Counted from the stretch's first letter, positions 1-64,000 are shown. The stretch: DNA of 64,000 nucleotides from an uncultured Fibrobacterota bacterium (GCA_963753345.1 CAVWBU010000035.1:64001-128000); one strand, 5' to 3'. The notes: a model not told the origin generated them from the letters alone. Translations and numbers: made by a program.

Positions 1-1016
1 TTTGAACACCTGATTTCGGAAGGAGGTTTTCTGAACCCCTGGCCGGTTTGGAGGATAAACTCCCATCGGAGTCTTTTATTGAATGTGTATCCACCCGCAC
101 CGAAAGGAAATTCATTATCGATCCAGACCGAATCAACCAATACAAGCTGTGACAGATAAGAGGTGGTTTCTCCCATCGTCTCTTTCTGTATATCGTAGCA
201 ACCTGGGGCGGTTTGTCTGATGATTTCATAAGATGTGCTGGCTGCTTCAACCCAATTATTATGGGGATTGATGGCCCTGCCAATAGGAACGATTGCGGGA
301 TCGGGTTTTGAGCCGTCCGAAAATTCCCTGTAAATGACAGCCTTGATAATGTCTCCTGGTTGTACATTGGCCAATTCTACGGTGGTACTGAATTCGTAAC
401 ACTGTCCATTCCGGACGGCTGTATCGCTTATGCCTGTCGTGATGGATGTTGCCTGAAGAGCGTAAGGCCGGTATACGGAGATTGCTGCGGCCGTAAAATC
501 CTGGTTCCATGTATATGAACCGCAGGGCTGCGATGACCAGCCTGCCGGCTGTTTCGGCAACCGGCGGTACACGTTGTGCCCGATTAGAGAAATATCGTAT
601 GCAACGTCCCTGTACTCCGATGCCCGCGCCCGTTCGCTGATTGAACACGCTCCTTTGTTCCATCCCCATTCAGCATAAAAAGGACAAAATGCCAGCCCGA
701 AAGACTCAACCCGTTTCTTTTCATTTCTTATATAGGCAATCAATTCCGTGCGTGAGGGTTCCTTCATTTTCCATTGCCGGGGATTTGTCTTGTCCCACTC
801 GCCGAAGCAAGGAGGAATGCCTTCGAAAACGGTGTTATACCCAAGTTGTTTGAAAAAATGTAATCCTGTATCGCTGTTATCCAACGTGCTGTCGTCCTGG
901 AAATGATTGCTATTGAGATATATTGCACGCAATTGCTGTTTAGCGGCAAAAGCAGTGCCAACACTACTCGACGAAATAATGGCCAAAGCGATTATTGATC
1001 TTAATGGCGTCATCAT
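1..1016 (-). CDS. Secreted hypothetical protein, runs off the left edge (338 codons visible); possibly glycoside-hydrolase-like
   Basis: Manual translation, absent from the ORF track: open frame from ATG at 1016 (MMTPLRSIIALAIISSSSVGTAFA-AKQQLRAIYL...FFKQLGYNTVF) to the window edge, with a signal peptide ending AFA. Confidence 0.7.
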   Translation of the reverse strand, partial: MMTPLRSIIALAIISSSSVGTAFAAKQQLRAIYLNSNHFQDDSTLDNSDTGLHFFKQLGYNTVFEGIPPCFGEWDKTNPRQWKMKEPSRTELIAYIRNEKKRVESFGLAFCPFYAEWGWNKGACSISERARASEYRDVAYDISLIGHNVYRRLPKQPAGWSSQPCGSYTWNQDFTAAAISVYRPYALQATSITTGISDTAVRNGQCYEFSTTVELANVQPGDIIKAVIYREFSDGSKPDPAIVPIGRAINPHNNWVEAASTSYEIIRQTAPGCYDIQKETMGETTSYLSQLVLVDSVWIDNEFPFGAGGYTFNKRLRWEFILQTGQGFRKPPSEIRCS

Positions 1017-1537
1017 AACTCGTTCGTAATGAATGCGCAGGCCCACGAGGTCGTAGACACTGCTGGCAGCACTCGTCTGGACAGCAAAGTACGAATACAC
1101 TGTGTCAAGAGCGAGTCTTTTGCTCTTTGCATTGCAAAACAAGGCTGCGTCGAACCCGCATTCCCGGATGGACGGCGCCTGTGGTCGATGCAGCGGGACG
1201 AATTGAATGAACACATAAGAGGCACAATATGCTTGCAATGGAAAATAACACTAATCCTTTCATAAGACTGTTGCTCATGATCAATAGCTACCGTCGTCTT
1301 TTGGAAAGGTTGAATTCCTTCCCATGCCTGATAATATAGCTCATTCTGGCGGTTTTGTTACGGGCCGATACTGCCGTAGTATGTCCCGAACGGCACCCGG
1401 ACATGCCGCATAAAAAGGAGAGCCCTGCCACAGCACGCCGGTATTTATTTTACCATGAAACCGGAGTTTGGGCGGTGAAAAGGCCGGCGACAAATCTGGT
1501 GCTTGGTGACCCTCCTTTATTGCTTTAGGGGAACACA

Positions 1538-1906
1538 ATGTTCGAAATCTCCACCGAAGGCGGTTTTTCCGCCGCACACCATCTCAACCGCTACGATGGA
1601 CCGTGCGAGAACGTGCACGGCCACAACTGGCAGGTGCGCGCGGTTGTCGGGTGCGAAACCCTCAACGCACTCGGCATCGGCATGGACTTTCGGACCCTTC
1701 GAGCCTCGCTCGCCGACATCCTCAAGGAACTCGACCATACCGACCTCAACACTATTTTTGACGCCAAGAAGCAGAACCCCTCGTCGGAGAACTGCGCGCG
1801 GTACATTTTCGAGAAACTGGAAATCGCGCTTGCAAAGGAAGCCTGCCGCGTGCTCCGCATCGAGGTGACCGAAACTCCCGGCAACACCGCCGCCTACTTC
1901 CGGTGA
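1538..1906 (+). CDS. queD: 6-carboxy-5,6,7,8-tetrahydropterin synthase
   Basis: FSAAHHL, CENVHGHNW, NPSSEN and ETP motifs; first gene of the queDEC cluster. Confidence 0.95.
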   Translation: MFEISTEGGFSAAHHLNRYDGPCENVHGHNWQVRAVVGCETLNALGIGMDFRTLRASLADILKELDHTDLNTIFDAKKQNPSSENCARYIFEKLEIALAKEACRVLRIEVTETPGNTAAYFR

Positions 1907-1909
1907 CGC

Positions 1910-2549
1910 ATGCTTACCGTGTGCGAAATGTTCACCAGCATCCAGGGCGAATCGACCTTTGCGGGCGAAGTGTGCGCGTTTGTCCGGCTTTCCGGATGCA
2001 ACCTCGCGTGCTCCTACTGCGACACCGCCTATGCCCGCGAGCCGGGGACTTCGGTGAGCGTTGACGAGGCGTGCGCCTGGGCTGCGGCGGCAGAGTACAC
2101 GACTGGTGGAGATTACGGGCGGGGAACCGCTCTTGCAGGAAGACGCCGGCGAGCTTGCCCGCTGCCTCTGCGACGACGGCCTTACCGTGCTTGTCGAAAC
2201 CAACGGATCGCTGGATATTTCGTGCCTGCCCGAGCCGTGCGTGCGTGTCGTGGATGTCAAGTGCCCGGGAAGCGGCGCCGGCGGATCGTTCCTCCTGTCA
2301 AATCTGAACGAGCTCGGTCCCCGCGACGAATGCAAGTTTGTTCTTTCCAGCCGCGCGGATTTCGAATGGGCGCGCGATTTTGTCGCGCAGCACCGGCTTT
2401 CCGGCAGGTGCACGGTCATTTTCTCTCCTGCATGGAACATTCTTCCGGCCAAAGACCTGGCGGCATGGATGCTTGAAGACAGAACCGGCGCGCGACTCGG
2501 CCTGCAATTGCAGAAGTATATCTGGCCCGGCGGCGAACAAGGACGGTGA
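1910..2549 (+). CDS. queE: 7-carboxy-7-deazaguanine synthase (radical SAM), apparent 1-nt frameshift near 2090
   Basis: SIQGE and CNLACSYCD in ORF 1910; [21 protein letters not shown] and LQLQKYIW continue in the 2061..2549 frame. Confidence 0.9.
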
Positions 2550-2550
2550 C

Positions 2551-3254
2551 ATGCGAAAGAAAGCCGTTGTTCTTCTCAGCGGCGGCCTTGACTCGGCCAC
2601 GTGTTGCGCCATTGCGGTCGGCGAGGGCTTCCGGGTGCATGCGCTCAGCTTCGACTACGGTCAGCGCCACCGGCAGGAGCTTGGTGCGGCGCGGCGCGTA
2701 GCGAGGTTCTTCTCTGTCAAGGAGCACCGGGTCATCGCCATCGACGGCTCGGTGTTTGCAGGCAGCGCCCTCACCTCCGGTCCACGAGTCCCGAAAAACC
2801 GGACCGCCCGGCAGATCGGCTCCGGAATCCCCGGCACCTATGTTCCGGCCCGCAACACTATTTTCCTTTCGTATGCGGTTGCCTATGCAGAGATCATCGG
2901 CAGCAGCGACATCTTCATCGGGGTCAATGCCCTCGACTATTCCGGCTATCCCGATTGCCGGCCCGAGTTTATCGCAGCGTTCGAGGCCATGGCCAATTCG
3001 CTACAAAGGCCGCTGTTCAGGGGAGAAGGCTCAATGTGCACGCTCCGCTTGTGAATATGACAAAGGCTCAAATTATCCTGAAAGGCACGGCGCTCGGCGT
3101 GGATTACTCCATCACCCACAGTTGCTACGATCCGCTCCCTTCGGGCGCCGCGTGCGGCGTCTGCGACAGCTGCATACTGCGGATGAAGGGGTTTTTGGAG
3201 GCCGGCGTGGAGGACCCCACGCGGTATGGGACAAAGTCCGCAAGGCGAAGATAG
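2551..3254 (+). CDS. queC: 7-cyano-7-deazaguanine synthase, apparent frameshift near 2998
   Basis: [20 protein letters not shown] and YPDCR, then SCY...[10 protein letters not shown] in the next frame. Confidence 0.92.
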
Positions 3255-3407
3255 AGGATGATGGAGAAGGTTTCGGTGATTTTCGGGCTGGTTATTACAC
3301 AGCCGGCGACAGTTGCGATTTTGATTCAACCTTCCTAACTACTATTTTCATTAGAGAGTCGTCAATACCCATAGAACCTGGTTGTGCCAAACTCAAAGGA
3401 GGTCATC

Positions 3408-4031
3408 ATGAAATCTTCACGCGTTCTTCTTCTCGTTGTCGCCGCTGCACTTGTGTGCACAGTACCGGCAGGCGCCAAGTCTTTGCTGGAAAAGTCGATT
3501 TACTTTGTCAACCCGCAGAGCGGAAAGATCGACAGCACCAAGTACTGGAAGATATATATCGGCAAGTACCCGTCGATCACGCTGGTGCGGAAGTTCCCGG
3601 GAGAGGATTCCCTTCCCGTCAACGCCGACATCAACCTTACGATGCTGTCGAGCGGCTATATCGAAGGCTACGGGTACACCCGCAAGGGCCGGGTGGACTG
3701 CATGGCCTGGTTCGTGATAGACACGGGGACCGGCGCCATCAAGCTCCCGGTGGACAGCATCGAATACATGTTCGCGGGCGGGACAACGGCAAAACCGCGG
3801 GGCATGAAGGCCTGCAGCGTCAACATCGACGTCGAAGGCAACAACGTCCAGGGCGTGAGGGAGATGCTGCTTACCAAATACAAACTCGTGGTCGACGCGG
3901 ACGAGCGCAATCTCAAACCGCAGGGCGACGTCAACATAGAATTGTTTGGGTTTTCCAAGGCGGCGTTTATGGCGGCCGAGAAGGCGCAGAAGGAAAGCGC
4001 TGCGGCACCAGCGCCTAAATCTGATAAATAA
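3408..4031 (+). CDS. Secreted hypothetical protein
   Basis: AAGGAGG RBS; signal peptide MKSSRVLLLVVAAALVCTVPAGA; no recognised domain. Confidence 0.75.
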   Translation: MKSSRVLLLVVAAALVCTVPAGAKSLLEKSIYFVNPQSGKIDSTKYWKIYIGKYPSITLVRKFPGEDSLPVNADINLTMLSSGYIEGYGYTRKGRVDCMAWFVIDTGTGAIKLPVDSIEYMFAGGTTAKPRGMKACSVNIDVEGNNVQGVREMLLTKYKLVVDADERNLKPQGDVNIELFGFSKAAFMAAEKAQKESAAAPAPKSDK

Positions 4032-4049
4032 ATTAAAATAAAAAAATCT

Positions 4050-4306
4050 GGGCGTTCCCCTCATGTGGGGTGCATTGCAATGCGCCCCACATGAGGGTCG
4101 GTCTCGCTCCGGGCTCGGCTATTCGCCTCGTTGCCGGACCGCCCCAATGGCCTTCGGCCGGGGCACCCCTTCGGGTGCTTCCAAGGGTCGTCGGCCGGCA
4201 CAAGGCAAGCGACATAATAACAAAGCGCGAAGCGCTATTACCATACCTTGGGGAACGAAGTGACAATGCGCTCTGGCGCACCCTCCGTTCCACCTAACGC
4301 GCGGCA
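4050..4306 (+). repeat. Intergenic repeat family A, copy 1 (expanded)
   Basis: GGGCGTTCCCC...GGGTCGGTCTCGCTCCGGGCTCGGCTATTCGCCTCGTTGCC...CACCTAACGCGCGGCA aligns with the copy at 37859. Confidence 0.85.
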
Positions 4307-4402
4307 ACGGGCATTTGCCGGAATTCTCGCTTTCCCATTGACAATCATGAATCATTCAAGGTTCGGTTTTCAATCCGCAACCAGAGTTGCACGTTTGGAA
4401 AT

Positions 4403-4447
4403 TCCTCCCCCTTGTTAAGGGGGAGGTGCCGAAGGCGGAGGGGGATT
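4403..4447 (+). repeat. Short palindromic repeat family D, copy 1
   Basis: CTCCCCCTTGTTAAGGGGGAG hairpin followed by GCCGAAGGC; related reverse copy at 62551..62594. Confidence 0.6.
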
Positions 4448-4457
4448 TTCCTACAGG

Positions 4458-4612
4458 AAGGCGTTGCGGAAACGTGACGCTCGCAATGCGCAAGCGTTGC
4501 GCCCGGCGCACGTTTCCGCTGGAAAGGGTGTGGGTGCAGATCACCTCCCGCCAATTTGGCGGGAGGAAGCTGCACCCCAGGGGAAACCACGAAGTGGTGT
4601 CCCCGCCAAGAA
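4458..4612 (+). repeat. Intergenic repeat family C, copy 1
   Basis: Closely matches the reverse complement of 55029..55186 (TTTCCGCTGGAAAGGGTGTGGGTGCAGATCACCTCCCG...GCTGCACCCCAGGGGAAACC). Confidence 0.85.
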
Positions 4613-4641
4613 CTCGTGTATTTTTAATTGCGGCTTTTTAC

Positions 4642-6777
4642 CTACTTCGCCATATCCGGCGAATACAACGTCGCTTGATTTCTGCCGTGCTCCTTTGAAA
4701 AGTACAGCGCCTTATCGGCCGCGTCGATGAGCGGCTGCTGCGCCGTTGCCACGAGCGGCATGACCGCGCATCCGAGACTGATGGTGACGTGCAGCCGGTT
4801 GTCCTTGGAGACCACCGAATGCGCCTCAACGGTCCTCCTGATGCGTTCCGCGATCACCATGGCGCCCTCCGGCCCTGTTTCCGGAATGATAACCGCAAAC
4901 TCCTCGCCGCCGTAGCGCGCCGCTATGTCGTTGACGCGAATTGACTGCCTGATGCACGTTGAGATTTCCTTGAGGACAAGATCGCCCACGGGGTGGCCGT
5001 AGGTGTCGTTGAAGTTCTTGAAGTGGTCGATGTCCATAAGGAGAAGGGACAAAGGCCGGCGGTAGCGGCGCGAGCGCTCCACTTCCTTTGCAAGACACTC
5101 CTGGAACGTGCGGTGGTTGTTGAGCTGGGTGAGCCCGTCGGTAGTGGCGAGCGTCTCCATCTGCTGGTACAGTTGCGCTCTGGTGATGGCCACCGACGCG
5201 TTGCCGAGCAGCGTGGACAGATACTGCTCCGTTTCCCCTGCAAACTGGTTTTCCGCATCGCTTTCTATCGACAAAAGCCCGAGGATGTACTGCCTGTCGT
5301 CAAGAATCGGCATAATGATGAGCGACTGGAGTTGCGGGTTTGGCGGGTCGTTGGGCAGAAAACGGTAGTACTTTCCCTGGGAGGACTGGAAATATCCTAT
5401 GGTGACGGTTGTCCGCTTTGTGAAGGCGTAGGAGTACAATCCGGCGTTCATGGGGAATTGGAAGCCTTCGCTGATTTCCGGCGACGGCCCGGCGATCTTG
5501 TACACCGTGCCTTGCTCCTTCTGTTCGTCGAACGTCACAATCATCATGCGGGTGGCGGGCGTGAGCAGGCCGATCATCTTGAACAGAACATCGAACACCT
5601 GGTTGGTCCGCAGGGCGTTGATGAACTGCTGCGAGGCTTCGTAGAAGATCCGGAAGCTCTTCGCGGCCTTTTCCTGGTACATCCGCATGCGGAAGTTCGT
5701 GATGAGCGCAGCGGCCAGCACCGAAAACCTGCACAGCGCGTCCTTGTGGTGTTCCGTAAAGCTGTTCCTGTCGATGCTGTCCACGACAAGCGCGCCGAGA
5801 AGCTCGCGGGAATCGGACAGAATGGGCACCGCGAGCACCGAATTGATGGTCTGGCCGGCGGTGTAATACAGGAGGCTGTCCGGATACATGGACAGGTCGC
5901 CGGTCATAAAGGCGTTCCGCTCCACGCCCACCCGTCCCACTAGGCCCCTGCCGAGAGGAATCTCGAATCCAGGGATGATGGAAGGGTTCTTTGAGTGGAA
6001 CGAGTTGAGCACGAACGCATCTTTTGGTGCATCATACACGAAGCCGAGTGCGGAATAGGCCTTGAAGTTCCTGCTCATGAAATACACGACACTCGAAAGC
6101 AGCTCGTCGATGCCGGACTTGCCGTACTGCCCCGTGTCCGGTTCCGCCGAAAGCCCCTTGGTTGCGCCCGGAGCAGGCGGCACGGGGGGGCTTGACGCGG
6201 CGGCAGGAGTTGATTTCTGAGAGTCCTTACCGGCGTTTTTCAGCCGGACAAAGACAAACGGGATTATGCCCGAAAGGACCAGCCCGGCCATGGGCCCTGC
6301 AAGCGGCTTGGCGCGCTCAAAAATCAATTCCCGCAATTCCGCCGATTGGTACACGTCAAGGTAGCCAGCGGCATACAGCGACCAGAACTCGGCGCAGAAA
6401 ACGAACGCCATGACGGCAAGCCAGACCGGGACCGCGGCCTGCGACGCATACAGGAGTATTACGGCATAGTACGACATGAACAGCGGCGAAGCCGGATAGC
6501 CGTAGGTAGGGTTGTGCGAGGAGAAATGAACCGCGCATATCGCAAGAAAGCAGAGGCCGAACGCCGCGCCGATCCCGGAGAAGACGGGGCGGCCGGACAA
6601 CGCCCCGGCGATTGCCGAAATGATGCAGGAGAGGAGGATCAGGAAAAATCCCCAGGCGAGATACGGGACCTGCGAGCAGAACGGGTCCAGCATGCCGGAC
6701 GCCGCGACGCCGGCAAGGCATACAAAAGAAACGGCGAGGACCGGATCCCTGAGGTTTCTTTTCTTCTTCTTCAGCAT
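4642..6777 (-). CDS. Membrane-bound diguanylate cyclase with two GAF domains
   Basis: N-terminal TM helices, two GAF-like segments, TDGLT, DIDHFKNFNDTYGHPVGD and RYGGEEF. Confidence 0.92.
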   Translation of the reverse strand: MLKKKKRNLRDPVLAVSFVCLAGVAASGMLDPFCSQVPYLAWGFFLILLSCIISAIAGALSGRPVFSGIGAAFGLCFLAICAVHFSSHNPTYGYPASPLFMSYYAVILLYASQAAVPVWLAVMAFVFCAEFWSLYAAGYLDVYQSAELRELIFERAKPLAGPMAGLVLSGIIPFVFVRLKNAGKDSQKSTPAAASSPPVPPAPGATKGLSAEPDTGQYGKSGIDELLSSVVYFMSRNFKAYSALGFVYDAPKDAFVLNSFHSKNPSIIPGFEIPLGRGLVGRVGVERNAFMTGDLSMYPDSLLYYTAGQTINSVLAVPILSDSRELLGALVVDSIDRNSFTEHHKDALCRFSVLAAALITNFRMRMYQEKAAKSFRIFYEASQQFINALRTNQVFDVLFKMIGLLTPATRMMIVTFDEQKEQGTVYKIAGPSPEISEGFQFPMNAGLYSYAFTKRTTVTIGYFQSSQGKYYRFLPNDPPNPQLQSLIIMPILDDRQYILGLLSIESDAENQFAGETEQYLSTLLGNASVAITRAQLYQQMETLATTDGLTQLNNHRTFQECLAKEVERSRRYRRPLSLLLMDIDHFKNFNDTYGHPVGDLVLKEISTCIRQSIRVNDIAARYGGEEFAVIIPETGPEGAMVIAERIRRTVEAHSVVSKDNRLHVTISLGCAVMPLVATAQQPLIDAADKALYFSKEHGRNQATLYSPDMAK

Positions 6778-6914
6778 GGGCGCCTGCGGCCACGGCTAAG
6801 ATTGAGATATCACTTGAGCGTGGAACATTCGTATTTTACTATTGTGAGACGCTGTTGTCAAAACCCGCGGGCCGCGGGTGGGGGTCCGAACATAAAACAA
6901 TGTACAATGACCGC

Positions 6915-8036
6915 ATGAGAAAATCAAAGCTTTTCGGCAGCTACAAATCATTTTTGTCAAGTATCCTGCCGGCGAAGACGCGGCTGTCATTCCTTGGACG
7001 CACCGTGGAGCGCAGATACCGCGCGCCGCAGATGGTTTTTCCGTTCGACATCGGCCCGTCGAGGAGGATTCTTATCATTCTTCCGGCCGACCCGCTCACG
7101 GCGCTCCACCAGCTCACCTGCGTCGCGTCGCTTTCGGCCTGCATCAAAGGCGCGCACATCGCGGTGGTGTGCGAGAAGCGGGTGACGCCGTTTTTCCGGG
7201 CGCTCAGCGGGATCGAGGAATTCATTGAATACGACCGGGAGGACCAGTACCTGTTTTCCCCGGCTTTTGACAGAATGGGAAAGAAGGTCCACGCCGGCAT
7301 GTACGACGTGTGCCTGATGCTGGACCCGGCACCCGATCTCGCGCTGCTCAACGTTGCCGGCCAGAGCGCGGCCGCGCTGCGTGTCGGGCTTTCGGGGGCA
7401 GGCGCCTACCCGTTTATCAACCTGCACGTGACGCCTGCAGCAGGCAGAAACCATCTTACCGACAGGGGAATTCTTCTCGCGTCGGTTCTCGGCGTCTCCC
7501 GGCGCGAAAGGCCCGGCTGGAGCGTGACAAATGAATCGGTGGGTGAGATGCGGACCATGCTTCGGGAACTGAATATCGACCCCGCCGCGCCGCTCGTAGG
7601 CATAGACGGCCCGTGTCTTGTCGACCGAATCGGGAAGAAATGGACGCAGTCTCTTGTGGATGCGCTTCGGGCCAAGCCGTGCGCGTGCTACTTTTTTGCC
7701 TGGGGACGGCCCGATGCCGATACTGCCGAGTGGATGGCGCGGCAGGGGCTTCCGGTATTAGCCGACCTTCCCGTTTCCCGCGCCGCGGCGCTCCTTGCCA
7801 TGTCGAAAATCGCGGTGGGGGGACGGGGCGTGATGTTCGAGCTGGCCAATCTGCTCCGCACGCCCGCGGTGGGCATGTTTGCGGAGGAAGAATTCGATGC
7901 GCTGTGCAGGGAATCCGATACGACCACGGGCCTGCGAATCCGGGACAGGCCCGACGAAGCCACAATCGCGTCGGTGGCGGGCATGGTTGACGCGCGCCTT
8001 GATGGGGCTCAAATATCAGCCTATTCTCATCCGTAG
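6915..8036 (+). CDS. Glycosyltransferase family 9 (heptosyltransferase)-like protein, divergent
   Basis: GT9-like layout (RRILII, YDVCLML, LRVG, LLRTPAVGMF); canonical GD and DSG motifs absent; start uncertain. Confidence 0.55.
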   Translation: MRKSKLFGSYKSFLSSILPAKTRLSFLGRTVERRYRAPQMVFPFDIGPSRRILIILPADPLTALHQLTCVASLSACIKGAHIAVVCEKRVTPFFRALSGIEEFIEYDREDQYLFSPAFDRMGKKVHAGMYDVCLMLDPAPDLALLNVAGQSAAALRVGLSGAGAYPFINLHVTPAAGRNHLTDRGILLASVLGVSRRERPGWSVTNESVGEMRTMLRELNIDPAAPLVGIDGPCLVDRIGKKWTQSLVDALRAKPCACYFFAWGRPDADTAEWMARQGLPVLADLPVSRAAALLAMSKIAVGGRGVMFELANLLRTPAVGMFAEEEFDALCRESDTTTGLRIRDRPDEATIASVAGMVDARLDGAQISAYSHP

Positions 8037-8193
8037 GATATTCAGATGTAGGAAACCGCTTCACCTTCAAGAGGTACGATTGGCGGTGCAGAAGATGCGG
8101 ATACTTGTGGAATTGCAGAAAATCGCGTTGACGGTGCGGCCGAACAAGGGGAAGAACGATACACGCAGAGTCTGGAGAATCTGAGATTTTTCC

Positions 8194-10413
8194 ATGGATC
8201 ACTCACCTCCCCTTCCGCCCCTTTCTTCCCCGGCAATCGACGAGGCGGCTTCCGCGTTTGTAAAGCAGATCGCCGACCTTAACCCGAAAATAAACACCGC
8301 GCTCATCGACAAGGCATACCGGTTCTCGTGGAACGCGCACCGCGACCAGACGAGAAAGTCGGGCGAGCCCTTCCTCGCGCACCCGGTCGCGGTGGCGGTG
8401 ATCCTCGCCGAGCAGAAGCTCGATTCGATCACCATCGCCGCCGGACTGCTGCACGACGTGATCGAGGACACTGCCATCACGCGGGAACAGATCGGCAGAG
8501 AGTTCGGCGAGGAAATCCTGCAGCTCGTGGAGGGCGTCACCAAGATCCAGCGCTTCCAGATGAAGTCGCGCGAGGAGCGCCAGGCCGAGACCTACCGCAA
8601 AATGCTTTTGTCAATGGCCGAGGACATCCGCGTTATCATCATCAAGTTCGCCGACAGGCTGCACAACCTGCGCACGCTCAAGTACCTGGAGCCCGCAAAG
8701 ATCCGGCAGATCGCGGCGGAGACGCTCGACATCTACGCGCCGCTCGCGCACCGGCTGGGCATGGCGAAGATCAAATGGGAGCTCGAAGATCTCGCGTTCA
8801 AGTTTTTGTATCCGTCCGAGCACAAGGACATCGTGGGCAAGGTGGTTGCGTCGCGCGACGACCGGGAAACGCTCGTCGAGTCGTTTGCAGAGCCGCTCAG
8901 GCAAAAGCTCGCCGAGGAGGGCATTGAGGCCACGGTAATCGGCCGGCCCAAGCATTTCTACAGCATCTACCGCAAGATGCTCCAGCGCAACAAGCCGTTC
9001 GAGGAAGTGTACGACCTGCTCGCCCTCCGGATCATCACCGCCACGGTGAGCGACTGCTACCACGCGCTCGGCGTGGTGCATTCCCTGTGGAAGCCGATCC
9101 AGGACAGGTTCAAGGATTATATAAGCACGCCCAAGTCCAACGGGTACCAGTCGCTCCACACCACGGTGTTCGGCGAAAAGGGAAACATCATTGAAGTGCA
9201 GATCCGCACCTGGGAGATGAACCAGGTTGCCGAGGAGGGAATCGCCGCGCACTGGCTTTACAAAGAGGAGGGGGCGTCCGGCACGGTCTCCCGCGACGAC
9301 CGGTCGCTCTCGTGGCTGCGCAATATCATCGACTGGCAGAAGGACCTCACCGATTCCAACGAGTTCTACGAGTTCTTCAAAATCGATTTGTTCCACGCGG
9401 AGATTTTCGTGTTCACGCCCAAGGGCGACCTCATCTCCCTGCCCAAGGGCGCGACCGTGCTCGACTTCGCGTTCGCCGTGCACACCGACCTGGGCGTGCA
9501 CTGCATCGGCGCCAAGGTTGACGGAAAGATAGAGCCCATCAACAGGGCGCTCAAGAGCGGCATGACCGTCCAGATCCTTCACTCGAACACCAAGAAGCCG
9601 TCGGTGGACTGGCTCCGGGAAGTGAAGACGGCAAAGGCCCGCTCCAAGATCAGGCGCTGGCTCAAGACCGCGGGCCGCCGCGAAAGCATCGAGCTCGGCA
9701 AGCGCATTATCGGCATGCACCTCAAGAAGTTCAACCGCACCGCGGCCTTCATCGATCAGGCGCCGTCCATCCTCACGTCGCTCGGCATCACCACGCTGGA
9801 CCGGCTGTACGAAATGACCGGCTCGGGCGAACTCCCGGTCGCGCGGGTGATGGAATTCCTGCGGAGCAAGCAGGAGCGGAGGTTTGCGCCGTCGGCCGTG
9901 GTGTCGCGCCTGGTCCGCACGTTCCGCCGCGGAAGGAGAAGCAGGGGCGTTCTGGTGGGCGGCTCGGACAACCTCATGGTGCGCTTCGCCAAGTGCTGCA
10001 ACCCGATCCCCGGCGACCAGATCGTCGGGTTCGTCACCAAAGGACGCGGCATCTCCATTCATCGCGCAGATTGTCCCAATGTCCCGCTGTTCGCGGGGGA
10101 CGAGGACCGCAGGATTCAGGTGAGCTGGGAGGACGACGAGGCGAGAAAATACACGGTGTCGCTGCATATCACGGGGAGCGACAGGCCCGGCCTCCTGCAC
10201 GAGATTGCGGAGGTGTTCTCAACGCTCGGCGTGAACGTGGCCGAGGGGAATCTCCGCTCCAAGGGCCAGCAGGCCACGGCCTCCTTTACAATAAAGATAA
10301 GCCACCGGAACCAGCTCAAGCAGATTTTCCGCAGGATACAGAAGATAAAGGGGATAGATAATATTATTCGGACCAAGGAGCTGGAGGATTTTTCGGAAAT
10401 AGAAGATGTGTAA
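8194..10413 (+). CDS. relA: Bifunctional (p)ppGpp synthase/hydrolase (long RSH)
   Basis: HD domain (LHDVIED), GRPKHFYSIYRK, YQSLHT, EVQIRT, TGS (FTPKG), CCNPIPGD and C-terminal ACT. Confidence 0.97.
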   Translation: MDHSPPLPPLSSPAIDEAASAFVKQIADLNPKINTALIDKAYRFSWNAHRDQTRKSGEPFLAHPVAVAVILAEQKLDSITIAAGLLHDVIEDTAITREQIGREFGEEILQLVEGVTKIQRFQMKSREERQAETYRKMLLSMAEDIRVIIIKFADRLHNLRTLKYLEPAKIRQIAAETLDIYAPLAHRLGMAKIKWELEDLAFKFLYPSEHKDIVGKVVASRDDRETLVESFAEPLRQKLAEEGIEATVIGRPKHFYSIYRKMLQRNKPFEEVYDLLALRIITATVSDCYHALGVVHSLWKPIQDRFKDYISTPKSNGYQSLHTTVFGEKGNIIEVQIRTWEMNQVAEEGIAAHWLYKEEGASGTVSRDDRSLSWLRNIIDWQKDLTDSNEFYEFFKIDLFHAEIFVFTPKGDLISLPKGATVLDFAFAVHTDLGVHCIGAKVDGKIEPINRALKSGMTVQILHSNTKKPSVDWLREVKTAKARSKIRRWLKTAGRRESIELGKRIIGMHLKKFNRTAAFIDQAPSILTSLGITTLDRLYEMTGSGELPVARVMEFLRSKQERRFAPSAVVSRLVRTFRRGRRSRGVLVGGSDNLMVRFAKCCNPIPGDQIVGFVTKGRGISIHRADCPNVPLFAGDEDRRIQVSWEDDEARKYTVSLHITGSDRPGLLHEIAEVFSTLGVNVAEGNLRSKGQQATASFTIKISHRNQLKQIFRRIQKIKGIDNIIRTKELEDFSEIEDV

Positions 10414-10437
10414 TAATATCAAATAAGAAAGTATTAT

Positions 10438-10581
10438 GGGGGGAAGGCTCCCCCTCGCTTCAGCCCGGCGCTCCCAATTTGCAACCAAGCCCAGTCGTGC
10501 GCCGGTCTTTCGCTACCCCCTCCTGGGTGGCCCCCGAGGAAGTTGATTTGCGAGCAAGTTGCTTCGGTTGGGGGGCACCCA
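10438..10581 (+). repeat. Intergenic repeat family B, copy 1
   Basis: GGGGGAAGGCTCCCCCTCGCT...CGCTACCCCCTCCTGGGTGGCCCC...GGGGGCACCCA. Confidence 0.85.
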
Positions 10582-10610
10582 CAAGCATTGATAAAGACAA
10601 AAAAAGCCAA

Positions 10611-10637
10611 TGTCATTGCGAGCGAAGCGAAGCAATC
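10611..10637 (+). repeat. Short TGTCATTGCGAGCGAAGCGAAGCAATC palindromic-element half copy
   Basis: Recurs at 32780..32807 with one substitution; both copies lie shortly after a family B copy. Confidence 0.65.
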
Positions 10638-10884
10638 AACCCATCCACTCATCAGCGCCTTCGCGTTTTTCAACCCGCAACTTGTCAACCTGCGCAACCC
10701 ATACTGCTCCTTTATCCACCCAATATCCACCCAAACACACGCGAAAGTTTGTTAAAAGAGAAATGCAATATTATTGCCAGAAATGTAATGACAAAGCAAT
10801 CTCGTTTAAGCTTATATTAGGGAAGTATCCTTTCTCCGGGGTCGTTGCGGAGAAATTCTATCTTGTAGAACCAGGAGTTGCCCT

Positions 10885-11349
10885 ATGCCAAAGTGCGCGG
10901 AATGCGGAAAAACATTCACCGTTGACATTTTTGACTTGTCAAAAGACGGGCTCTGCCCCATGTGCGGCAAGGCCGCCCAAGAGAAGTCGGAGCACGATGA
11001 CCAAGAACGGCTGTTGGCCGAAGAGAAGCAGGCGCAGCAGGAAAGCGAGCTTGCCGGGGCGCATGTAATTCTGTCTACGGGACAAATAGGCAGGCCCTAC
11101 GAAGTCATCGACATTGTCTTCGCGATTGACTCTGCAGACCCGAGTGCGTTCACCCATCGTGCGGGCGCTGACCCCGGCGCCGCCTTCAACAAGGTGAAGA
11201 TGCTGTTGCGGCATCAGTGCTCGGCCCGCGGCGGTGATGCGGTAATGCATTGCCAGTTTTTCCATCAAGTCGCCGAGGGATCCAATCTCCCCGTCGGCAG
11301 GCAGCCGGTGGAGATATTTGCGTATGGGACCGCGGTGAAATTTATATAG
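10885..11349 (+). CDS. Zinc-ribbon plus YbjQ-like (heavy-metal-binding family) protein
   Basis: CAECGK...CPMC at the N-terminus; PYEVIDIVFA, GGDAV and YGTAVK at the C-terminus; AGGAG RBS. Confidence 0.7.
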   Translation: MPKCAECGKTFTVDIFDLSKDGLCPMCGKAAQEKSEHDDQERLLAEEKQAQQESELAGAHVILSTGQIGRPYEVIDIVFAIDSADPSAFTHRAGADPGAAFNKVKMLLRHQCSARGGDAVMHCQFFHQVAEGSNLPVGRQPVEIFAYGTAVKFI

Positions 11350-11625
11350 CCCCCAAGAAGGTTGGTTTGCAAGAAAGAATCTTGGGCTGCGGGGGCACCG
11401 AGAAAGAGAGCCGAAAGTTGACGGTTTAAAGTTGAAGGCCGGCAAAACTACCAGTATTCCGTTATCATGTGATTCTTTCAACTCCGCTTGCGCAACGTTT
11501 TCTATAAGAAGCAATATAATATCCACTCCTCCTCTCTTTTTGACCCTGCCGGTTGCTTTGCTCCATGCTGGTTCTTATATTGAAAGAGACGCCTTTGGGC
11601 AAGAACATGGGAGCGGGAGCGTTCA

Positions 11626-12126
11626 ATGATAATCCGGCTGTCCCAGAAACTTTCCAAGAAAATCAAGGTACTTGATCTTCCGGCGGTCGCTCCTTGCGCC
11701 AATCCCTTCCTCGACTGGCATGCGCATTTGTTTACCTGCAACCGCGCGCAGTATATCATGGCGACAAATAGTACATCTCTGTTTTCGGTCTTCATGCACG
11801 GGGCGGGAGTAACCGATGACGGCGAGTTCATCTACCGCCTGATCGACACGCTCAAGGACGTCCTGCACGCAATCAAGGCCGACCTTATTTTTTCGAAAGT
11901 AATTGTTCCGGGAATGAAAGAGGTCCGGTTTGCAAAGGCCCAGGACAGGAGGGTGATCGGCTCAATGAATGACAACATATCTTTTGCAAAGTACTTGGTC
12001 CGCAATGAAGGCTGCAGCCCCTTCGATCTGTCGATGCGTCTGAGAGAGTACATACACTTGAGCCTTGGGGCGTATCCGGTGCAGGCGTTCTTGGGGATGA
12101 AGGCGGACCGGGATGCGCGGGATTAA
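11626..12126 (+). CDS. Uncharacterised protein (DUF6933-like) directly upstream of cas3
   Basis: RLSQKLSKKIK, DWHAHLF, SLFSV and DRRVIGSMND pattern; stop lies 3 nt before the cas3 ATG. Confidence 0.65.
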   Translation: MIIRLSQKLSKKIKVLDLPAVAPCANPFLDWHAHLFTCNRAQYIMATNSTSLFSVFMHGAGVTDDGEFIYRLIDTLKDVLHAIKADLIFSKVIVPGMKEVRFAKAQDRRVIGSMNDNISFAKYLVRNEGCSPFDLSMRLREYIHLSLGAYPVQAFLGMKADRDARD

Positions 12127-12129
12127 TGG

Positions 12130-14367
12130 ATGAGAAGGATGAAAAAAGAATGCATCGCACATGTTAAAAAAATGCCTGACGGCACTTGGACAGAACCGCA
12201 TCTTTTAGGCGATCACCTTGCCGGCACTGCCGAGCGTGCGGCGAATTTTGCCAGCGTTTTCAGTTCACGCGATTGGGGTAAGGTGGTTGGGCTCGCTCAC
12301 GATACAGGAAAATCTACCGAGAATTGGCAAAAGTATCTGATTCGTAAGAGCGGCTATGGAGAAGATGATGCCCATTTGGAAGGAAAGCCGCGAACGGTTG
12401 ATCATTCCTCTCCCGGCGCAAAATTAGCAGAGGAAATATTCGGCAAGTGTGCGGGGCGATTGCTCAGCTATTGCATTGCGGGACACCACGCAGGGTTGCC
12501 GGATTGGAGCACGGATACGGGCGGGCAAAGCGCACTCAATTACAGATTGAATAATACGGTGACAACGGGCATTTCTGAAGAATTCAGGATAAGCCTTGCG
12601 AATGTGAAACCGGGAGTTCCTCCATGGAAGTTTGAAAACCACGGTCTAGATCTTTCGCTTTGGATTCGAATGCTTTTTTCATGCCTTGTTGATGCTGATT
12701 TTCTTGACACCGAAGAATATATGGAACCGGAAAAAGCCGAGATGCGCAACGGCTATCTCTCGATGAAAGATTTGCTGGACCGATTCAATTCGTATATGCT
12801 GGACAAAATAGCCCATGCAGAGAAAACATCTGTAAATGAAATACGACAGGCTGTCCTTTCGGATTGCAGGAATGCGGCAAAGAAAACGCCCGGCATTTTT
12901 TCTTTGACAGTACCAACAGGCGGCGGCAAAACGCTTTCGAGTCTGGCTTTTGCCCTTGAACATGCGGTACTATACAAACTCGACCGGGTGATTTATGTCA
13001 TTCCGTATACAAGTATTATTGAACAAAATGCAGAGGTCTTTCGCGACGCAGTTGGTGGGGATCAAGTAATTGAGCATCATGCAAGTCTCGACGAAGACGA
13101 TTCCACGCCTAAATCACGGCTGGCCGCCGAAAACTGGGATGCCCCGATTATGGTCACGACTTCAGTACAGTTTTTTGAGTCTCTGTTTGCCGCGAAATCC
13201 AGCCGGTGCCGTAAGCTACACAATATTGCGAACAGTATTGTCGTTCTTGACGAGGCACAACTTGTACCAGTTGATTATCTTGCACCAATCGTTCAAATTA
13301 TGGAACTTCTCAGCCGTCGTTATCATGTAACTTTTGTCATTGCAACCGCCACACAGCCCGCTTTTGAAGCACGACCTGATTTCAAAGAGTTTAAAGGGCT
13401 TACTGTAGGGAGCGTCCGAGAAATCGTATCTGATGTTCCTTCTCTCTACAGTAAATTGAAACGCGTCAATGTCGAACTTCCGACAGATTGGGAAAACCCC
13501 AGAACTCTTGAAGACGTTAAGAATGACCTTGTATTGGAACCGCAGGTTCTCTGCGTGGTTTCCGACCGAAAAAGTTGCCGTGATCTTTACCGACTGATGC
13601 CAAGTGGAACATTCCATTTGTCCGCATTAATGTGCGGACAGCACCGAAGCGACACAATCGAACGAATCAAAGATAAATTAGCGAACAAAGAACCTGTTCG
13701 GGTCATCAGTACGCAGCTTGTGGAAGCCGGGGTTGACCTTGACTTCCCTGTTGTCTACCGTGCCCTTGCGGGTATCGATTCCATTGCGCAAGCGGCGGGA
13801 AGGTGTAACCGGGAAGGAAAATTGGGAAAGGGCCAGGTTGTGGTTTTTCTGCCGCCCAAGAAATCCCCACCTGGCATTCTCCGAAAAGCGGCGGAAACCA
13901 CGCAAACGATGCTGAAAACCGGCATCAAAGATCCGCTCGACCACACAGTTTTCGACAAGTTTTTTGCCGATCTCTATTGGAAGGCAAATTCCCTCGATAG
14001 AATGGGTATTGTCGAACTCCTAAAGCCGGATCAAGAAGAATGCGGTATCCAATTCCGTACTGCCTCGGAAAAGTTCCATATCATTGATAATAAGGACCAA
14101 CGCACGGTATTGGTTCCCTACGGTAAAGGTGAAGAACTCATTGCCTTGCTCAAAATCAAAGGGCCGGAACGTTCGCTCTTGCGCAAGCTTCAAAGGTATG
14201 CGGTAAATATCTACGCAAAAGACTTTGCCGTTATGCTTGAAAAGGGTTGGCTGGTAGAAACAAGCCCCGGCATTTTTGCGCTAACATCTTCCGCCGGTTA
14301 TGATTTGAAAACAGGACTTCTGGTTGATGAGATTCCTTTTGATCCCGATAAATTCACTTTGACATAA
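12130..14367 (+). CDS. cas3: CRISPR-associated helicase/nuclease Cas3
   Basis: HD nuclease (HL...HDTGK, GHH, LVDAD), PTGGGKT, DEAQ, STQLVEAGVDLDF and QAAGRCNR. Confidence 0.97.
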   Translation: MRRMKKECIAHVKKMPDGTWTEPHLLGDHLAGTAERAANFASVFSSRDWGKVVGLAHDTGKSTENWQKYLIRKSGYGEDDAHLEGKPRTVDHSSPGAKLAEEIFGKCAGRLLSYCIAGHHAGLPDWSTDTGGQSALNYRLNNTVTTGISEEFRISLANVKPGVPPWKFENHGLDLSLWIRMLFSCLVDADFLDTEEYMEPEKAEMRNGYLSMKDLLDRFNSYMLDKIAHAEKTSVNEIRQAVLSDCRNAAKKTPGIFSLTVPTGGGKTLSSLAFALEHAVLYKLDRVIYVIPYTSIIEQNAEVFRDAVGGDQVIEHHASLDEDDSTPKSRLAAENWDAPIMVTTSVQFFESLFAAKSSRCRKLHNIANSIVVLDEAQLVPVDYLAPIVQIMELLSRRYHVTFVIATATQPAFEARPDFKEFKGLTVGSVREIVSDVPSLYSKLKRVNVELPTDWENPRTLEDVKNDLVLEPQVLCVVSDRKSCRDLYRLMPSGTFHLSALMCGQHRSDTIERIKDKLANKEPVRVISTQLVEAGVDLDFPVVYRALAGIDSIAQAAGRCNREGKLGKGQVVVFLPPKKSPPGILRKAAETTQTMLKTGIKDPLDHTVFDKFFADLYWKANSLDRMGIVELLKPDQEECGIQFRTASEKFHIIDNKDQRTVLVPYGKGEELIALLKIKGPERSLLRKLQRYAVNIYAKDFAVMLEKGWLVETSPGIFALTSSAGYDLKTGLLVDEIPFDPDKFTLT

Positions 14368-14381
14368 GGAAAGGAGACCCC

Positions 14382-15110
14382 ATGAACGACTGGTGTCTTG
14401 AGGTATGGGGCGATTATGCTTGTTTTACAAGACCGGAAATGAAAGTGGAGCGAGTCAGCTATGATGTGATTACCCCTTCGGCTGCGCGGGCAATTTATGA
14501 GGCTATTCTCTGGAAACCGGCCATTCGCTGGAATATCACCAAGATTGAAGTGCTCAACCCCCTCAAATGGATTTCGGTGCGGCGTAATGAAGTGGGCAAA
14601 AAGTTTTCCGGTCCTACCGCGGATATAATGCAAGGCGGAATAGGCAAACCCCTTGGATTTTTTATAGAAGAAGAACGTCAGCAGCGGGCTGGGTTATTTC
14701 TGCGTGATGTGAGGTATCGGATTTATGCTTATTTCGACTTCATTCCCCCTGAAGAACGCAAGAAGAACCGTTCATCTACACCTGAATTTTGGGCAGATTC
14801 AGGTGAGGAACTGGAATTCGTTCGCGCAGACGAAAAGCCGGCGAAATATGCCGCAATGTTTGATAGAAGAGCAACAAAGGGGCAATGCTTCCACCGCCCC
14901 TATCTGGGTTGCAGGGAGTTTGCCTGCAATTTTGCATTGATTAAAGGAAATGAACCGGCGACCCCAATTACTGAAACGCGTGATCTTGGCTGGATGCTTT
15001 ACGACATGAATTTCGAGAATCTTGCGGAACCAATGCCGTTGTTTTTCAATGCTCAGATCGAAAACGGCGTTGTTAAGACAGACCGACGAGAAGTGGAGGT
15101 GCGTGGATGA
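14382..15110 (+). CDS. cas5c: Type I-C Cas5c
   Basis: ACFTRPEMKVERVSYDVITPSAAR and PYLGCREF. Confidence 0.96.
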   Translation: MNDWCLEVWGDYACFTRPEMKVERVSYDVITPSAARAIYEAILWKPAIRWNITKIEVLNPLKWISVRRNEVGKKFSGPTADIMQGGIGKPLGFFIEEERQQRAGLFLRDVRYRIYAYFDFIPPEERKKNRSSTPEFWADSGEELEFVRADEKPAKYAAMFDRRATKGQCFHRPYLGCREFACNFALIKGNEPATPITETRDLGWMLYDMNFENLAEPMPLFFNAQIENGVVKTDRREVEVRG

Positions 15111-16831
15111 TCCTACAGGCGTTGAAGGAATATTATGACAGGATGGCGGCGGACCAGGAGAGCGGGATTGCGCCGGAAGGGTGGGAGAAAAAGGAAATAC
15201 CCTTCATTATTGTCATAGATAAAAAGGGCGAATTTGTTCAATTTGAGGATACACGGGAAGGTGACGATAAGAAAAAACGGGCAAGGGCATTTGTTGTCCC
15301 GCAATCCGTTAAGAAAACTTCCGGAATTGCCGCAAATCTTCTTTGGGATGTTGCCGGATATGTTCTCGGTGTTGACACAAAAGGAAAGCCTGAACGTGCA
15401 CTTAAACAAAAGAAGGCCTTTATTTCACGAATAAAACAAGAACTAACTGATGTAGAGGAAATCAAACCGATTCTACATATTCTTGATACAATCAAATTAG
15501 AACGGTTAAAGGCGGAACCTTTATGGAATGAAATACTCGAAACTAATTCCAACATGACCTTTCGGTTTGCCGGGGAAAATGTTCTAATATGCCAGAAAGA
15601 ATCTGTTCGAAAAGCTCTTGCCTCTCGCGGCAAATCGGGTGGTCCTGTACATGTTTGTCTTGTGACCGGCAAAAAAGATAAAATTACGCCCCTTCATGCG
15701 TCAATAAAGGGTGTTTATGGTGCTCAAAGCTCCGGGGCCAACATCGTCTCTTTTAATCTGGATTCCTTTCGATCTTTCAACAAGGAACAGGGGTTCAATG
15801 CGCCTGTCGGAGAAAGCGCGGCCTTCGCATATGTCACGGCAATCAACACACTCCTGAGTAAGGACTCAAAACAGCGCATGTCAATCGGCGACGCCTCCAC
15901 TGTCTTTTGGTCCGAAAAGAAAACAAACTTCGAGTCAGACTTTTCTTCATTCTTTTCTGAACCGCCCAAAGACGACCCGGATTCCGGAACACGAAAGATA
16001 CGTTCACTATTTGAATCTGTTTCCAACGGTGCCTACGTAAACGATGATGGTAAAAGCCGGTTTTATGTCCTCGGATTAGCCCCAAATGCCGCCCGAATTG
16101 CTGTTCGTTTTTGGCAAGTTGGGACAGTAGCGGATTTTGCACAAAGAATAAAAGCTCATTTTGATGATCTTGCCATCATTAAACCCCCGAGAGAGCCGGA
16201 GTATTATTCGTTGTGGCGGCTTCTTGTCAACATCGCAACGCAAGACAAAAGCGAGAATATTCCTCCTAATGTTGCCGGAGATTTTATGCGGGCCATACTT
16301 GTCGGTGCACCATATCCGGCGACTTTGCTTCAAGCGGCGCTTCGTCGGATTCACAGCGACACCGAATACCGGGTAAAGCCCGTGCGTGCCGCGCTGATCA
16401 AAGCTTACCTCAACCGATATCTTAGAAATTATCCCAACTTAAACCACAAGGAGATTCTTATGTCTCTTGACACAAGTCAACAGTCTACCGGTTACCAACT
16501 GGGTAGATTATTTGCCGCCCTTGAAAAAATTCAGGAAGAATCCAGTCCCGGACTTAATGCAACAATTCGCGAACGGTTTTATGGCGCAGCATGCGCAAGC
16601 CCGGTCACCGTTTTCGCAAACCTATTGCGGTTAAAAAATCATCACCTTGCTAAAATGGATAACAAGGGTCGAGTTGTAAATTTCGAACGATTACTTGGGG
16701 AAATCGTGGGTCGCTTTAATGATTTTCCCGCGCACCTCGACCTACATGAGCAAGGCCGCTTCGCCATCGGCTACTACCACCAGCGGCAGGACTTCTTTAC
16801 CAAAAAAGACGATACAAACGCAAATAACTAA
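15107..16831 (+). CDS. cas8c: Type I-C Cas8c/Csd1
   Basis: MILQALKEYY, CLVTG, ANIVSFN, GLAPNAARI and GYYHQ; internal AAGGAG plus ATG (MSLD) consistent with the Cas11c internal start. Confidence 0.95.
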   Translation: MILQALKEYYDRMAADQESGIAPEGWEKKEIPFIIVIDKKGEFVQFEDTREGDDKKKRARAFVVPQSVKKTSGIAANLLWDVAGYVLGVDTKGKPERALKQKKAFISRIKQELTDVEEIKPILHILDTIKLERLKAEPLWNEILETNSNMTFRFAGENVLICQKESVRKALASRGKSGGPVHVCLVTGKKDKITPLHASIKGVYGAQSSGANIVSFNLDSFRSFNKEQGFNAPVGESAAFAYVTAINTLLSKDSKQRMSIGDASTVFWSEKKTNFESDFSSFFSEPPKDDPDSGTRKIRSLFESVSNGAYVNDDGKSRFYVLGLAPNAARIAVRFWQVGTVADFAQRIKAHFDDLAIIKPPREPEYYSLWRLLVNIATQDKSENIPPNVAGDFMRAILVGAPYPATLLQAALRRIHSDTEYRVKPVRAALIKAYLNRYLRNYPNLNHKEILMSLDTSQQSTGYQLGRLFAALEKIQEESSPGLNATIRERFYGAACASPVTVFANLLRLKNHHLAKMDNKGRVVNFERLLGEIVGRFNDFPAHLDLHEQGRFAIGYYHQRQDFFTKKDDTNANN

Positions 16832-16852
16832 CCTTAGAGAAAGGATTCTACT

Positions 16853-17767
16853 ATGTCTATCAACAAACGTTACGACTTCGTTTTGCTTTTCGATGTGGCC
16901 GATGGAAACCCGAACGGCGATCCCGATGCGGGAAACCTTCCGCGTGTTGACGCGGAATCGGGACACGGCTTGGTCACGGATGTCTGTATAAAGAGAAAAG
17001 TGAGGAATTATGTTCAAATCAAGTCAGAAGATAAAGCACCAAACCTGATATTTGTCAAAGAAAAGGCAATATTGAACAACACTATCGAGCAAGCTTACGA
17101 ATACCTCAAGATTGATCTTAGTAAAGCTCCGGTTGATCCCAATGATGGCAAGAAAAGAAATAAAGAAGGCGCTGGTCAAGGGGGTGAAATCGACAAAGCA
17201 CGCCAATTTCTTTGCCAGAACTATTTCGATATAAGGAGTTTTGGTGCAGTTCTATCAACGGGCGCAAATGCTGGACAAGTTCGAGGTCCTGTTCAGTTTA
17301 CCTTTGGTCGCTCCATCGATCAAGTGGTAGCTCTTGAACACAGTATTACCCGTATGGCCGTCACAACTGCCGCCGATGCCGAAAAACAAAGCGGCGACAA
17401 TCGGACAATGGGCCGCAAATTTACCATCCCCTATGGCCTCTACCGCACCCATGGTTTCGTTTCCGCCCCTCTCGCCAATCAGACCGGCTTTTCCGAAAAT
17501 GATCTCACTCTTCTTTGGGAGGCTCTTGTCGGCATGTTCGAACATGACCGCTCGGCCGCTCGCGGTATGATGGCAACCCGAGGCCTTTACATTTTCGAGC
17601 ATGATTCAAAAATGGGCAATGCTCCGGCACATGAGTTATTCGAGCGGATAACGGTAAAACGGGACGACGAAAACAAACCCGCCAGATCGTTCGCGGATTA
17701 TAAGGTTAGTGTCAACGAAAATGGATTGAAGGAAAAGAAAATAAATCTGATCCGTAAAGTCGGCTGA
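16853..17767 (+). CDS. cas7: Type I-C Cas7/Csd2
   Basis: [26 protein letters not shown] and HDRSAARG. Confidence 0.96.
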
Positions 17768-17790
17768 CAATTTTTAAAAATCAAGGAGTA

Positions 17791-17970
17791 GGTACAATTT
17801 GTACCACCCCTTCGATAAGCCCAGTTGTCGTCAATTTGTCGACAACTGAAACCTAAAACGCCTAACGGCACAAGGTTCGCTTATCGATGGCGTGGATCCG
17901 GGTGCTTATGGACGAAAACGGACGGAGTCCCTGAAAGAAGAAGGCGGTCAACCCGTGACAATTTGTCACG
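17791..17970. repeat. Three palindromes sharing a CAA-T-TTG core; likely Bro-N-type gene fragments
   Basis: GGTACAATTTGTACC (17791-17805), CAGTTGTCGTCAATTTGTCGACAACTG (17822-17848), CGTGACAATTTGTCACG (17954-17970). Confidence 0.7.
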
Positions 17971-18002
17971 AGAAGAAATTTCCCGCGCTGGAATAAACGG
18001 CA

Positions 18003-19064
18003 ATGTACAGAAACCAAAACAAAAGTCCTGCGGTAAAACCAGTCAAATCCGTCGCGCCTCTCGAATCCCAATTCGCCGAGGTGTCTTCAATGATCCTTGC
18101 CGCCCGCCAAAAGGCATTTCGTGCCGTGGATGCGGCGCTTGTGGAATTGTACTGGAACATCGGCCGGTACATCAGCAAGCGAGTGACAAGCGCGGAATGG
18201 GGGGAGGGAACGGTTGACAAATTGGCGAAATATCTCGAAAGGTGCATACCGGATTCCAAGGGATTCAATCGCCGCGGCCTTTACCGGACGAAACAATTCT
18301 ATGAGGCGTATGCAGGCAGCAGAGTTGTGTCCGCACTGCGGACACAACTAACGTGGACAAACCATCGGATCATTTTATCCAGAGCAAAGACGATGGAGGA
18401 ACGGGAATTCTATGTCCGGCTGTGCGCCAGCAGTCCTTTGTCATCCCGCGATCTGGAACGCCAGATAGACAGCGGCATGTTTGAGCGGAGCATTGCAAAA
18501 CCAAAAATGTCCGCAGCGCTGACACAAATTCATCCTGCTATTTCAAACGTAATTCGCGACTCGTATTCGCTGGATTTTCTCGGCCTTCCAAATGGGCATT
18601 CTGAGGCCGATCTGCGGAAGGCAATAGTCCGCTCGCTTAAAAAGTTCGTTATCGAGTTCGGCAGGGATTTTGCCTTTATTGGAGAAGAATACCGCGTGCA
18701 GGTCGGGTTAAAGGATTTCTATCTGGACCTGCTGTTCTATCACCGTGAGCTGCGCTGCCTGGTCGCTTTCGAATTGAAAATTGACGAGTTCAAGCCCGAG
18801 TATCTTGGAAAGCTTTCGTTTTATCTCGAAGCGCTTGACCGGGACGTCAAGAAACCGCATGAGAATCCGAGCATCGGGATTATCCTTTGCAAAGGAAAAG
18901 ATGACGAAGTCGTCGAATATGCATTGAACAGGACTTTGTCGCCGGCCGCAATCGCGGATTACACGACCAAGTTGCCGGATAAACGCCTGTTGAGGGACAA
19001 GCTGCATGAGTTTTTCGAATCGTCGGTGCGGGAGATGAGTGCGGAGTATGGAGGGAAAGGGTAG
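18003..19064 (+). CDS. YhcG/DUF1016 PD-(D/E)xK nuclease domain protein
   Basis: LYWNIG, LTWTNH, EREFY, DLLFYHRELRCLVAFELK and ENPSIGIILC. Confidence 0.92.
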   Translation: MYRNQNKSPAVKPVKSVAPLESQFAEVSSMILAARQKAFRAVDAALVELYWNIGRYISKRVTSAEWGEGTVDKLAKYLERCIPDSKGFNRRGLYRTKQFYEAYAGSRVVSALRTQLTWTNHRIILSRAKTMEEREFYVRLCASSPLSSRDLERQIDSGMFERSIAKPKMSAALTQIHPAISNVIRDSYSLDFLGLPNGHSEADLRKAIVRSLKKFVIEFGRDFAFIGEEYRVQVGLKDFYLDLLFYHRELRCLVAFELKIDEFKPEYLGKLSFYLEALDRDVKKPHENPSIGIILCKGKDDEVVEYALNRTLSPAAIADYTTKLPDKRLLRDKLHEFFESSVREMSAEYGGKG

Positions 19065-19068
19065 AAGC

Positions 19069-19776
19069 ATGTTTTCCGAATCCGACCTCCTCCCTCTTTC
19101 CGCCCTGCAGCACCTTGCGTTCTGCGAGCGCCAGTGCGGTCTTATCCACATTGAACAGGCATGGGCCGAAAACAGGCTCACCGCCGAGGGCCGCATTCTT
19201 CACGAACGCGTACACGGCCAGGAATCCGAGTCCCGCGGAGACGTTTACATTGTGCGCGGACTCAAGCTTCGGTCGCTTTGCCTCGGGGTAACCGGCGTTG
19301 CTGATGTGGTGGAATTCCACCGGACGGAAACGGGCGGCGTGGAACTTGCGGGTAAGCGGGGACGATGGATTCCCTTTCCCGTGGAGTATAAGCGGGGCAA
19401 GCCCAAGAGCGACGGATGCGACGAGGTTCAGCTGTGCGGCCAGGCTATGTGTTTGGAGGAAATGCTCGGTTGCGCAATTGAAAATGGCGCTTTGTATTAC
19501 GGCTCTCAGCACAAGCGACATGACGTCGCATTCGATGAAACGCTTCGGTCAGAGACTTCCGAAATGTCGCGCCGGCTCCACGAACTCATCGGAAAAGGAA
19601 TTACCCCGCCCGCGCATTATGAAAAGCGGTGCGACAGGTGTTCTCTGTTTGACATTTGCGTGCCTGAGGCGGGAAAGAAAAAAAGCGTGGGGAAGTATTT
19701 GGACGAGATGCTTGAGGTTGACAATTGTTTGACCTCATCCTCCATCCCCCTTCTCCCACGAGGAGATGGGGGGTAA
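19069..19776 (+). CDS. cas4: Cas4 exonuclease
   Basis: LSALQHLAFCERQ, GVADVVEF, PVEYKRG, QLCGQAMCLEEM and CDRCSLFDIC; the C-terminal tail runs into a repeat. Confidence 0.95.
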   Translation: MFSESDLLPLSALQHLAFCERQCGLIHIEQAWAENRLTAEGRILHERVHGQESESRGDVYIVRGLKLRSLCLGVTGVADVVEFHRTETGGVELAGKRGRWIPFPVEYKRGKPKSDGCDEVQLCGQAMCLEEMLGCAIENGALYYGSQHKRHDVAFDETLRSETSEMSRRLHELIGKGITPPAHYEKRCDRCSLFDICVPEAGKKKSVGKYLDEMLEVDNCLTSSSIPLLPRGDGG

Positions 19777-19830
19777 GAGCACAACGTGAGTGCTCCCCTC
19801 TCCTTATGGGAGAGGGGCCGGGGTGAGGTC
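19730..19830. repeat. Inverted pair of CCCCTCTCC...GGAGAGGGG...GGTGAGG palindromic repeats upstream of the DUF559 gene
   Basis: GACCTCATCCTCCATCCCCCTTCTCCCACGAGGAGATGGGG, then CCCCTCTCCTTATGGGAGAGGGGCCGGGGTGAGGTC. Confidence 0.75.
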
Positions 19831-19852
19831 AAACGGAAAAAGGATCAATACC

Positions 19853-20263
19853 ATGAACCTGTCCACTGGTCTGATCCGGTTACAGCGGATTGGGGGCGCC
19901 AAACTTGCAGACGCTCGCACGTTGCGCCGGAACATGACGGGGGCCGAAACGAAGCTGTGGGAACACTTGCGTAACAGGAACCTCGGCGGGTTCAAGTTCA
20001 GGCGTCAACAGATCGTGGAAGGGTTTATTGCCGATTTTTACTGCGAGACGGCCAAGCTGGCGCTTGAGATTGACGGTAGTGTGCATTCCGAAAAAGCCCA
20101 AATGGAAATTGACGAGCTTCGAGAAAAGGTATTTGGAGCACGCGGGATTCTCACATTTCGAATAGGGAACAAAGAGGTGGAAGATGATCTTACCGCCGTC
20201 TTACTCAGAATAAGACATTCCTGCGATTCACGGTCAACAATACAACAACCGGGAATACGGTAA
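19853..20263 (+). CDS. DUF559 (Vsr-like) endonuclease domain protein
   Basis: ARTLRRNMTGAETKLW, KFRRQ, FIADFYC and LEIDGSVH. Confidence 0.92.
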   Translation: MNLSTGLIRLQRIGGAKLADARTLRRNMTGAETKLWEHLRNRNLGGFKFRRQQIVEGFIADFYCETAKLALEIDGSVHSEKAQMEIDELREKVFGARGILTFRIGNKEVEDDLTAVLLRIRHSCDSRSTIQQPGIR

Positions 20264-20268
20264 TTTGT

Positions 20269-20307
20269 CACCCCTCTCCTTGCGGGAGAGGGGTCGGGAG
20301 TGAGGTC
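20269..20307 (+). repeat. DUF559-associated palindromic repeat supplying the cas1 RBS
   Basis: CCCCTCTCCTTGCGGGAGAGGGGTCGGGAGTGAGGTC immediately before ATG 20308. Confidence 0.75.
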
Positions 20308-21339
20308 ATGAAACATCTTCTCAACACGCTGTATGTCACCACGCCGGGCGCATATCTCTGTAAAGAAGGCGAGACCGTGGTGGTGCGGGTCGAACAGGAG
20401 ACGAAACTCCAGGTGCCTGCCGTCGCATTGGAAGGGATTGTCTGCCTCGGCGGCGTCGGGTTTTCGCCGCCGCTCATGGACCTGTGCGCGGAAAGGGGCG
20501 TGACGATTTCCTTTCTTACCGAGCAGGGTAATTTCCTTGCGCGGGTGACCGGTCCGGTTTCCGGGAATATTCTTCTGCGTAAAGAACAGTACCGTCGCGC
20601 CGAAGATCCGGCAAAAACCGCAGCGCTTGCCTCGGGTTTTATTCTTGGTAAACTCGCCAACTGCCGGGCCGTTCTCCTTCGGGCCGTGCGCGACGGGGCC
20701 GAAGGGGAAAATAGCGTCGCGCTCTCCAAATGCGCCGATTACCTCCGCAACATCATGCACCAGGTGAGAAGGGAGACCGACCTCGAAGCGCTGCGCGGCA
20801 AGGAAGGCGAGGCGGGCCACGCATATTTCTCCGTGTTCGACCGGTTGATTGTCACGCAGAAAGACGGTTTCTGTTTCAAGGAACGGAGCAGACGGCCGCC
20901 TCTCGATAATGTCAATGCATTGCTGTCTTTTGTTTATACCCTGCTTGCCCATGACTGCGTGGGCGCGTGTGAAACGGTTGGGCTCGACCCACAGGCAGGC
21001 TTTTTGCACGCGGACAGGCCCGGCAGGCCGGGACTGGCGCTTGATTTGATGGAAGAGTTCCGGCCGTTCTTTGCCGACAGGCTGGCGCTCACGCTTGTCA
21101 ACCGTCAACAGGTGAAGGCGGACGGCTTCAAGAAGACCGAAACGGGCGCCGTTATTATGACGCCCGAAACAAAACGGGAAGTGCTCAAGGCGTATCAGGA
21201 GCGCAAACGTGAGGAGTTGGCGCACCCGTTTCTCAACGAAAAGGTGTCGGTCGGGCTTTTACCATATATACAGGCGAGGCTGCTGGCAAGGCACCTTCGC
21301 GGGGATTTGGACGGCTACCCGCCGTTTGTGTGGAAATAA
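20308..21339 (+). CDS. cas1: Type I-C Cas1
   Basis: HLLNTLYVTT, LRGKEGEA, RRPPLDNVNALLSF and LDLMEEFR. Confidence 0.97.
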   Translation: MKHLLNTLYVTTPGAYLCKEGETVVVRVEQETKLQVPAVALEGIVCLGGVGFSPPLMDLCAERGVTISFLTEQGNFLARVTGPVSGNILLRKEQYRRAEDPAKTAALASGFILGKLANCRAVLLRAVRDGAEGENSVALSKCADYLRNIMHQVRRETDLEALRGKEGEAGHAYFSVFDRLIVTQKDGFCFKERSRRPPLDNVNALLSFVYTLLAHDCVGACETVGLDPQAGFLHADRPGRPGLALDLMEEFRPFFADRLALTLVNRQQVKADGFKKTETGAVIMTPETKREVLKAYQERKREELAHPFLNEKVSVGLLPYIQARLLARHLRGDLDGYPPFVWK

Positions 21340-21347
21340 AACAGTTT

Positions 21348-21412
21348 CTCCCCTCTCCGTTCAGGCTACTATTGGAAATGCTCGAAGGGGCAAGGGGGGC
21401 CGGGGGTGAGGT
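21348..21412 (+). repeat. Interrupted copy of the DUF559-associated repeat before cas2
   Basis: CTCCCCTCTCC...GGGGCCGGGGGTGAGG, then TTATG. Confidence 0.6.
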
Positions 21413-21413
21413 T

Positions 21414-21704
21414 ATGTTGGTCCTTGTCACCTACGACGTAAATACGGCATCACCCGAAGGCCGACGCCGATTGCGCAACGTGGCCAAGAAATGTGAAGAT
21501 TTTGGACAGCGCGTACAGAACTCGGTGTTCGAATGCCTGATAGACTCGGCGCAGTGGGCTGTACTAAAACAGGACCTGATTGACATAATAGACGGCAAGA
21601 CGGACAGTCTGCGCTTCTACTTTCTCGGGGCGAATTGGCAGCGTCGCGTTGAGCATGTGGGCGCAAAACCGACGTATGATCCGGAAGGGTTTTTGCTTGT
21701 CTGA
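21414..21704 (+). CDS. cas2: Cas2
   Basis: MLVLVTYDV, GQRVQNSVFEC and DSLRFY. Confidence 0.96.
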   Translation: MLVLVTYDVNTASPEGRRRLRNVAKKCEDFGQRVQNSVFECLIDSAQWAVLKQDLIDIIDGKTDSLRFYFLGANWQRRVEHVGAKPTYDPEGFLLV

Positions 21705-21891
21705 TCGGCCGGTGCGGACCCAAGTCGAGCATGGGCTTCCAGTAGGGTCCGCGATAAATTTATCTTCCGTGATGTCAAGTGCTTGCAATGAGCGGTCTTT
21801 GAAAAGGTGAGTCTCTTACAGCACGTTCGCGGCAGGGTTCGCGGAAACGACCCCGTATCTCTTTTCTTTACAAAGGGATAGACCTGCCGCC
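21705..21891 (+). promoter_or_regulatory. CRISPR leader
   Basis: Non-coding region between cas2 and the first repeat, with GCGGACCC/GGGTCCGC inverted motif and repeated GTTCGCG motifs typical of I-C leaders. Confidence 0.7.
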
Positions 21892-22338
21892 GTCGCGCCC
21901 CACGTGGGCGCGTGGATTGAAACGTGCATCGGTCACTCGTCATTGCATCGGTGTCGCGCCCCACGTGGGCGCGTGGATTGAAACTAGACGTGGATTCGAG
22001 CGCACGAGTCGCGCCCCACGTGGGCGCGTGGATTGAAACCCGTAAACGTACGCAACCGCGCTATGCGGATGGTGACAGTCGCGCCCCACGTGGGCGCGTG
22101 GATTGAAACCCGGTTGTCCGCAATCTGATAAACAATGTCGCATGTACGGTCGCGCCCCACGTGGGCGCGTGGATTGAAACATGAAATCCGTTATCCGACG
22201 TAAAAACTCTCTGTTATTGACAAACATTGCTGGTCGCGCCCCACGTGGGCGCGTGGATTGAAACATCTTACACTAATAGGAACCACGTCCTGTTGACATA
22301 GTGAGTCTGTCGCGCCCCACGTGGGCGCGTGGATGAAC
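21892..22338 (+). CRISPR. Type I-C CRISPR array: 7 repeats, 6 spacers
   Basis: 32-bp repeat GTCGCGCCCCACGTGGGCGCGTGGATTGAAAC at 21892, 21953, 22008, 22078, 22149 and 22233, with a degenerate terminal copy at 22309; spacers 29, 23, 38, 39, 52, 44 bp. Confidence 0.98.
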
Positions 22339-22399
22339 TGGTCCGTGTATCTTTCGTCAAGTTGACATTAAGAGTTCATGGCTTGCGCATGAAAGAACC

Positions 22400-22592
22400 T
22401 TGACTGAACGGATTTCTTCTGCCGCGCGCCAGGCCGGACTGGAGGCCGCGCCAAAGCGCGGTGCGGCCCCTGACCACGGCCCGCAGGGCCATCGTGGCAG
22501 GCGGTAACGAGGCGAACAGCCGAGCCCGAAGGGAGACCGACCCCTTTGTAGAGGCGTCGCGGTGCGGCGCCTCTACAAAGGGGGAACGCCCA
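22400..22592 (-). repeat. Intergenic repeat family A, copy 2
   Basis: TTGAC...TTTCTTCTGCCGCGCG...AACGAGGCGAACAGCCGAGCCCG...GGGGAACGCCCA. Confidence 0.85.
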
Positions 22593-22657
22593 ACTTCATT
22601 GCTCTCTTTGAGAAGCGGCGGGGCGCCCATTTTTCTTCTTAATCTTCAACCCTTTCC

Positions 22658-22705
22658 CGCATACGCGCATTTACGCATCTACGCATACCCGCATCCACGC
22701 ATTTA
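22658..22705. repeat. Six tandem degenerate 8-mers (CGCATNNN)
   Basis: cgcatacg cgcattta cgcatcta cgcatacc cgcatcca cgcattta. Confidence 0.8.
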
Positions 22706-22718
22706 CTATTTTATCCCC

Positions 22719-23201
22719 ATGGACCCAATCACCGTTGCCGTCATGTGCGTGTGCCTTGCGGGAGGGGCGGGCTCGGGCATAGGACTGCTGCTCATTATCA
22801 CCTCGCTGCGGCGGAACAGGCCCCTGGTGGAGGAGAAATACAAGACCACCTTCGCGTTTCAGGGGAACCTGCGCCAGACCCACCTGCTCGACGCCATACA
22901 GTTCCTGGAGATAGGCCGTCGCGAGGGTATTTTGCACGTGTACTGCGGACGGAGAAAGGGCTATTTGATATTTGTAAAGGGACAGGTGGTGGACGCTTTT
23001 TACCGGAACGTCACAAAACGCGAAGCAGTGTTCGCAATGCTCGATCTTGAGGACGGCGACTTCTATTTCGAGCCCAAGCTCATTTCCCAGCCACGCCTCA
23101 TCTCCGACACCATCATGGACATCGCGTTCGAGTGGGACGCGCGCAAGACCGGCAAGCTCAGCGTGCCGCCCGCCGACGCGCCGCCTGCTGCGCAGCAGTA
23201 A
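22719..23201 (+). CDS. Membrane-anchored DUF4388 domain protein
   Basis: N-terminal TM helix; FQGNL..THLLDAIQFL...REGIL...GQVVDA...GDFYF. Confidence 0.85.
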   Translation: MDPITVAVMCVCLAGGAGSGIGLLLIITSLRRNRPLVEEKYKTTFAFQGNLRQTHLLDAIQFLEIGRREGILHVYCGRRKGYLIFVKGQVVDAFYRNVTKREAVFAMLDLEDGDFYFEPKLISQPRLISDTIMDIAFEWDARKTGKLSVPPADAPPAAQQ

Positions 23202-23239
23202 GAGGGTTTCCCGGGACGGCAACCAAGAGGTGCAGTGTC

Positions 23240-24190
23240 ATGAAGAACGAGTTGAAGATATTCTGCGGTAACTCGAATCCGGAGCTGGCGAAGAAGATAT
23301 GCAGGAATCTCGGCATAAAGCTCGGCAAGCGCGAGATCGTCAAGTTTTCAAACGAGAATATCAAGGTGAGGATCCTGGAAAGCGTGCGCGGCAAGGACGT
23401 ATACGTGGTGCAGTCGTCGTGCCCGCCGGTCAACGAGAACCTCGTGGAAATGCTCATCATGATCGACGCCATACGGCACGCCAAGGCCGGCAGCGTCACC
23501 GCGGTCCTGCCGTATTATCCCTACGCACGGTCCGACAAGAAGGACGAGCCGCGCATCTCCATCACCGCGAGGCTCATCGCGGATCTCCTCGAGGTTTCGG
23601 GCGCCAGCCGCGTGATGACCATGAACCTTCATTCGCCGCAGATCGCGGGCTTCTTCCGGATCCCGGTGGACCACCTGCTCGCCGGAAAACTCATCTGTAA
23701 ATATTACAAGGAAAAAGCGGGCATTGACAACTGCGTGGTGGTGGCGCCCGACGCGGGCAGCGCAAAGCGCGCGGGCATCTATGCCATCAACCTGGGCCTG
23801 CCGCTCGCCATCCTCGACAAACGCCGCGAAGACGACTCCGAGAGCGCCAAGGTCCACCACGTGATCGGTGACGTGAAGGGAAAGCGCGCGCTCATCTTCG
23901 ACGACGAGATCGCCACCGGCGGCTCCATTCTCGAGACGGTGAAGGCGCTCGAGTCCCTCGGCGTGAGGGAAATCGAGGCGTGCTGCGTGCACGCCGTGCT
24001 GTCGGGAAAGGCCGTGGAGCGGCTGGGAAATTCGAGCCTGTCGCGTCTCGTGGTGACCGACACGGTCACCATCCCTCCGGAAAAACGAATTTCCAAAATG
24101 GTTATCCTCTCGGTTGCCGAGCTGTTTGCCAAGGCAATCAAATATTCCAACCGCGGGCAGTCGATAAGCGGGCTGTTCGGGAAAATCTAG
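23240..24190 (+). CDS. prs: Ribose-phosphate pyrophosphokinase
   Basis: ESVRGKDV, PYYPYARSDKK, VAPDAG and DDEIATGGS. Confidence 0.96.
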   Translation: MKNELKIFCGNSNPELAKKICRNLGIKLGKREIVKFSNENIKVRILESVRGKDVYVVQSSCPPVNENLVEMLIMIDAIRHAKAGSVTAVLPYYPYARSDKKDEPRISITARLIADLLEVSGASRVMTMNLHSPQIAGFFRIPVDHLLAGKLICKYYKEKAGIDNCVVVAPDAGSAKRAGIYAINLGLPLAILDKRREDDSESAKVHHVIGDVKGKRALIFDDEIATGGSILETVKALESLGVREIEACCVHAVLSGKAVERLGNSSLSRLVVTDTVTIPPEKRISKMVILSVAELFAKAIKYSNRGQSISGLFGKI

Positions 24191-24267
24191 TTAAGATTTG
24201 AAAAAAACTTGGGCGTTCGTGGAGGATTTCTGCGGCCAAACGACGAAAGATCGGTCGCGCGCGGATG

Positions 24268-24522
24268 TTACACGCCTTTCGGCGCCCGCCTCTTGCCCAG
24301 GCTCCGGGTTTCCTGCGGGGGCTCGATCCCTTCTTTTATGCACGAAGCAAGTGCTTGCTTAATGGGAATCCACCGGCCGTTGCACAGGACGTTCCCGCTA
24401 CCGAGGCGATCGATGATCTTCTTTTCGGTGTTCATCCGCTCGGACAGCAAAACCCACACGCCCTGATCGTCGAGCACCTTGCCTTCAATCACCAGGTTCT
24501 TTATTTTCTTGATCGTGTCCAT
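24268..24522 (-). CDS. Small hypothetical protein
   Basis: Last ORF of the minus-strand operon (MDTIKKIKNL...); start uncertain. Confidence 0.5.
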   Translation of the reverse strand: MDTIKKIKNLVIEGKVLDDQGVWVLLSERMNTEKKIIDRLGSGNVLCNGRWIPIKQALASCIKEGIEPPQETRSLGKRRAPKGV

Positions 24523-24535
24523 GGCGCGCGCAGTT

Positions 24536-25135
24536 CTAGAAGAAAGAAACACTGTCCTGGTGTGAAGTGGGAACTCCGGCCTTGTGCCGCGGCGCCTTGG
24601 GCGCCGCCGAAGGCTCCTTCTTCACCTTGGGCCGCGTCTCCCTCGCGGGCATTTCGGGTTTCTCCCGCGCGGCTTCGGCCTGTACGCGCGGGTGCGTGAC
24701 GGCGGCGGTGTCCGCGACAGAGGGCTTTTCCTCGGCGGTTTTCCTGAGCGCGGCTTCTTCGTCGGTCTTCGCCTTTGCCGCCTCCTGAAGGGCGATGGAA
24801 TGCGACACCGCAGAGAGGCTTGACAGGCGGCCGTTCACGGTCCTTGTGAAGTAATTTCCGAGAAAAAAGACGCCCCCGAGCGACACGATGCTCACCGCGA
24901 GGGCGATAACGGCCAGCACGGTATTGCGCCTCGACGATACCACGATCTTTTCCGACACGGCCCCTGCGATGAGCTTTTCGAGCTGAATGACGGCATAGCC
25001 GCATTCATTGCTGTCCGGGAACTCGTCGATAATTGCCTTGTACAGCCGGCATGCCTCCGAAATCTTATTTTCGTCGTACTGCAGCCGGTAGGCCTTTTCG
25101 TACAGCTCGAGCGGAGTGTTTGCCTGATTGTTCAT
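24536..25135 (-). CDS. Membrane protein with an N-terminal TPR-like helix pair
   Basis: LYEKAY...YKAIIDEFPDS TPR-like motif; single TM; low-complexity tail. Confidence 0.7.
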   Translation of the reverse strand: MNNQANTPLELYEKAYRLQYDENKISEACRLYKAIIDEFPDSNECGYAVIQLEKLIAGAVSEKIVVSSRRNTVLAVIALAVSIVSLGGVFFLGNYFTRTVNGRLSSLSAVSHSIALQEAAKAKTDEEAALRKTAEEKPSVADTAAVTHPRVQAEAAREKPEMPARETRPKVKKEPSAAPKAPRHKAGVPTSHQDSVSFF

Positions 25136-25464
25136 CGTAATCCTCTCATGGCGTTTTTAAGAAGCGATTTTACCTGCTTGTCGGACATGATCTGGGCGGG
25201 GGACGGATTCGGCACATACCGGTCGCAGATGAATTTCTGGTCTCCGCCGAAGGAGACCACACCCGCGGTCCCGCCGGTGCGCTTCGCCCTGAACTGCGGG
25301 CATTTCTGTTTCATCTTGCAGTTGAAACAGGACGCCTCCTGCTGTCGCTGCTGGACGTCGTATCCTTTCGCGGCCAGTGACTTGTCGCGGACGTCGGTTT
25401 CGTACGAGTGGGCGATTGCCCTGTTCTTTTCGACGATCCGGTCGTGGTCAACGTATCGTTTCAT
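25132..25464 (-). CDS. Cys-containing hypothetical protein
   Basis: CFNCKMKQKC...CDRY; GAGGAG RBS; ATGA overlap with the next gene. Confidence 0.65.
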   Translation of the reverse strand: MKRYVDHDRIVEKNRAIAHSYETDVRDKSLAAKGYDVQQRQQEASCFNCKMKQKCPQFRAKRTGGTAGVVSFGGDQKFICDRYVPNPSPAQIMSDKQVKSLLKNAMRGLR

Positions 25465-25631
25465 GGCTGCCGCTCCTCGCTTGGCTCTGGTGCAAAAATA
25501 ATCGATTACGCGCTCGTCTACAAGCCGGTCGGACCGATCAGGCATTCGGCCGGGAACCGCGCTTTCCCGCGATTGCGCGCTGCGGCGCCGGATCGCACGC
25601 CTTGTTCCAAACGTCGGAACGATCCGCCGCT

Positions 25632-26657
25632 TCAGTTGCTCTTACAGCACCGGAGTCCGGTGCTGGGCTTGGCGCCGCCTCCCGCGCCGGGCGAAACGGC
25701 CTGGCACTTGGAAATGGGGCCGCCCATGGCTGCCTTAGAGCCGTCTGTCGCCTTCACCCATTCGAACACGTTGCCGGTCATGTCGATCGCGCCGAACTTG
25801 CTGATGCACCTGTTCCTGGCGCCCGACGGTTCCGGCGTTCGGCTGTCCGAATTGCAGTTCTCCTTTTCAAAGCTGAAGCCGTAGGGGTAGGCGTACGCTT
25901 CACGGCCGCTGCACGCCCACTGCCATTCCTGCGCGGTGCACAGCCGCTTGCCCGCATTCTCGCACAGTTTTTGTGCGTCGTCGTAGGAAATGTTGACCGT
26001 GGGCATTGCCCCCTGTTTGTCCGGGAACTCGTATCTGTCAATGCATACCTTGAGGAACGGCCGGTTCGCCTTGCCCGGCGGAATGTCGACCAGCACCATG
26101 TCCTGGGGGCAGAACAGCGGTTTGGCATACCGCGCGATCTCGTCCTCCTCGGGGTTTTCCGACGAGTGGCGCTGGATGCGCACCACCTGATCAAAGGTGT
26201 ACGAAGCTTCCGAGCGGTCCGATTTCCGCACCGTCACGCGCAGGTTGTCCTCCTTGACGATGTTCCCCACCACCATAAGGTTCTCCTTGGGCCTGCCGTA
26301 GTCGTCGTTTTCCGGGTTTTTCACGATGAGCGTGTCGTAGGCGGCCTCCGCGGCGGGCGCCGCAGGGGCGGGGGTCTGCGCCGTTTGTTTCTGGGGCGCC
26401 TCTTTCTGCGGCGGCGGCGCGATGAGCTTGTAGTCGGCAATGAGCGTCGCCGAAAACGTGTAGGCGCTTCCTTTACAATCGAGAACAAGCGACGTGTCGG
26501 TCTTGGAGTCCACCACGCCCTCGAGTTCGTCGCCCGTGGCAAGCGTCATGTGATAGGTCGCGCCCACGGTGAAGTCGTCGAGCGACACGCCCGCGAGCGC
26601 GCCCGATGCGCATGCCGCGGCGAAGAACAGAACCTTGATTGCTTTTTTCCAGTCCAT
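25632..26657 (-). CDS. Secreted FGE-sulfatase (SUMF1/EgtB/PvdO) domain protein
   Basis: Signal peptide; IDRYE, GKRLCTAQEWQWAC, DMTGNVFEW and GLRCC. Confidence 0.85.
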   Translation of the reverse strand: MDWKKAIKVLFFAAACASGALAGVSLDDFTVGATYHMTLATGDELEGVVDSKTDTSLVLDCKGSAYTFSATLIADYKLIAPPPQKEAPQKQTAQTPAPAAPAAEAAYDTLIVKNPENDDYGRPKENLMVVGNIVKEDNLRVTVRKSDRSEASYTFDQVVRIQRHSSENPEEDEIARYAKPLFCPQDMVLVDIPPGKANRPFLKVCIDRYEFPDKQGAMPTVNISYDDAQKLCENAGKRLCTAQEWQWACSGREAYAYPYGFSFEKENCNSDSRTPEPSGARNRCISKFGAIDMTGNVFEWVKATDGSKAAMGGPISKCQAVSPGAGGGAKPSTGLRCCKSN

Positions 26658-26713
26658 GCAGGTCTCCCTTTGCACATGCGCCGGCGGACGGTACGGTCTG
26701 CCGCGGGCGCGGG

Positions 26714-28696
26714 TTATGGTTTCTCCGTAATTTTTGTGACGATGCGCTTGAGTTTCTTGCCGGAAAAATACCATTCGAGCGTTCCCTTTCCGGCCTCGAT
26801 TCCCTTTTCAAACGATATGCAGCACGCTGAACCCTTCGCGAATTCGACGAGTTTGCTTTCCCGGGGGCCGAGGAGCGCGGCGGCGAGCAGTCCAAGGTGC
26901 GGCATGTGTCCCACGCACACGCATGACCGGGCACGCACGCCGCCAAGCCACGAGAGCGTGGCATCGACGTCAGCGCCGGGTTCAAGGCAGTTCTTCCTGG
27001 TGACCTGCGCGCTGAAGGAGAACGACTGCGCGAGCAGCGCCGCGGTGTCGAATGCGCGCGCAAGCGAGCTTGCGGCGATGATGTCGGGTCGGCACTGCAT
27101 CAGGGAAAGCGCCCTGCCCGTGGTCTGTGCCTGGCGGATTCCCTGTTTGGAAAGCATGCGCTGGCCCGACGTGTCGCTTTCGGCCGCGGCGTGGCGAACA
27201 AGATAGCAATAGACGACGCTGTTCCTTGCTTCCTGCGACAGCGCGGTTGCGGAATACAGCATCGAAGGCGACCTGAGAGAGTGCCATGCGCGCTCGAACC
27301 TCGCAAGCAGCCTGCGCCTGTCTCCGTCCACGAGCTTTGACAGGCTCCGGGCGACGGGCGAATGCATGGACGAAAGTCGTTCCATGGCCATGTCGGCGTC
27401 ATGCAGGTCTCCAAGGATGTCCGCGCAGGCCTTGAAATGGCGAGCGAATTTTATAGCCGGCCGGCCGAGAGCCGGTTCGGCAAATTCGGCCCAGTACCGG
27501 GCCCGCCTGCACATCTTGCGCAGCCGGTGCATCTCCTTCGCATTGTATTCTTTTTTTGCGCCCTGGCGGGACAGTATCTCAAAGGAAAGGCCGAGCAGCC
27601 TGCGCGCCGCGAGCGGTTCAAGAGGGTACTGCGGTTTGTTAAGTTTTCGCGGAAGCTCGACGCGAAGGAAGCGGTTGATGTCGCGCATAAGCAATGCATA
27701 TTCCCTGTTGGCAAGCAGCTTGCGAAGGGCGCGCCGGTCGGCTTTCTTTTGCCGTGACTGAAGGGCGTGAAAATGGACGAATTCGATGTTGCCGCGGAAC
27801 GAGTCTCCGACCCGTTTTGACGACAGCAGCCGCAGCCAGACGTCGTTGTCGCGGATGGGGCTCAGCTCAAGCGCCAGGGCCGCGAGCCGGGCGTCGATGG
27901 CCCGCGCCGCCACGGGCAGATGCCTGCGAAACAGGCGGAGCGCGGCCCTAAAGCGCCTCATTGCGACACGGCCGTCGTGCAGCGGGTCTTCGGTTTCCGC
28001 GGCGAGCATTCCATCATAGTTTTCAATCAGGATCCGGTACTGAAGGTACAGGAGCCTTCGCGCCGCGTCAAGCGCGCCGTCGCGCGGCCGCACGATCCCG
28101 GCGAATCTCGTCGCCGCCCTGTCCGGCGTGGCATCAGCGATTGTCAAGTCTCTGCCGAACACCTTTTTCCAGAGGTCGGCCTTTGCGTTGGCCCAACCGA
28201 TGTTGGCGCGGTACCCCGGGCTCGATGCGGCGAGCAAAAAGCCGCCGGCGTGCTGCTTTACAGACAGGATTGACACGTTCTGCAGATGGCCGTGGTCGAG
28301 GCCGTCGGCGATGCGGAGGATGGCGCCGAGCCGCAGGGCGGTTTCCTTGTCGGCAAGCTTTGCAAAAAGTCCGACAATGTACGCCTTTGCAAAGTCCCTG
28401 CGATGAAGCGCTATCGCCGCCGCGACCACCCTGCATTGGCCGGCGGTGAGGCCCACAACGCCCTTGTCCACGACAATGGCGCCGCCGACCGCCTGATGGT
28501 CGGCGGGCTGCACCGAATAGCCGATGTCGTGGAGGATCGCCGCGGCCCGCAGCAGCGGCCGCAGCGAGGGCGGCAGTCCCAGGTGCGGCGACACCGAGTC
28601 GAAGATGGAAAGCGCCAGCCGCGCAACGAAAAGCGAGTGGACGTCCTCGTTGCGGAATTTCCTGCATAGCGATTCGATGGTCGGCTTTCCGGACAT
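26714..28696 (-). CDS. HD domain - CHAD domain - SixA-like histidine phosphatase fusion
   Basis: LHDIG/LRIADGLD (Ppx-type HD); LHDGRVAMRRFR, RDNDV, HRLRK and LGDLHD (CHAD); LVRHA and VGHMP (SixA). Confidence 0.88.
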   Translation of the reverse strand: MSGKPTIESLCRKFRNEDVHSLFVARLALSIFDSVSPHLGLPPSLRPLLRAAAILHDIGYSVQPADHQAVGGAIVVDKGVVGLTAGQCRVVAAAIALHRRDFAKAYIVGLFAKLADKETALRLGAILRIADGLDHGHLQNVSILSVKQHAGGFLLAASSPGYRANIGWANAKADLWKKVFGRDLTIADATPDRAATRFAGIVRPRDGALDAARRLLYLQYRILIENYDGMLAAETEDPLHDGRVAMRRFRAALRLFRRHLPVAARAIDARLAALALELSPIRDNDVWLRLLSSKRVGDSFRGNIEFVHFHALQSRQKKADRRALRKLLANREYALLMRDINRFLRVELPRKLNKPQYPLEPLAARRLLGLSFEILSRQGAKKEYNAKEMHRLRKMCRRARYWAEFAEPALGRPAIKFARHFKACADILGDLHDADMAMERLSSMHSPVARSLSKLVDGDRRRLLARFERAWHSLRSPSMLYSATALSQEARNSVVYCYLVRHAAAESDTSGQRMLSKQGIRQAQTTGRALSLMQCRPDIIAASSLARAFDTAALLAQSFSFSAQVTRKNCLEPGADVDATLSWLGGVRARSCVCVGHMPHLGLLAAALLGPRESKLVEFAKGSACCISFEKGIEAGKGTLEWYFSGKKLKRIVTKITEKP

Positions 28697-28702
28697 GCGG
28701 AA

Positions 28703-30829
28703 TTACTTTTCCTTTCGAGCCGGCTTGTGCGCCTCGAACATGGTCCTTTTCATCCGTTTGGCCCTGTCGGTCTTATCGCACACCTCGTTGTAGAAGGCGG
28801 CGTGGCAATCGAAGCTCTTTTTCTGGGCCGCGGCTGCGGAAAGCTTTTCCCACGAGCCGTCCGGAAGGAGGCTCCACGAGTTGGCCGTGTCCATGAAACA
28901 CAGCTCCAGGATATGCATGAGCCTGGCGCGCGACTCCCGGTCGTCGACCGGCGTGAGGAGCTCGACGCGTTTGTCAAGGTTCCTCTGCATCCAGTCGGCC
29001 GTGCAGATAAACACCCTGTCCTTGCCCCCGTTTGCAAAGCGCCAGATCCGCGTGTGTTCGAGATACCTGCCCACGATGCTTTTCACCGAAATGTTCTCGC
29101 TCAGGCCAGGCACGCCGGGGCGCAGGCAGCAGATGCCGCGCACGTTGAGCCGTATCTTCACGCCGGCCCGCGAGGCGGCGTAGAGCGCCTCGATGATTGC
29201 CGGGTGGGTGAGCGAGTTCATCTTCGCATGAATGGAGGCCTTCTGTCCCTCGCGGCTCCGTTCCGTCTCCGCTTCGATAAGCGACAGCGCGCGTTCCCTC
29301 AGGCCCAGCGGTGCAGCGACGATCTTCCGGTAGTCCTGCGGCTGCGAATTTCCCGTAATGGAATTGAAGAATGCCGATGCGTCCGCGCCGAGGTCCTCGT
29401 CGCTTGTCATATAAGAAACGTCGGAGTACAGGCCCGCGGTGATCTCGTTGTAGTTGCCGGTGCCGAAATGCATGTAGCGCCGCAGCCCCCCGGCCTCGCG
29501 CCGGACCGCGATGAACACCTTGGCGTGCGTCTTGAGGCCCTTCACGCCGTAGATCACCTGCACGCCCGCGTCCTCGAGGTCGGCGGCCCATTCTATGTTG
29601 CGTTCCTCGTCGAAGCGCGCCTTGAGCTCCACGATCGCGGTGACGTATTTGCCCGCCGCGGCCGCTTCGGCAAGCGCTGCCACCACGGCGCTTTTCCTGC
29701 TGGTCCGGTACAGGGTCTGCTTGATCGCGACCACCTGCGGGTCCTTCGCCGCCTCCCGGATTAACCGCAGGACCGGGTCAAAGCTTTCGTACGGATGAAA
29801 AAGGAGCACGTCGCGTTTCGCAACGATCTCGAACATCGAAGGCGCGCTCTTGAGAAAGGGCGGCGTTCTGGCAGGCCACGGCTTGTACCGCAGCTTGTCG
29901 TATCCGGAAAGCTCGGTGAGCCGGAAGAACGCCGACAGGTCGAGCGGGCCGCCGGCCCGGTACACTGCGTTTGCGGGCGCGCCGAGAAACGCGGCGAGGT
30001 CGGAGGCCATGGTCTCCGACATGGCGCCGGCCACTTCGAGGCGCACGCAGTCGCTTCGTTTGCGCGCGTCAATCACGGCTTCCATCTCCGCAACAAGGTC
30101 CTCGGCGCCGTCCTCCCTGAGGGAAACGTCGGCGTTCCTGGTGACGCGGAAGCACGCAGTTTCGTCAATGTTCTCCTTTGGAAAGAACCTGCTTGCGAAA
30201 AGCGCGATAATGTCCTCGGTGAGCACGAAATGATACCCGCCCTCCGACGGGAGCGTGATGAAGCGGCCCGGCGTTTTTCCAAGGGGGATGATGGCGAGCC
30301 TGCGGCCCGGCCGTTTTCCGGATTGCGAAGGAACGCTCATCCGCACGGCCACATACAGCATGCGGTTGACAAGCAGGGGCGTTTCCTCAAGGTTGGAAAT
30401 GGCCATGGGGGACACCACGGGCAGAAGCTCGCTGTCGAACACAAATTCGGCGTGCCTGCTCTGGTCGCCGGACAGTTCATGCGGAAGGAGCCGCCGGATG
30501 CCGGAGGCGGCAAGCAGCTTTTCCAGTTCCGCATAGACGGCGTACTGCCTGGCCACCATGACCGCGGTCCTCCGGGCCACCGCCTCAAGCTGCTCCGCGG
30601 GCCGCATTCCGGCCGCGTCCTTCTTCTGGCTGTTTTTCTTCGAGAGCATCTGGAGGCCGCCCACGCGGACCATGAAAAATTCGTCGAGGTTGGAACCGGT
30701 AATGGCGAGAAACTTGAGACGCTCAAGAATCGGCAGCGATTCGTTCTGGGCGCACTGGAGTACGCGGTCGTTGAATTCGAGCCACGAGAGTTCCCGGTTG
30801 ATGAAGCCGGTTTTCGATAGGGCTGACAT
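28703..30829 (-). CDS. ppk1: Polyphosphate kinase 1
   Basis: NRELSWLEFN, HPYESF, ELKARFDEERNI, KTHAK, GTGNYN and GRYLEH. Confidence 0.97.
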   Translation of the reverse strand: MSALSKTGFINRELSWLEFNDRVLQCAQNESLPILERLKFLAITGSNLDEFFMVRVGGLQMLSKKNSQKKDAAGMRPAEQLEAVARRTAVMVARQYAVYAELEKLLAASGIRRLLPHELSGDQSRHAEFVFDSELLPVVSPMAISNLEETPLLVNRMLYVAVRMSVPSQSGKRPGRRLAIIPLGKTPGRFITLPSEGGYHFVLTEDIIALFASRFFPKENIDETACFRVTRNADVSLREDGAEDLVAEMEAVIDARKRSDCVRLEVAGAMSETMASDLAAFLGAPANAVYRAGGPLDLSAFFRLTELSGYDKLRYKPWPARTPPFLKSAPSMFEIVAKRDVLLFHPYESFDPVLRLIREAAKDPQVVAIKQTLYRTSRKSAVVAALAEAAAAGKYVTAIVELKARFDEERNIEWAADLEDAGVQVIYGVKGLKTHAKVFIAVRREAGGLRRYMHFGTGNYNEITAGLYSDVSYMTSDEDLGADASAFFNSITGNSQPQDYRKIVAAPLGLRERALSLIEAETERSREGQKASIHAKMNSLTHPAIIEALYAASRAGVKIRLNVRGICCLRPGVPGLSENISVKSIVGRYLEHTRIWRFANGGKDRVFICTADWMQRNLDKRVELLTPVDDRESRARLMHILELCFMDTANSWSLLPDGSWEKLSAAAAQKKSFDCHAAFYNEVCDKTDRAKRMKRTMFEAHKPARKEK

Positions 30830-30830
30830 A

Positions 30831-32408
30831 TTAGAATTCCCCGGTTCCCTTCTTGGTGAGGACCGGCGTCATGCCGTACACCTCCTCGAACATGTCGCCC
30901 TTGTTCTGGAGGGCGACCTGTTCGAGCGTGAGATCGTCGACATTCGGGACCGAAATGACGAACCGGTCCTTTTCCCGCGAGCATCCGATGCCGGCAATGC
31001 GGCGGCTGTGCGAGCGGTCCAGGGCGTCGGCCACCCGGAGGATGGCGGCGAGCTTCGCAACGACGAGCCTGTCCCCCCTGTCAAGGGCCGCGTATTCCTG
31101 GTGGACGGCTTTCGGCGTTGCGCGGCGGTGGTACCGCGCGATGAGCGCCACGAGGAAGGTGTCGCGCCGGGAAAGGCCGAACAGCTCGCTGTTCTGGATA
31201 AGGTACATCGAATGCTTGTGATGGCTCCGCGGGTTTACGAAGATGCCGATGTCGTGGAGGATGCCGGCAACGGAAAGCAAAAGCCGGTGCGACGGCCCGA
31301 GCCGATGCTCCTCGGCAAGGCACGAAAACAGCGTTCCCGCAAGGGCGGTCACGTGGCGCGCGTGGGCTTCGTCGCATTTGTATTTTTGCGCGATTTCCCA
31401 TGCCGACCGGATCACCTGCCGGGCGACATCGTCGGCGGGCGGCCCGCTCCTCGCCATTTCGGTGAGAATGCCGTGCCGCATGGAAATGTCCGACGCGATG
31501 ACGCCGGTGAGCGAAAATGCCCTGGCGAGCATGCCGTAAAACAGGAGACTGGGCGCGAGCGTCTCGGCTTCGGGGAACGAGATTTTGTAGGTTCGCACGC
31601 AGTCGTTGACGGACAGGGACATGATTTCTTCCGTGAATTTCTCAAGGGTGCGCAGCGGAAGCCGGGCTGGCACCAGCGGATTGTAGCCGGGAATGAGCCG
31701 GTGCGCGGCAAACCGCACGTCGCTGCCGAGCGCGGTCATGTTCCTGACCGACGACCGCGGAATGGAGTGGAGGATCTGGTCGATGGTGCGCCGTATCTCG
31801 CTCTCCATGAGCGTTCGCTGGCGCGCGAGCGGCGCGTTGAATTTCTCCAGCATTTCCCGGAGCCTCAGCGCGCCGAGTTTGAACGAATGGGTGGCCAGGA
31901 TGTCACCCTTCTCCAAAAGCAGTATCTCGGTGCCGCCGCCTGCCATCTCGCACACCGCCACCCGGCCGCGCGACAGGGACGCGTCGCTTGACAGAAGAGA
32001 TCGCGCGGAGAGGTAGGTGAGCCGCGTGACGTCCATGTCGTCGAGCACCTCCACCCGGATGCCGGCGGCGATGTACACGCGGTCGAGAAAAGCGTCCCGG
32101 TTTGCCGCCTCGCGCACGGCCGTGGTCGCCACGGCGCGGACCCGCTCCTCCTGGGAAACGCCGTATTCCTCGAGTACCCGTTTAAAGTTCTTGAGTGCAC
32201 GCACACAGTCCTCGATGGTGCCTTTCTCGATGTTGCCTTTTGTGAAGGTGTCCTTGCCGAGGCTCACCGCCTGCTGGAGAAATTCGAGCGGAATCACCCT
32301 GCCGCCGGCGTGGGGCTGGGCTATGGTCATGCGGATCGATGTGCTGCCGATGTCGATGACGGCGATGGCGGGCGAACTTGACGGAACGGGCGGAGACTTC
32401 TTTTCCAT
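30831..32408 (-). CDS. ppx: Exopolyphosphatase Ppx/GppA family protein
   Basis: IDIGSTSIR, ATTAVREAAN, GGGTE; C-terminal HD (LHDIG, ADALD). Confidence 0.92.
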   Translation of the reverse strand: MEKKSPPVPSSSPAIAVIDIGSTSIRMTIAQPHAGGRVIPLEFLQQAVSLGKDTFTKGNIEKGTIEDCVRALKNFKRVLEEYGVSQEERVRAVATTAVREAANRDAFLDRVYIAAGIRVEVLDDMDVTRLTYLSARSLLSSDASLSRGRVAVCEMAGGGTEILLLEKGDILATHSFKLGALRLREMLEKFNAPLARQRTLMESEIRRTIDQILHSIPRSSVRNMTALGSDVRFAAHRLIPGYNPLVPARLPLRTLEKFTEEIMSLSVNDCVRTYKISFPEAETLAPSLLFYGMLARAFSLTGVIASDISMRHGILTEMARSGPPADDVARQVIRSAWEIAQKYKCDEAHARHVTALAGTLFSCLAEEHRLGPSHRLLLSVAGILHDIGIFVNPRSHHKHSMYLIQNSELFGLSRRDTFLVALIARYHRRATPKAVHQEYAALDRGDRLVVAKLAAILRVADALDRSHSRRIAGIGCSREKDRFVISVPNVDDLTLEQVALQNKGDMFEEVYGMTPVLTKKGTGEF

Positions 32409-32489
32409 AGGTATCAAATATAGTAAAGGAGAGGGAGGCGTGGAGGCATCATCATGAAGGCGAATGGGTGTCAGAAAAGAGAACAATAA

Positions 32490-32630
32490 GGGGAAGCATC
32501 CCCCTCGCTCCGGCCCGGCGCTCATATTTTCAAAGTTCATCTCATTCCGCACCGGTCCTGCGCTACCCCCTCCTGGGTGGCCGCCTTGACAATGCAGCTG
32601 CGAGACCACGCACTGTTGTGGCGGCACCCA
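32490..32630 (+). repeat. Intergenic repeat family B, copy 2
   Basis: TCCCCCTCGCTCCGGCCCGGCGCT...CGCTACCCCCTCCTGGGTGGCCGCC...GGCGGCACCCA. Confidence 0.85.
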
Positions 32631-32645
32631 CGAGCAGCAGTTGAA

Positions 32646-32758
32646 TAGCACAGCCCGCGCATTCCCCGCGACTTGGCGCGGGGTTAGCGGGCGAATATTT
32701 GTTATTCTATTTCCTTAGCTATGGGAGAATCCCCGCCACTTGGGGCGGGGTTCTTCAA
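32646..32758 (+). mobile_element. Miniature non-autonomous IS200/IS605-like element
   Basis: Two near-identical subterminal hairpins CCCCGC(G/C)-ACTTGG-(C/G)GCGGGG; preceded by TTGAA and ending TTCAA; no ORF. Confidence 0.55.
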
Positions 32759-33021
32759 TGAAGATCAGGCAAAGTCAAGTGTCATTGCGAGCGCAGCGAA
32801 GCAATCTACCGTTGAAATCATAGCTCATGATTTGAAGGAAAGGCACCTCTACGCCAACCAGCGACCTTGCCAGTGCCTACTTAAAGGGAACGCCTTGAAC
32901 CTTTCTTGCTTATTCTGGAGGCACAAATGAACCAACGCATGATTCTGTGCGACTATTCAGAAGAGACTTGATGATGCCCGAATTGTTCCTTTCCCCTTTT
33001 CCGAATCCAAAGAGGCCGCTC

Positions 33022-33717
33022 ATGCGATCCAAGTCCGTTGGAATCTCGATTATGATGATTCTGCTTTGCCTTTCCTTGTTTGCCGCCCCAAAGTCGCCGG
33101 TTGTTTTCAACAAGGAATACGCCAATTATGCTTGGGGGTATGTTCATTACGGCTGGCTCATCGATTCGGCGGGAAATATACGAAGCTACTCGTTTAACCA
33201 GGGTGACAGCATGGAAGTCCGGCTTCCGTATCCGAGTCAGGCGTATTTGGACAAGATGTTTTCTCTCAGCACGCCAACCGGAAAGAAAATTGCCGCGGAC
33301 ACAATGAGCGCCAAAACAGCGTTGCTTGCGTCCGCGGTCCAGGGTTTGGTGACGTACGCGGGCATGTGCGCGGATGCGGGAATAATGTCGTACGAAGGGA
33401 TTCTGTACGATTCCGCCCATTCAAGATACCAGAGAATAGTATGCTTCGAAGCAGGCGATCAGACCGCATGTAATTCTTCCCTTTCCGCAAAGCTGATCGC
33501 CAAATGGTTTATTTCCCTGGACTCCATACCCCCGAACTTCTGCTTGCCGCCGGATTCCTGCCTGAATACCACCGCTGTTGCGGGCAAGCCTTCTTTTCCC
33601 AAGGCCAGCGCCGCTCGTCTGAAGGCGCAAGCTGTCTACTATGTCAACGGTAAGAAGATTGCGGAAGCGGGAAAGAAACCTGTTGTGAAGACGAAAGCAG
33701 GGTTGATACAGCACTAG
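33022..33717 (+). CDS. Secreted hypothetical protein
   Basis: Signal peptide (…ILLCLSLFA); NYAWGY..GWLID..G motif; basic C-terminal tail. Confidence 0.7.
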   Translation: MRSKSVGISIMMILLCLSLFAAPKSPVVFNKEYANYAWGYVHYGWLIDSAGNIRSYSFNQGDSMEVRLPYPSQAYLDKMFSLSTPTGKKIAADTMSAKTALLASAVQGLVTYAGMCADAGIMSYEGILYDSAHSRYQRIVCFEAGDQTACNSSLSAKLIAKWFISLDSIPPNFCLPPDSCLNTTAVAGKPSFPKASAARLKAQAVYYVNGKKIAEAGKKPVVKTKAGLIQH

Positions 33718-33790
33718 AAGATTTCTGGATTAAGAGAAGAGTGTCAAGGGGGGGAAAGGCCAGCCTGTCTCAAAACTCAAGAGAAGATCT

Positions 33791-33953
33791 GGGCGCCCCG
33801 CCGAAGACGGCGGCGGTTCTCCTTCCGGTCCACCCCTTCGGGTGCTTCCAAGGGTCGTCGGCCTTCGGCCTCGGGCTGCCACGGCCCTATGGCCCAGAGG
33901 GCCGGGCCCGGGCAGCATCCCGCTCTAGCGGGACCTCCAGTCGCCCCTGGCGC
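33791..33953 (+). repeat. Intergenic repeat family A, copy 3 (divergent)
   Basis: GGGCGCCCCGCC...CGGTTCTCCTTCCGGTC...GGCCTTCGGCCTCGGGCTGCC...CCTCCAGTCGC; closest to the copy at 43768. Confidence 0.75.
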
Positions 33954-34121
33954 AAATACCACTATTCGGGTATCACGTGGCTCTCACTATTCCGCTTGTG
34001 CAAGACCATATCTTCCGTAAGTTGTAAATGGTGCATACCGGGCACCGAGAAGAATTGCGGATTGAAGAGGAGAAAGTTCCTAACGGATTGCCTTGGAATT
34101 CCAGGTGGCGAAAAGATAAGA

Positions 34122-34312
34122 TTGACTAATGATATTTCTTCTGCCGCGCGTTAGGTGGACCGGAGGGTGCGCTGGAGCGCATTGCCGCCTGACCCGGCCG
34201 AAGGACGGTTGGGACAGGCGGCAACGAGGCGAACAGCCGAGCCCGGAGGGAGACGACGCCACGAAGCACCCGAAGGGCCGTGGAACCGACCCCCGAAGCG
34301 GGGGAACGCCCA
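34122..34312 (-). repeat. Intergenic repeat family A, copy 4
   Basis: TTGAC...CTGCCGCGCGTTAGGTGGACCGGAGGGTG...GGGGAACGCCCA. Confidence 0.85.
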
Positions 34313-34356
34313 ACGCTATTGTCTTTGCATTAGAAGAGAGACGCCCAATACTTTCT

Positions 34357-35117
34357 TTACTTCTTCTTTCCCGCCTTCCGAATCGCCGCCGCAATCTCTT
34401 TCATCGCGCCGATACCGCCTTTGGATTGCAGCAAATTTCCCGTCACGATGATGTCCGCGCCCGCGCGGATCTTTTCCATTGCGGTTGTCGCGTCCCGTAT
34501 GCCGCCGCCCACGATTACCGGGATGTCAACCGCCGAGCGCACCAGCGAGATCATCTCGTTGGGAACGGTGCTAAGTGCGCCGCTGCCCGCTTCGAGGTAG
34601 ACGAGCTTCATGCCCATGTACTGGGCGGCCAGCGCGTGGGCTGCCGCGATGTTCGGCTTGCTGCGCGGCAGCGGCCTGGTGTTGCTCATGAATTCGACCG
34701 AGGTCACGGTCCCGGACTCCACGAGCATGTAGGCCGTTGAAATCGGCTCGATGCCGAGTTGCTTGATAAGAGGCGCGGCCTTTACGTGCTCGCTGATGAG
34801 GTTGACCGGGTTTCTGCCCGAGATGAGGGAGAGGTACAGGAGCGCGTCGGCGTCGCCGGAAAGCTGGGTGGCGTCGCCGGGGAACAGGATAACCGGAATG
34901 CGGACCGACTTCTTGACCGATGCGACAAGCGGCGCGAACCGGTCGGTGCGGATGAGGCTGCCGCCGATGAGCAGGGCGTGGGCGCCCGCGGCCTCGGCCT
35001 GTTTCGCGATTGCGGCGCCTTCCTTGGGAGAAAAATCGTCGGGATCGAGAAGGACCCAGTAGGACGGGACCTTTGCGCCGGTTTTCTTCAGGATGGATTG
35101 CAATACGGAGTTTGATT

Positions 35118-35121
<4 letters not shown>
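34357..35121 (-). CDS. Geranylgeranylglyceryl phosphate synthase family protein (group II)
   Basis: LLDPD, IGGS, PVILFPG, SLISGRNP, YLEAGSGA, GGGIR and VTGN. Confidence 0.92.
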
Positions 35122-37813
<2,692 letters not shown>

Positions 37814-37858
37814 TTAGATTCTGTTTCCTTTTTTTGATTCAATAAATAATAAAAAATT

Positions 37859-38289
37859 GGGCGTTCCCCCGCTTTGCGGGGTCGGTCTCCCTCCGGGCTC
37901 GGCTGTTCGCCTCGTTGCCGGACCGCCCTATGCCTAGCGGCCGGGTCGGCCGGCAATTCGCTCTGGCTCACCCTCCGGTCCACCTAACGCAGTGGCAGAG
38001 GGGAATCTGTTCTGTCAAGATCATTTTTCGCGCCAACCCGGAGCTTCAGGCCGTCCGTCACGGCTTTTTGTTTCATCTATGAACAGCTAACCACCAACCG
38101 TCAACTCGCTTCGTCTTCCTGTTTCGCATTCAACTGTCGCTCGTGGGTGCCGCCACAACAATGCATGGTCTCGCAGCTGCTTTATCAAGGCGGACACCCA
38201 GGAGGGGGTAGCGAAAGACTGGCGCGTGGTTGATAGTATGCCGAATTTTTAAAACGCGCCAGGCTGGAGCGAGGGGGAGACTTCCCCCC
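37859..38289. repeat. Composite repeat: family A copy 5 (37859-38018) plus linker plus family B copy 3 (38144-38289), inverted relative to the other composites
   Basis: Reverse complement has the same B-linker-A order as 43569, 48794 and 52642. Confidence 0.85.
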
Positions 38290-38302
38290 ATGAAACTCTA
38301 TT

Positions 38303-39376
<1,074 letters not shown>

Positions 39377-39857
39377 GAGGATTCTCCTTATTGCATGAAG
39401 TTATACTCAGCGAAAGGAATTGCGCACTCGAAATAAAGAATGTATGATATAGGAAAATACGAAATTGCATTGGACTGCAAGGGATATTTGTGGTTGAGCG
39501 GCGTGCAGAAATATCAGGTTTGTGCGAGAGCCGGCTTGGTCGCGGTCTCTGGATCAGGTAATGGCTTCCCGCTCATGCAGGGAAAAGTTTCTCTGTAATG
39601 ATAGAGGAATTGGGGAGGGGACACCTCAGGAACCGGGCCTTTTCGTCCAATCGCATGATAATAGAAAAGATACCGCATGCCAGGATTGAATTTTTGGGAT
39701 TTTCTGGGGCTGCAAGACCCCAGAGTTCCACCGGGATGAGAACGCGGGGGATTGATAATGCAATGATTTATATGAGCATAAGCCGGTTTGGCGTGTGCTT
39801 TGAATCATTTTTCCAGTGACGGAGAATAATATTATATTTTGGTAAAGGCGGTTTCCT

Positions 39858-40259
39858 ATGAAGAAGACAATTCTCTGCGTCCTTGCAACCGTTGCTGCAG
39901 GCATGTTCGCTCTTGTCAACGCTCAGAGTGCATCGTCGGGCGCTGCCTTCGATCAGACCAGGAGCATTGTTCAGGCGAACTACGACGAGCTCTACAGGTC
40001 CCTTCCGCAGGACCTCCGGACGCGAATACAAAGCGCCTCCGCGACAATTGATAATATCAGAATGATGTCCCCGCAGCAAACGGGCGATTACCTCACGACC
40101 GAGCGCGAAAGGTCCGACCAGTTCATCAGGTCGACGATTTCCACAATGATACTGACCGACGAGGCAAAGGCGCAGGTTGACGATGCCAGCAAGGAAACGT
40201 GCCAGCAGATCAGCGAGAGAATGACCGAACTCAAGGCGCGACGGGCGGCTCGAAAATAG
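39858..40259 (+). CDS. Secreted helical hypothetical protein
   Basis: MKK plus hydrophobic signal peptide ending VNA. Confidence 0.7.
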   Translation: MKKTILCVLATVAAGMFALVNAQSASSGAAFDQTRSIVQANYDELYRSLPQDLRTRIQSASATIDNIRMMSPQQTGDYLTTERERSDQFIRSTISTMILTDEAKAQVDDASKETCQQISERMTELKARRAARK

Positions 40260-40312
40260 TTTGGGAAAGAAGATCGGGATTGATGCAAACCCATTCGATA
40301 GAGGCGATGATG

Positions 40313-40344
40313 AAAAAAACAGGGGAAACGCCCCTGTTTTTTTT
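40313..40344. terminator. Intrinsic terminator
   Basis: AAAAAAACAGGGG-AAACG-CCCCTGTTTTTTTT hairpin with a T tract. Confidence 0.75.
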
Positions 40345-40391
40345 GGTTCCGAAAAAAACATCGGGCGATTGATTTTGTGGAGCCGGCAGGC

Positions 40392-41525
40392 ATGAGAATG
40401 TTCCCCCGCAGCATTGCATGCTTCATACTTTCGGTCTTCATTGTCCGGGCGGCGTGCGGTGACACGCTCGTTATTGCCGGGGTGGTGACGAGCGCAGGGG
40501 ATGCATCGGTGATCCGCAGCGCCCTGGTGACCGTTGCTCTGGCCGGCACCGCAGGGCCTGCTACCGTGGATTCCGCACGCACGGATGCGCTGGGAAGGTA
40601 TGCTATTGTCGCAGTCACCGCCGCCTCAATGGCCGCCATTACCGCAAGCGCCCAGGGATTTCAGGCAGCCCAGAACACGGTAGAAATTTCCTATCCGTCA
40701 AACAGGGTTCCGGACACCGTCCGCGCGGATTTCGCGTTGCATCCTCTAGGTTCCGCGCCCAGCGACACCACAACCATCAGCGGTACTGTTGCCGATTCAA
40801 TCACGCATCACCCGCTTGCCGGCGCGGCCGTCATCGCTCAGGGGTATGCGGGAATCGGCGGCGCGGCCGTAAGCGACACCGTGTGGACCGATTCGTCGGG
40901 CCGTTTTTTCATGCGGCTTTTTACGGCGAACCGCTATTATCCTTTGCTCGCAATTGAAAAGGACGGGTACCGGACACTCGATCGCCTGCTGCCTTCCGGG
41001 AGTCAAAACATAGAGCTTGACACGCTCCTCCTCGAAAAGTTTGAGGCGGGCGACAGCGTCACCTACGTGGTGAGCGGGACGGTGTCCGATTCCACGGGTG
41101 CGGGAATCCGCGGCGCCATCGTTTTGGTCCGGATAAGCAACGGCACCCTGCTGCTCTTTTCCGGAAAGGACACGACATCCCAGCTGGGAGGGTATTACAG
41201 CGTGACCGCACGGCGGCCGTATTATGCCGGCGCCGTCTCCCTGGAGGTTCACGTTGACAAAGACAGATATTTCTCGAAAGACACGGAGCAGGTCCTGCCT
41301 TCGAGCAGCGGGGGCGCGGTCATCAACATGGTGCTGTTTTCCACGCCCTTGTCGGTCCTCCGCTTGGTCAGGGCGCCCGTCCAGGGCGCCGCGCTTCGCC
41401 GAGCGTGTCTTTCGGTTGACGGACGGCTGCTCGGGCGGAACGCGCTGATGCCGGGCCTTGCAAGCGGCGTTGTTCTTTACAAAAGTGACGGCATGCCCGC
41501 ACAGGCTGTTGTGCGGTTGAAATAG
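40392..41525 (+). CDS. Secreted protein with repeated carboxypeptidase-regulatory-like beta domains
   Basis: Three G-x-V...(TD)..G-x-Y/F...GY/F repeats and a signal peptide. Confidence 0.75.
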   Translation: MRMFPRSIACFILSVFIVRAACGDTLVIAGVVTSAGDASVIRSALVTVALAGTAGPATVDSARTDALGRYAIVAVTAASMAAITASAQGFQAAQNTVEISYPSNRVPDTVRADFALHPLGSAPSDTTTISGTVADSITHHPLAGAAVIAQGYAGIGGAAVSDTVWTDSSGRFFMRLFTANRYYPLLAIEKDGYRTLDRLLPSGSQNIELDTLLLEKFEAGDSVTYVVSGTVSDSTGAGIRGAIVLVRISNGTLLLFSGKDTTSQLGGYYSVTARRPYYAGAVSLEVHVDKDRYFSKDTEQVLPSSSGGAVINMVLFSTPLSVLRLVRAPVQGAALRRACLSVDGRLLGRNALMPGLASGVVLYKSDGMPAQAVVRLK

Positions 41526-41557
41526 GCCGTTGTCTCTCTACTGGGGACAGGTTAGTG

Positions 41558-41595
41558 GAAAAGCCGGACGGGGTCATGGCCTCTTCCGGCTTTTC
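41558..41595. terminator. Probable bidirectional terminator between convergent genes
   Basis: GAAAAGCCGGA...TCCGGCTTTTC inverted repeat. Confidence 0.55.
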
Positions 41596-42140
41596 TATTT
41601 GCGTCTGAGGTGCTCAAACAGCCTGGCATATTCGTCGGGGTGGGGGGCAAATGCGGGATCACCCGGCGTGGCAAGCGTTTCAAGTTCTCTAAAGTGAAGA
41701 AACATCGCCTCCGAAACCTCGGATGCCTGCAAGTGCAGCTCGCCGACAAGCAGATTCTTCCTTAGAAGATAGACGTTGTTGAATTCATTGTCGATAAATG
41801 TCCCCGAGCGCTGGATCGATGACGTTTGCAGGGTGAAAAGGCGGCTCATGTCGCTTCCCGCGGCGTGCACTCCGAGTTCCTGCCAAAGCTCCCTCTGCGC
41901 CGCAGCAACCGCGGATTCGCCGGCCGTGATGTGTCCTGCGGCGGACACGTCCCACAGCCCCGGAAACGATTCTCTGGAAAGCGACCGTTTCTGAAAAAGA
42001 AGCAGTCCCCTGCTGTTGACAATCCAGACATGGACCGTTTCGTGCCACAGGCCGAGACGGTGGACGTCGCTTCGGGGTTTTGCGACACCGAGCGGTCTGC
42101 CCGATGGGTCCACGATGTCGATGAATTCTTCGTCCATCAC
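41595..42140 (-). CDS. NUDIX hydrolase (IDI-like subfamily)
   Basis: HRLGLWHETVHVWI, FPGLWDVSAAGH and Nudix box GESAVAAAQRELWQELG. Confidence 0.85.
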   Translation of the reverse strand: MMDEEFIDIVDPSGRPLGVAKPRSDVHRLGLWHETVHVWIVNSRGLLLFQKRSLSRESFPGLWDVSAAGHITAGESAVAAAQRELWQELGVHAAGSDMSRLFTLQTSSIQRSGTFIDNEFNNVYLLRKNLLVGELHLQASEVSEAMFLHFRELETLATPGDPAFAPHPDEYARLFEHLRRK

Positions 42141-42883
42141 CGGAGGGGCTTATTGGAAACCACGAGGAGCGCGGGAACGTCGCCTTCGCCCGCGTAGGGG
42201 AGGGGGATGGACGCGGCCGGATAGGACCTGTTGTTGAGGAGGATCGTATCGCCTTTCACCTCGGAGATCGATTCCACGTTGTCCATGCCGATGACCGTTG
42301 ACCCTTTCTTGACAAGAACAGAATATCCGGGCCAGCAGGCAAGCCCGGCGCAGAAGTCCCTGCCGACGGCGATCCCGCCGCAGGCGAAAAACACGGCAGT
42401 GTCGAGGATGGTGAAACGCGCCTTTGCCTGCAGCGTGAGCACGTTCTCGCCTTTCACGTTGTCCATGACAAAGGCGGGAGCCGCGGCGAGGTTCCTTGCG
42501 GCCGAAAAGACGGTGCCGGTGTTCGCGGGAAAATGGCCGCAGGAAAGAATGACGTACTGTGAGTCCGTTATGGAAAGCACCGAAAGCGCCATGGGCCCGA
42601 GGTATTTCTGGGCAAGCTCGGTCACCTCGGGTGCGGAGCGGTCCTTGTCGACAAAGAGCTTCATGGAAAACTCCCTGTCTGCCGCGACGACGCCGGCGAA
42701 AGCGGCGATCTGGCCCGAAAGCAGGTCCATCCTCGACGTGAGCTGGCGGCCGACCGCCTGCTTCACAAACGCGAGTTCCGCGGAGGCCGCGGCCTGTTTG
42801 TCGGACTGGCCGCACCGGAGAAACAGGGCCGCAGGGACAAGCAGCGCCGCGCAGGCCGCGCGCACGGGAAGCCGCGACATCAT
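42137..42883 (-). CDS. Putative lipoprotein with an extracytoplasmic sensor-like domain
   Basis: Hydrophobic leader ending LFLRC; ATGA overlap with the adk stop. Confidence 0.65.
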   Translation of the reverse strand: MMSRLPVRAACAALLVPAALFLRCGQSDKQAAASAELAFVKQAVGRQLTSRMDLLSGQIAAFAGVVAADREFSMKLFVDKDRSAPEVTELAQKYLGPMALSVLSITDSQYVILSCGHFPANTGTVFSAARNLAAAPAFVMDNVKGENVLTLQAKARFTILDTAVFFACGGIAVGRDFCAGLACWPGYSVLVKKGSTVIGMDNVESISEVKGDTILLNNRSYPAASIPLPYAGEGDVPALLVVSNKPLR

Positions 42884-43453
42884 GCAAAGACCTTTCGTAT
42901 CCTGGCGAAAACGTCGTCGATGGAGCCGATGCCGTCTATGTCCCGCACGATCCCCTGGGGCCGGTAATAGTTGATGCACGGCTCGCTCTGGCTCTTATAC
43001 GTATCGATGCGGTTCTGGATAACCTTCGGGTCCGCGTCGTCGGCGCGGCCTTCGATGGAGGCGCGCTTGAGCAGGCGGGTGCGGATTTCCTCGTCCCTGA
43101 TCGCGATGTTGATGATATGGTCGAGCTTCATCCCGAGCTCCGAAAGGATTTTGTCGAGCGCCTGCGCCTGCGGCACGCTGCGCGGAAAACCGTCGAGCAG
43201 AAAGCCGGCCTTCATGTCGGCTTTGCCGAGCCGGTCCTTTCACCATTGCGATGGTCACTTCGTCGGGCACGAGCTTGCCCTTGTTTGAAAAGAGCATTGC
43301 GGTCTTTCCGAGTTCGGTGTTGCCCTTGATGTTGACGCGGAACATGTCGCCGGTTGACACATGCGGAAGCGACAGCAGCTCAACCAGTTTTTTCGCCTGC
43401 GTGCCCTTGCCCGCGCCCGGAGGGCCGAAGAGGACGATGTTGTTGCCTGCCAT
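42880..43453 (-). CDS. adk: Adenylate kinase, apparent frameshift near 43240
   Basis: [17 protein letters not shown] and LVPDEVT, then GFLLDGFPR and GRADD in the next frame. Confidence 0.93.
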
Positions 43454-43568
43454 GATGAGAAAGCCTTTCTGTGGGGGTGGAATGGAAGATTTTCAAAATA
43501 ATTCAATGAAGGAAATGGGGGAGGTATTTAATGGGGCGACAAATACTAGAGAAAATCAAGAAATGATC

Positions 43569-43930
43569 GGGGGAGAAGTCTCTCCCCCGGCCTCGGCCGG
43601 CCCTGCCGTCCTTGGCACTCCCCTCTCAGGGGTGCACCCCTAGTGGATGCAGTGGCAAGAGTCAACTTCGGCTGGGGGGCACCCACGGGCGATAGTGGCA
43701 TGAGGAAATTACGGCTGTTTTCTTTGGTTCTTTGTTGCTTCTATAAGTTCTGGCGCAAGAAGAATACTTGACAAAACATATTCCTCTTGCCGCGCGTTAG
43801 GAGCGACTGGAGGCCGCGCCGGAGCGCGGTGCTGCCTGACCACGGCACGAAGTGCCCTCGTGGCAGGCAGCCCGAGGCCGAAGGCCGAGACCGGAAGGAG
43901 AACCGACCCCGCGTAGCGGGGGAACGCCCA
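43569..43930. repeat. Composite repeat: family B copy 4 (43569-43685) plus family A copy 6 (43768-43930)
   Basis: GGGGGAGAAGTCTCTCCCCC...GGGGGCACCCA ... TTGAC...GGGGAACGCCCA. Confidence 0.8.
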
Positions 43931-44030
43931 GTTTTTTATCTTTATTGGTAATTTCCTCCCCTCGAAAACGAATAACTCCGTGGAAGGATCATGGAATTAT
44001 CTTTGTAATACAGGAATTAATTAAACCATC

Positions 44031-45125
44031 ATGATTACCAGACGAGACCTTCTCAAATCCTCCGCCGCGGTGGCGGGAATGTGCGCGGCGCCGGGGTGCT
44101 TTGCCAAGCCCGCGAGCGCGAGAAAAACCGCCCTGTACTGGCAGGCCATGGGCGAGAACGCGGTGGCGTGCGAGCTGTGCCCGCACCAGTGCGTCCTTCA
44201 GGACGGCAAGACAGGCATCTGCCGCACGCGCGAGAACGTGAAAGGCACGCTCGTCAACAACGCTTATGCCAACCCCTGCACCACCCACGTTGACCCGGTG
44301 GAAAAGAAACCGGTGTTCCATGTGCTTCCCGGCACCAAGGCATATTCGCTTGCCATTGCGGGCTGCAACCTGCGCTGCCTCAACTGCCAGAATTATACCA
44401 TCAGTCAACAATTCCCCAAAGACACCGAGACCATGTTCCTGCCGCCGGAAAAGGTTGTCGAAGAGGCAAAACGGGAAGGCTGCTCCTCCATTGCCTATAC
44501 CTATTCGGAGCCCATAACATGGTTCGAGTATGTGCTTGACACGTGCAAGCTGGCGAGAAAAGCCGGCCTCAAGAACATCCTGGTGACCGCGGGCTACATC
44601 AACGAGGCGCCGCTCAAGGAGCTTTCCGGGTACTTGGACGCGGCGACCATCGATCTGAAGGGCTTTAAAAACGAGACGTATCTCAAGCTGAATTCGGCGA
44701 AATTGCAGCCGGTGCTTGACGCCATAGCGAATGCCGTGAAATTCGGCATCTGGGTCGAAGTGTCTACCCTGGTTGTTCCCACCTACACCGACGATTTCGA
44801 CATGATCCGAAAAATGTGCGCCTGGCACAAACAGAACGTGGGCGCCGACGTGCCGCTGCATTTCCTGAGGTTCTTTCCGCTTTACAAACTGGAAAACCTT
44901 TATCCCACGCCCACCGACGTGCTGGTGAAGGCGAAGAAGATCGCGATTGAAGAGGGGATACAATTCGTCTACATAGGCAACGTGGCCGAGGTGGATTCCA
45001 GCACCTACTGCCCGTCATGCAAGAAAGCCCTTGTGGTGCGCGACGGCTACCTCATCAAAAAGATCGCGATCAGAAACGGGAAATGCGACAATTGCGGGAC
45101 CACGATCCGAGGGATCTGGTCTTAG
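44031..45125 (+). CDS. amrS: AmmeMemoRadiSam system radical SAM enzyme with a Tat signal
   Basis: MITRRDLLK; CELCPHQC, DPVEKKP, GCNLRCLNCQN, AYTYSEP and CPSC...CDNC. Confidence 0.93.
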   Translation: MITRRDLLKSSAAVAGMCAAPGCFAKPASARKTALYWQAMGENAVACELCPHQCVLQDGKTGICRTRENVKGTLVNNAYANPCTTHVDPVEKKPVFHVLPGTKAYSLAIAGCNLRCLNCQNYTISQQFPKDTETMFLPPEKVVEEAKREGCSSIAYTYSEPITWFEYVLDTCKLARKAGLKNILVTAGYINEAPLKELSGYLDAATIDLKGFKNETYLKLNSAKLQPVLDAIANAVKFGIWVEVSTLVVPTYTDDFDMIRKMCAWHKQNVGADVPLHFLRFFPLYKLENLYPTPTDVLVKAKKIAIEEGIQFVYIGNVAEVDSSTYCPSCKKALVVRDGYLIKKIAIRNGKCDNCGTTIRGIWS

Positions 45126-45167
45126 CAGCCGCAGCGCTTTTCGCAAAAGCCGGGATTATATTTACCC

Positions 45168-46079
45168 ATGGATGTGCTTATGCCGTATCAGCGAAGCCCG
45201 AAAGTCACCGGCGTTCTGAGAGTGACCGTTTCCATCCTCGCGGGAGTGATGATCATGACTGCGGCATGCTCGGGTCAGGGACAGGACAGGGTGAGAAAGC
45301 CCGCGGTTGCGGGACAGTTCTATTCCGACAATCCGTCGGAACTGAGGCGGGACGTTGAATCGTACCTGTCGCACGGGAAGCAGCTCGCCTCGGCGCCGAA
45401 GATGCTCATCTGCCCTCACGCAGGCTATGTTTTTTCCGGGCCGGTGGCGGGCATCGGGTATGCGACGCTTGACAAAAACATCAAGACGGTTATCCTGCTC
45501 GGCCCGCCGCATCATGTTCCGGTGCGCGGCATTGCAACGGCCGGCGCAGACTGGTTCGAGACCCCGCTCGGCAGGGTGGCGGTCGACACGGATCGCGTGA
45601 AAAAGCTCCTTGCGAGTCGGCTTGCGTATGAGGACCCCGCCGCCCATGCTCCCGAGCACAGCGTTGAGGTGCAGGTGCCGTTTCTGCAGGTGCGGCTCGG
45701 ATCGTTCAAAATAGTGCCCCTGCTCGTTTACGACATCGACCCGCAGAAGGCTGCCGACGCCATTTTTCCGCTTATCGACGAATCCACCGTGGTGATCGCC
45801 TCGTCCGACCTTTCCCACTACCACAGCAGCAATGAGGCGAAGGCGATAGACCAGAGGACCATTGCCACGATCCTTGCAGGGAACGACCAGGGAGAGATTG
45901 ACGCATGCGGCGAGATGCCGATCCGCGTGGTGATACGGCTCGCGAAGATGATGTCGCTAACGCCGGTTCTCCTTGACGCCCGCAACTCATTCGAAACCGC
46001 TCCGGCGTTCGGTTCCGAAGACAGGGTGGTGGGATACGCCTCAATTGCATACGTAAAGAAGCCCGCCGGGAAGAAGTAG
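45168..46079 (+). CDS. amrB: AmmeMemoRadiSam system protein B (MEMO1 family), lipoprotein-like leader
   Basis: RKPAVAGQFY, PHAGYVFSG, EHSVEVQVPFLQ, SSDLSHY and VVGYAS. Confidence 0.93.
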   Translation: MDVLMPYQRSPKVTGVLRVTVSILAGVMIMTAACSGQGQDRVRKPAVAGQFYSDNPSELRRDVESYLSHGKQLASAPKMLICPHAGYVFSGPVAGIGYATLDKNIKTVILLGPPHHVPVRGIATAGADWFETPLGRVAVDTDRVKKLLASRLAYEDPAAHAPEHSVEVQVPFLQVRLGSFKIVPLLVYDIDPQKAADAIFPLIDESTVVIASSDLSHYHSSNEAKAIDQRTIATILAGNDQGEIDACGEMPIRVVIRLAKMMSLTPVLLDARNSFETAPAFGSEDRVVGYASIAYVKKPAGKK

Positions 46080-46145
46080 CAGTTTGTTGATGGAATCATG
46101 AACAACCTCACCGCAAAGGACGCAAAGACAAATTCGTGAAGGTCA

Positions 46146-46856
46146 ATGATTATGAAACGTCACTCGGCAATAATACGTGTCATCATTCTCGGAGCAACAC
46201 TCATGGCCGTCGTAAATTGCGATGCGTCGTCCGACAAGACCGGTGAGAAAAAAGCCGCCGCAGGGAAAGCGGACAGCGTGAATTCCGCCGCCACAAAGAA
46301 CGCGGACGATCTTTCTCAGGATGTCAAGACATTCCTGCTCAAGCTGGCGCGTCAGAACCTTGAGGCAGCGGTGAAGGGCGGATCCCCGGTGGTGCCCCAG
46401 AATTCTCCGGCCATAACCAAGGAATACCGCGGCTGTTTTGTCACGCTCACCAAGCATGGCGAGCTTCGCGGCTGCATCGGGTACATCGAGGGGATAAAGC
46501 CGTTGTACGAGGCCGTGATCGACAATGCCAAGAACGCCGCGCTTGAAGACCCCCGTTTTTCCCCGGTGACCCCGGACGAGCTCTCTGGCATCGAGGTGGA
46601 GGTGTCGGTGCTCACCAAACCCGAGCCCCTGCCGCATACGAGCCCGCAGGACCTTCTTGACAAGCTGGAGCCGGGCAAAGACGGCATCATTTTGTCCAGC
46701 GGCTACCACCAGTCCACGTTTCTGCCCCAGGTGTGGGACCAGCTCCCGGACAAGGTGGACTTCCTCGAACACCTCTCCATGAAGGGCGGCATGCCCGAAG
46801 ACGGATGGAAGACCGCAGATGTCAAGCGCTACCGCGCCGTGCATTTCCACGAGTGA
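46146..46856 (+). CDS. amrA: AmmeMemoRadiSam system protein A (AMMECR1 family), lipoprotein-like leader
   Basis: GCFVTL, LRGCIG, DPRF, EVSVLT and TFLPQVW. Confidence 0.93.
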   Translation: MIMKRHSAIIRVIILGATLMAVVNCDASSDKTGEKKAAAGKADSVNSAATKNADDLSQDVKTFLLKLARQNLEAAVKGGSPVVPQNSPAITKEYRGCFVTLTKHGELRGCIGYIEGIKPLYEAVIDNAKNAALEDPRFSPVTPDELSGIEVEVSVLTKPEPLPHTSPQDLLDKLEPGKDGIILSSGYHQSTFLPQVWDQLPDKVDFLEHLSMKGGMPEDGWKTADVKRYRAVHFHE

Positions 46857-48775
46857 CGTCAAGCCGGCGCCGTTTCTTTTCGGCGCCGGCCTGTTTGCGG
46901 CCGCGCTGCAGACCGTGTTCTTCCGCGAATTCCTCTCTGTTTTTTCCGGCAATGAACTTTCCATCGGGCTGATCCTGTGCGTGTGGCTCCTGGCCGTGGG
47001 CGCGGGCGACCACGATTTCGTCCCGTGGCCCGGGCCGGGAAGCGGGCAAAGGCTTTGCGCCGGGCGGCGCCGTGTTCGCGCTTGTCGTGTGCGCGGCCGC
47101 GGGTGTCACTATTGTCCGGGCCAGCCGCCTGGTGTTTCTGCCGGGCGAGGCCCTGGGCCCGCTTCAGATGCTGGCGGTGGCCGCCGCAACCGAACTGCCG
47201 TTCGCGTTTGCAAACGGGCTGGTGCTGGGCGCGCTGCTCTCGCGGCCGGCGCAACCGGCCAAGCTTTACGGATGGGAGAACGCGGGCGCGGCCGCGGGCG
47301 CGCTGTGCGTGTTCGCGTGCGTGCTCGCCGGCGCGCCCAACAGCCTGATCGCCGCCGTTGCCGCGCTTCCGCTATTGTTTCTGAGCCGCCGAACGCCGTG
47401 GTTTTGTCTCGCATCCTTGGCGGCGCTGGTTCTTGTCGTGTCGCTTGACCGCGTATCGGTGCAATGGAAATATAACGTTCCTTCGAACGGAATCGTGTAC
47501 GGCCGGGAGGGTGAAATCGTCCAGGCGGACATGGGCGGGGACACCACGTTCCTTCTTAACGGCGCGCTGTACAAGTCGACCATGCAGAAGCCGTTCCTTG
47601 AGCAGGCGGTCCACATCCCCATGGGGCAGCGGCCGAACGCGAAGCGTGCGCTTGTGGTGTTCGACCGGGGCCAGAAACGCGAGCTGGCAAAGTATCCCGA
47701 TTGTTCGGTTGACGTAGTGGAAACCGAGCCGGCGTTTGCCAAAAGGGGAGGCGCCGTCGCCGCGATCGAGACGTTTCGCCCCGCCGCGCGGTACGACGTC
47801 GTGTTTCTGGGGACCGGCATTCCGCGCACCGCGGCTGCGAACCGTTTTTACACGCGCTCATTTTTAGCGCGCGTAAGAACGTTCCTCACCGACGCGGGGA
47901 TCGTCACGTTCACGCTGCCGTTTTCCGAGAACTACTTCTCTCCGGCGGAGAAGAAGCTGTACGATGCGCTGCGCGCGACGCTTTCCTCGGTGTTCCCCTA
48001 TGTTCTGGTATTTCCGGGTGAAGGATATACCTTCATGGCCTCGGTTGCGCCGCTTTCCACACACTGGAACGTCAGGGCTGCCACCGAGTACCTTGCGCAG
48101 TCCATCATTCCCGCTGCTTCGGGCGAGCGGGTCAGGGAAGCGAACCAAAGTCCGGTATTCGCTGTTGTCAATACCCGGGACAGACCGCTCGCGCTGCTGC
48201 TCGGGCTGGAAAGCTGGACCGAGCTGTTCAGGAACCAGTTTGCCATTCTCATTGCGCTGCTCGCGGCCTGTTTTTGCGCCGCGCTCTGGTTTTCGCCTCG
48301 GACCCGCGCCGGCCTCTCGGTGGGAACGAGCGGGCTCGTTCTCGGGGCGTATTCGGTGTGCCTGCTTCTTATTTATCAATCGACCTGCGGCGCGCTCTAT
48401 TCGCGGGTATCGCTGCTGCTCGTCGCGCTCACGGCCGGGTTCTGGGCCGGAGCGTTTGTAAAGAAGCTGCCGCTGTCCGACCTCGCAGTGGGTATCTACT
48501 GCGGCGGCACCCTGCTTGTGCTTTCGGCAATCCCGTCTCCCATGCCGTTTTTGTTCTACGCGTTTCACGCGGGTGCGGGAGTTCTGGGGGGCGCGCAGAT
48601 CGTTTCGAGGAAAAACGCGGGACTCGGCGGGCTCTACGCAGCCGATGTGTTCGGCGGGGCGGTTGGGATGGCGCTGTGCTCGACGCTTTTGGTTCCGCTG
48701 GTGGGGATTGTGCCGGTGGCGCTGGGCATGGCCGCCATCAAGGTAATCGTTGAAATTGTCAATTTTATAAAATAA
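46819..48775 (+). CDS. Polytopic membrane protein with a spermidine-synthase-like domain, apparent frameshift near 47020-47070
   Basis: REFLSVFSGNEL leader, LYGWENAG, ANRFYT and LYAADVFGG motifs of fused membrane/spermidine synthase proteins; start uncertain. Confidence 0.8.
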
Positions 48776-48793
48776 ATCGATAAGATATTTAAA

Positions 48794-49196
48794 GGGGGAG
48801 GTATCCCCCTCGCTCCGGCCGCTTTCAGCGTCCTGCGCTACCCCCTCCAGGGTAGCCGCCTTGACAAAGCAGCTGCAAGATCAAACATTTTTGTGGCGGC
48901 ACCCGAGAAAAGTAGTTGAGGAGTTGAGAAGAAAAAGCGTTTGATACTTGAAACGGTGAAAAGAAACAAAATCCGAAGAGGATATCCGGTAACTGATTCA
49001 TTGCGAATACGGGTTGGCGCAAGGAAGGTAATTTGACAGAATAGATTCCCCTCTGCCGCGCGCCAGGCAGGACTGGAAGGTGCGCTGGAGCGCATTGCCG
49101 CCTGACCACGCCCGAAGGGCCATAGTGGCGGGCGGCAACGAGGCCGCAGGCCGAGCCTGAAAGGAGGGCCGACGCCGCGAAGCGGCGGGGCGCCCA
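48794..49196. repeat. Composite repeat: family B copy 5 (48794-48904) plus linker plus family A copy 7 (49033-49196)
   Basis: Linker closely matches 52860-52989. Confidence 0.88.
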
Positions 49197-49270
49197 AGTA
49201 TTTTATTGATCTATTGACGAAGGCGAGGGGAACGCCCATTTCAAATTAATCATTTACTTACCAGAATCCT

Positions 49271-50018
49271 TTACAATCCCCAAACTATCCGTAATCGCCC
49301 TGAATCTATAGTACTTCCGCAGCACCCTGTGGTAGTAGTCGCTTGACAAACGCTGCTGCGACGCAAGCTGTTCGAGAATTGACTCCCGGGCCCTGGTTGT
49401 AGGCGAGCAGGCCGAGCTTGAAACTGCGGAAATGCGCGATGAGCTGCGTGAGGTATGCGGCGCCGAGGACCACGTTGACGTCGGGCCTCAAGAGGTCGGC
49501 GGTTGCTGTGCACGGTCAATGCCCAGGCTCTGGGCGATCTTCTGCGCGGTCTCCAGCTTGAGCTGCATCAGGCCGAACGCGCCGCTTGCCTCGCCGCTCT
49601 TGTACTGCCCTGCCGCGCGCGACGAAAACCTGCTTTCCACGTCGATCACGGCGAGCAGCAGCAGCGGATCGTAGCCGTAGGTGGAACTGCTCTCGTGCAC
49701 CAGGTCTGCAAGATGCCAGTAGGTCTGCGCCGAGAACCTGGTGCCGAGCACCGCCCGCATGGCGGCGATGATTCGTTCCTTTGACGCAAGATCCGCCAGG
49801 TTCTTCTCGTCGGCCTGTTTGCTCTCGTGGAGCGACAGGATGCGGCGGTCGTTGGAGCGGATGATCGCTTCGTCAAGCACGATGAGGAAGGTGAGGGTGA
49901 AGAACGCGAAAAGAATGCCTGCGATGAGGACAATGCTGGCGAATTCGGAGATCCAGATCTTGTTTCCGTGCAGAATGACGCCGAGGCGGAGCAACAATGA
50001 CGAGCGGCCCGGTTTCAC
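49271..50018 (-). CDS. Membrane-anchored lytic transglycosylase (SLT domain), apparent frameshifts near 49500 and 49370
   Basis: DPLLLLAVIDVES and GAFGLMQL, then LGAAYL and AYNQGP in another frame. Confidence 0.8.
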
Positions 50019-50644
50019 GGCGATTTCCTTGCAGTGCTGTCTTTGAGGATGCCGAGCTGCTCGAGCGGCCGGATGCGGTCGCGGAGCTCCTTGATTTCCG
50101 CGGTGGCGCTGCGGTTCCATTCGGTGAGCGCACGCGTTTCGGTCTCCTGCCTACGGATGCGCTGGTTCTGCTGATGGATGATGAACATGAGCGTGAGGAT
50201 CCACCCGAACAGGGTGATGAGAAGCGTGAGCGCCACCGGGCGCGACAGCCTGATACCGGTCTTTCTCGAAAGCATCCGTCCCCTGCGGCGCAGGTTGCCG
50301 AAGATCCCGCCTGCCGGCAGCGACTGTGCGTCCGGATAGATGGAGAAAATGCTCCGGTAGGGAGAGAACGCCTTTGAAACGCCTTCGTTCCGGAAAATAA
50401 ACAGGATGTCGCCGCCCTTGCCGCGCATGAGGTTAAGCAGCGAAAGGAACATCTGCGCAACGGAGTCGTCGATGTCAAGCACGTTCTCCATGTCGACCAC
50501 GAGCCGGCGGTTGCCGTCGTCGATAAGGCCGGCGATTTTCTCGCGCATGCTCGGCACCTGCTCGCCGTGGAACGGGCCCGATAAAAACAGCCACACCGCC
50601 TGGTTCCGGCCTTCGATGGTGATGTCGAGCGCTTCAGATCTCAT
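50015..50644 (-). CDS. STAS (anti-sigma antagonist-like) domain membrane protein
   Basis: LVVDMENVLDIDDS; C-terminal TM helix and coiled coil. Confidence 0.8.
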   Translation of the reverse strand: MRSEALDITIEGRNQAVWLFLSGPFHGEQVPSMREKIAGLIDDGNRRLVVDMENVLDIDDSVAQMFLSLLNLMRGKGGDILFIFRNEGVSKAFSPYRSIFSIYPDAQSLPAGGIFGNLRRRGRMLSRKTGIRLSRPVALTLLITLFGWILTLMFIIHQQNQRIRRQETETRALTEWNRSATAEIKELRDRIRPLEQLGILKDSTARKSP

Positions 50645-52562
50645 CCGACTGCCTTTCCGCAAGAGCGATGCGCCTGAACTGCAGCCTGCCGATAAGCGAC
50701 CACATGCCGCTGCCCTCGAGCGTGACCGGCGCGGTGAGCACGATCGTGATTGCTTCTGCCTGGCCCGGATCGACGCCCGGCGGCACGGCCGGATAGCACC
50801 ACACGTCCACCGGTTTCTGCAGCGCGCAGGCCACCATCACCCCGCACAAGGGATCGGCCACGAGCCATTCGGTAACCTGTGCAAGTTCCCGAAGACCGCT
50901 GCCCAGTCCCCGCAATCTTTCCTTCTTGTTAAGGAGGTAGGCCTTGTCCGCCGCGATGCCGGGAAGCGACACGGTGAGTTCAACCGCGAGGCGGAACGAG
51001 TACGGGGTGAGCGAGTTGTTGGTGATCTGGTAGACAAAGGACAGCGCGGGGCGGTCCTTTTCGAGCCCCAGAACCTTTTCCATTGACAAGGGGCAGTTCC
51101 TGCCTGCCTGCACGAGGGATCCCTGGCGGTGGAGGGACGTCTTGATGCTGTCGCCCGCCTTCTTGATCTTGTACTCGTACGCGCCGCAGAAGAAATCGCC
51201 GAGCTCGGGCGCGCTCTTCGCCCGGTACTGCTCCGCCTGCGTCGCGGTGTCCACCATGCGGTCCACGAACATGGTATACGAGAGCCCGGGCTCGATCACC
51301 ATGGGAAGGGCGTGGCGCGACGGGTTGTACCCGGCGCACACGTTGGCGCGCCTGCGTTTGAAATCGATTTCGAACACGCTGCCGCCGTTCTGGTGGTCCA
51401 CGTAGACCGCGAGGTTCTTGTTTGTCATGATGATGCTTTTGCCGCCGTTGCGCAGGAAATCGGCGATGCGGATCTGGCCGCCGCTCACGCCGTCGCGCTC
51501 GCGCAGTTCAGCCTCTATCCCGATGAGCTTTTCGTAGCACCACATGCGGTCGTGCAGCCGCGTGAAGCCGCTTGACTTCGACGGGATGAACCGGTTTATG
51601 TCGGAAACGAAGAACAGCGTCTTCTTGTGCGGCTCCACGTGCTTGGCGTCGCGGCGCGAGCCGATGACGTCCGCGACGTCCATCAGCTTGCGCTGGATGA
51701 TGCCCACCTGGTCGAACGAATGCAGGTAATTGACGAAATGCGGGGCGGTGTCGGAATCGTCCCGCCGGAGCACCAGGCTCTGCGGCAGGTACATGAGCCC
51801 GAGCGGCGGGTTCGACGAGAGAAACTCGGTGAATCGAATGGGCTGGTAGGTGAGCAGCAGCCGGTCGAACACGGCGGCCGCCTCCAGAAGCGCGCGCTGC
51901 GTCGCGGCCATGTCCTGCGACAGCAGGGGGCAGAGAAAGTCGATGCACAGCAGCTTGACAGGATCGGAATTCTTCTCGTCTGCGGCGAACTGGTCCTGTA
52001 TCCACGTTTCCATGGAGCCGGCCACCGTGGACGGATAGATGGCATGCACGGGAAACAGAACGGTCGACGAACCGGCGAATTCGGTGACCCAGTATCCCAG
52101 GCGCGATCGGTGCTGGCCCGCAAGGAGCGAGCGCGACAGCACGCTGTAATGGATGCCCGCGCCGTTGAGAACATCGATATACGACGGCTCCCAGTTGGAA
52201 AACGGGGGTGCGAAGCCGGCCGGGCGGCATCCCGCGTATTCCTGGAACGTTGCAATGCCGTGCCGCAGGTTCTCATTGAACAGCCACTGGGGGCAAAAGC
52301 TCAAAAACGGCTCGGTGTAGCCTGTTGTCAACCACTCGATCGCGCCCTTCTTGTGCATCTCGCGGAACTGCAGAAGGAGCATGGGGTCGATCGCTTCGAG
52401 AAAATACCCGGGCATCACGAGATTGAGCCGGATGTTCTGGTACGAATTGCCTATGTCAAGAACGGTCCTGGCGAAATCGTTCACCGCTTCCCGGAACGTG
52501 TTTCGGGGAGCGAGTGCGTTCTTATAGGGATGGATGAGAAAGGCGATGGAGTGGCGTTTCAT
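50634..52562 (-). CDS. GH57 / DUF1926 4-alpha-glucanotransferase-like protein, degenerate active site
   Basis: IEWLTTGYTEPFL and WEP; C-terminal beta domain with GGSVFEID. Confidence 0.7.
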   Translation of the reverse strand: MKRHSIAFLIHPYKNALAPRNTFREAVNDFARTVLDIGNSYQNIRLNLVMPGYFLEAIDPMLLLQFREMHKKGAIEWLTTGYTEPFLSFCPQWLFNENLRHGIATFQEYAGCRPAGFAPPFSNWEPSYIDVLNGAGIHYSVLSRSLLAGQHRSRLGYWVTEFAGSSTVLFPVHAIYPSTVAGSMETWIQDQFAADEKNSDPVKLLCIDFLCPLLSQDMAATQRALLEAAAVFDRLLLTYQPIRFTEFLSSNPPLGLMYLPQSLVLRRDDSDTAPHFVNYLHSFDQVGIIQRKLMDVADVIGSRRDAKHVEPHKKTLFFVSDINRFIPSKSSGFTRLHDRMWCYEKLIGIEAELRERDGVSGGQIRIADFLRNGGKSIIMTNKNLAVYVDHQNGGSVFEIDFKRRRANVCAGYNPSRHALPMVIEPGLSYTMFVDRMVDTATQAEQYRAKSAPELGDFFCGAYEYKIKKAGDSIKTSLHRQGSLVQAGRNCPLSMEKVLGLEKDRPALSFVYQITNNSLTPYSFRLAVELTVSLPGIAADKAYLLNKKERLRGLGSGLRELAQVTEWLVADPLCGVMVACALQKPVDVWCYPAVPPGVDPGQAEAITIVLTAPVTLEGSGMWSLIGRLQFRRIALAERQSDEI

Positions 52563-52641
52563 GACTATCATAGTATATAATGGCCGGATGAATGAGACAA
52601 TGGTGAAAGATGGGGAATTTTATACAGGATATGCTTTTGAT

Positions 52642-53151
52642 GGGGGACGTTTCCCCCTCGCTCCGGCCCGGCGCTAACATTCAGATTTTGGCATATCGTC
52701 AACTGCGCCGGTCCTGCGCTACCCCCTCCTGGGTGGCCCCCAAGAAGAAGTAGTTGCAGAACCAGACTCCTGCGTGGGGGCACCCAAGTAGATCGGCTGT
52801 GTTGAAACTTTCTTTACTTTGTCACTTTGTTACTATGTCACTCTTTTTCTGCGGCAGCACCGAGAAAAAGAGTTGAGGAGTTGAGAAGAAAAAGCGTTGA
52901 ATAGTTGAAACGTTGAAAAGAAATAAAATCCGAAGAGGATATCCGGAAACTGATTTATTGTGGATGCGGATTGGCGGTGGAAGAGGTAGTTGACTAATGG
53001 ATTTCTTCTGCCGCGCGCTAGGCAGGACCGTAGGGTGCGCTGGAGCGCATTGCCGCCTGATCCCTCGCCGAAGGCGGTAGGGACAGGCGGCAACGAGGCG
53101 AATAGCCGAGCCCGGAGGGAGGGCCGCCGCTGCGCAGCAGCGGGGCGCCCA
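52642..53151. repeat. Composite repeat: family B copy 6 (52642-52786) plus linker plus family A copy 8 (52990-53151)
   Basis: Same architecture and linker as 48794..49196. Confidence 0.88.
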
Positions 53152-53166
53152 GATTTTAGGTATTTA

Positions 53167-53694
53167 TTAATATTTTACATCGGCAAACTCAACCCATCCC
53201 CCGGCCTTGACAAGCGCCTCATCAAAAGGATTGAGCGAGAACGCCACGGAACGGCTCTTGTCCCTGCCCCACGAGAAGATAAGCGTCTTCTCGTGAAAGT
53301 CAACATCGCATACGGTGTTGGATCGGTCGCACGCGGAAAACAGGCCGTCGATGTCGGCCTTGGGAAGCTCTATGGCCATCATGCCGCAGTTGAACATGTT
53401 CTGCCGGAAGATGCGCGCAAAGCTCTCTGCGACGACAACCGTGATGGCGTTTTCCTCGAGCGCCCATGGCGCGTGCTCGCGCGACGACCCGCACCCGAAG
53501 TTCGAGCGCGACACCACGACGCGGCGGTTCTTGATCCCGGATTTCGGATCAAAACCCGCAAGCTTCAGGTCTTCGAGCAGGTGCGGCCCCAGCGCGTCCT
53601 TCGTCACCTCGTTGAGATATTTGGCCGGAATGATTTCGTCGGTGTTGATGTCCGGTCTGTCGAGAAATAATACCGGGCCTCCGAATGTTTTCAT
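53167..53694 (-). CDS. leuD: 3-isopropylmalate dehydratase small subunit
   Basis: INTDEIIP, NFGCGSSREHA and SFARIFRQN. Confidence 0.92.
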   Translation of the reverse strand: MKTFGGPVLFLDRPDINTDEIIPAKYLNEVTKDALGPHLLEDLKLAGFDPKSGIKNRRVVVSRSNFGCGSSREHAPWALEENAITVVVAESFARIFRQNMFNCGMMAIELPKADIDGLFSACDRSNTVCDVDFHEKTLIFSWGRDKSRSVAFSLNPFDEALVKAGGWVEFADVKY

Positions 53695-53696
53695 GA

Positions 53697-54995
53697 TTAG
53701 TTCCTTTCCTTCAGATAGTTTCTGGGATCTGTCAATTTGCCCGTGATCCCGCTCGCGGCTGCCGTGGCAGGGCTCACTAAATGCACCATGCCGCCCTTGC
53801 CCATGCGGCCGTAGAAATTCCTGTTCGTGGTCGACGCGCACACCTCACCTTCGGCGAGCACGCCGTTGCTCATCCCGAGGCATGCGCCGCAGGTCGGGTT
53901 GGTCACGCAGTAACCCGCGTCCAAGAATGTTTGGATGATCCCTTCCTTCATGGCCTCTGCGAAAACTTTTGGGGTGGCGGGACTCACGATGCCGCGTACG
54001 CCCTTTGCCAGCCGTGTGCCCTTGACAATTGCCGCAGCGATGCGCAGATCGGAAATCCTGCCGTTGGTGCAGGAGCCTATGTACACTTGGTCAATCTTTA
54101 CATCCGCAAGCTCGCGGACCTTCTTCACCTGGTCGGGCTTGTAGCCGATGGTTGCGACAGGTTCAAGGACGCTTGCGTCTATTGTCAAGCGTTTCTCGTA
54201 GGCCGCGTCCGGATCGGAATGCCACTTCCTGAAATCGGCGAGCGCCGCGGCCTTGTCGTTCTTGTACTGCGCTGCGATAAAGGGCCAGAGATATTCCACG
54301 GTCTGCATGTCGGGCATGCATATGCCGCTTGTTGCGCCCGCCTCCACTGCCATGTTACAGAGCGTCATGCGCTCGTCCATGGTCATTGCATCAACCACCG
54401 GCCCGCAAAATTCGATGATGCGGTCTGTTGCGCCGTTTACCGTGAGCGTCCGGATGATTTCGAGAATGACGTCTTTGGCATAGACTCCCTTTGCAAGCGT
54501 TCCGGTTATGTCAATTCTGATCGTTTGCGGCGGCCGGAACGCGCACACGCCCTTGAGGATGCCCACCTCCAGATCGGTGGTGCCCACGCCGGCAGCAAAC
54601 GCTCCGAACGCGCCGTGCGTGCACGTGTGGCTGTCACCCATGATAACCGTGTATCCGGGCCGGACAAATCCCTTTTCGGGAAAAAGGGCGTGACACACGC
54701 CGTTGTATCCTATGTCAAAGAAGTCAACGATGTTGTGCCGCGTCGCCCAGTCGCGCAGCATTTTCGCCTGCGTGGCGCTTTTGCTGTCCTTGGGCGGGCT
54801 CACATGGTCGATGACGGCCTTGATCTTCGCCGGATCGAATACGCGGTCCTTACCGCGGGCCATTAAATCCGCGATCGCGATGGGCGTGGTTATCTCGTGG
54901 CACATGACCACGTCGATGGCCAATACTTTTGTGCCCGGGAAGGGTTCGTCCTTGACATGCGAGTCGAAAATTTTCTGGGTGATTGTTCTACTCAT
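53697..54995 (-). CDS. leuC: 3-isopropylmalate dehydratase large subunit (short LeuC/HacA type)
   Basis: DSHTCTHGA, IGSCTNGR, CGACLG and STTNRNF. Confidence 0.92.
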   Translation of the reverse strand: MSRTITQKIFDSHVKDEPFPGTKVLAIDVVMCHEITTPIAIADLMARGKDRVFDPAKIKAVIDHVSPPKDSKSATQAKMLRDWATRHNIVDFFDIGYNGVCHALFPEKGFVRPGYTVIMGDSHTCTHGAFGAFAAGVGTTDLEVGILKGVCAFRPPQTIRIDITGTLAKGVYAKDVILEIIRTLTVNGATDRIIEFCGPVVDAMTMDERMTLCNMAVEAGATSGICMPDMQTVEYLWPFIAAQYKNDKAAALADFRKWHSDPDAAYEKRLTIDASVLEPVATIGYKPDQVKKVRELADVKIDQVYIGSCTNGRISDLRIAAAIVKGTRLAKGVRGIVSPATPKVFAEAMKEGIIQTFLDAGYCVTNPTCGACLGMSNGVLAEGEVCASTTNRNFYGRMGKGGMVHLVSPATAAASGITGKLTDPRNYLKERN

Positions 54996-55028
54996 GATGG
55001 CTTTGTTTCCTTTCTTTTTGCTAATATG

Positions 55029-55186
55029 TTCTGGTGGGGACACCGCTTCGCGGTTTCCCCTGGGGTGCAGCTTCCTCCCGCCGATTTCGACGGGAGGTGA
55101 TCTGCACCCACACCCTTTCCAGCGGAAACCGTGCACGAGGCGCACCGTTTACACAGTGCGCGCGTGTCACGTTTCCGCAACGCCTT
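55029..55186 (-). repeat. Intergenic repeat family C, copy 2
   Basis: Reverse complement matches 4458..4612. Confidence 0.85.
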
Positions 55187-55261
55187 CGCTATGGAATGCC
55201 GCTTCGCGGCGATGAATGCGAAACGGCCCGACCTTACTTATTATCCGTCAACAACTCTCCT

Positions 55262-55387
55262 TGGGTGCCCCCCAGCCGCAGATTGATTCTTGCAACTACT
55301 CCATCTTGGGGGTCACCCAGGAGGGGGTAGCGCAGGACACCGCAGGCCGAAGGCCGAGGAGGCCGGAGCGAGGGGGAAACTTCCCCC
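55262..55387 (-). repeat. Intergenic repeat family B, copy 7
   Basis: TGGGTGCCCCC...GGTCACCCAGGAGGGGGTAGCGCAGGAC...GGCCGGAGCGAGGGGGAAACTTCCCCC. Confidence 0.85.
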
Positions 55388-55406
55388 ACATGAACATGAA
55401 TTGACA

Positions 55407-56000
55407 TTATTTCTCCTCCAAATAATCCTTATGCGGCGGAAGTGCATTCCACACGGCCCTGAACACCGACTTTCCTTTATTCACAAGTTTGTGGGGCAGG
55501 TGCGAATCGTAGGAGACGCTGTCCCCTTCGCCCACGGCGAACTCCTCGCCGTTGACAACAAGGACCGCGTTTCCCGACAGCACGTACCCCATCTCCACCC
55601 CTTCGTGGCCGTTGCCCGACATGCCGGCCTCTCTGCCCGGCGCGATTTCCAGAAGCAGCATTTCGGCAGGATGGCCTGCGTCGCCGCTTGCGGCGAGCTG
55701 TTCGAACCGCACGCCCCTGCTCTGCGTCGAAAGCCGTTTCCCGCGGTGATGCACTCTTACCGGCGCACCAGGCGAGACTCTGCGGAACAAGTCCGCCGCG
55801 TCCATGTCGAGCGCAGCGCATACCCCCATGAGGGTATCGATCGAGGGCGCCACGCTGCCCCGCTCGATCTGGGAGAGCATGCTCGTGGAGATTCCGGCCT
55901 TCTGTGCCACCTCGCCCTGATTCTTCCCGAGCTTTTCGCGGAAAAGCCTGAGAATCTTGCCTATTTCAGGTACGAGCGATTTAAGTGATACTGTACTCAT
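55407..56000 (-). CDS. XRE-family transcriptional regulator with a cupin domain
   Basis: VAQKAGISTSMLSQIERG..PS HTH; HEGVEMGYVLSG and GDS...PH cupin. Confidence 0.92.
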   Translation of the reverse strand: MSTVSLKSLVPEIGKILRLFREKLGKNQGEVAQKAGISTSMLSQIERGSVAPSIDTLMGVCAALDMDAADLFRRVSPGAPVRVHHRGKRLSTQSRGVRFEQLAASGDAGHPAEMLLLEIAPGREAGMSGNGHEGVEMGYVLSGNAVLVVNGEEFAVGEGDSVSYDSHLPHKLVNKGKSVFRAVWNALPPHKDYLEEK

Positions 56001-56136
56001 TACAGTAATTATAAAACATTTCCGGCGAAAAAGCAAGCATTTTATTTGCGGCCATGGGACAGGCACGGGAAATTATTTTTATTCGTGCCGAGCAACCATC
56101 CGCATTTGTGGAGCGTTGGGCGGCAGGGAGCATGCC

Positions 56137-57069
56137 ATGGACAGCAGCGAACAGAAACAGGCCCCCGAGCAGAGCCCGGGAAGCCTTATCAACATAGAGG
56201 ACCTCGACAACCTCAAGAAACTCACCGACCTGCGCTGGATCGAGATCGCCAGCGGCGACGTTGAGACCCACATTCAAAACGACGAAAGCGCGCTTGACAC
56301 CATCGGCAAGAAACCGGGCACCTACTACCGGGACATCATCTTCGCGCTCATCCAGATCCGGCTTCCCGAGGAGGAGGCCCAGCGCGACTGGAAGGAGATC
56401 CTCAAGCACAAGTTCCTCATCAGCGAGAAGCTGGGCCGCAACGTGGGCATCCACGTGGCCACGCTCGACTATTACACCAATATCAAGCGCAAGATCATCA
56501 GCCCCAAGATCGTTGACGCACGCGAGTATGTGGACACGGCGAGCCGCGCCCTTGTCGACGATTTGACAAAAGCATATAACCGCCACTTCTTCGACGAAGA
56601 GTTCAAACGCCTGTTTTCCGAGGCGTCTCGGAAGGGAACGTTGTTCTCGCTCATCATGCTCGATCTGGACCATTTCAAGATTTACAACGATCTCAACGGC
56701 CACATCCAGGGCGACCTTGCGCTCATCGAGACCGTGAGGATCCTGCACGCCGTGTGCAGCCCCGACGACTCGGTCACGCGCTACGGCGGGGAGGAATTCG
56801 CGATCCTTTTGCCGTCCCAGCCGCTCAATCTGGCCCTCAAGACGGCCGAAAACATCCGCGCGGCCATCTTCGATTACCGGTTTGTAAACGAGCAGCAGCT
56901 TCCCAACAAGCGTCTCACCGCGTCGCTCGGCGTCACCGCGTACCGCAGTGAACTCAAATCCGCCATTGCCATGACCGAAGAGGCCGATTCGGCGCTGTAC
57001 CAGGCGAAAAATACGGGCCGCAACCAGGTGAAGGCGTACCTCACCAGCGTTGCCGGACAGCAGCTATGA
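56137..57069 (+). CDS. Diguanylate cyclase (GGDEF) with a small helical N-terminal domain
   Basis: DLDHFKIYNDLNGHIQGD, RYGGEEF and AKNTGRN. Confidence 0.9.
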   Translation: MDSSEQKQAPEQSPGSLINIEDLDNLKKLTDLRWIEIASGDVETHIQNDESALDTIGKKPGTYYRDIIFALIQIRLPEEEAQRDWKEILKHKFLISEKLGRNVGIHVATLDYYTNIKRKIISPKIVDAREYVDTASRALVDDLTKAYNRHFFDEEFKRLFSEASRKGTLFSLIMLDLDHFKIYNDLNGHIQGDLALIETVRILHAVCSPDDSVTRYGGEEFAILLPSQPLNLALKTAENIRAAIFDYRFVNEQQLPNKRLTASLGVTAYRSELKSAIAMTEEADSALYQAKNTGRNQVKAYLTSVAGQQL

Positions 57070-57944
57070 AGGACCAGACGATTACAGGCGACACCCGTCT
57101 TGTGGGATTGCTGGGAAATCCGGTGGCGCATTCGCTGTCGCCGGCCATTCACAACCACGTGTACGCGACGCTCGGGCTTCCGCTCGCGTACGTGCCGCTC
57201 GCGGTTTCCCCGGCCTGCCTCCACCAGGCCGTGCAGGCGATGCGGGCCTGCGGCTTTGCGGGCGCGAACGTCACCATTCCCCACAAGCAGGAAGTGCTGC
57301 CCTTCTGCGACATGGTTTCGCCGCTGTCCGCGCTTTCCAAAACGGTGAATACCCTTTACTTCCGCGACAACATCCTTCACGGAACGACAACCGATTTCGA
57401 GGGGCTGCTTGCCGCGCTGGGCCGCATGGGGCATAACCCGACAGACGGCCGCATCGTGATCCTGGGCAACGGCGGCACCGCGCGCACGTTTGCCTTTGCG
57501 TTTGCATCCGAGAAGATCCCGGGCAAGCTCACACTGGCGGGACGCGACGAACGCAAAGTGCGTGGCCTGGCGGAGGAAGTTGCCGCCGCCACAGGCTTCC
57601 CTGTCGCCGCGGTGCAGTTCTCATCCGACAAGCTGCAACAGGCCGTGCGCGAAGGCACGCTGTGCATCAACTGCACGCCCGTGGGCATGCACCCGGACAC
57701 GGCCGCGTCGCCCCTCATCGGCCGCATGCTTCACAAAGGCATTGCGGTGTTCGACACCGTGTACAATCCCCGCAAAACGTTGCTGTGCAGGGAGGCCGAA
57801 CAAGCGGGGTGCGCCTGGTCGGGCGGGCTGCACATGCTCGTGCACCAGGCGCTTGCGTCCATGAAATACTGGACCGGCCGCGACATCAACCCGGCCATTG
57901 TCGACATGGACGAGCTTGCCGGGCTGGCCGAAGCCGGGAATTGA
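57066..57944 (+). CDS. aroE: Shikimate dehydrogenase
   Basis: HSLSPAIHN, GANVTIPHK, VNT, GNGGTAR and NCTPVGM. Confidence 0.93.
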   Translation: MKDQTITGDTRLVGLLGNPVAHSLSPAIHNHVYATLGLPLAYVPLAVSPACLHQAVQAMRACGFAGANVTIPHKQEVLPFCDMVSPLSALSKTVNTLYFRDNILHGTTTDFEGLLAALGRMGHNPTDGRIVILGNGGTARTFAFAFASEKIPGKLTLAGRDERKVRGLAEEVAAATGFPVAAVQFSSDKLQQAVREGTLCINCTPVGMHPDTAASPLIGRMLHKGIAVFDTVYNPRKTLLCREAEQAGCAWSGGLHMLVHQALASMKYWTGRDINPAIVDMDELAGLAEAGN

Positions 57945-57961
57945 CAGAACGGAGCATTCGC

Positions 57962-59239
57962 GTGAAGTGGCGGGTGAAAAAGTCCGTACTCTCGGGAACG
58001 ATCGCGGTCCCGGCCTCAAAATCGCACACCATCCGGGCGCTGGCGGTTTCGACCCTGGCGCAGGGCACGTCGCATATAGCAAACGCGCTTTGCACGGGCG
58101 ACGGCGCCTCGGCGATCGCGGCCGCACGGAGCATGGGCGCGGACGTAAGCCTTTCGGGAACCGCGCTTGCCGTGACGGGCGTCGGCGGGGATTACAACCG
58201 TGGCGCGGACAATTTCTGCATGGAAAATTCCGGGACCAGTACTAACCTGTTCGCCTCAATCGCGGCGCTGGGAAGCAGACGCCGGCGGTTCGACGGCGAC
58301 GCATCGCTGCGCACCAGACCGTTTCGACCGGTTCTGGAAGCCCTCGGGAAGCTCGGAGCGACGTTCGGGTTCGAACAGCAGGGGAGCGACTTGCCGTTCT
58401 GGGTATGCGGCCCGATCCGCGGCGGAACCACCACGGTAAACGGTTTTTCGTCGCAGTTTGTTTCGGGCCTTCTGTTCGCGTGCCCCTACGCGCCAGAGGA
58501 CACGAATATCATCGTTGAGAACCTTCACGAGCGGCCGTACGTCGAAATGACGCTGCGCTGGCTTGACAGGATGGGCATCCGGTACGAGGCGTCGGCCGAT
58601 CTCGCGCATTTTCGCATGCAGGGCAGGCAAACGTACCGCCCCGTCGACGTCGCCGTTCCCGGCGATTTTTCGTCGGCCACGTTTGCCGCGGTCGCCGCGC
58701 CGCTCACCGGTTCAAGAATTGCGCTTACCGGCCTTGACTTTAGCGATTCTCAAGGCGACAAGGCCGTGTTCGACGTGATTTCCCGCATGGGCGGTCTCGT
58801 GGAGAAAAGCGCCGCGGGCGCGGCCGTGGACGGCCGGGGCGACATCCGCGGCGTGGAAATAGACCTCAATGCCATGCCCGACGCTTTGCCGGCGCTCAGC
58901 GTGCTCGGCTGCAGGGCCCAAGGCGAAACCGCAATTGTAAACGTCGCGCAGGCGCGCATCAAGGAGACCGACCGTATCGGCGTAATGGCTGCCGAGCTTG
59001 CGAAAATGGGAGCCGATGTGGCCGAGAAGAAAGACGGCCTTGTCATCCGCCACCGCTCGCTGAAAGGCGCGCAGGTCGACGGCCGCGGAGACCATCGCGT
59101 GGTGATGGCGCTGGCGCTCGCCGGCATGGCAGCGGAGGGGGAAACCGTTATTGACTCGGCCGAAGCTGCGGCCGTGACGTACCCGGGCTTTGTGAAGGAC
59201 TTTCGGGCGCTCGGGGCGGATATCGATACAATTGACTAA
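57962..59239 (+). CDS. aroA: 3-phosphoshikimate 1-carboxyvinyltransferase
   Basis: SKSHTIR, NSGT, SSQFVSG, KETDRI and DHRVVM; GTG start. Confidence 0.95.
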   Translation: MKWRVKKSVLSGTIAVPASKSHTIRALAVSTLAQGTSHIANALCTGDGASAIAAARSMGADVSLSGTALAVTGVGGDYNRGADNFCMENSGTSTNLFASIAALGSRRRRFDGDASLRTRPFRPVLEALGKLGATFGFEQQGSDLPFWVCGPIRGGTTTVNGFSSQFVSGLLFACPYAPEDTNIIVENLHERPYVEMTLRWLDRMGIRYEASADLAHFRMQGRQTYRPVDVAVPGDFSSATFAAVAAPLTGSRIALTGLDFSDSQGDKAVFDVISRMGGLVEKSAAGAAVDGRGDIRGVEIDLNAMPDALPALSVLGCRAQGETAIVNVAQARIKETDRIGVMAAELAKMGADVAEKKDGLVIRHRSLKGAQVDGRGDHRVVMALALAGMAAEGETVIDSAEAAAVTYPGFVKDFRALGADIDTID

Positions 59240-59350
59240 TCAGAATGCAGAGTTCTGGAGGAGCGACATTTCTCCCCGGTAAAAAAAGATCAGGCCGCTT
59301 TCCCGGGGAAATACGGCCTGGAAATCGCACGTGAAGCCTTTCAAGCTTCC

Positions 59351-60346
59351 TTACTTCAAATCTATCACCACGAGATCGACCCGCCGGTTCTTGGCCCTTC
59401 CTTCCTTGGTGCTGTTGGTCGCTATGGGCCGCTTGAAACCGTATCCTGCGAAGGATAGCCGGTTTTCGGTGATGCTCTGTGAAACGAGGAAGTCGCGAAC
59501 GTTTTTCGCCCTTCTCGTTGAAAGGTCTTTGTTGTATGCTTCGGTCCCGATATTGTCGGTGTGGCCCTCCACAACGACGCGGCACCTGGTGTACACCGAA
59601 AGAATCCCCGCCATTTTTGCAAGGCTTGTCTTGAGCTCGTTTGTCAAGTCTGCTTTGTCAAAACCGAAAAGAAGGTCGGACATTGAAATAATAATGCCGC
59701 GCGCGTCCTTTCTCACCTTGATGAGCTGGCTCTCCAGGGACTTGAACCTTCGCTCGGCATCTTCCTTGAGCTTCTTGTTCTTTTCGTTTTCGCTGTCGAG
59801 CTTCGCCCGAAGCTCCGACGCCTTGTCCTTTTCAATGCCCGCGATCTTCTCGTACACGGCGTTGAGTTCGCCATGGAGCGAATCGCGGCTCGCGGCGATT
59901 TGCGACAGCTCATTTTCCAGGTCGTTTTGCTGGAACTGGATCATTGCGGCCTCAGAGGCCAGCGAGCATACCTCGAACATCTCTCGGGCCCTTTTCTCCT
60001 TGGCGCCGGACCCAATCCATTCGAGAATCCCTTTGTTTTCCTTTCCGCCCGGGTAGTTTTCCAGCATAAATTGGTAAGCGACCTCAATTCTGGCAAGAGC
60101 ATAGCTATAGAGATCAATGCCGCTCAGCGTGCCGCTTGATCGCTGCTGGTACGCGTCCTTTAATTCCGTCTTGAGCTCAAGAAGCGCGTTTGTCATGGCG
60201 GCAGGTCCGCGCGTGGCGCTGAGCGTGTCCGGCGCGGCAGCAGGCGCGGCCGCAGCTCCGGTCCCCGGTTTTGAAGCGGAGTCAACGGCGGCTGTTGCAG
60301 ACATTGCTGTCAGCAGCACTGCTATGAAAAGGATTGTCCGTTTCAT
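59351..60346 (-). CDS. OmpA-family peptidoglycan-binding protein with a coiled coil
   Basis: Signal peptide; LFGFDKA, EGHTD, LSTRRA and NRRVD. Confidence 0.9.
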   Translation of the reverse strand: MKRTILFIAVLLTAMSATAAVDSASKPGTGAAAAPAAAPDTLSATRGPAAMTNALLELKTELKDAYQQRSSGTLSGIDLYSYALARIEVAYQFMLENYPGGKENKGILEWIGSGAKEKRAREMFEVCSLASEAAMIQFQQNDLENELSQIAASRDSLHGELNAVYEKIAGIEKDKASELRAKLDSENEKNKKLKEDAERRFKSLESQLIKVRKDARGIIISMSDLLFGFDKADLTNELKTSLAKMAGILSVYTRCRVVVEGHTDNIGTEAYNKDLSTRRAKNVRDFLVSQSITENRLSFAGYGFKRPIATNSTKEGRAKNRRVDLVVIDLK

Positions 60347-60744
60347 CGTTTTGTTTCTCCCTTCAGCTCCTCGAGAACCTTCTTGTTGATGTTCAATTGC
60401 TCGTCATCGTCGGTCAGCTTTTGCCGTGCATCTTCAACAACGCGCTCGGTTCTCGCGAGCTCGTTTTTCGACAAAGCCAACCGATAGTAAATGATCGCCA
60501 ACTCCCAGGCCGCAAACGCATCCTCTTTCTGATTGTTTTGCTGCTGCACGAGGGCCGATGACACGAGCGAGTCCGCGCGCGTGATCTCGCCGGACTTGAG
60601 ATTGTTCTGATCGCAATAGCCTTTGAGCGCGGTCGCCTCGGCCATTGCCGCCCGCAGAATCATGGTGTAGCCCGTGTCGTCACAGCCGACCAGACAGAGA
60701 GCAACCCCCGCTGCTGCGATGCCCGCAAGGATTTTCTTTTTCAT
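60343..60744 (-). CDS. Helical lipoprotein, partner of the OmpA-family gene
   Basis: Lipobox LVGC; ATGA overlap with the OmpA gene. Confidence 0.75.
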   Translation of the reverse strand: MKKKILAGIAAAGVALCLVGCDDTGYTMILRAAMAEATALKGYCDQNNLKSGEITRADSLVSSALVQQQNNQKEDAFAAWELAIIYYRLALSKNELARTERVVEDARQKLTDDDEQLNINKKVLEELKGETKR

Positions 60745-60952
60745 GAGCAACCTCGTCTGAAAAGGGTGAATACAGAATGAAAAATATATAATCATGCCCC
60801 GCCGCAACGCAAAGCATTTTCCCGGGTCGACACCGACAGCCCCGTCCGCCGCCTTTGGAAAAACTGTGGACGCGCCAGTATTCCGCAGCGTATCTTTACA
60901 GAGGACGGCAGCGAAAACTCCAGGACTCACGGCTTGCATCAGGATAAGTTCC

Positions 60953-62044
60953 ATGAAAATTCCCGTCAAACTCGGCCTCAGGTCCTACCCGGTAATCCTC
61001 ACAAACCGGGCCTTTGATTCCTTTCCATCGCAGCTCAAAAAACGGTTTCCGGATTCCAGGTTCGCGTTTGTCACCAATGCCACCTTGGCGCGTTTGTATT
61101 GCCGGGTAATTTCGTCGTGGAAGAAAAAGCTTTCGTTCGAGATGCTCGCAATTCCTGACGGCGAAAGATATAAAACTGTTGAAACATGGAGTTCGGTGCT
61201 TGATTTCCTATTGAAATCACATTTAGACAGAAAATCGGTTGTTCTCGCCCTCGGCGGCGGCGTTGTGGGCGATATCGCGGGATTTGCCGCTGCGTCGTTT
61301 CTGCGCGGGGTGTCGTATGTCCAGATTCCTACCACGCTTCTCGCCATAGTTGATTCGAGCGTTGGCGGAAAGACGGGGGTGAATCACAGGCTCGGAAAGA
61401 ATCTTATCGGTGCGTTTTTCCAGCCATCCCTGGTCTGGATGGACATGGCATTCCTGAAAACGCTGCCGCGCAGGGAATTTGTCGCTGGCTACGCCGAGCT
61501 GTTCAAGTACGCGTTCATCGGCGGCAGAAGCATGTTCGACTTTGTGAAAAAACACCACCTGAGATTGCTGGAAGGCGAAAGGTCCGTTCTCACCAAGGGG
61601 ATCCGACGGGCCGTTGAAATCAAGGCGGCGGTGGTGGAAAGCGACGAAAAGGAAACGTCGGGACGGCGCGAGCTGCTCAATTTCGGCCATACCTTTGCCC
61701 ACGCCATCGAGCGGGTCGCCGGGTACAAGGGCATCCTGCACGGCGAGGCAGTGATGCTCGGCATCAAGTGCGCGTGCGACCTTGGCGTGCGCACGGGAAC
61801 GGTCCCGTCCTCCTGCTTTGCATTGTACGCCGCCATGACGCGCGGCCTGCCGAACATGCGCCTTCCCTTTGTGCCGCGACCGCAGGAGCTCTACGCCGCC
61901 ATGTTTACAGACAAGAAAGCACGCGCCGGAAAGCTCGTGTTCGTGCTGCCGGAAAAACCGGGCGAGTCGGTTTGTGTGCGGGACGTGAGGAAGGAACAGG
62001 TCCTTGCAACGCTGCGCAACGTTCTGGTGAACCCCGGCACGTGA
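60953..62044 (+). CDS. aroB: 3-dehydroquinate synthase
   Basis: GGGVVGD, PTTLLA, DSSVGGKTG, LNFGHT and HGEAV. Confidence 0.96.
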   Translation: MKIPVKLGLRSYPVILTNRAFDSFPSQLKKRFPDSRFAFVTNATLARLYCRVISSWKKKLSFEMLAIPDGERYKTVETWSSVLDFLLKSHLDRKSVVLALGGGVVGDIAGFAAASFLRGVSYVQIPTTLLAIVDSSVGGKTGVNHRLGKNLIGAFFQPSLVWMDMAFLKTLPRREFVAGYAELFKYAFIGGRSMFDFVKKHHLRLLEGERSVLTKGIRRAVEIKAAVVESDEKETSGRRELLNFGHTFAHAIERVAGYKGILHGEAVMLGIKCACDLGVRTGTVPSSCFALYAAMTRGLPNMRLPFVPRPQELYAAMFTDKKARAGKLVFVLPEKPGESVCVRDVRKEQVLATLRNVLVNPGT

Positions 62045-62050
62045 AGGCCG

Positions 62051-62287
62051 CTACAATTTCTTTAGCAGCTCTTCAACGGATTCGCACGTGTTAAGAGCGA
62101 TTTCGAGGTTGAGCAGGTCATCGTGATTGATGGCCGTCTCGCGGTTGGGCCTGCCTTCCAGGTACGGGATAGAACGAGCGAGCGACAGAGCATGCTCCTT
62201 CTCTTCGCTTGGTGTTTTTCGGTTTTCCAGTGATTTCCCCTTCACCTGCTTTTCTGCACGTTCATCAACACTAGTCGCTCCCAGCAT
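62051..62287 (-). CDS. Small hypothetical protein
   Basis: TAAGG RBS; plausible composition with a C-terminal INHDDLLNLEIALNT. Confidence 0.55.
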   Translation of the reverse strand: MLGATSVDERAEKQVKGKSLENRKTPSEEKEHALSLARSIPYLEGRPNRETAINHDDLLNLEIALNTCESVEELLKKL

Positions 62288-62550
62288 CCTTACGGTTCAA
62301 TTTCACCGGCTGATAACGGAATAGCCACTCACTCTGATATACGTGCGAAAAGGGGCGAAAATTGAAGAACCCCGGCCTAGGCAGCAGAGAAGAGAATAAT
62401 TAAATGCTGGTAGGGCCTCACCCTCATTCCAAGCTCGCGCGCTCGCTTTGAGCTAAAACCCGGCAAGGAAAGGGCAAAAGACCTAATAAATGGCGCGAAG
62501 CGCTACTACCTTACCCTTAAGAAATGAAATGACAAAATGCCTTTTATAAC

Positions 62551-62594
62551 AACCCCCGCGGCCATACGGCCGCTCTCCCCTTTGAAAGGGGGAG
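62551..62594 (-). repeat. Short palindromic repeat family D, copy 2
   Basis: CTCCCCTTTGAAAGGGGGAG hairpin with an adjacent GCGGCC..GGCCGC hairpin. Confidence 0.55.
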
Positions 62595-62824
62595 CACACT
62601 CTCCTTGCAAAGCAGCAATTGTGTGGAGTCAAGTGTTCTTGCCTTGCGTCTGTCTTGAGCAACTGCCCGTTCATGTTCGACATATTCGATCGGTATAGGA
62701 GCTCGTCACTATTGGCTGGGTTGGCGAGTTTTTGGGAAAAAAGCCCTCATTTCGCACCTCTACCGCGGTTATATTATCAACGAGTATTATAACCTTCCTT
62801 TCCACCGCTCAAAAAGGAACGAAA

Positions 62825-64000
62825 ATGTCATTCAAAATCATAACCATGATTCTATGCACGACGGCCATGGTGTTTTCCTCAAACGCCGCAATTGCAATAA
62901 CAGGAACGGTGACGGACCAGGCCACCCAAACCGGGATACAAGGCGCGGTGGTGAGCCTTGCCGCGGCAGGAATCACAACCGTGACCGACAGCAACGGGAA
63001 ATACTCTTTCAGCGACGGCGTTTCGGCAGGTGCCGTTCAAAAGCATGAAATGGCACTGGCAAAACCGGTTATTTCCAACAACCATCTTATATTCAACGTC
63101 GCTGGCAAGGCCTCACGCGTTTTTGTCGGCCTGTACACCTTTTCCGGAAGGCGCGTGCGAACGCTACTCGACAAGACCCTGGCAAAAGGAGATTACCGTC
63201 TCGATCTCCCTTTGGGCCAGGTCGCGTCCCAGCCTTGTGCGCTTCAGGTACGGCTTGGAAGCAACACCTCGGTCCTTCGGCTGCCCCTGCTTGGCGGAAT
63301 TGCGCAACGTGCGGAGACTGCCGCGAAAATCGGGCCCGCGGACCTGCAAGCCCCGTCCGCGAAAATCCTGGCTGCCACGGACACGATCCTGGCGTGGGCC
63401 GTCGGATACAACAACGCGAACCTGGGCATCGGCAATCTGACGGGCACCTACGACATCGCGCTGCAGCGGGCAGTTCCCGTCGGTCAAGTCCTTGTCCTGC
63501 AGAGTTCGCAAACCGACAATGTCGCGCAGGAACCCGCTCTCACTTTTGTCAACGACGACGGGTCGGCACTGCCCACCGTGACCGTGACCCCGTCCACCAC
63601 GTATCAAAGCATCGTTGGTTTTGGGGCGGCATTCACGGAAACGTCGGTCTTCAATTTAAACGGTATGGCCGCTGCGAAGAAAAACCAGATACTGAACGCA
63701 TTTTTCAATCCCTACACCGGGGCGGGCTACACGCTCTGCCGCGTCACCATCAACAGCTGCGATTTTTCCCTTGCAAGCTACTCGTACGACGACGCGGCCG
63801 GCGACTACAACCTTGACAATTTCGACATCTCGCACGACAAGAAATGGATGATACCGGCCATCAAGGCGGCGCTCGTGGTTCCCGGTTCAAATTTCAAACT
63901 TTTCGGCTCGCCCTGGTCGCCGCCGGCGTGGATGAAAAGCAACGGCACCATGGTCAACGGCGGCCAGCTCAAATCGGACTGCTTCGCCGCCTGGGCGCTC
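62825..64000 (+). CDS. Secreted glycoside hydrolase family 30 protein, runs off the right edge
   Basis: Manual translation: signal peptide, N-terminal beta domains, then YQSIVGFGAAFTE, CRVTINSCDFS and SPWSPPAWMK. Confidence 0.9.
   Translation, partial: MSFKIITMILCTTAMVFSSNAAIAITGTVTDQATQTGIQGAVVSLAAAGITTVTDSNGKYSFSDGVSAGAVQKHEMALAKPVISNNHLIFNVAGKASRVFVGLYTFSGRRVRTLLDKTLAKGDYRLDLPLGQVASQPCALQVRLGSNTSVLRLPLLGGIAQRAETAAKIGPADLQAPSAKILAATDTILAWAVGYNNANLGIGNLTGTYDIALQRAVPVGQVLVLQSSQTDNVAQEPALTFVNDDGSALPTVTVTPSTTYQSIVGFGAAFTETSVFNLNGMAAAKKNQILNAFFNPYTGAGYTLCRVTINSCDFSLASYSYDDAAGDYNLDNFDISHDKKWMIPAIKAALVVPGSNFKLFGSPWSPPAWMKSNGTMVNGGQLKSDCFAAWAL

Follow-up and report, generated by a model that had tools for sequence, protein, structure and literature searches.

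An AmmeMemoRadiSam operon with export-type leaders and a transporter-like membrane partner in an uncultured Fibrobacterota bacterium

Introduction

The AmmeMemoRadiSam trio, comprising Memo, AMMECR1 and a radical SAM enzyme (rSAM), is to our knowledge uncharacterized, and its usual form is taken to be soluble and without targeting signals, which is an assumption rather than a curated criterion. For the canonical system, Balaji and Aravind 2007 (PMC2034487) predicted a role in RNA base modification. The nearest characterized relatives of the rSAM described here are the pyruvate formate-lyase activating enzyme and other glycyl-radical activases (TIGR02493, E 1.7e-15), from which it differs in scoring 57 bits against a cut-off of 232 and in belonging to an operon without a glycyl-radical enzyme. 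Such activases are cytoplasmic. We know of no description of radical SAM chemistry outside the cytoplasm, and our literature search found no paper on an exported AmmeMemoRadiSam system with a transporter-like partner.

Other known systems each share some features with the locus. Iron-sulfur enzymes exported by the twin-arginine (Tat) pathway, which transports folded, cofactor-loaded proteins, resemble the rSAM in being Fe-S enzymes that bear an RR leader. PRK03612 is a membrane-bound polyamine aminopropyltransferase; like this protein and the fused MFS/spermidine synthases of NF037959, the product of the fourth gene here (G4) has an MFS-fold membrane domain and a soluble domain of the SpeE fold. 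Relatives of the rSAM are fused to FMN_bind, NapH-like Fer4_5 and DsbD_2 modules, recalling the flavinylated extracytosolic systems of Meheust et al. 2021 (PMC8238504), although the present operon has no electron module and the terminal modules described in that paper include no radical SAM enzyme, the term 'radical SAM' occurring nowhere in its text. In this study, we analyzed an operon in a window of 64,000 nucleotides (the whole stretch of DNA considered) from an uncultured Fibrobacterota bacterium (GCA_963753345.1 CAVWBU010000035.1:64001-128000). The initial annotation had proposed that every soluble component of this operon is exported, forming an extracytoplasmic modification system with a membrane partner.

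Results

Operon layout and family membership

The four genes (44031-48775, plus strand) lie consecutively in the order rSAM, Memo, AMMECR1, G4, at the positions initially annotated. All three AmmeMemoRadiSam families score above their cut-offs: the rSAM (44031..45125, 364 aa) reaches 341 bits against TIGR04337 (cut-off 220), Memo-like protein B (45168..46079, 303 aa) 244 bits against TIGR04336, and AMMECR1-like protein A (46146..46856, 236 aa) 202 bits against TIGR04335. Across 96 relatives there is no variation in the rSAM motif CX3CX2C (C112, C116, C119), in the 4-Cys motif at the N-terminus or in the Cys pairs at the C-terminus. The family matches begin late (residue 43 in Memo, residue 63 in AMMECR1), and the proteins therefore have N-terminal extensions of 35 (rSAM), 42 (Memo) and 62 (AMMECR1) residues; these have leader properties and so depart from the signal-free form. 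The strings quoted initially were all found: TRRDLLK in the rSAM, ...ILAGVMIMTAAC in Memo (Cys34) and ...ILGATLMAVVNC in AMMECR1 (Cys25).

As in canonical systems, the same three families are co-located and keep their motifs. Ordinary triads without leaders are also found within this phylum (L050, L051, L053, L054). The locus differs in having a leader on every enzyme and a coupled fourth gene. Since all three components carry leaders, we regard the operon as a variant of AmmeMemoRadiSam and not as a non-member. No Memo or AMMECR1 was found in the genome apart from these leader-bearing copies. The genome also encodes the Tat component TatC (TIGR00945, 197 bits, contig C19), as well as Lgt and two LspA genes.

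The twin-arginine leader of the radical SAM enzyme

The rSAM leader (residues 1-31, 44031..44123) consists of MITRRDLLK, a moderately hydrophobic stretch and cleavage-like sites (CFA/ASA). The twin-arginine signal claimed for it was borne out: residues 2-30 match the TAT signal model TIGR01409 with 18.3 bits (cut-off 16.7), and the score against Pfam TAT_signal PF10518 (22.1) is slightly below the cut-off of 22.7. We predict Tat translocation for the rSAM. At E <= 0.01, TIGR01409 matches fewer than 20 of the 96 rSAM relatives, the L002 ortholog not being among them. The RR motif is kept in 82 of the 120 best homologs, and most of the remaining ones look like cases in which the start was called within the hydrophobic stretch. 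In alignment A3, R4 is conserved in at least 90%, and R5 does not vary among 96 relatives with identities as low as 46%. Over five close pairs, pN in the leader was 0.16-0.21 compared with a pS of 0.51-0.93, and the leader is thus under protein-level constraint, i.e. purifying selection. As expected for Tat versus Sec signals, rSAM leaders are less hydrophobic than Memo leaders, with best 11-residue windows of 1.3-2.3 and 1.95-3.4, respectively, the leader calls here and below being heuristics of this analysis.

Leaders of Memo and AMMECR1

Memo carries a Sec/lipoprotein-type leader (residues 1-33) ahead of Cys34, and a hydrophobic leader was present in 16/16 of the complete Memo or Memo-AMMECR1 proteins listed. 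AMMECR1 has a leader at residues 1-24, followed by Cys25 and a low-complexity tether of about 37 residues. The initial description of both leaders as lipoprotein-like holds only loosely. The lipobox consensus is [LVI][ASTVI][GAS]C, preceded by a hydrophobic stretch; Memo MTAAC fits a relaxed pattern, but its Cys34 was not found in the relatives L002 and L003, so the lipoprotein signal is not conserved among Memo proteins. In AMMECR1 the leader and Cys25 are both present, but 'VVNC' has Asn at -1 and is atypical as a lipobox. Among 508 crude lipobox candidates from this genome, 11 have N at -1. AMMECR1 orthologs and Memo-AMMECR1 fusions of the order read LFNC, LFKC, LFHC or MLNC at this site, and the xxNC pattern recurs in orthologs. 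Protein-level constraint on both leaders is weak (pN/pS about 0.6-0.9). Close Memo orthologs keep a Met late in the hydrophobic stretch, and a cytoplasmic form of Memo may also arise from a downstream start.

G4: reading frame, fold and topology

G4 (46819..48775) overlaps AMMECR1 by 38 nt and is split over two frames in this assembly by one extra base at 47008; skipping this base yields a single open frame of 651 codons, and intact orthologs have 653 (L002) and 662 aa (L003). The frameshift is probably a sequencing error, because near-identical strains lack the base (contigs, three runs from two studies) and the single-copy adk of the genome is also frameshifted. The AF2 model of the L002 ortholog (pLDDT 93.2) has 14 helices (7+7) and contains the two six-helix bundles of the MFS fold. 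Its structural match to VMAT2 (MFS) reached Z 26.0 over 309 aligned residues at 3.2 A, and dozens of MFS chains matched at Z 17-24, covering residues ~10-652. No MFS sequence family was matched in Pfam/NCBIfam scans of the window G4, L002 and L003, nor did L002 match any NCBIfam family.

The fourth gene had been described as a polytopic membrane protein with a spermidine-synthase-like domain, and the model agrees. The domain, of the class I methyltransferase fold, lies approximately at 47447..48187 (mapped from L002 residues 205-451). A G4 profile matched 7xif (E 3.3e-22) and 1uir (5.4e-21) in the PDB, and the model matched 1uir by Foldseek (TM 0.58) and by structure comparison (Z 21.2, 256 residues). 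By sequence the match is weak: the window G4 scores 16.4 bits against PF01564 (cut-off 22.9) and E 5.7e-6 against PRK00811, falling short of the spermidine synthase thresholds of PF01564 and TIGR00417. The GGGDGG and D-x-x-D-P motifs, which we take to be the glycine-rich loop and the catalytic motif of spermidine synthase, were not found in this lineage; in the profile alignment 'igd..kG' and 'glgeP' stand at their positions, and the window has VVFDRGQ and LGTGIP there. With both motifs lost and the thresholds missed, adenosyl binding by G4 is putative. The SpeE-fold positions E296 (ribose-binding acidic), E256 and H260 are conserved in at least 90%. NF037959 likewise matches neither the window G4 nor L002, but does match the relative L004 (55 bits, cut-off 40), and G4 departs from NF037959/PRK03612, in which the soluble domain is C-terminal: in G4 it is inserted between the MFS halves and bordered by one additional helix at either end.

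Loops assigned as 'in' contain 12.3 K+R against 2.5 for those assigned as 'out', with in exceeding out in 82/82 sequences, under a heuristic 14-helix in/out model drawn by hand; this excess places the SpeE-like domain outside. Because of the two extra helices, the degenerate spermidine-synthase fold would lie on the outer side, which is poor in K/R. Helices 7 (PWAALVCLAALAFVPAF) and 8 (LGLVIALLVACFCVAAWLV) are uniformly apolar and not amphipathic, and at their far side the short loops that flank the domain are rich in K/R, with RR/KKR/PRRS and PRTR/VKNK/PRVK seen among three orthologs.

Linkage of leaders with G4 across genomes

With G4 as bait, Memo, AMMECR1 or rSAM adjoin it in 17 of 21 metagenome loci, in two main gene orders: a Memo-AMMECR1 fusion followed by G4 and rSAM, or the order seen here. 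An [RK]R leader is present in 17/17 rSAMs (13 in metagenome loci, plus the window and L002-L004). A strong G4 match was obtained in 45 of the 201 Fibrobacterota genomes; the rSAM lies within 8 kb of G4 in 37 of these, and in seven of the other eight Memo or AMMECR1 is adjacent. The co-occurrence of leaders with the membrane gene, suggested initially as a check, held: a leader is present in 12/12 rSAMs adjoining G4, compared with 1 of 20 from 19 genomes without G4 (no leader in 19/20, including the four canonical leaderless triads), although the compared genomes are related to each other and such counts overstate their independence. Two leader-bearing rSAMs (L005 and L055) have no G4 in view. 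In a phylogeny inferred from the catalytic core alone, a branch with an SH-aLRT of 96 has all 29 leader-bearing rSAMs on the same side.

Domain fusions

Fusions were sought among the best 150 family representatives, and the seven then scanned against NCBIfam all score >360 bits against TIGR04337. In P0234 and P0239, a single N-terminal helix leads into an FMN_bind domain that bears the ApbE motif D..SGAT, and the rSAM follows without a helix in between; PMC8238504 describes FMN-binding domains of this kind as extracytosolic. FMN_bind is combined with NapH/NosR-like modules in P0243, P0245 and P0249, the last of which also has DsbD_2, while P0248 has an N-terminal anchor followed by rSAM-Memo-AMMECR1 as a single chain and P0246 joins a CBM_11 module to the rSAM.

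Discussion

We favor the reading that the operon encodes an AmmeMemoRadiSam variant whose enzymes are located outside the cytoplasm, and consider it fairly probable. All sequence-level tests applied point this way: leaders are kept in relatives and go together with G4, the rSAMs that carry them form a one-sided clade, an outward position is predicted for the SpeE-like domain, some relatives are fused to modules of extracytosolic type, and the genome encodes TatC, Lgt and LspA. The initial proposal of an extracytoplasmic radical-SAM system is thus partly supported, with export itself being a prediction.

One alternative is that the leaders are an annotation artifact, with true starts downstream and an ordinary cytoplasmic system. 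In-frame Met codons do occur (rSAM residues 17 and 40, Memo 28 and 30, AMMECR1 20), but the selection on the rSAM leader and its invariant R5 speak against this reading, as do leaders that are open and hydrophobic in all orthologs, and leaderless members start about 15 residues upstream of the first Cys motif with no frame further upstream; we regard it as highly improbable. An unlikely but more serious reading holds that the proteins are membrane-associated and active at the cytoplasmic face, G4 helices 7/8 being non-spanning and the SpeE-like domain cytoplasmic. The RR leader would then be vestigial or chaperone-binding, of the type known from NarG, and the Memo and AMMECR1 leaders would be anchors or skipped starts. 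SAM and low-potential reductants reside in the cytoplasm, as does the central loop of canonical MFS transporters, at which the G4 domain is exactly inserted, and both the late Met in Memo leaders and the weak Tat HMM support among rSAM relatives are in keeping with it. It has to contend, however, with apolar helices 7/8 that have K/R flanks on the far side, with leaders on three different proteins that come and go together with G4, and with relatives whose FMN_bind (ApbE motif) and CBM modules stand behind a single N-terminal helix.

A further reading accepts export but not catalysis by the rSAM outside: the enzyme would act in the cytoplasm before Tat transport, or would leave with one SAM already bound and its cluster reduced, enough to turn over once, with G4 transporting substrate or product instead of supplying SAM. 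The Tat pathway's handling of loaded enzymes would allow this, the operon encodes neither a SAM route nor an electron route, and the SpeE-like domain is without its catalytic and glycine-loop motifs. Against it, the same rSAM is fused in relatives to transmembrane electron-transfer modules (FMN_bind, NapH-like, DsbD_2), implying repeated reduction outside, and the SpeE-fold positions E296 and E256/H260 are still conserved; we think it quite unlikely.

Under the extracytoplasmic reading, the rSAM would fold and take up its iron-sulfur clusters in the cytoplasm before crossing via Tat, whereas Memo and AMMECR1 would cross via Sec, AMMECR1 (and here also Memo) probably remaining attached to the membrane through a lipid at the N-terminus or an uncleaved anchor. 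G4 may be a dedicated MFS-fold transporter whose two extra helices bring the degenerate domain to the outer face, where it could hold a small adenosyl compound, moved over the membrane, beside the enzymes, with SAM traveling outward and/or 5'-deoxyadenosine and methionine inward. The suggestion that the membrane partner handles SAM or substrate is compatible with the MFS fold. In this lineage the SpeE-like domain has lost the glycine-rich loop and the catalytic aspartates, and we hold the adenosyl-transport step to be tentative and considerably less probable than the outside location. Somewhat more speculative is the full scheme, in which the rSAM turns over in the periplasm together with membrane-tethered Memo and AMMECR1, G4 exports SAM or exchanges it for 5'-deoxyadenosine and methionine and presents it via a catalytically dead SpeE-fold domain, and the substrate is an envelope or extracellular molecule.

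Leaders and a transporter-like partner together suggest that radical SAM chemistry takes place outside the cytoplasm, a location that fits poorly with RNA as the substrate. If the full scheme is correct, the target of the conserved Memo/AMMECR1 pair would be a metabolite, small or polymeric, and not RNA. Neither a SAM source nor a reductant is encoded in the four-gene operon, and the electron donor would be encoded elsewhere; the single FMN_bind match in the genome lies away from the operon. The substrate might be a glycan, since one relative (P0246) has a CBM11 module.

Operon organization and reading frame of the fourth gene

The operon consists of four genes arranged head to tail on the plus strand of the window, flanked on both sides by minus-strand genes: a radical SAM enzyme (rSAM; 44031–45125; TIGR04337, 341 bits against a cut-off of 220), the Memo-like protein B (45168–46079; TIGR04336, 244 bits), the AMMECR1-like protein A (46146–46856; TIGR04335, 202 bits) and a polytopic membrane protein, here called G4 (46819–48775). 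The three family models start at residues 36 (rSAM), 43 (Memo) and 63 (AMMECR1), so that each protein carries an N-terminal extension. Memo and AMMECR1 are single-copy in this genome (94% complete), both copies being the leader-bearing ones of the operon, and the genome also encodes TatC, Lgt and two LspA proteins. Source names of the closest homologues assign the organism to the order Chitinivibrionales (Fibrobacterota). A second TIGR04337 gene (G000:C16:116077–117039; 1468–2484 of locus L014; 289 bits) is leaderless, with no Memo, AMMECR1 or G4 gene beside it on contig C16, and its nearest sampled relatives are orphan copies on Cloacimonadota contigs (L006–L012). An Rfam scan detected no riboswitch in the 5′ region of the operon (the sole match, snoR9 at E 0.82, is due to chance), and promoter and terminator scans of the operon gave nothing usable above shuffled sequences.

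The G4 gene starts at an ATG (46819) located 38 nt inside the AMMECR1 gene, an overlap that is alike in the orthologous locus L002. In the assembly it is read in one frame to ~47007 and in the next frame on to 48775; contigs of near-identical strains (95–99% alike; three runs, two studies) all have one base fewer at 47008, and once this base is skipped the gene reads through in one frame, open over 651 codons, compared with 653 and 662 amino acids for the intact orthologues in L002 and L003. Upstream of the operon, the sole adenylate kinase gene of the genome (42880–43453, minus strand) is split over two frames as well, with the break at about 43238–43293 and pieces corresponding to residues 1–72 and 54–189 of the L002 protein, and since both genes, one of them essential, are frameshifted we read both breaks as probable sequencing (indel) errors of the assembly. 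A search with the G4 protein of L004, another fetched locus, did not turn up any longer, fused forms of G4, which is weak evidence.

N-terminal leaders of the three soluble proteins

The initial annotation described a twin-arginine signal on the radical SAM enzyme, and at the level of sequence this reading is borne out. The TRRDLLK motif is present (the protein begins with MITRRDLLK, followed by SSAAVAGMCAAPGCFA and then KPASA), residues 2–30 pass the TAT model TIGR01409 (18.3 vs 16.7 bits), and the Pfam TAT model scores 22.1 bits, slightly under its cut-off of 22.7. In an alignment of 96 relatives (A3), from which short-start homologues were omitted and in which overall identity falls to 46%, R5 shows no variation and R4 is at least 90% conserved. 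An RR motif occurs within the first 35 residues in 82 of the 120 best homologues; most of those without it begin inside the hydrophobic segment, as if their starts had been called too far downstream. As TIGR01409 reaches E ≤ 0.01 in under 20 of these 96 proteins, with the L002 orthologue failing, it was used as support for the window enzyme alone. The best 11-residue hydrophobicity window of the rSAM leaders ranges from 1.3 to 2.3. Judging from nucleotide differences in five close pairs (pN 0.16–0.21 vs pS 0.51–0.93) and in the pair with L003, which is further apart (pN 0.43 vs pS 0.59), the codons of this leader are under protein-level constraint.

Lipoprotein-like leaders had also been proposed for Memo and AMMECR1; the hydrophobic leaders themselves were found on both proteins, while the lipoprotein-like character holds loosely. 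The window Memo has a canonical-looking IMTAAC, L002 reads LMAATVPG and the L003 leader is devoid of Cys, the conserved feature of the Memo N-terminus being a strongly hydrophobic leader (best 11-residue window 1.95–3.43 in 16 complete proteins, compared with the lower range given above for the rSAM leaders). AMMECR1 has AVVNC, with Asn at position −1, followed by a low-complexity tether of ~37 residues. AMMECR1 orthologues and the order's Memo-AMMECR1 fusions likewise have a Cys preceded by N, K, H or D (LFNC, LFKC, LFHC, MLNC), and among 508 crude lipobox candidates of this genome the residue before the Cys is Asn in 11, Ala in 86, Gly in 54 and Ser in 51. Both leaders are under weak sequence constraint (pN/pS ~0.6–0.9). 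Close Memo orthologues share a Met near the end of the leader, from which a second product lacking the leader may arise.

Fold and topology of the membrane protein

By sequence, G4 matches spermidine synthase weakly (PF01564, 16.4 vs 22.9 bits; PRK00811, E 5.7e-6). An AF2 model of the L002 orthologue, based on an 82-row alignment (pLDDT 93.2, pTM 0.91), predicts seven helices, a soluble domain (~residues 205–451) and another seven helices. Foldseek searches with the whole model returned only chains of SpeE (spermidine synthase), matching the soluble part, and the MFS fold surfaced only in a wide VIA structural search, in which the membrane part aligned with VMAT2 (Z 26.0, rmsd 3.2 Å, 309 residues) and with VAChT, FLVCR2, OCTN2, SotB, ENT1 and NarK (Z 21–23). 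The soluble domain aligned with Thermus SpeE at Z 21.2. The polytopic protein with a spermidine-synthase-like domain that was originally described has 14 helices in the model. A G4 profile finds SpeE structures by sequence too (7xif, E 3.3e-22); in the profile alignment the SpeE glycine-rich loop has become ‘igd..kG’ and the catalytic D-x-x-D-P motif ‘glgeP’, and because both are degenerate a function as spermidine synthase was ruled out. Residues E256, H260, E296 and D321 are invariant or at least 90% conserved, and by these alignments part of the nucleotide pocket is kept in the SpeE-like domain.

In canonical MFS proteins the N- and C-terminus and the central loop are all cytoplasmic. Each half of G4 has one added, uniformly apolar helix adjoining the inserted domain. 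For the topology we used a hand-drawn 14-helix model in place of unreliable automatic helix calls, and its helix number was later equalled by the AF2 model. With this model, short loops carry a mean of 12.3 K+R on the ‘in’ side vs 2.5 on the ‘out’ side (‘in’ exceeding ‘out’ in 82/82 sequences), and the far-side loops of the two flanking helices read RR/KKR/PRRS and PRTR/VKNK/PRVK in three orthologues; together, this bias and these K/R-rich loops predict that the SpeE-like domain lies outside.

Association of leaders with the membrane gene

Using G4 as metagenome bait, 21 loci were confirmed, and Memo, AMMECR1 or rSAM adjoins G4 in 17 of them, the other four comprising a contig of 3 kb and three matches that are weak or distant. 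The rSAMs of these loci all have an [RK]R leader (13/13, or 17/17 with the window and L002–L004); one contig type, resembling L004, has the order Memo-AMMECR1 fusion, G4, rSAM, with the rSAM leader KRTFLK. Among 201 Fibrobacterota genomes, TIGR04337 was above cut-off in 79 and a strong G4 match (E ≤ 4e-45) was present in 45. In 37 of these 45 genomes G4 and an rSAM share a contig and are no more than 8 kb apart, by a hand count of listed matches that leaves aside 68 weaker rSAM matches; Memo or AMMECR1 adjoins in seven of the other eight (short contigs or split operons), and in the last, G004, none of the three genes was seen beside G4. Co-occurrence of leaders and membrane gene is apparent in the fetched loci: of 20 G4 loci, 12 have an adjacent rSAM (one a duplicate of L002), and all 12 enzymes have a leader (11 [RK]R and, in L070, a very hydrophobic anchor), while 19 of 20 rSAM loci fetched from 19 G4-less genomes are leaderless (L057 by our own reading). 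Four of these leaderless enzymes belong to ordinary leaderless triads; the one exception is L055, where a Tat-type leader is found but partner genes are absent. As the sampled genomes are kin, none of the counts in this section stands for independent trials.

In a tree of 56 rSAM catalytic cores (leader columns, duplicates and fragments excluded, three rows re-labelled by hand), a branch with SH-aLRT 96 has 29/29 leader-bearing enzymes on the same side, and one change is required for the leader and three for the G4 association. When the tree is widened to 148 family representatives, the leader/anchor state requires 11 changes; a single leader origin is supported by the smaller, locus-based phylogeny only. 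In two loci, L073 (G027:C1) and L075 (G002:C1), 2.4–5.7 kb of other DNA separate rSAM from Memo/AMMECR1/G4, and in genomes G061 and G049 the operon is divided among contigs or loci, so the four genes are linked yet sometimes non-contiguous. Next to the G4-rSAM pair of genome G067 lies a further radical-SAM-like ORF (L071, 9579–10655, minus strand; a weak 51.6 bits), whose N-terminus (MDLSRRSFMK...FLKAC) is a twin-arginine leader with a lipobox-like Cys at its end.

Domain fusions in the wider family

At E ≤ 1e-30, 1338 rSAM relatives were found among 1.84 billion cluster representatives. A script-based classification of the best 150 of these 1338 gave 87 leaderless proteins, 35 with an RR leader, 22 with other N-terminal helices or domains (including a few miscalls), three with an N-terminal extension without hydrophobic segment and three truncated ones. 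Several representatives are fusions, of which the seven compared with NCBIfam (P0234, P0239, P0241, P0244, P0246, P0248 and P0249) all exceed 360 bits for TIGR04337. P0234 and P0239 consist of one N-terminal helix, FMN_bind (ApbE flavinylation motif DTVSGAT and DAVSGAT) and, without an intervening helix, rSAM; P0243, P0245 and P0249 combine FMN_bind with NapH/NosR-like Fer4_5 modules, and DsbD_2 occurs in P0236, P0247 and also P0249. P0248 joins an anchor, rSAM, Memo and AMMECR1 in one chain, and the three-domain fusions P0283 and P0293 are leaderless. According to Meheust et al. 2021 (PMC8238504), FMN-binding domains and NapH-like proteins are parts of extracytosolic electron-transfer systems with mostly unknown terminal reactions; the term ‘radical SAM’ does not occur in that paper. 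As far as domain content goes, the fusions lend independent support to an outside location of the rSAM family and suggest a possible route for its reduction there. The window operon has no FMN_bind, NapH or DsbD-type module; the single FMN_bind match of the genome lies elsewhere. Two other fusions, each behind an N-terminal helix, carry a CBM_11 module (P0246, 28.2 bits vs a cut-off of 27) and a Reg_prop/PorZ-like beta-propeller (P0244), hints that certain family members meet glycans or surface structures. In P0265 an intein that, according to Pfam, includes a LAGLIDADG homing endonuclease domain interrupts the TIGR04337 enzyme.

Interpretation

Taken together, the best-supported explanation is an extracytoplasmic AmmeMemoRadiSam variant with a dedicated partner, G4, of predicted MFS fold, and we consider the location outside to be probable. 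From its fold and context, G4 might move SAM and/or 5′-deoxyadenosine across the membrane, a role that we regard as tentative and rather doubtful. The arrangement could also face the cytoplasm, as the cofactor needs of radical SAM chemistry would have it; next to the loop charges of G4 and the FMN_bind and CBM_11 fusions, we think this unlikely. Alternatively, the radical SAM step could be single-turnover or take place before export, in which case the enzymes would be exported and G4 would carry substrate or product and not supply SAM, a scheme that strikes us as quite improbable. Leaders that are mere artefacts of start calls, a reading to which in-frame Met codons such as the late one of Memo might be fitted, are hardly credible beside the invariant R5 and the constrained codons of the rSAM leader.

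Radical SAM enzymes are regarded as strictly cytoplasmic, since they depend on SAM and a low-potential reductant, and their oxygen-labile cluster has to be protected. Subscription journals aside, the searched literature does not contain the phrases periplasmic, extracytoplasmic, exported or secreted radical SAM, and has nothing relevant on radical SAM with twin-arginine, AMMECR1 or MEMO1; one Tat paper mentions a radical SAM protein, merely as a neighbouring gene. Titles and abstract openings of the AmmeMemoRadiSam papers in the same scope include none on localisation. If located as proposed, a conserved, export-built rSAM clade in several phyla with a transporter-like partner of its own would imply that anaerobes provide their periplasm with SAM or a comparable compound. 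It would also direct the search for what the Memo/AMMECR1/radical-SAM trio does, a trio with disease-linked eukaryotic homologues in MEMO1 and AMMECR1, to the narrower set of substrates found beyond the cytoplasmic membrane. A concrete, testable path for electrons would be offered by the fusions with flavinylated FMN-binding, NapH-like and DsbD-like modules.

Minor observations

The sequencing runs contained at most 45% of the sampled words, which indicates relatives, and hence no habitat inference was drawn. Look-alikes in the ESM Atlas were taken as mere leads. In the intergenic stretch upstream of the operon (43750–43940) there is a single copy of a repeat, ~160–190 nt long and rich in GC and hairpins, which matches no Rfam family, gives >350 blastn matches (67–94% identity) over nearly all contigs of the genome, is present too in the relatives’ loci L018–L020, L075 and L001, and looks like a REP/MITE-type element.
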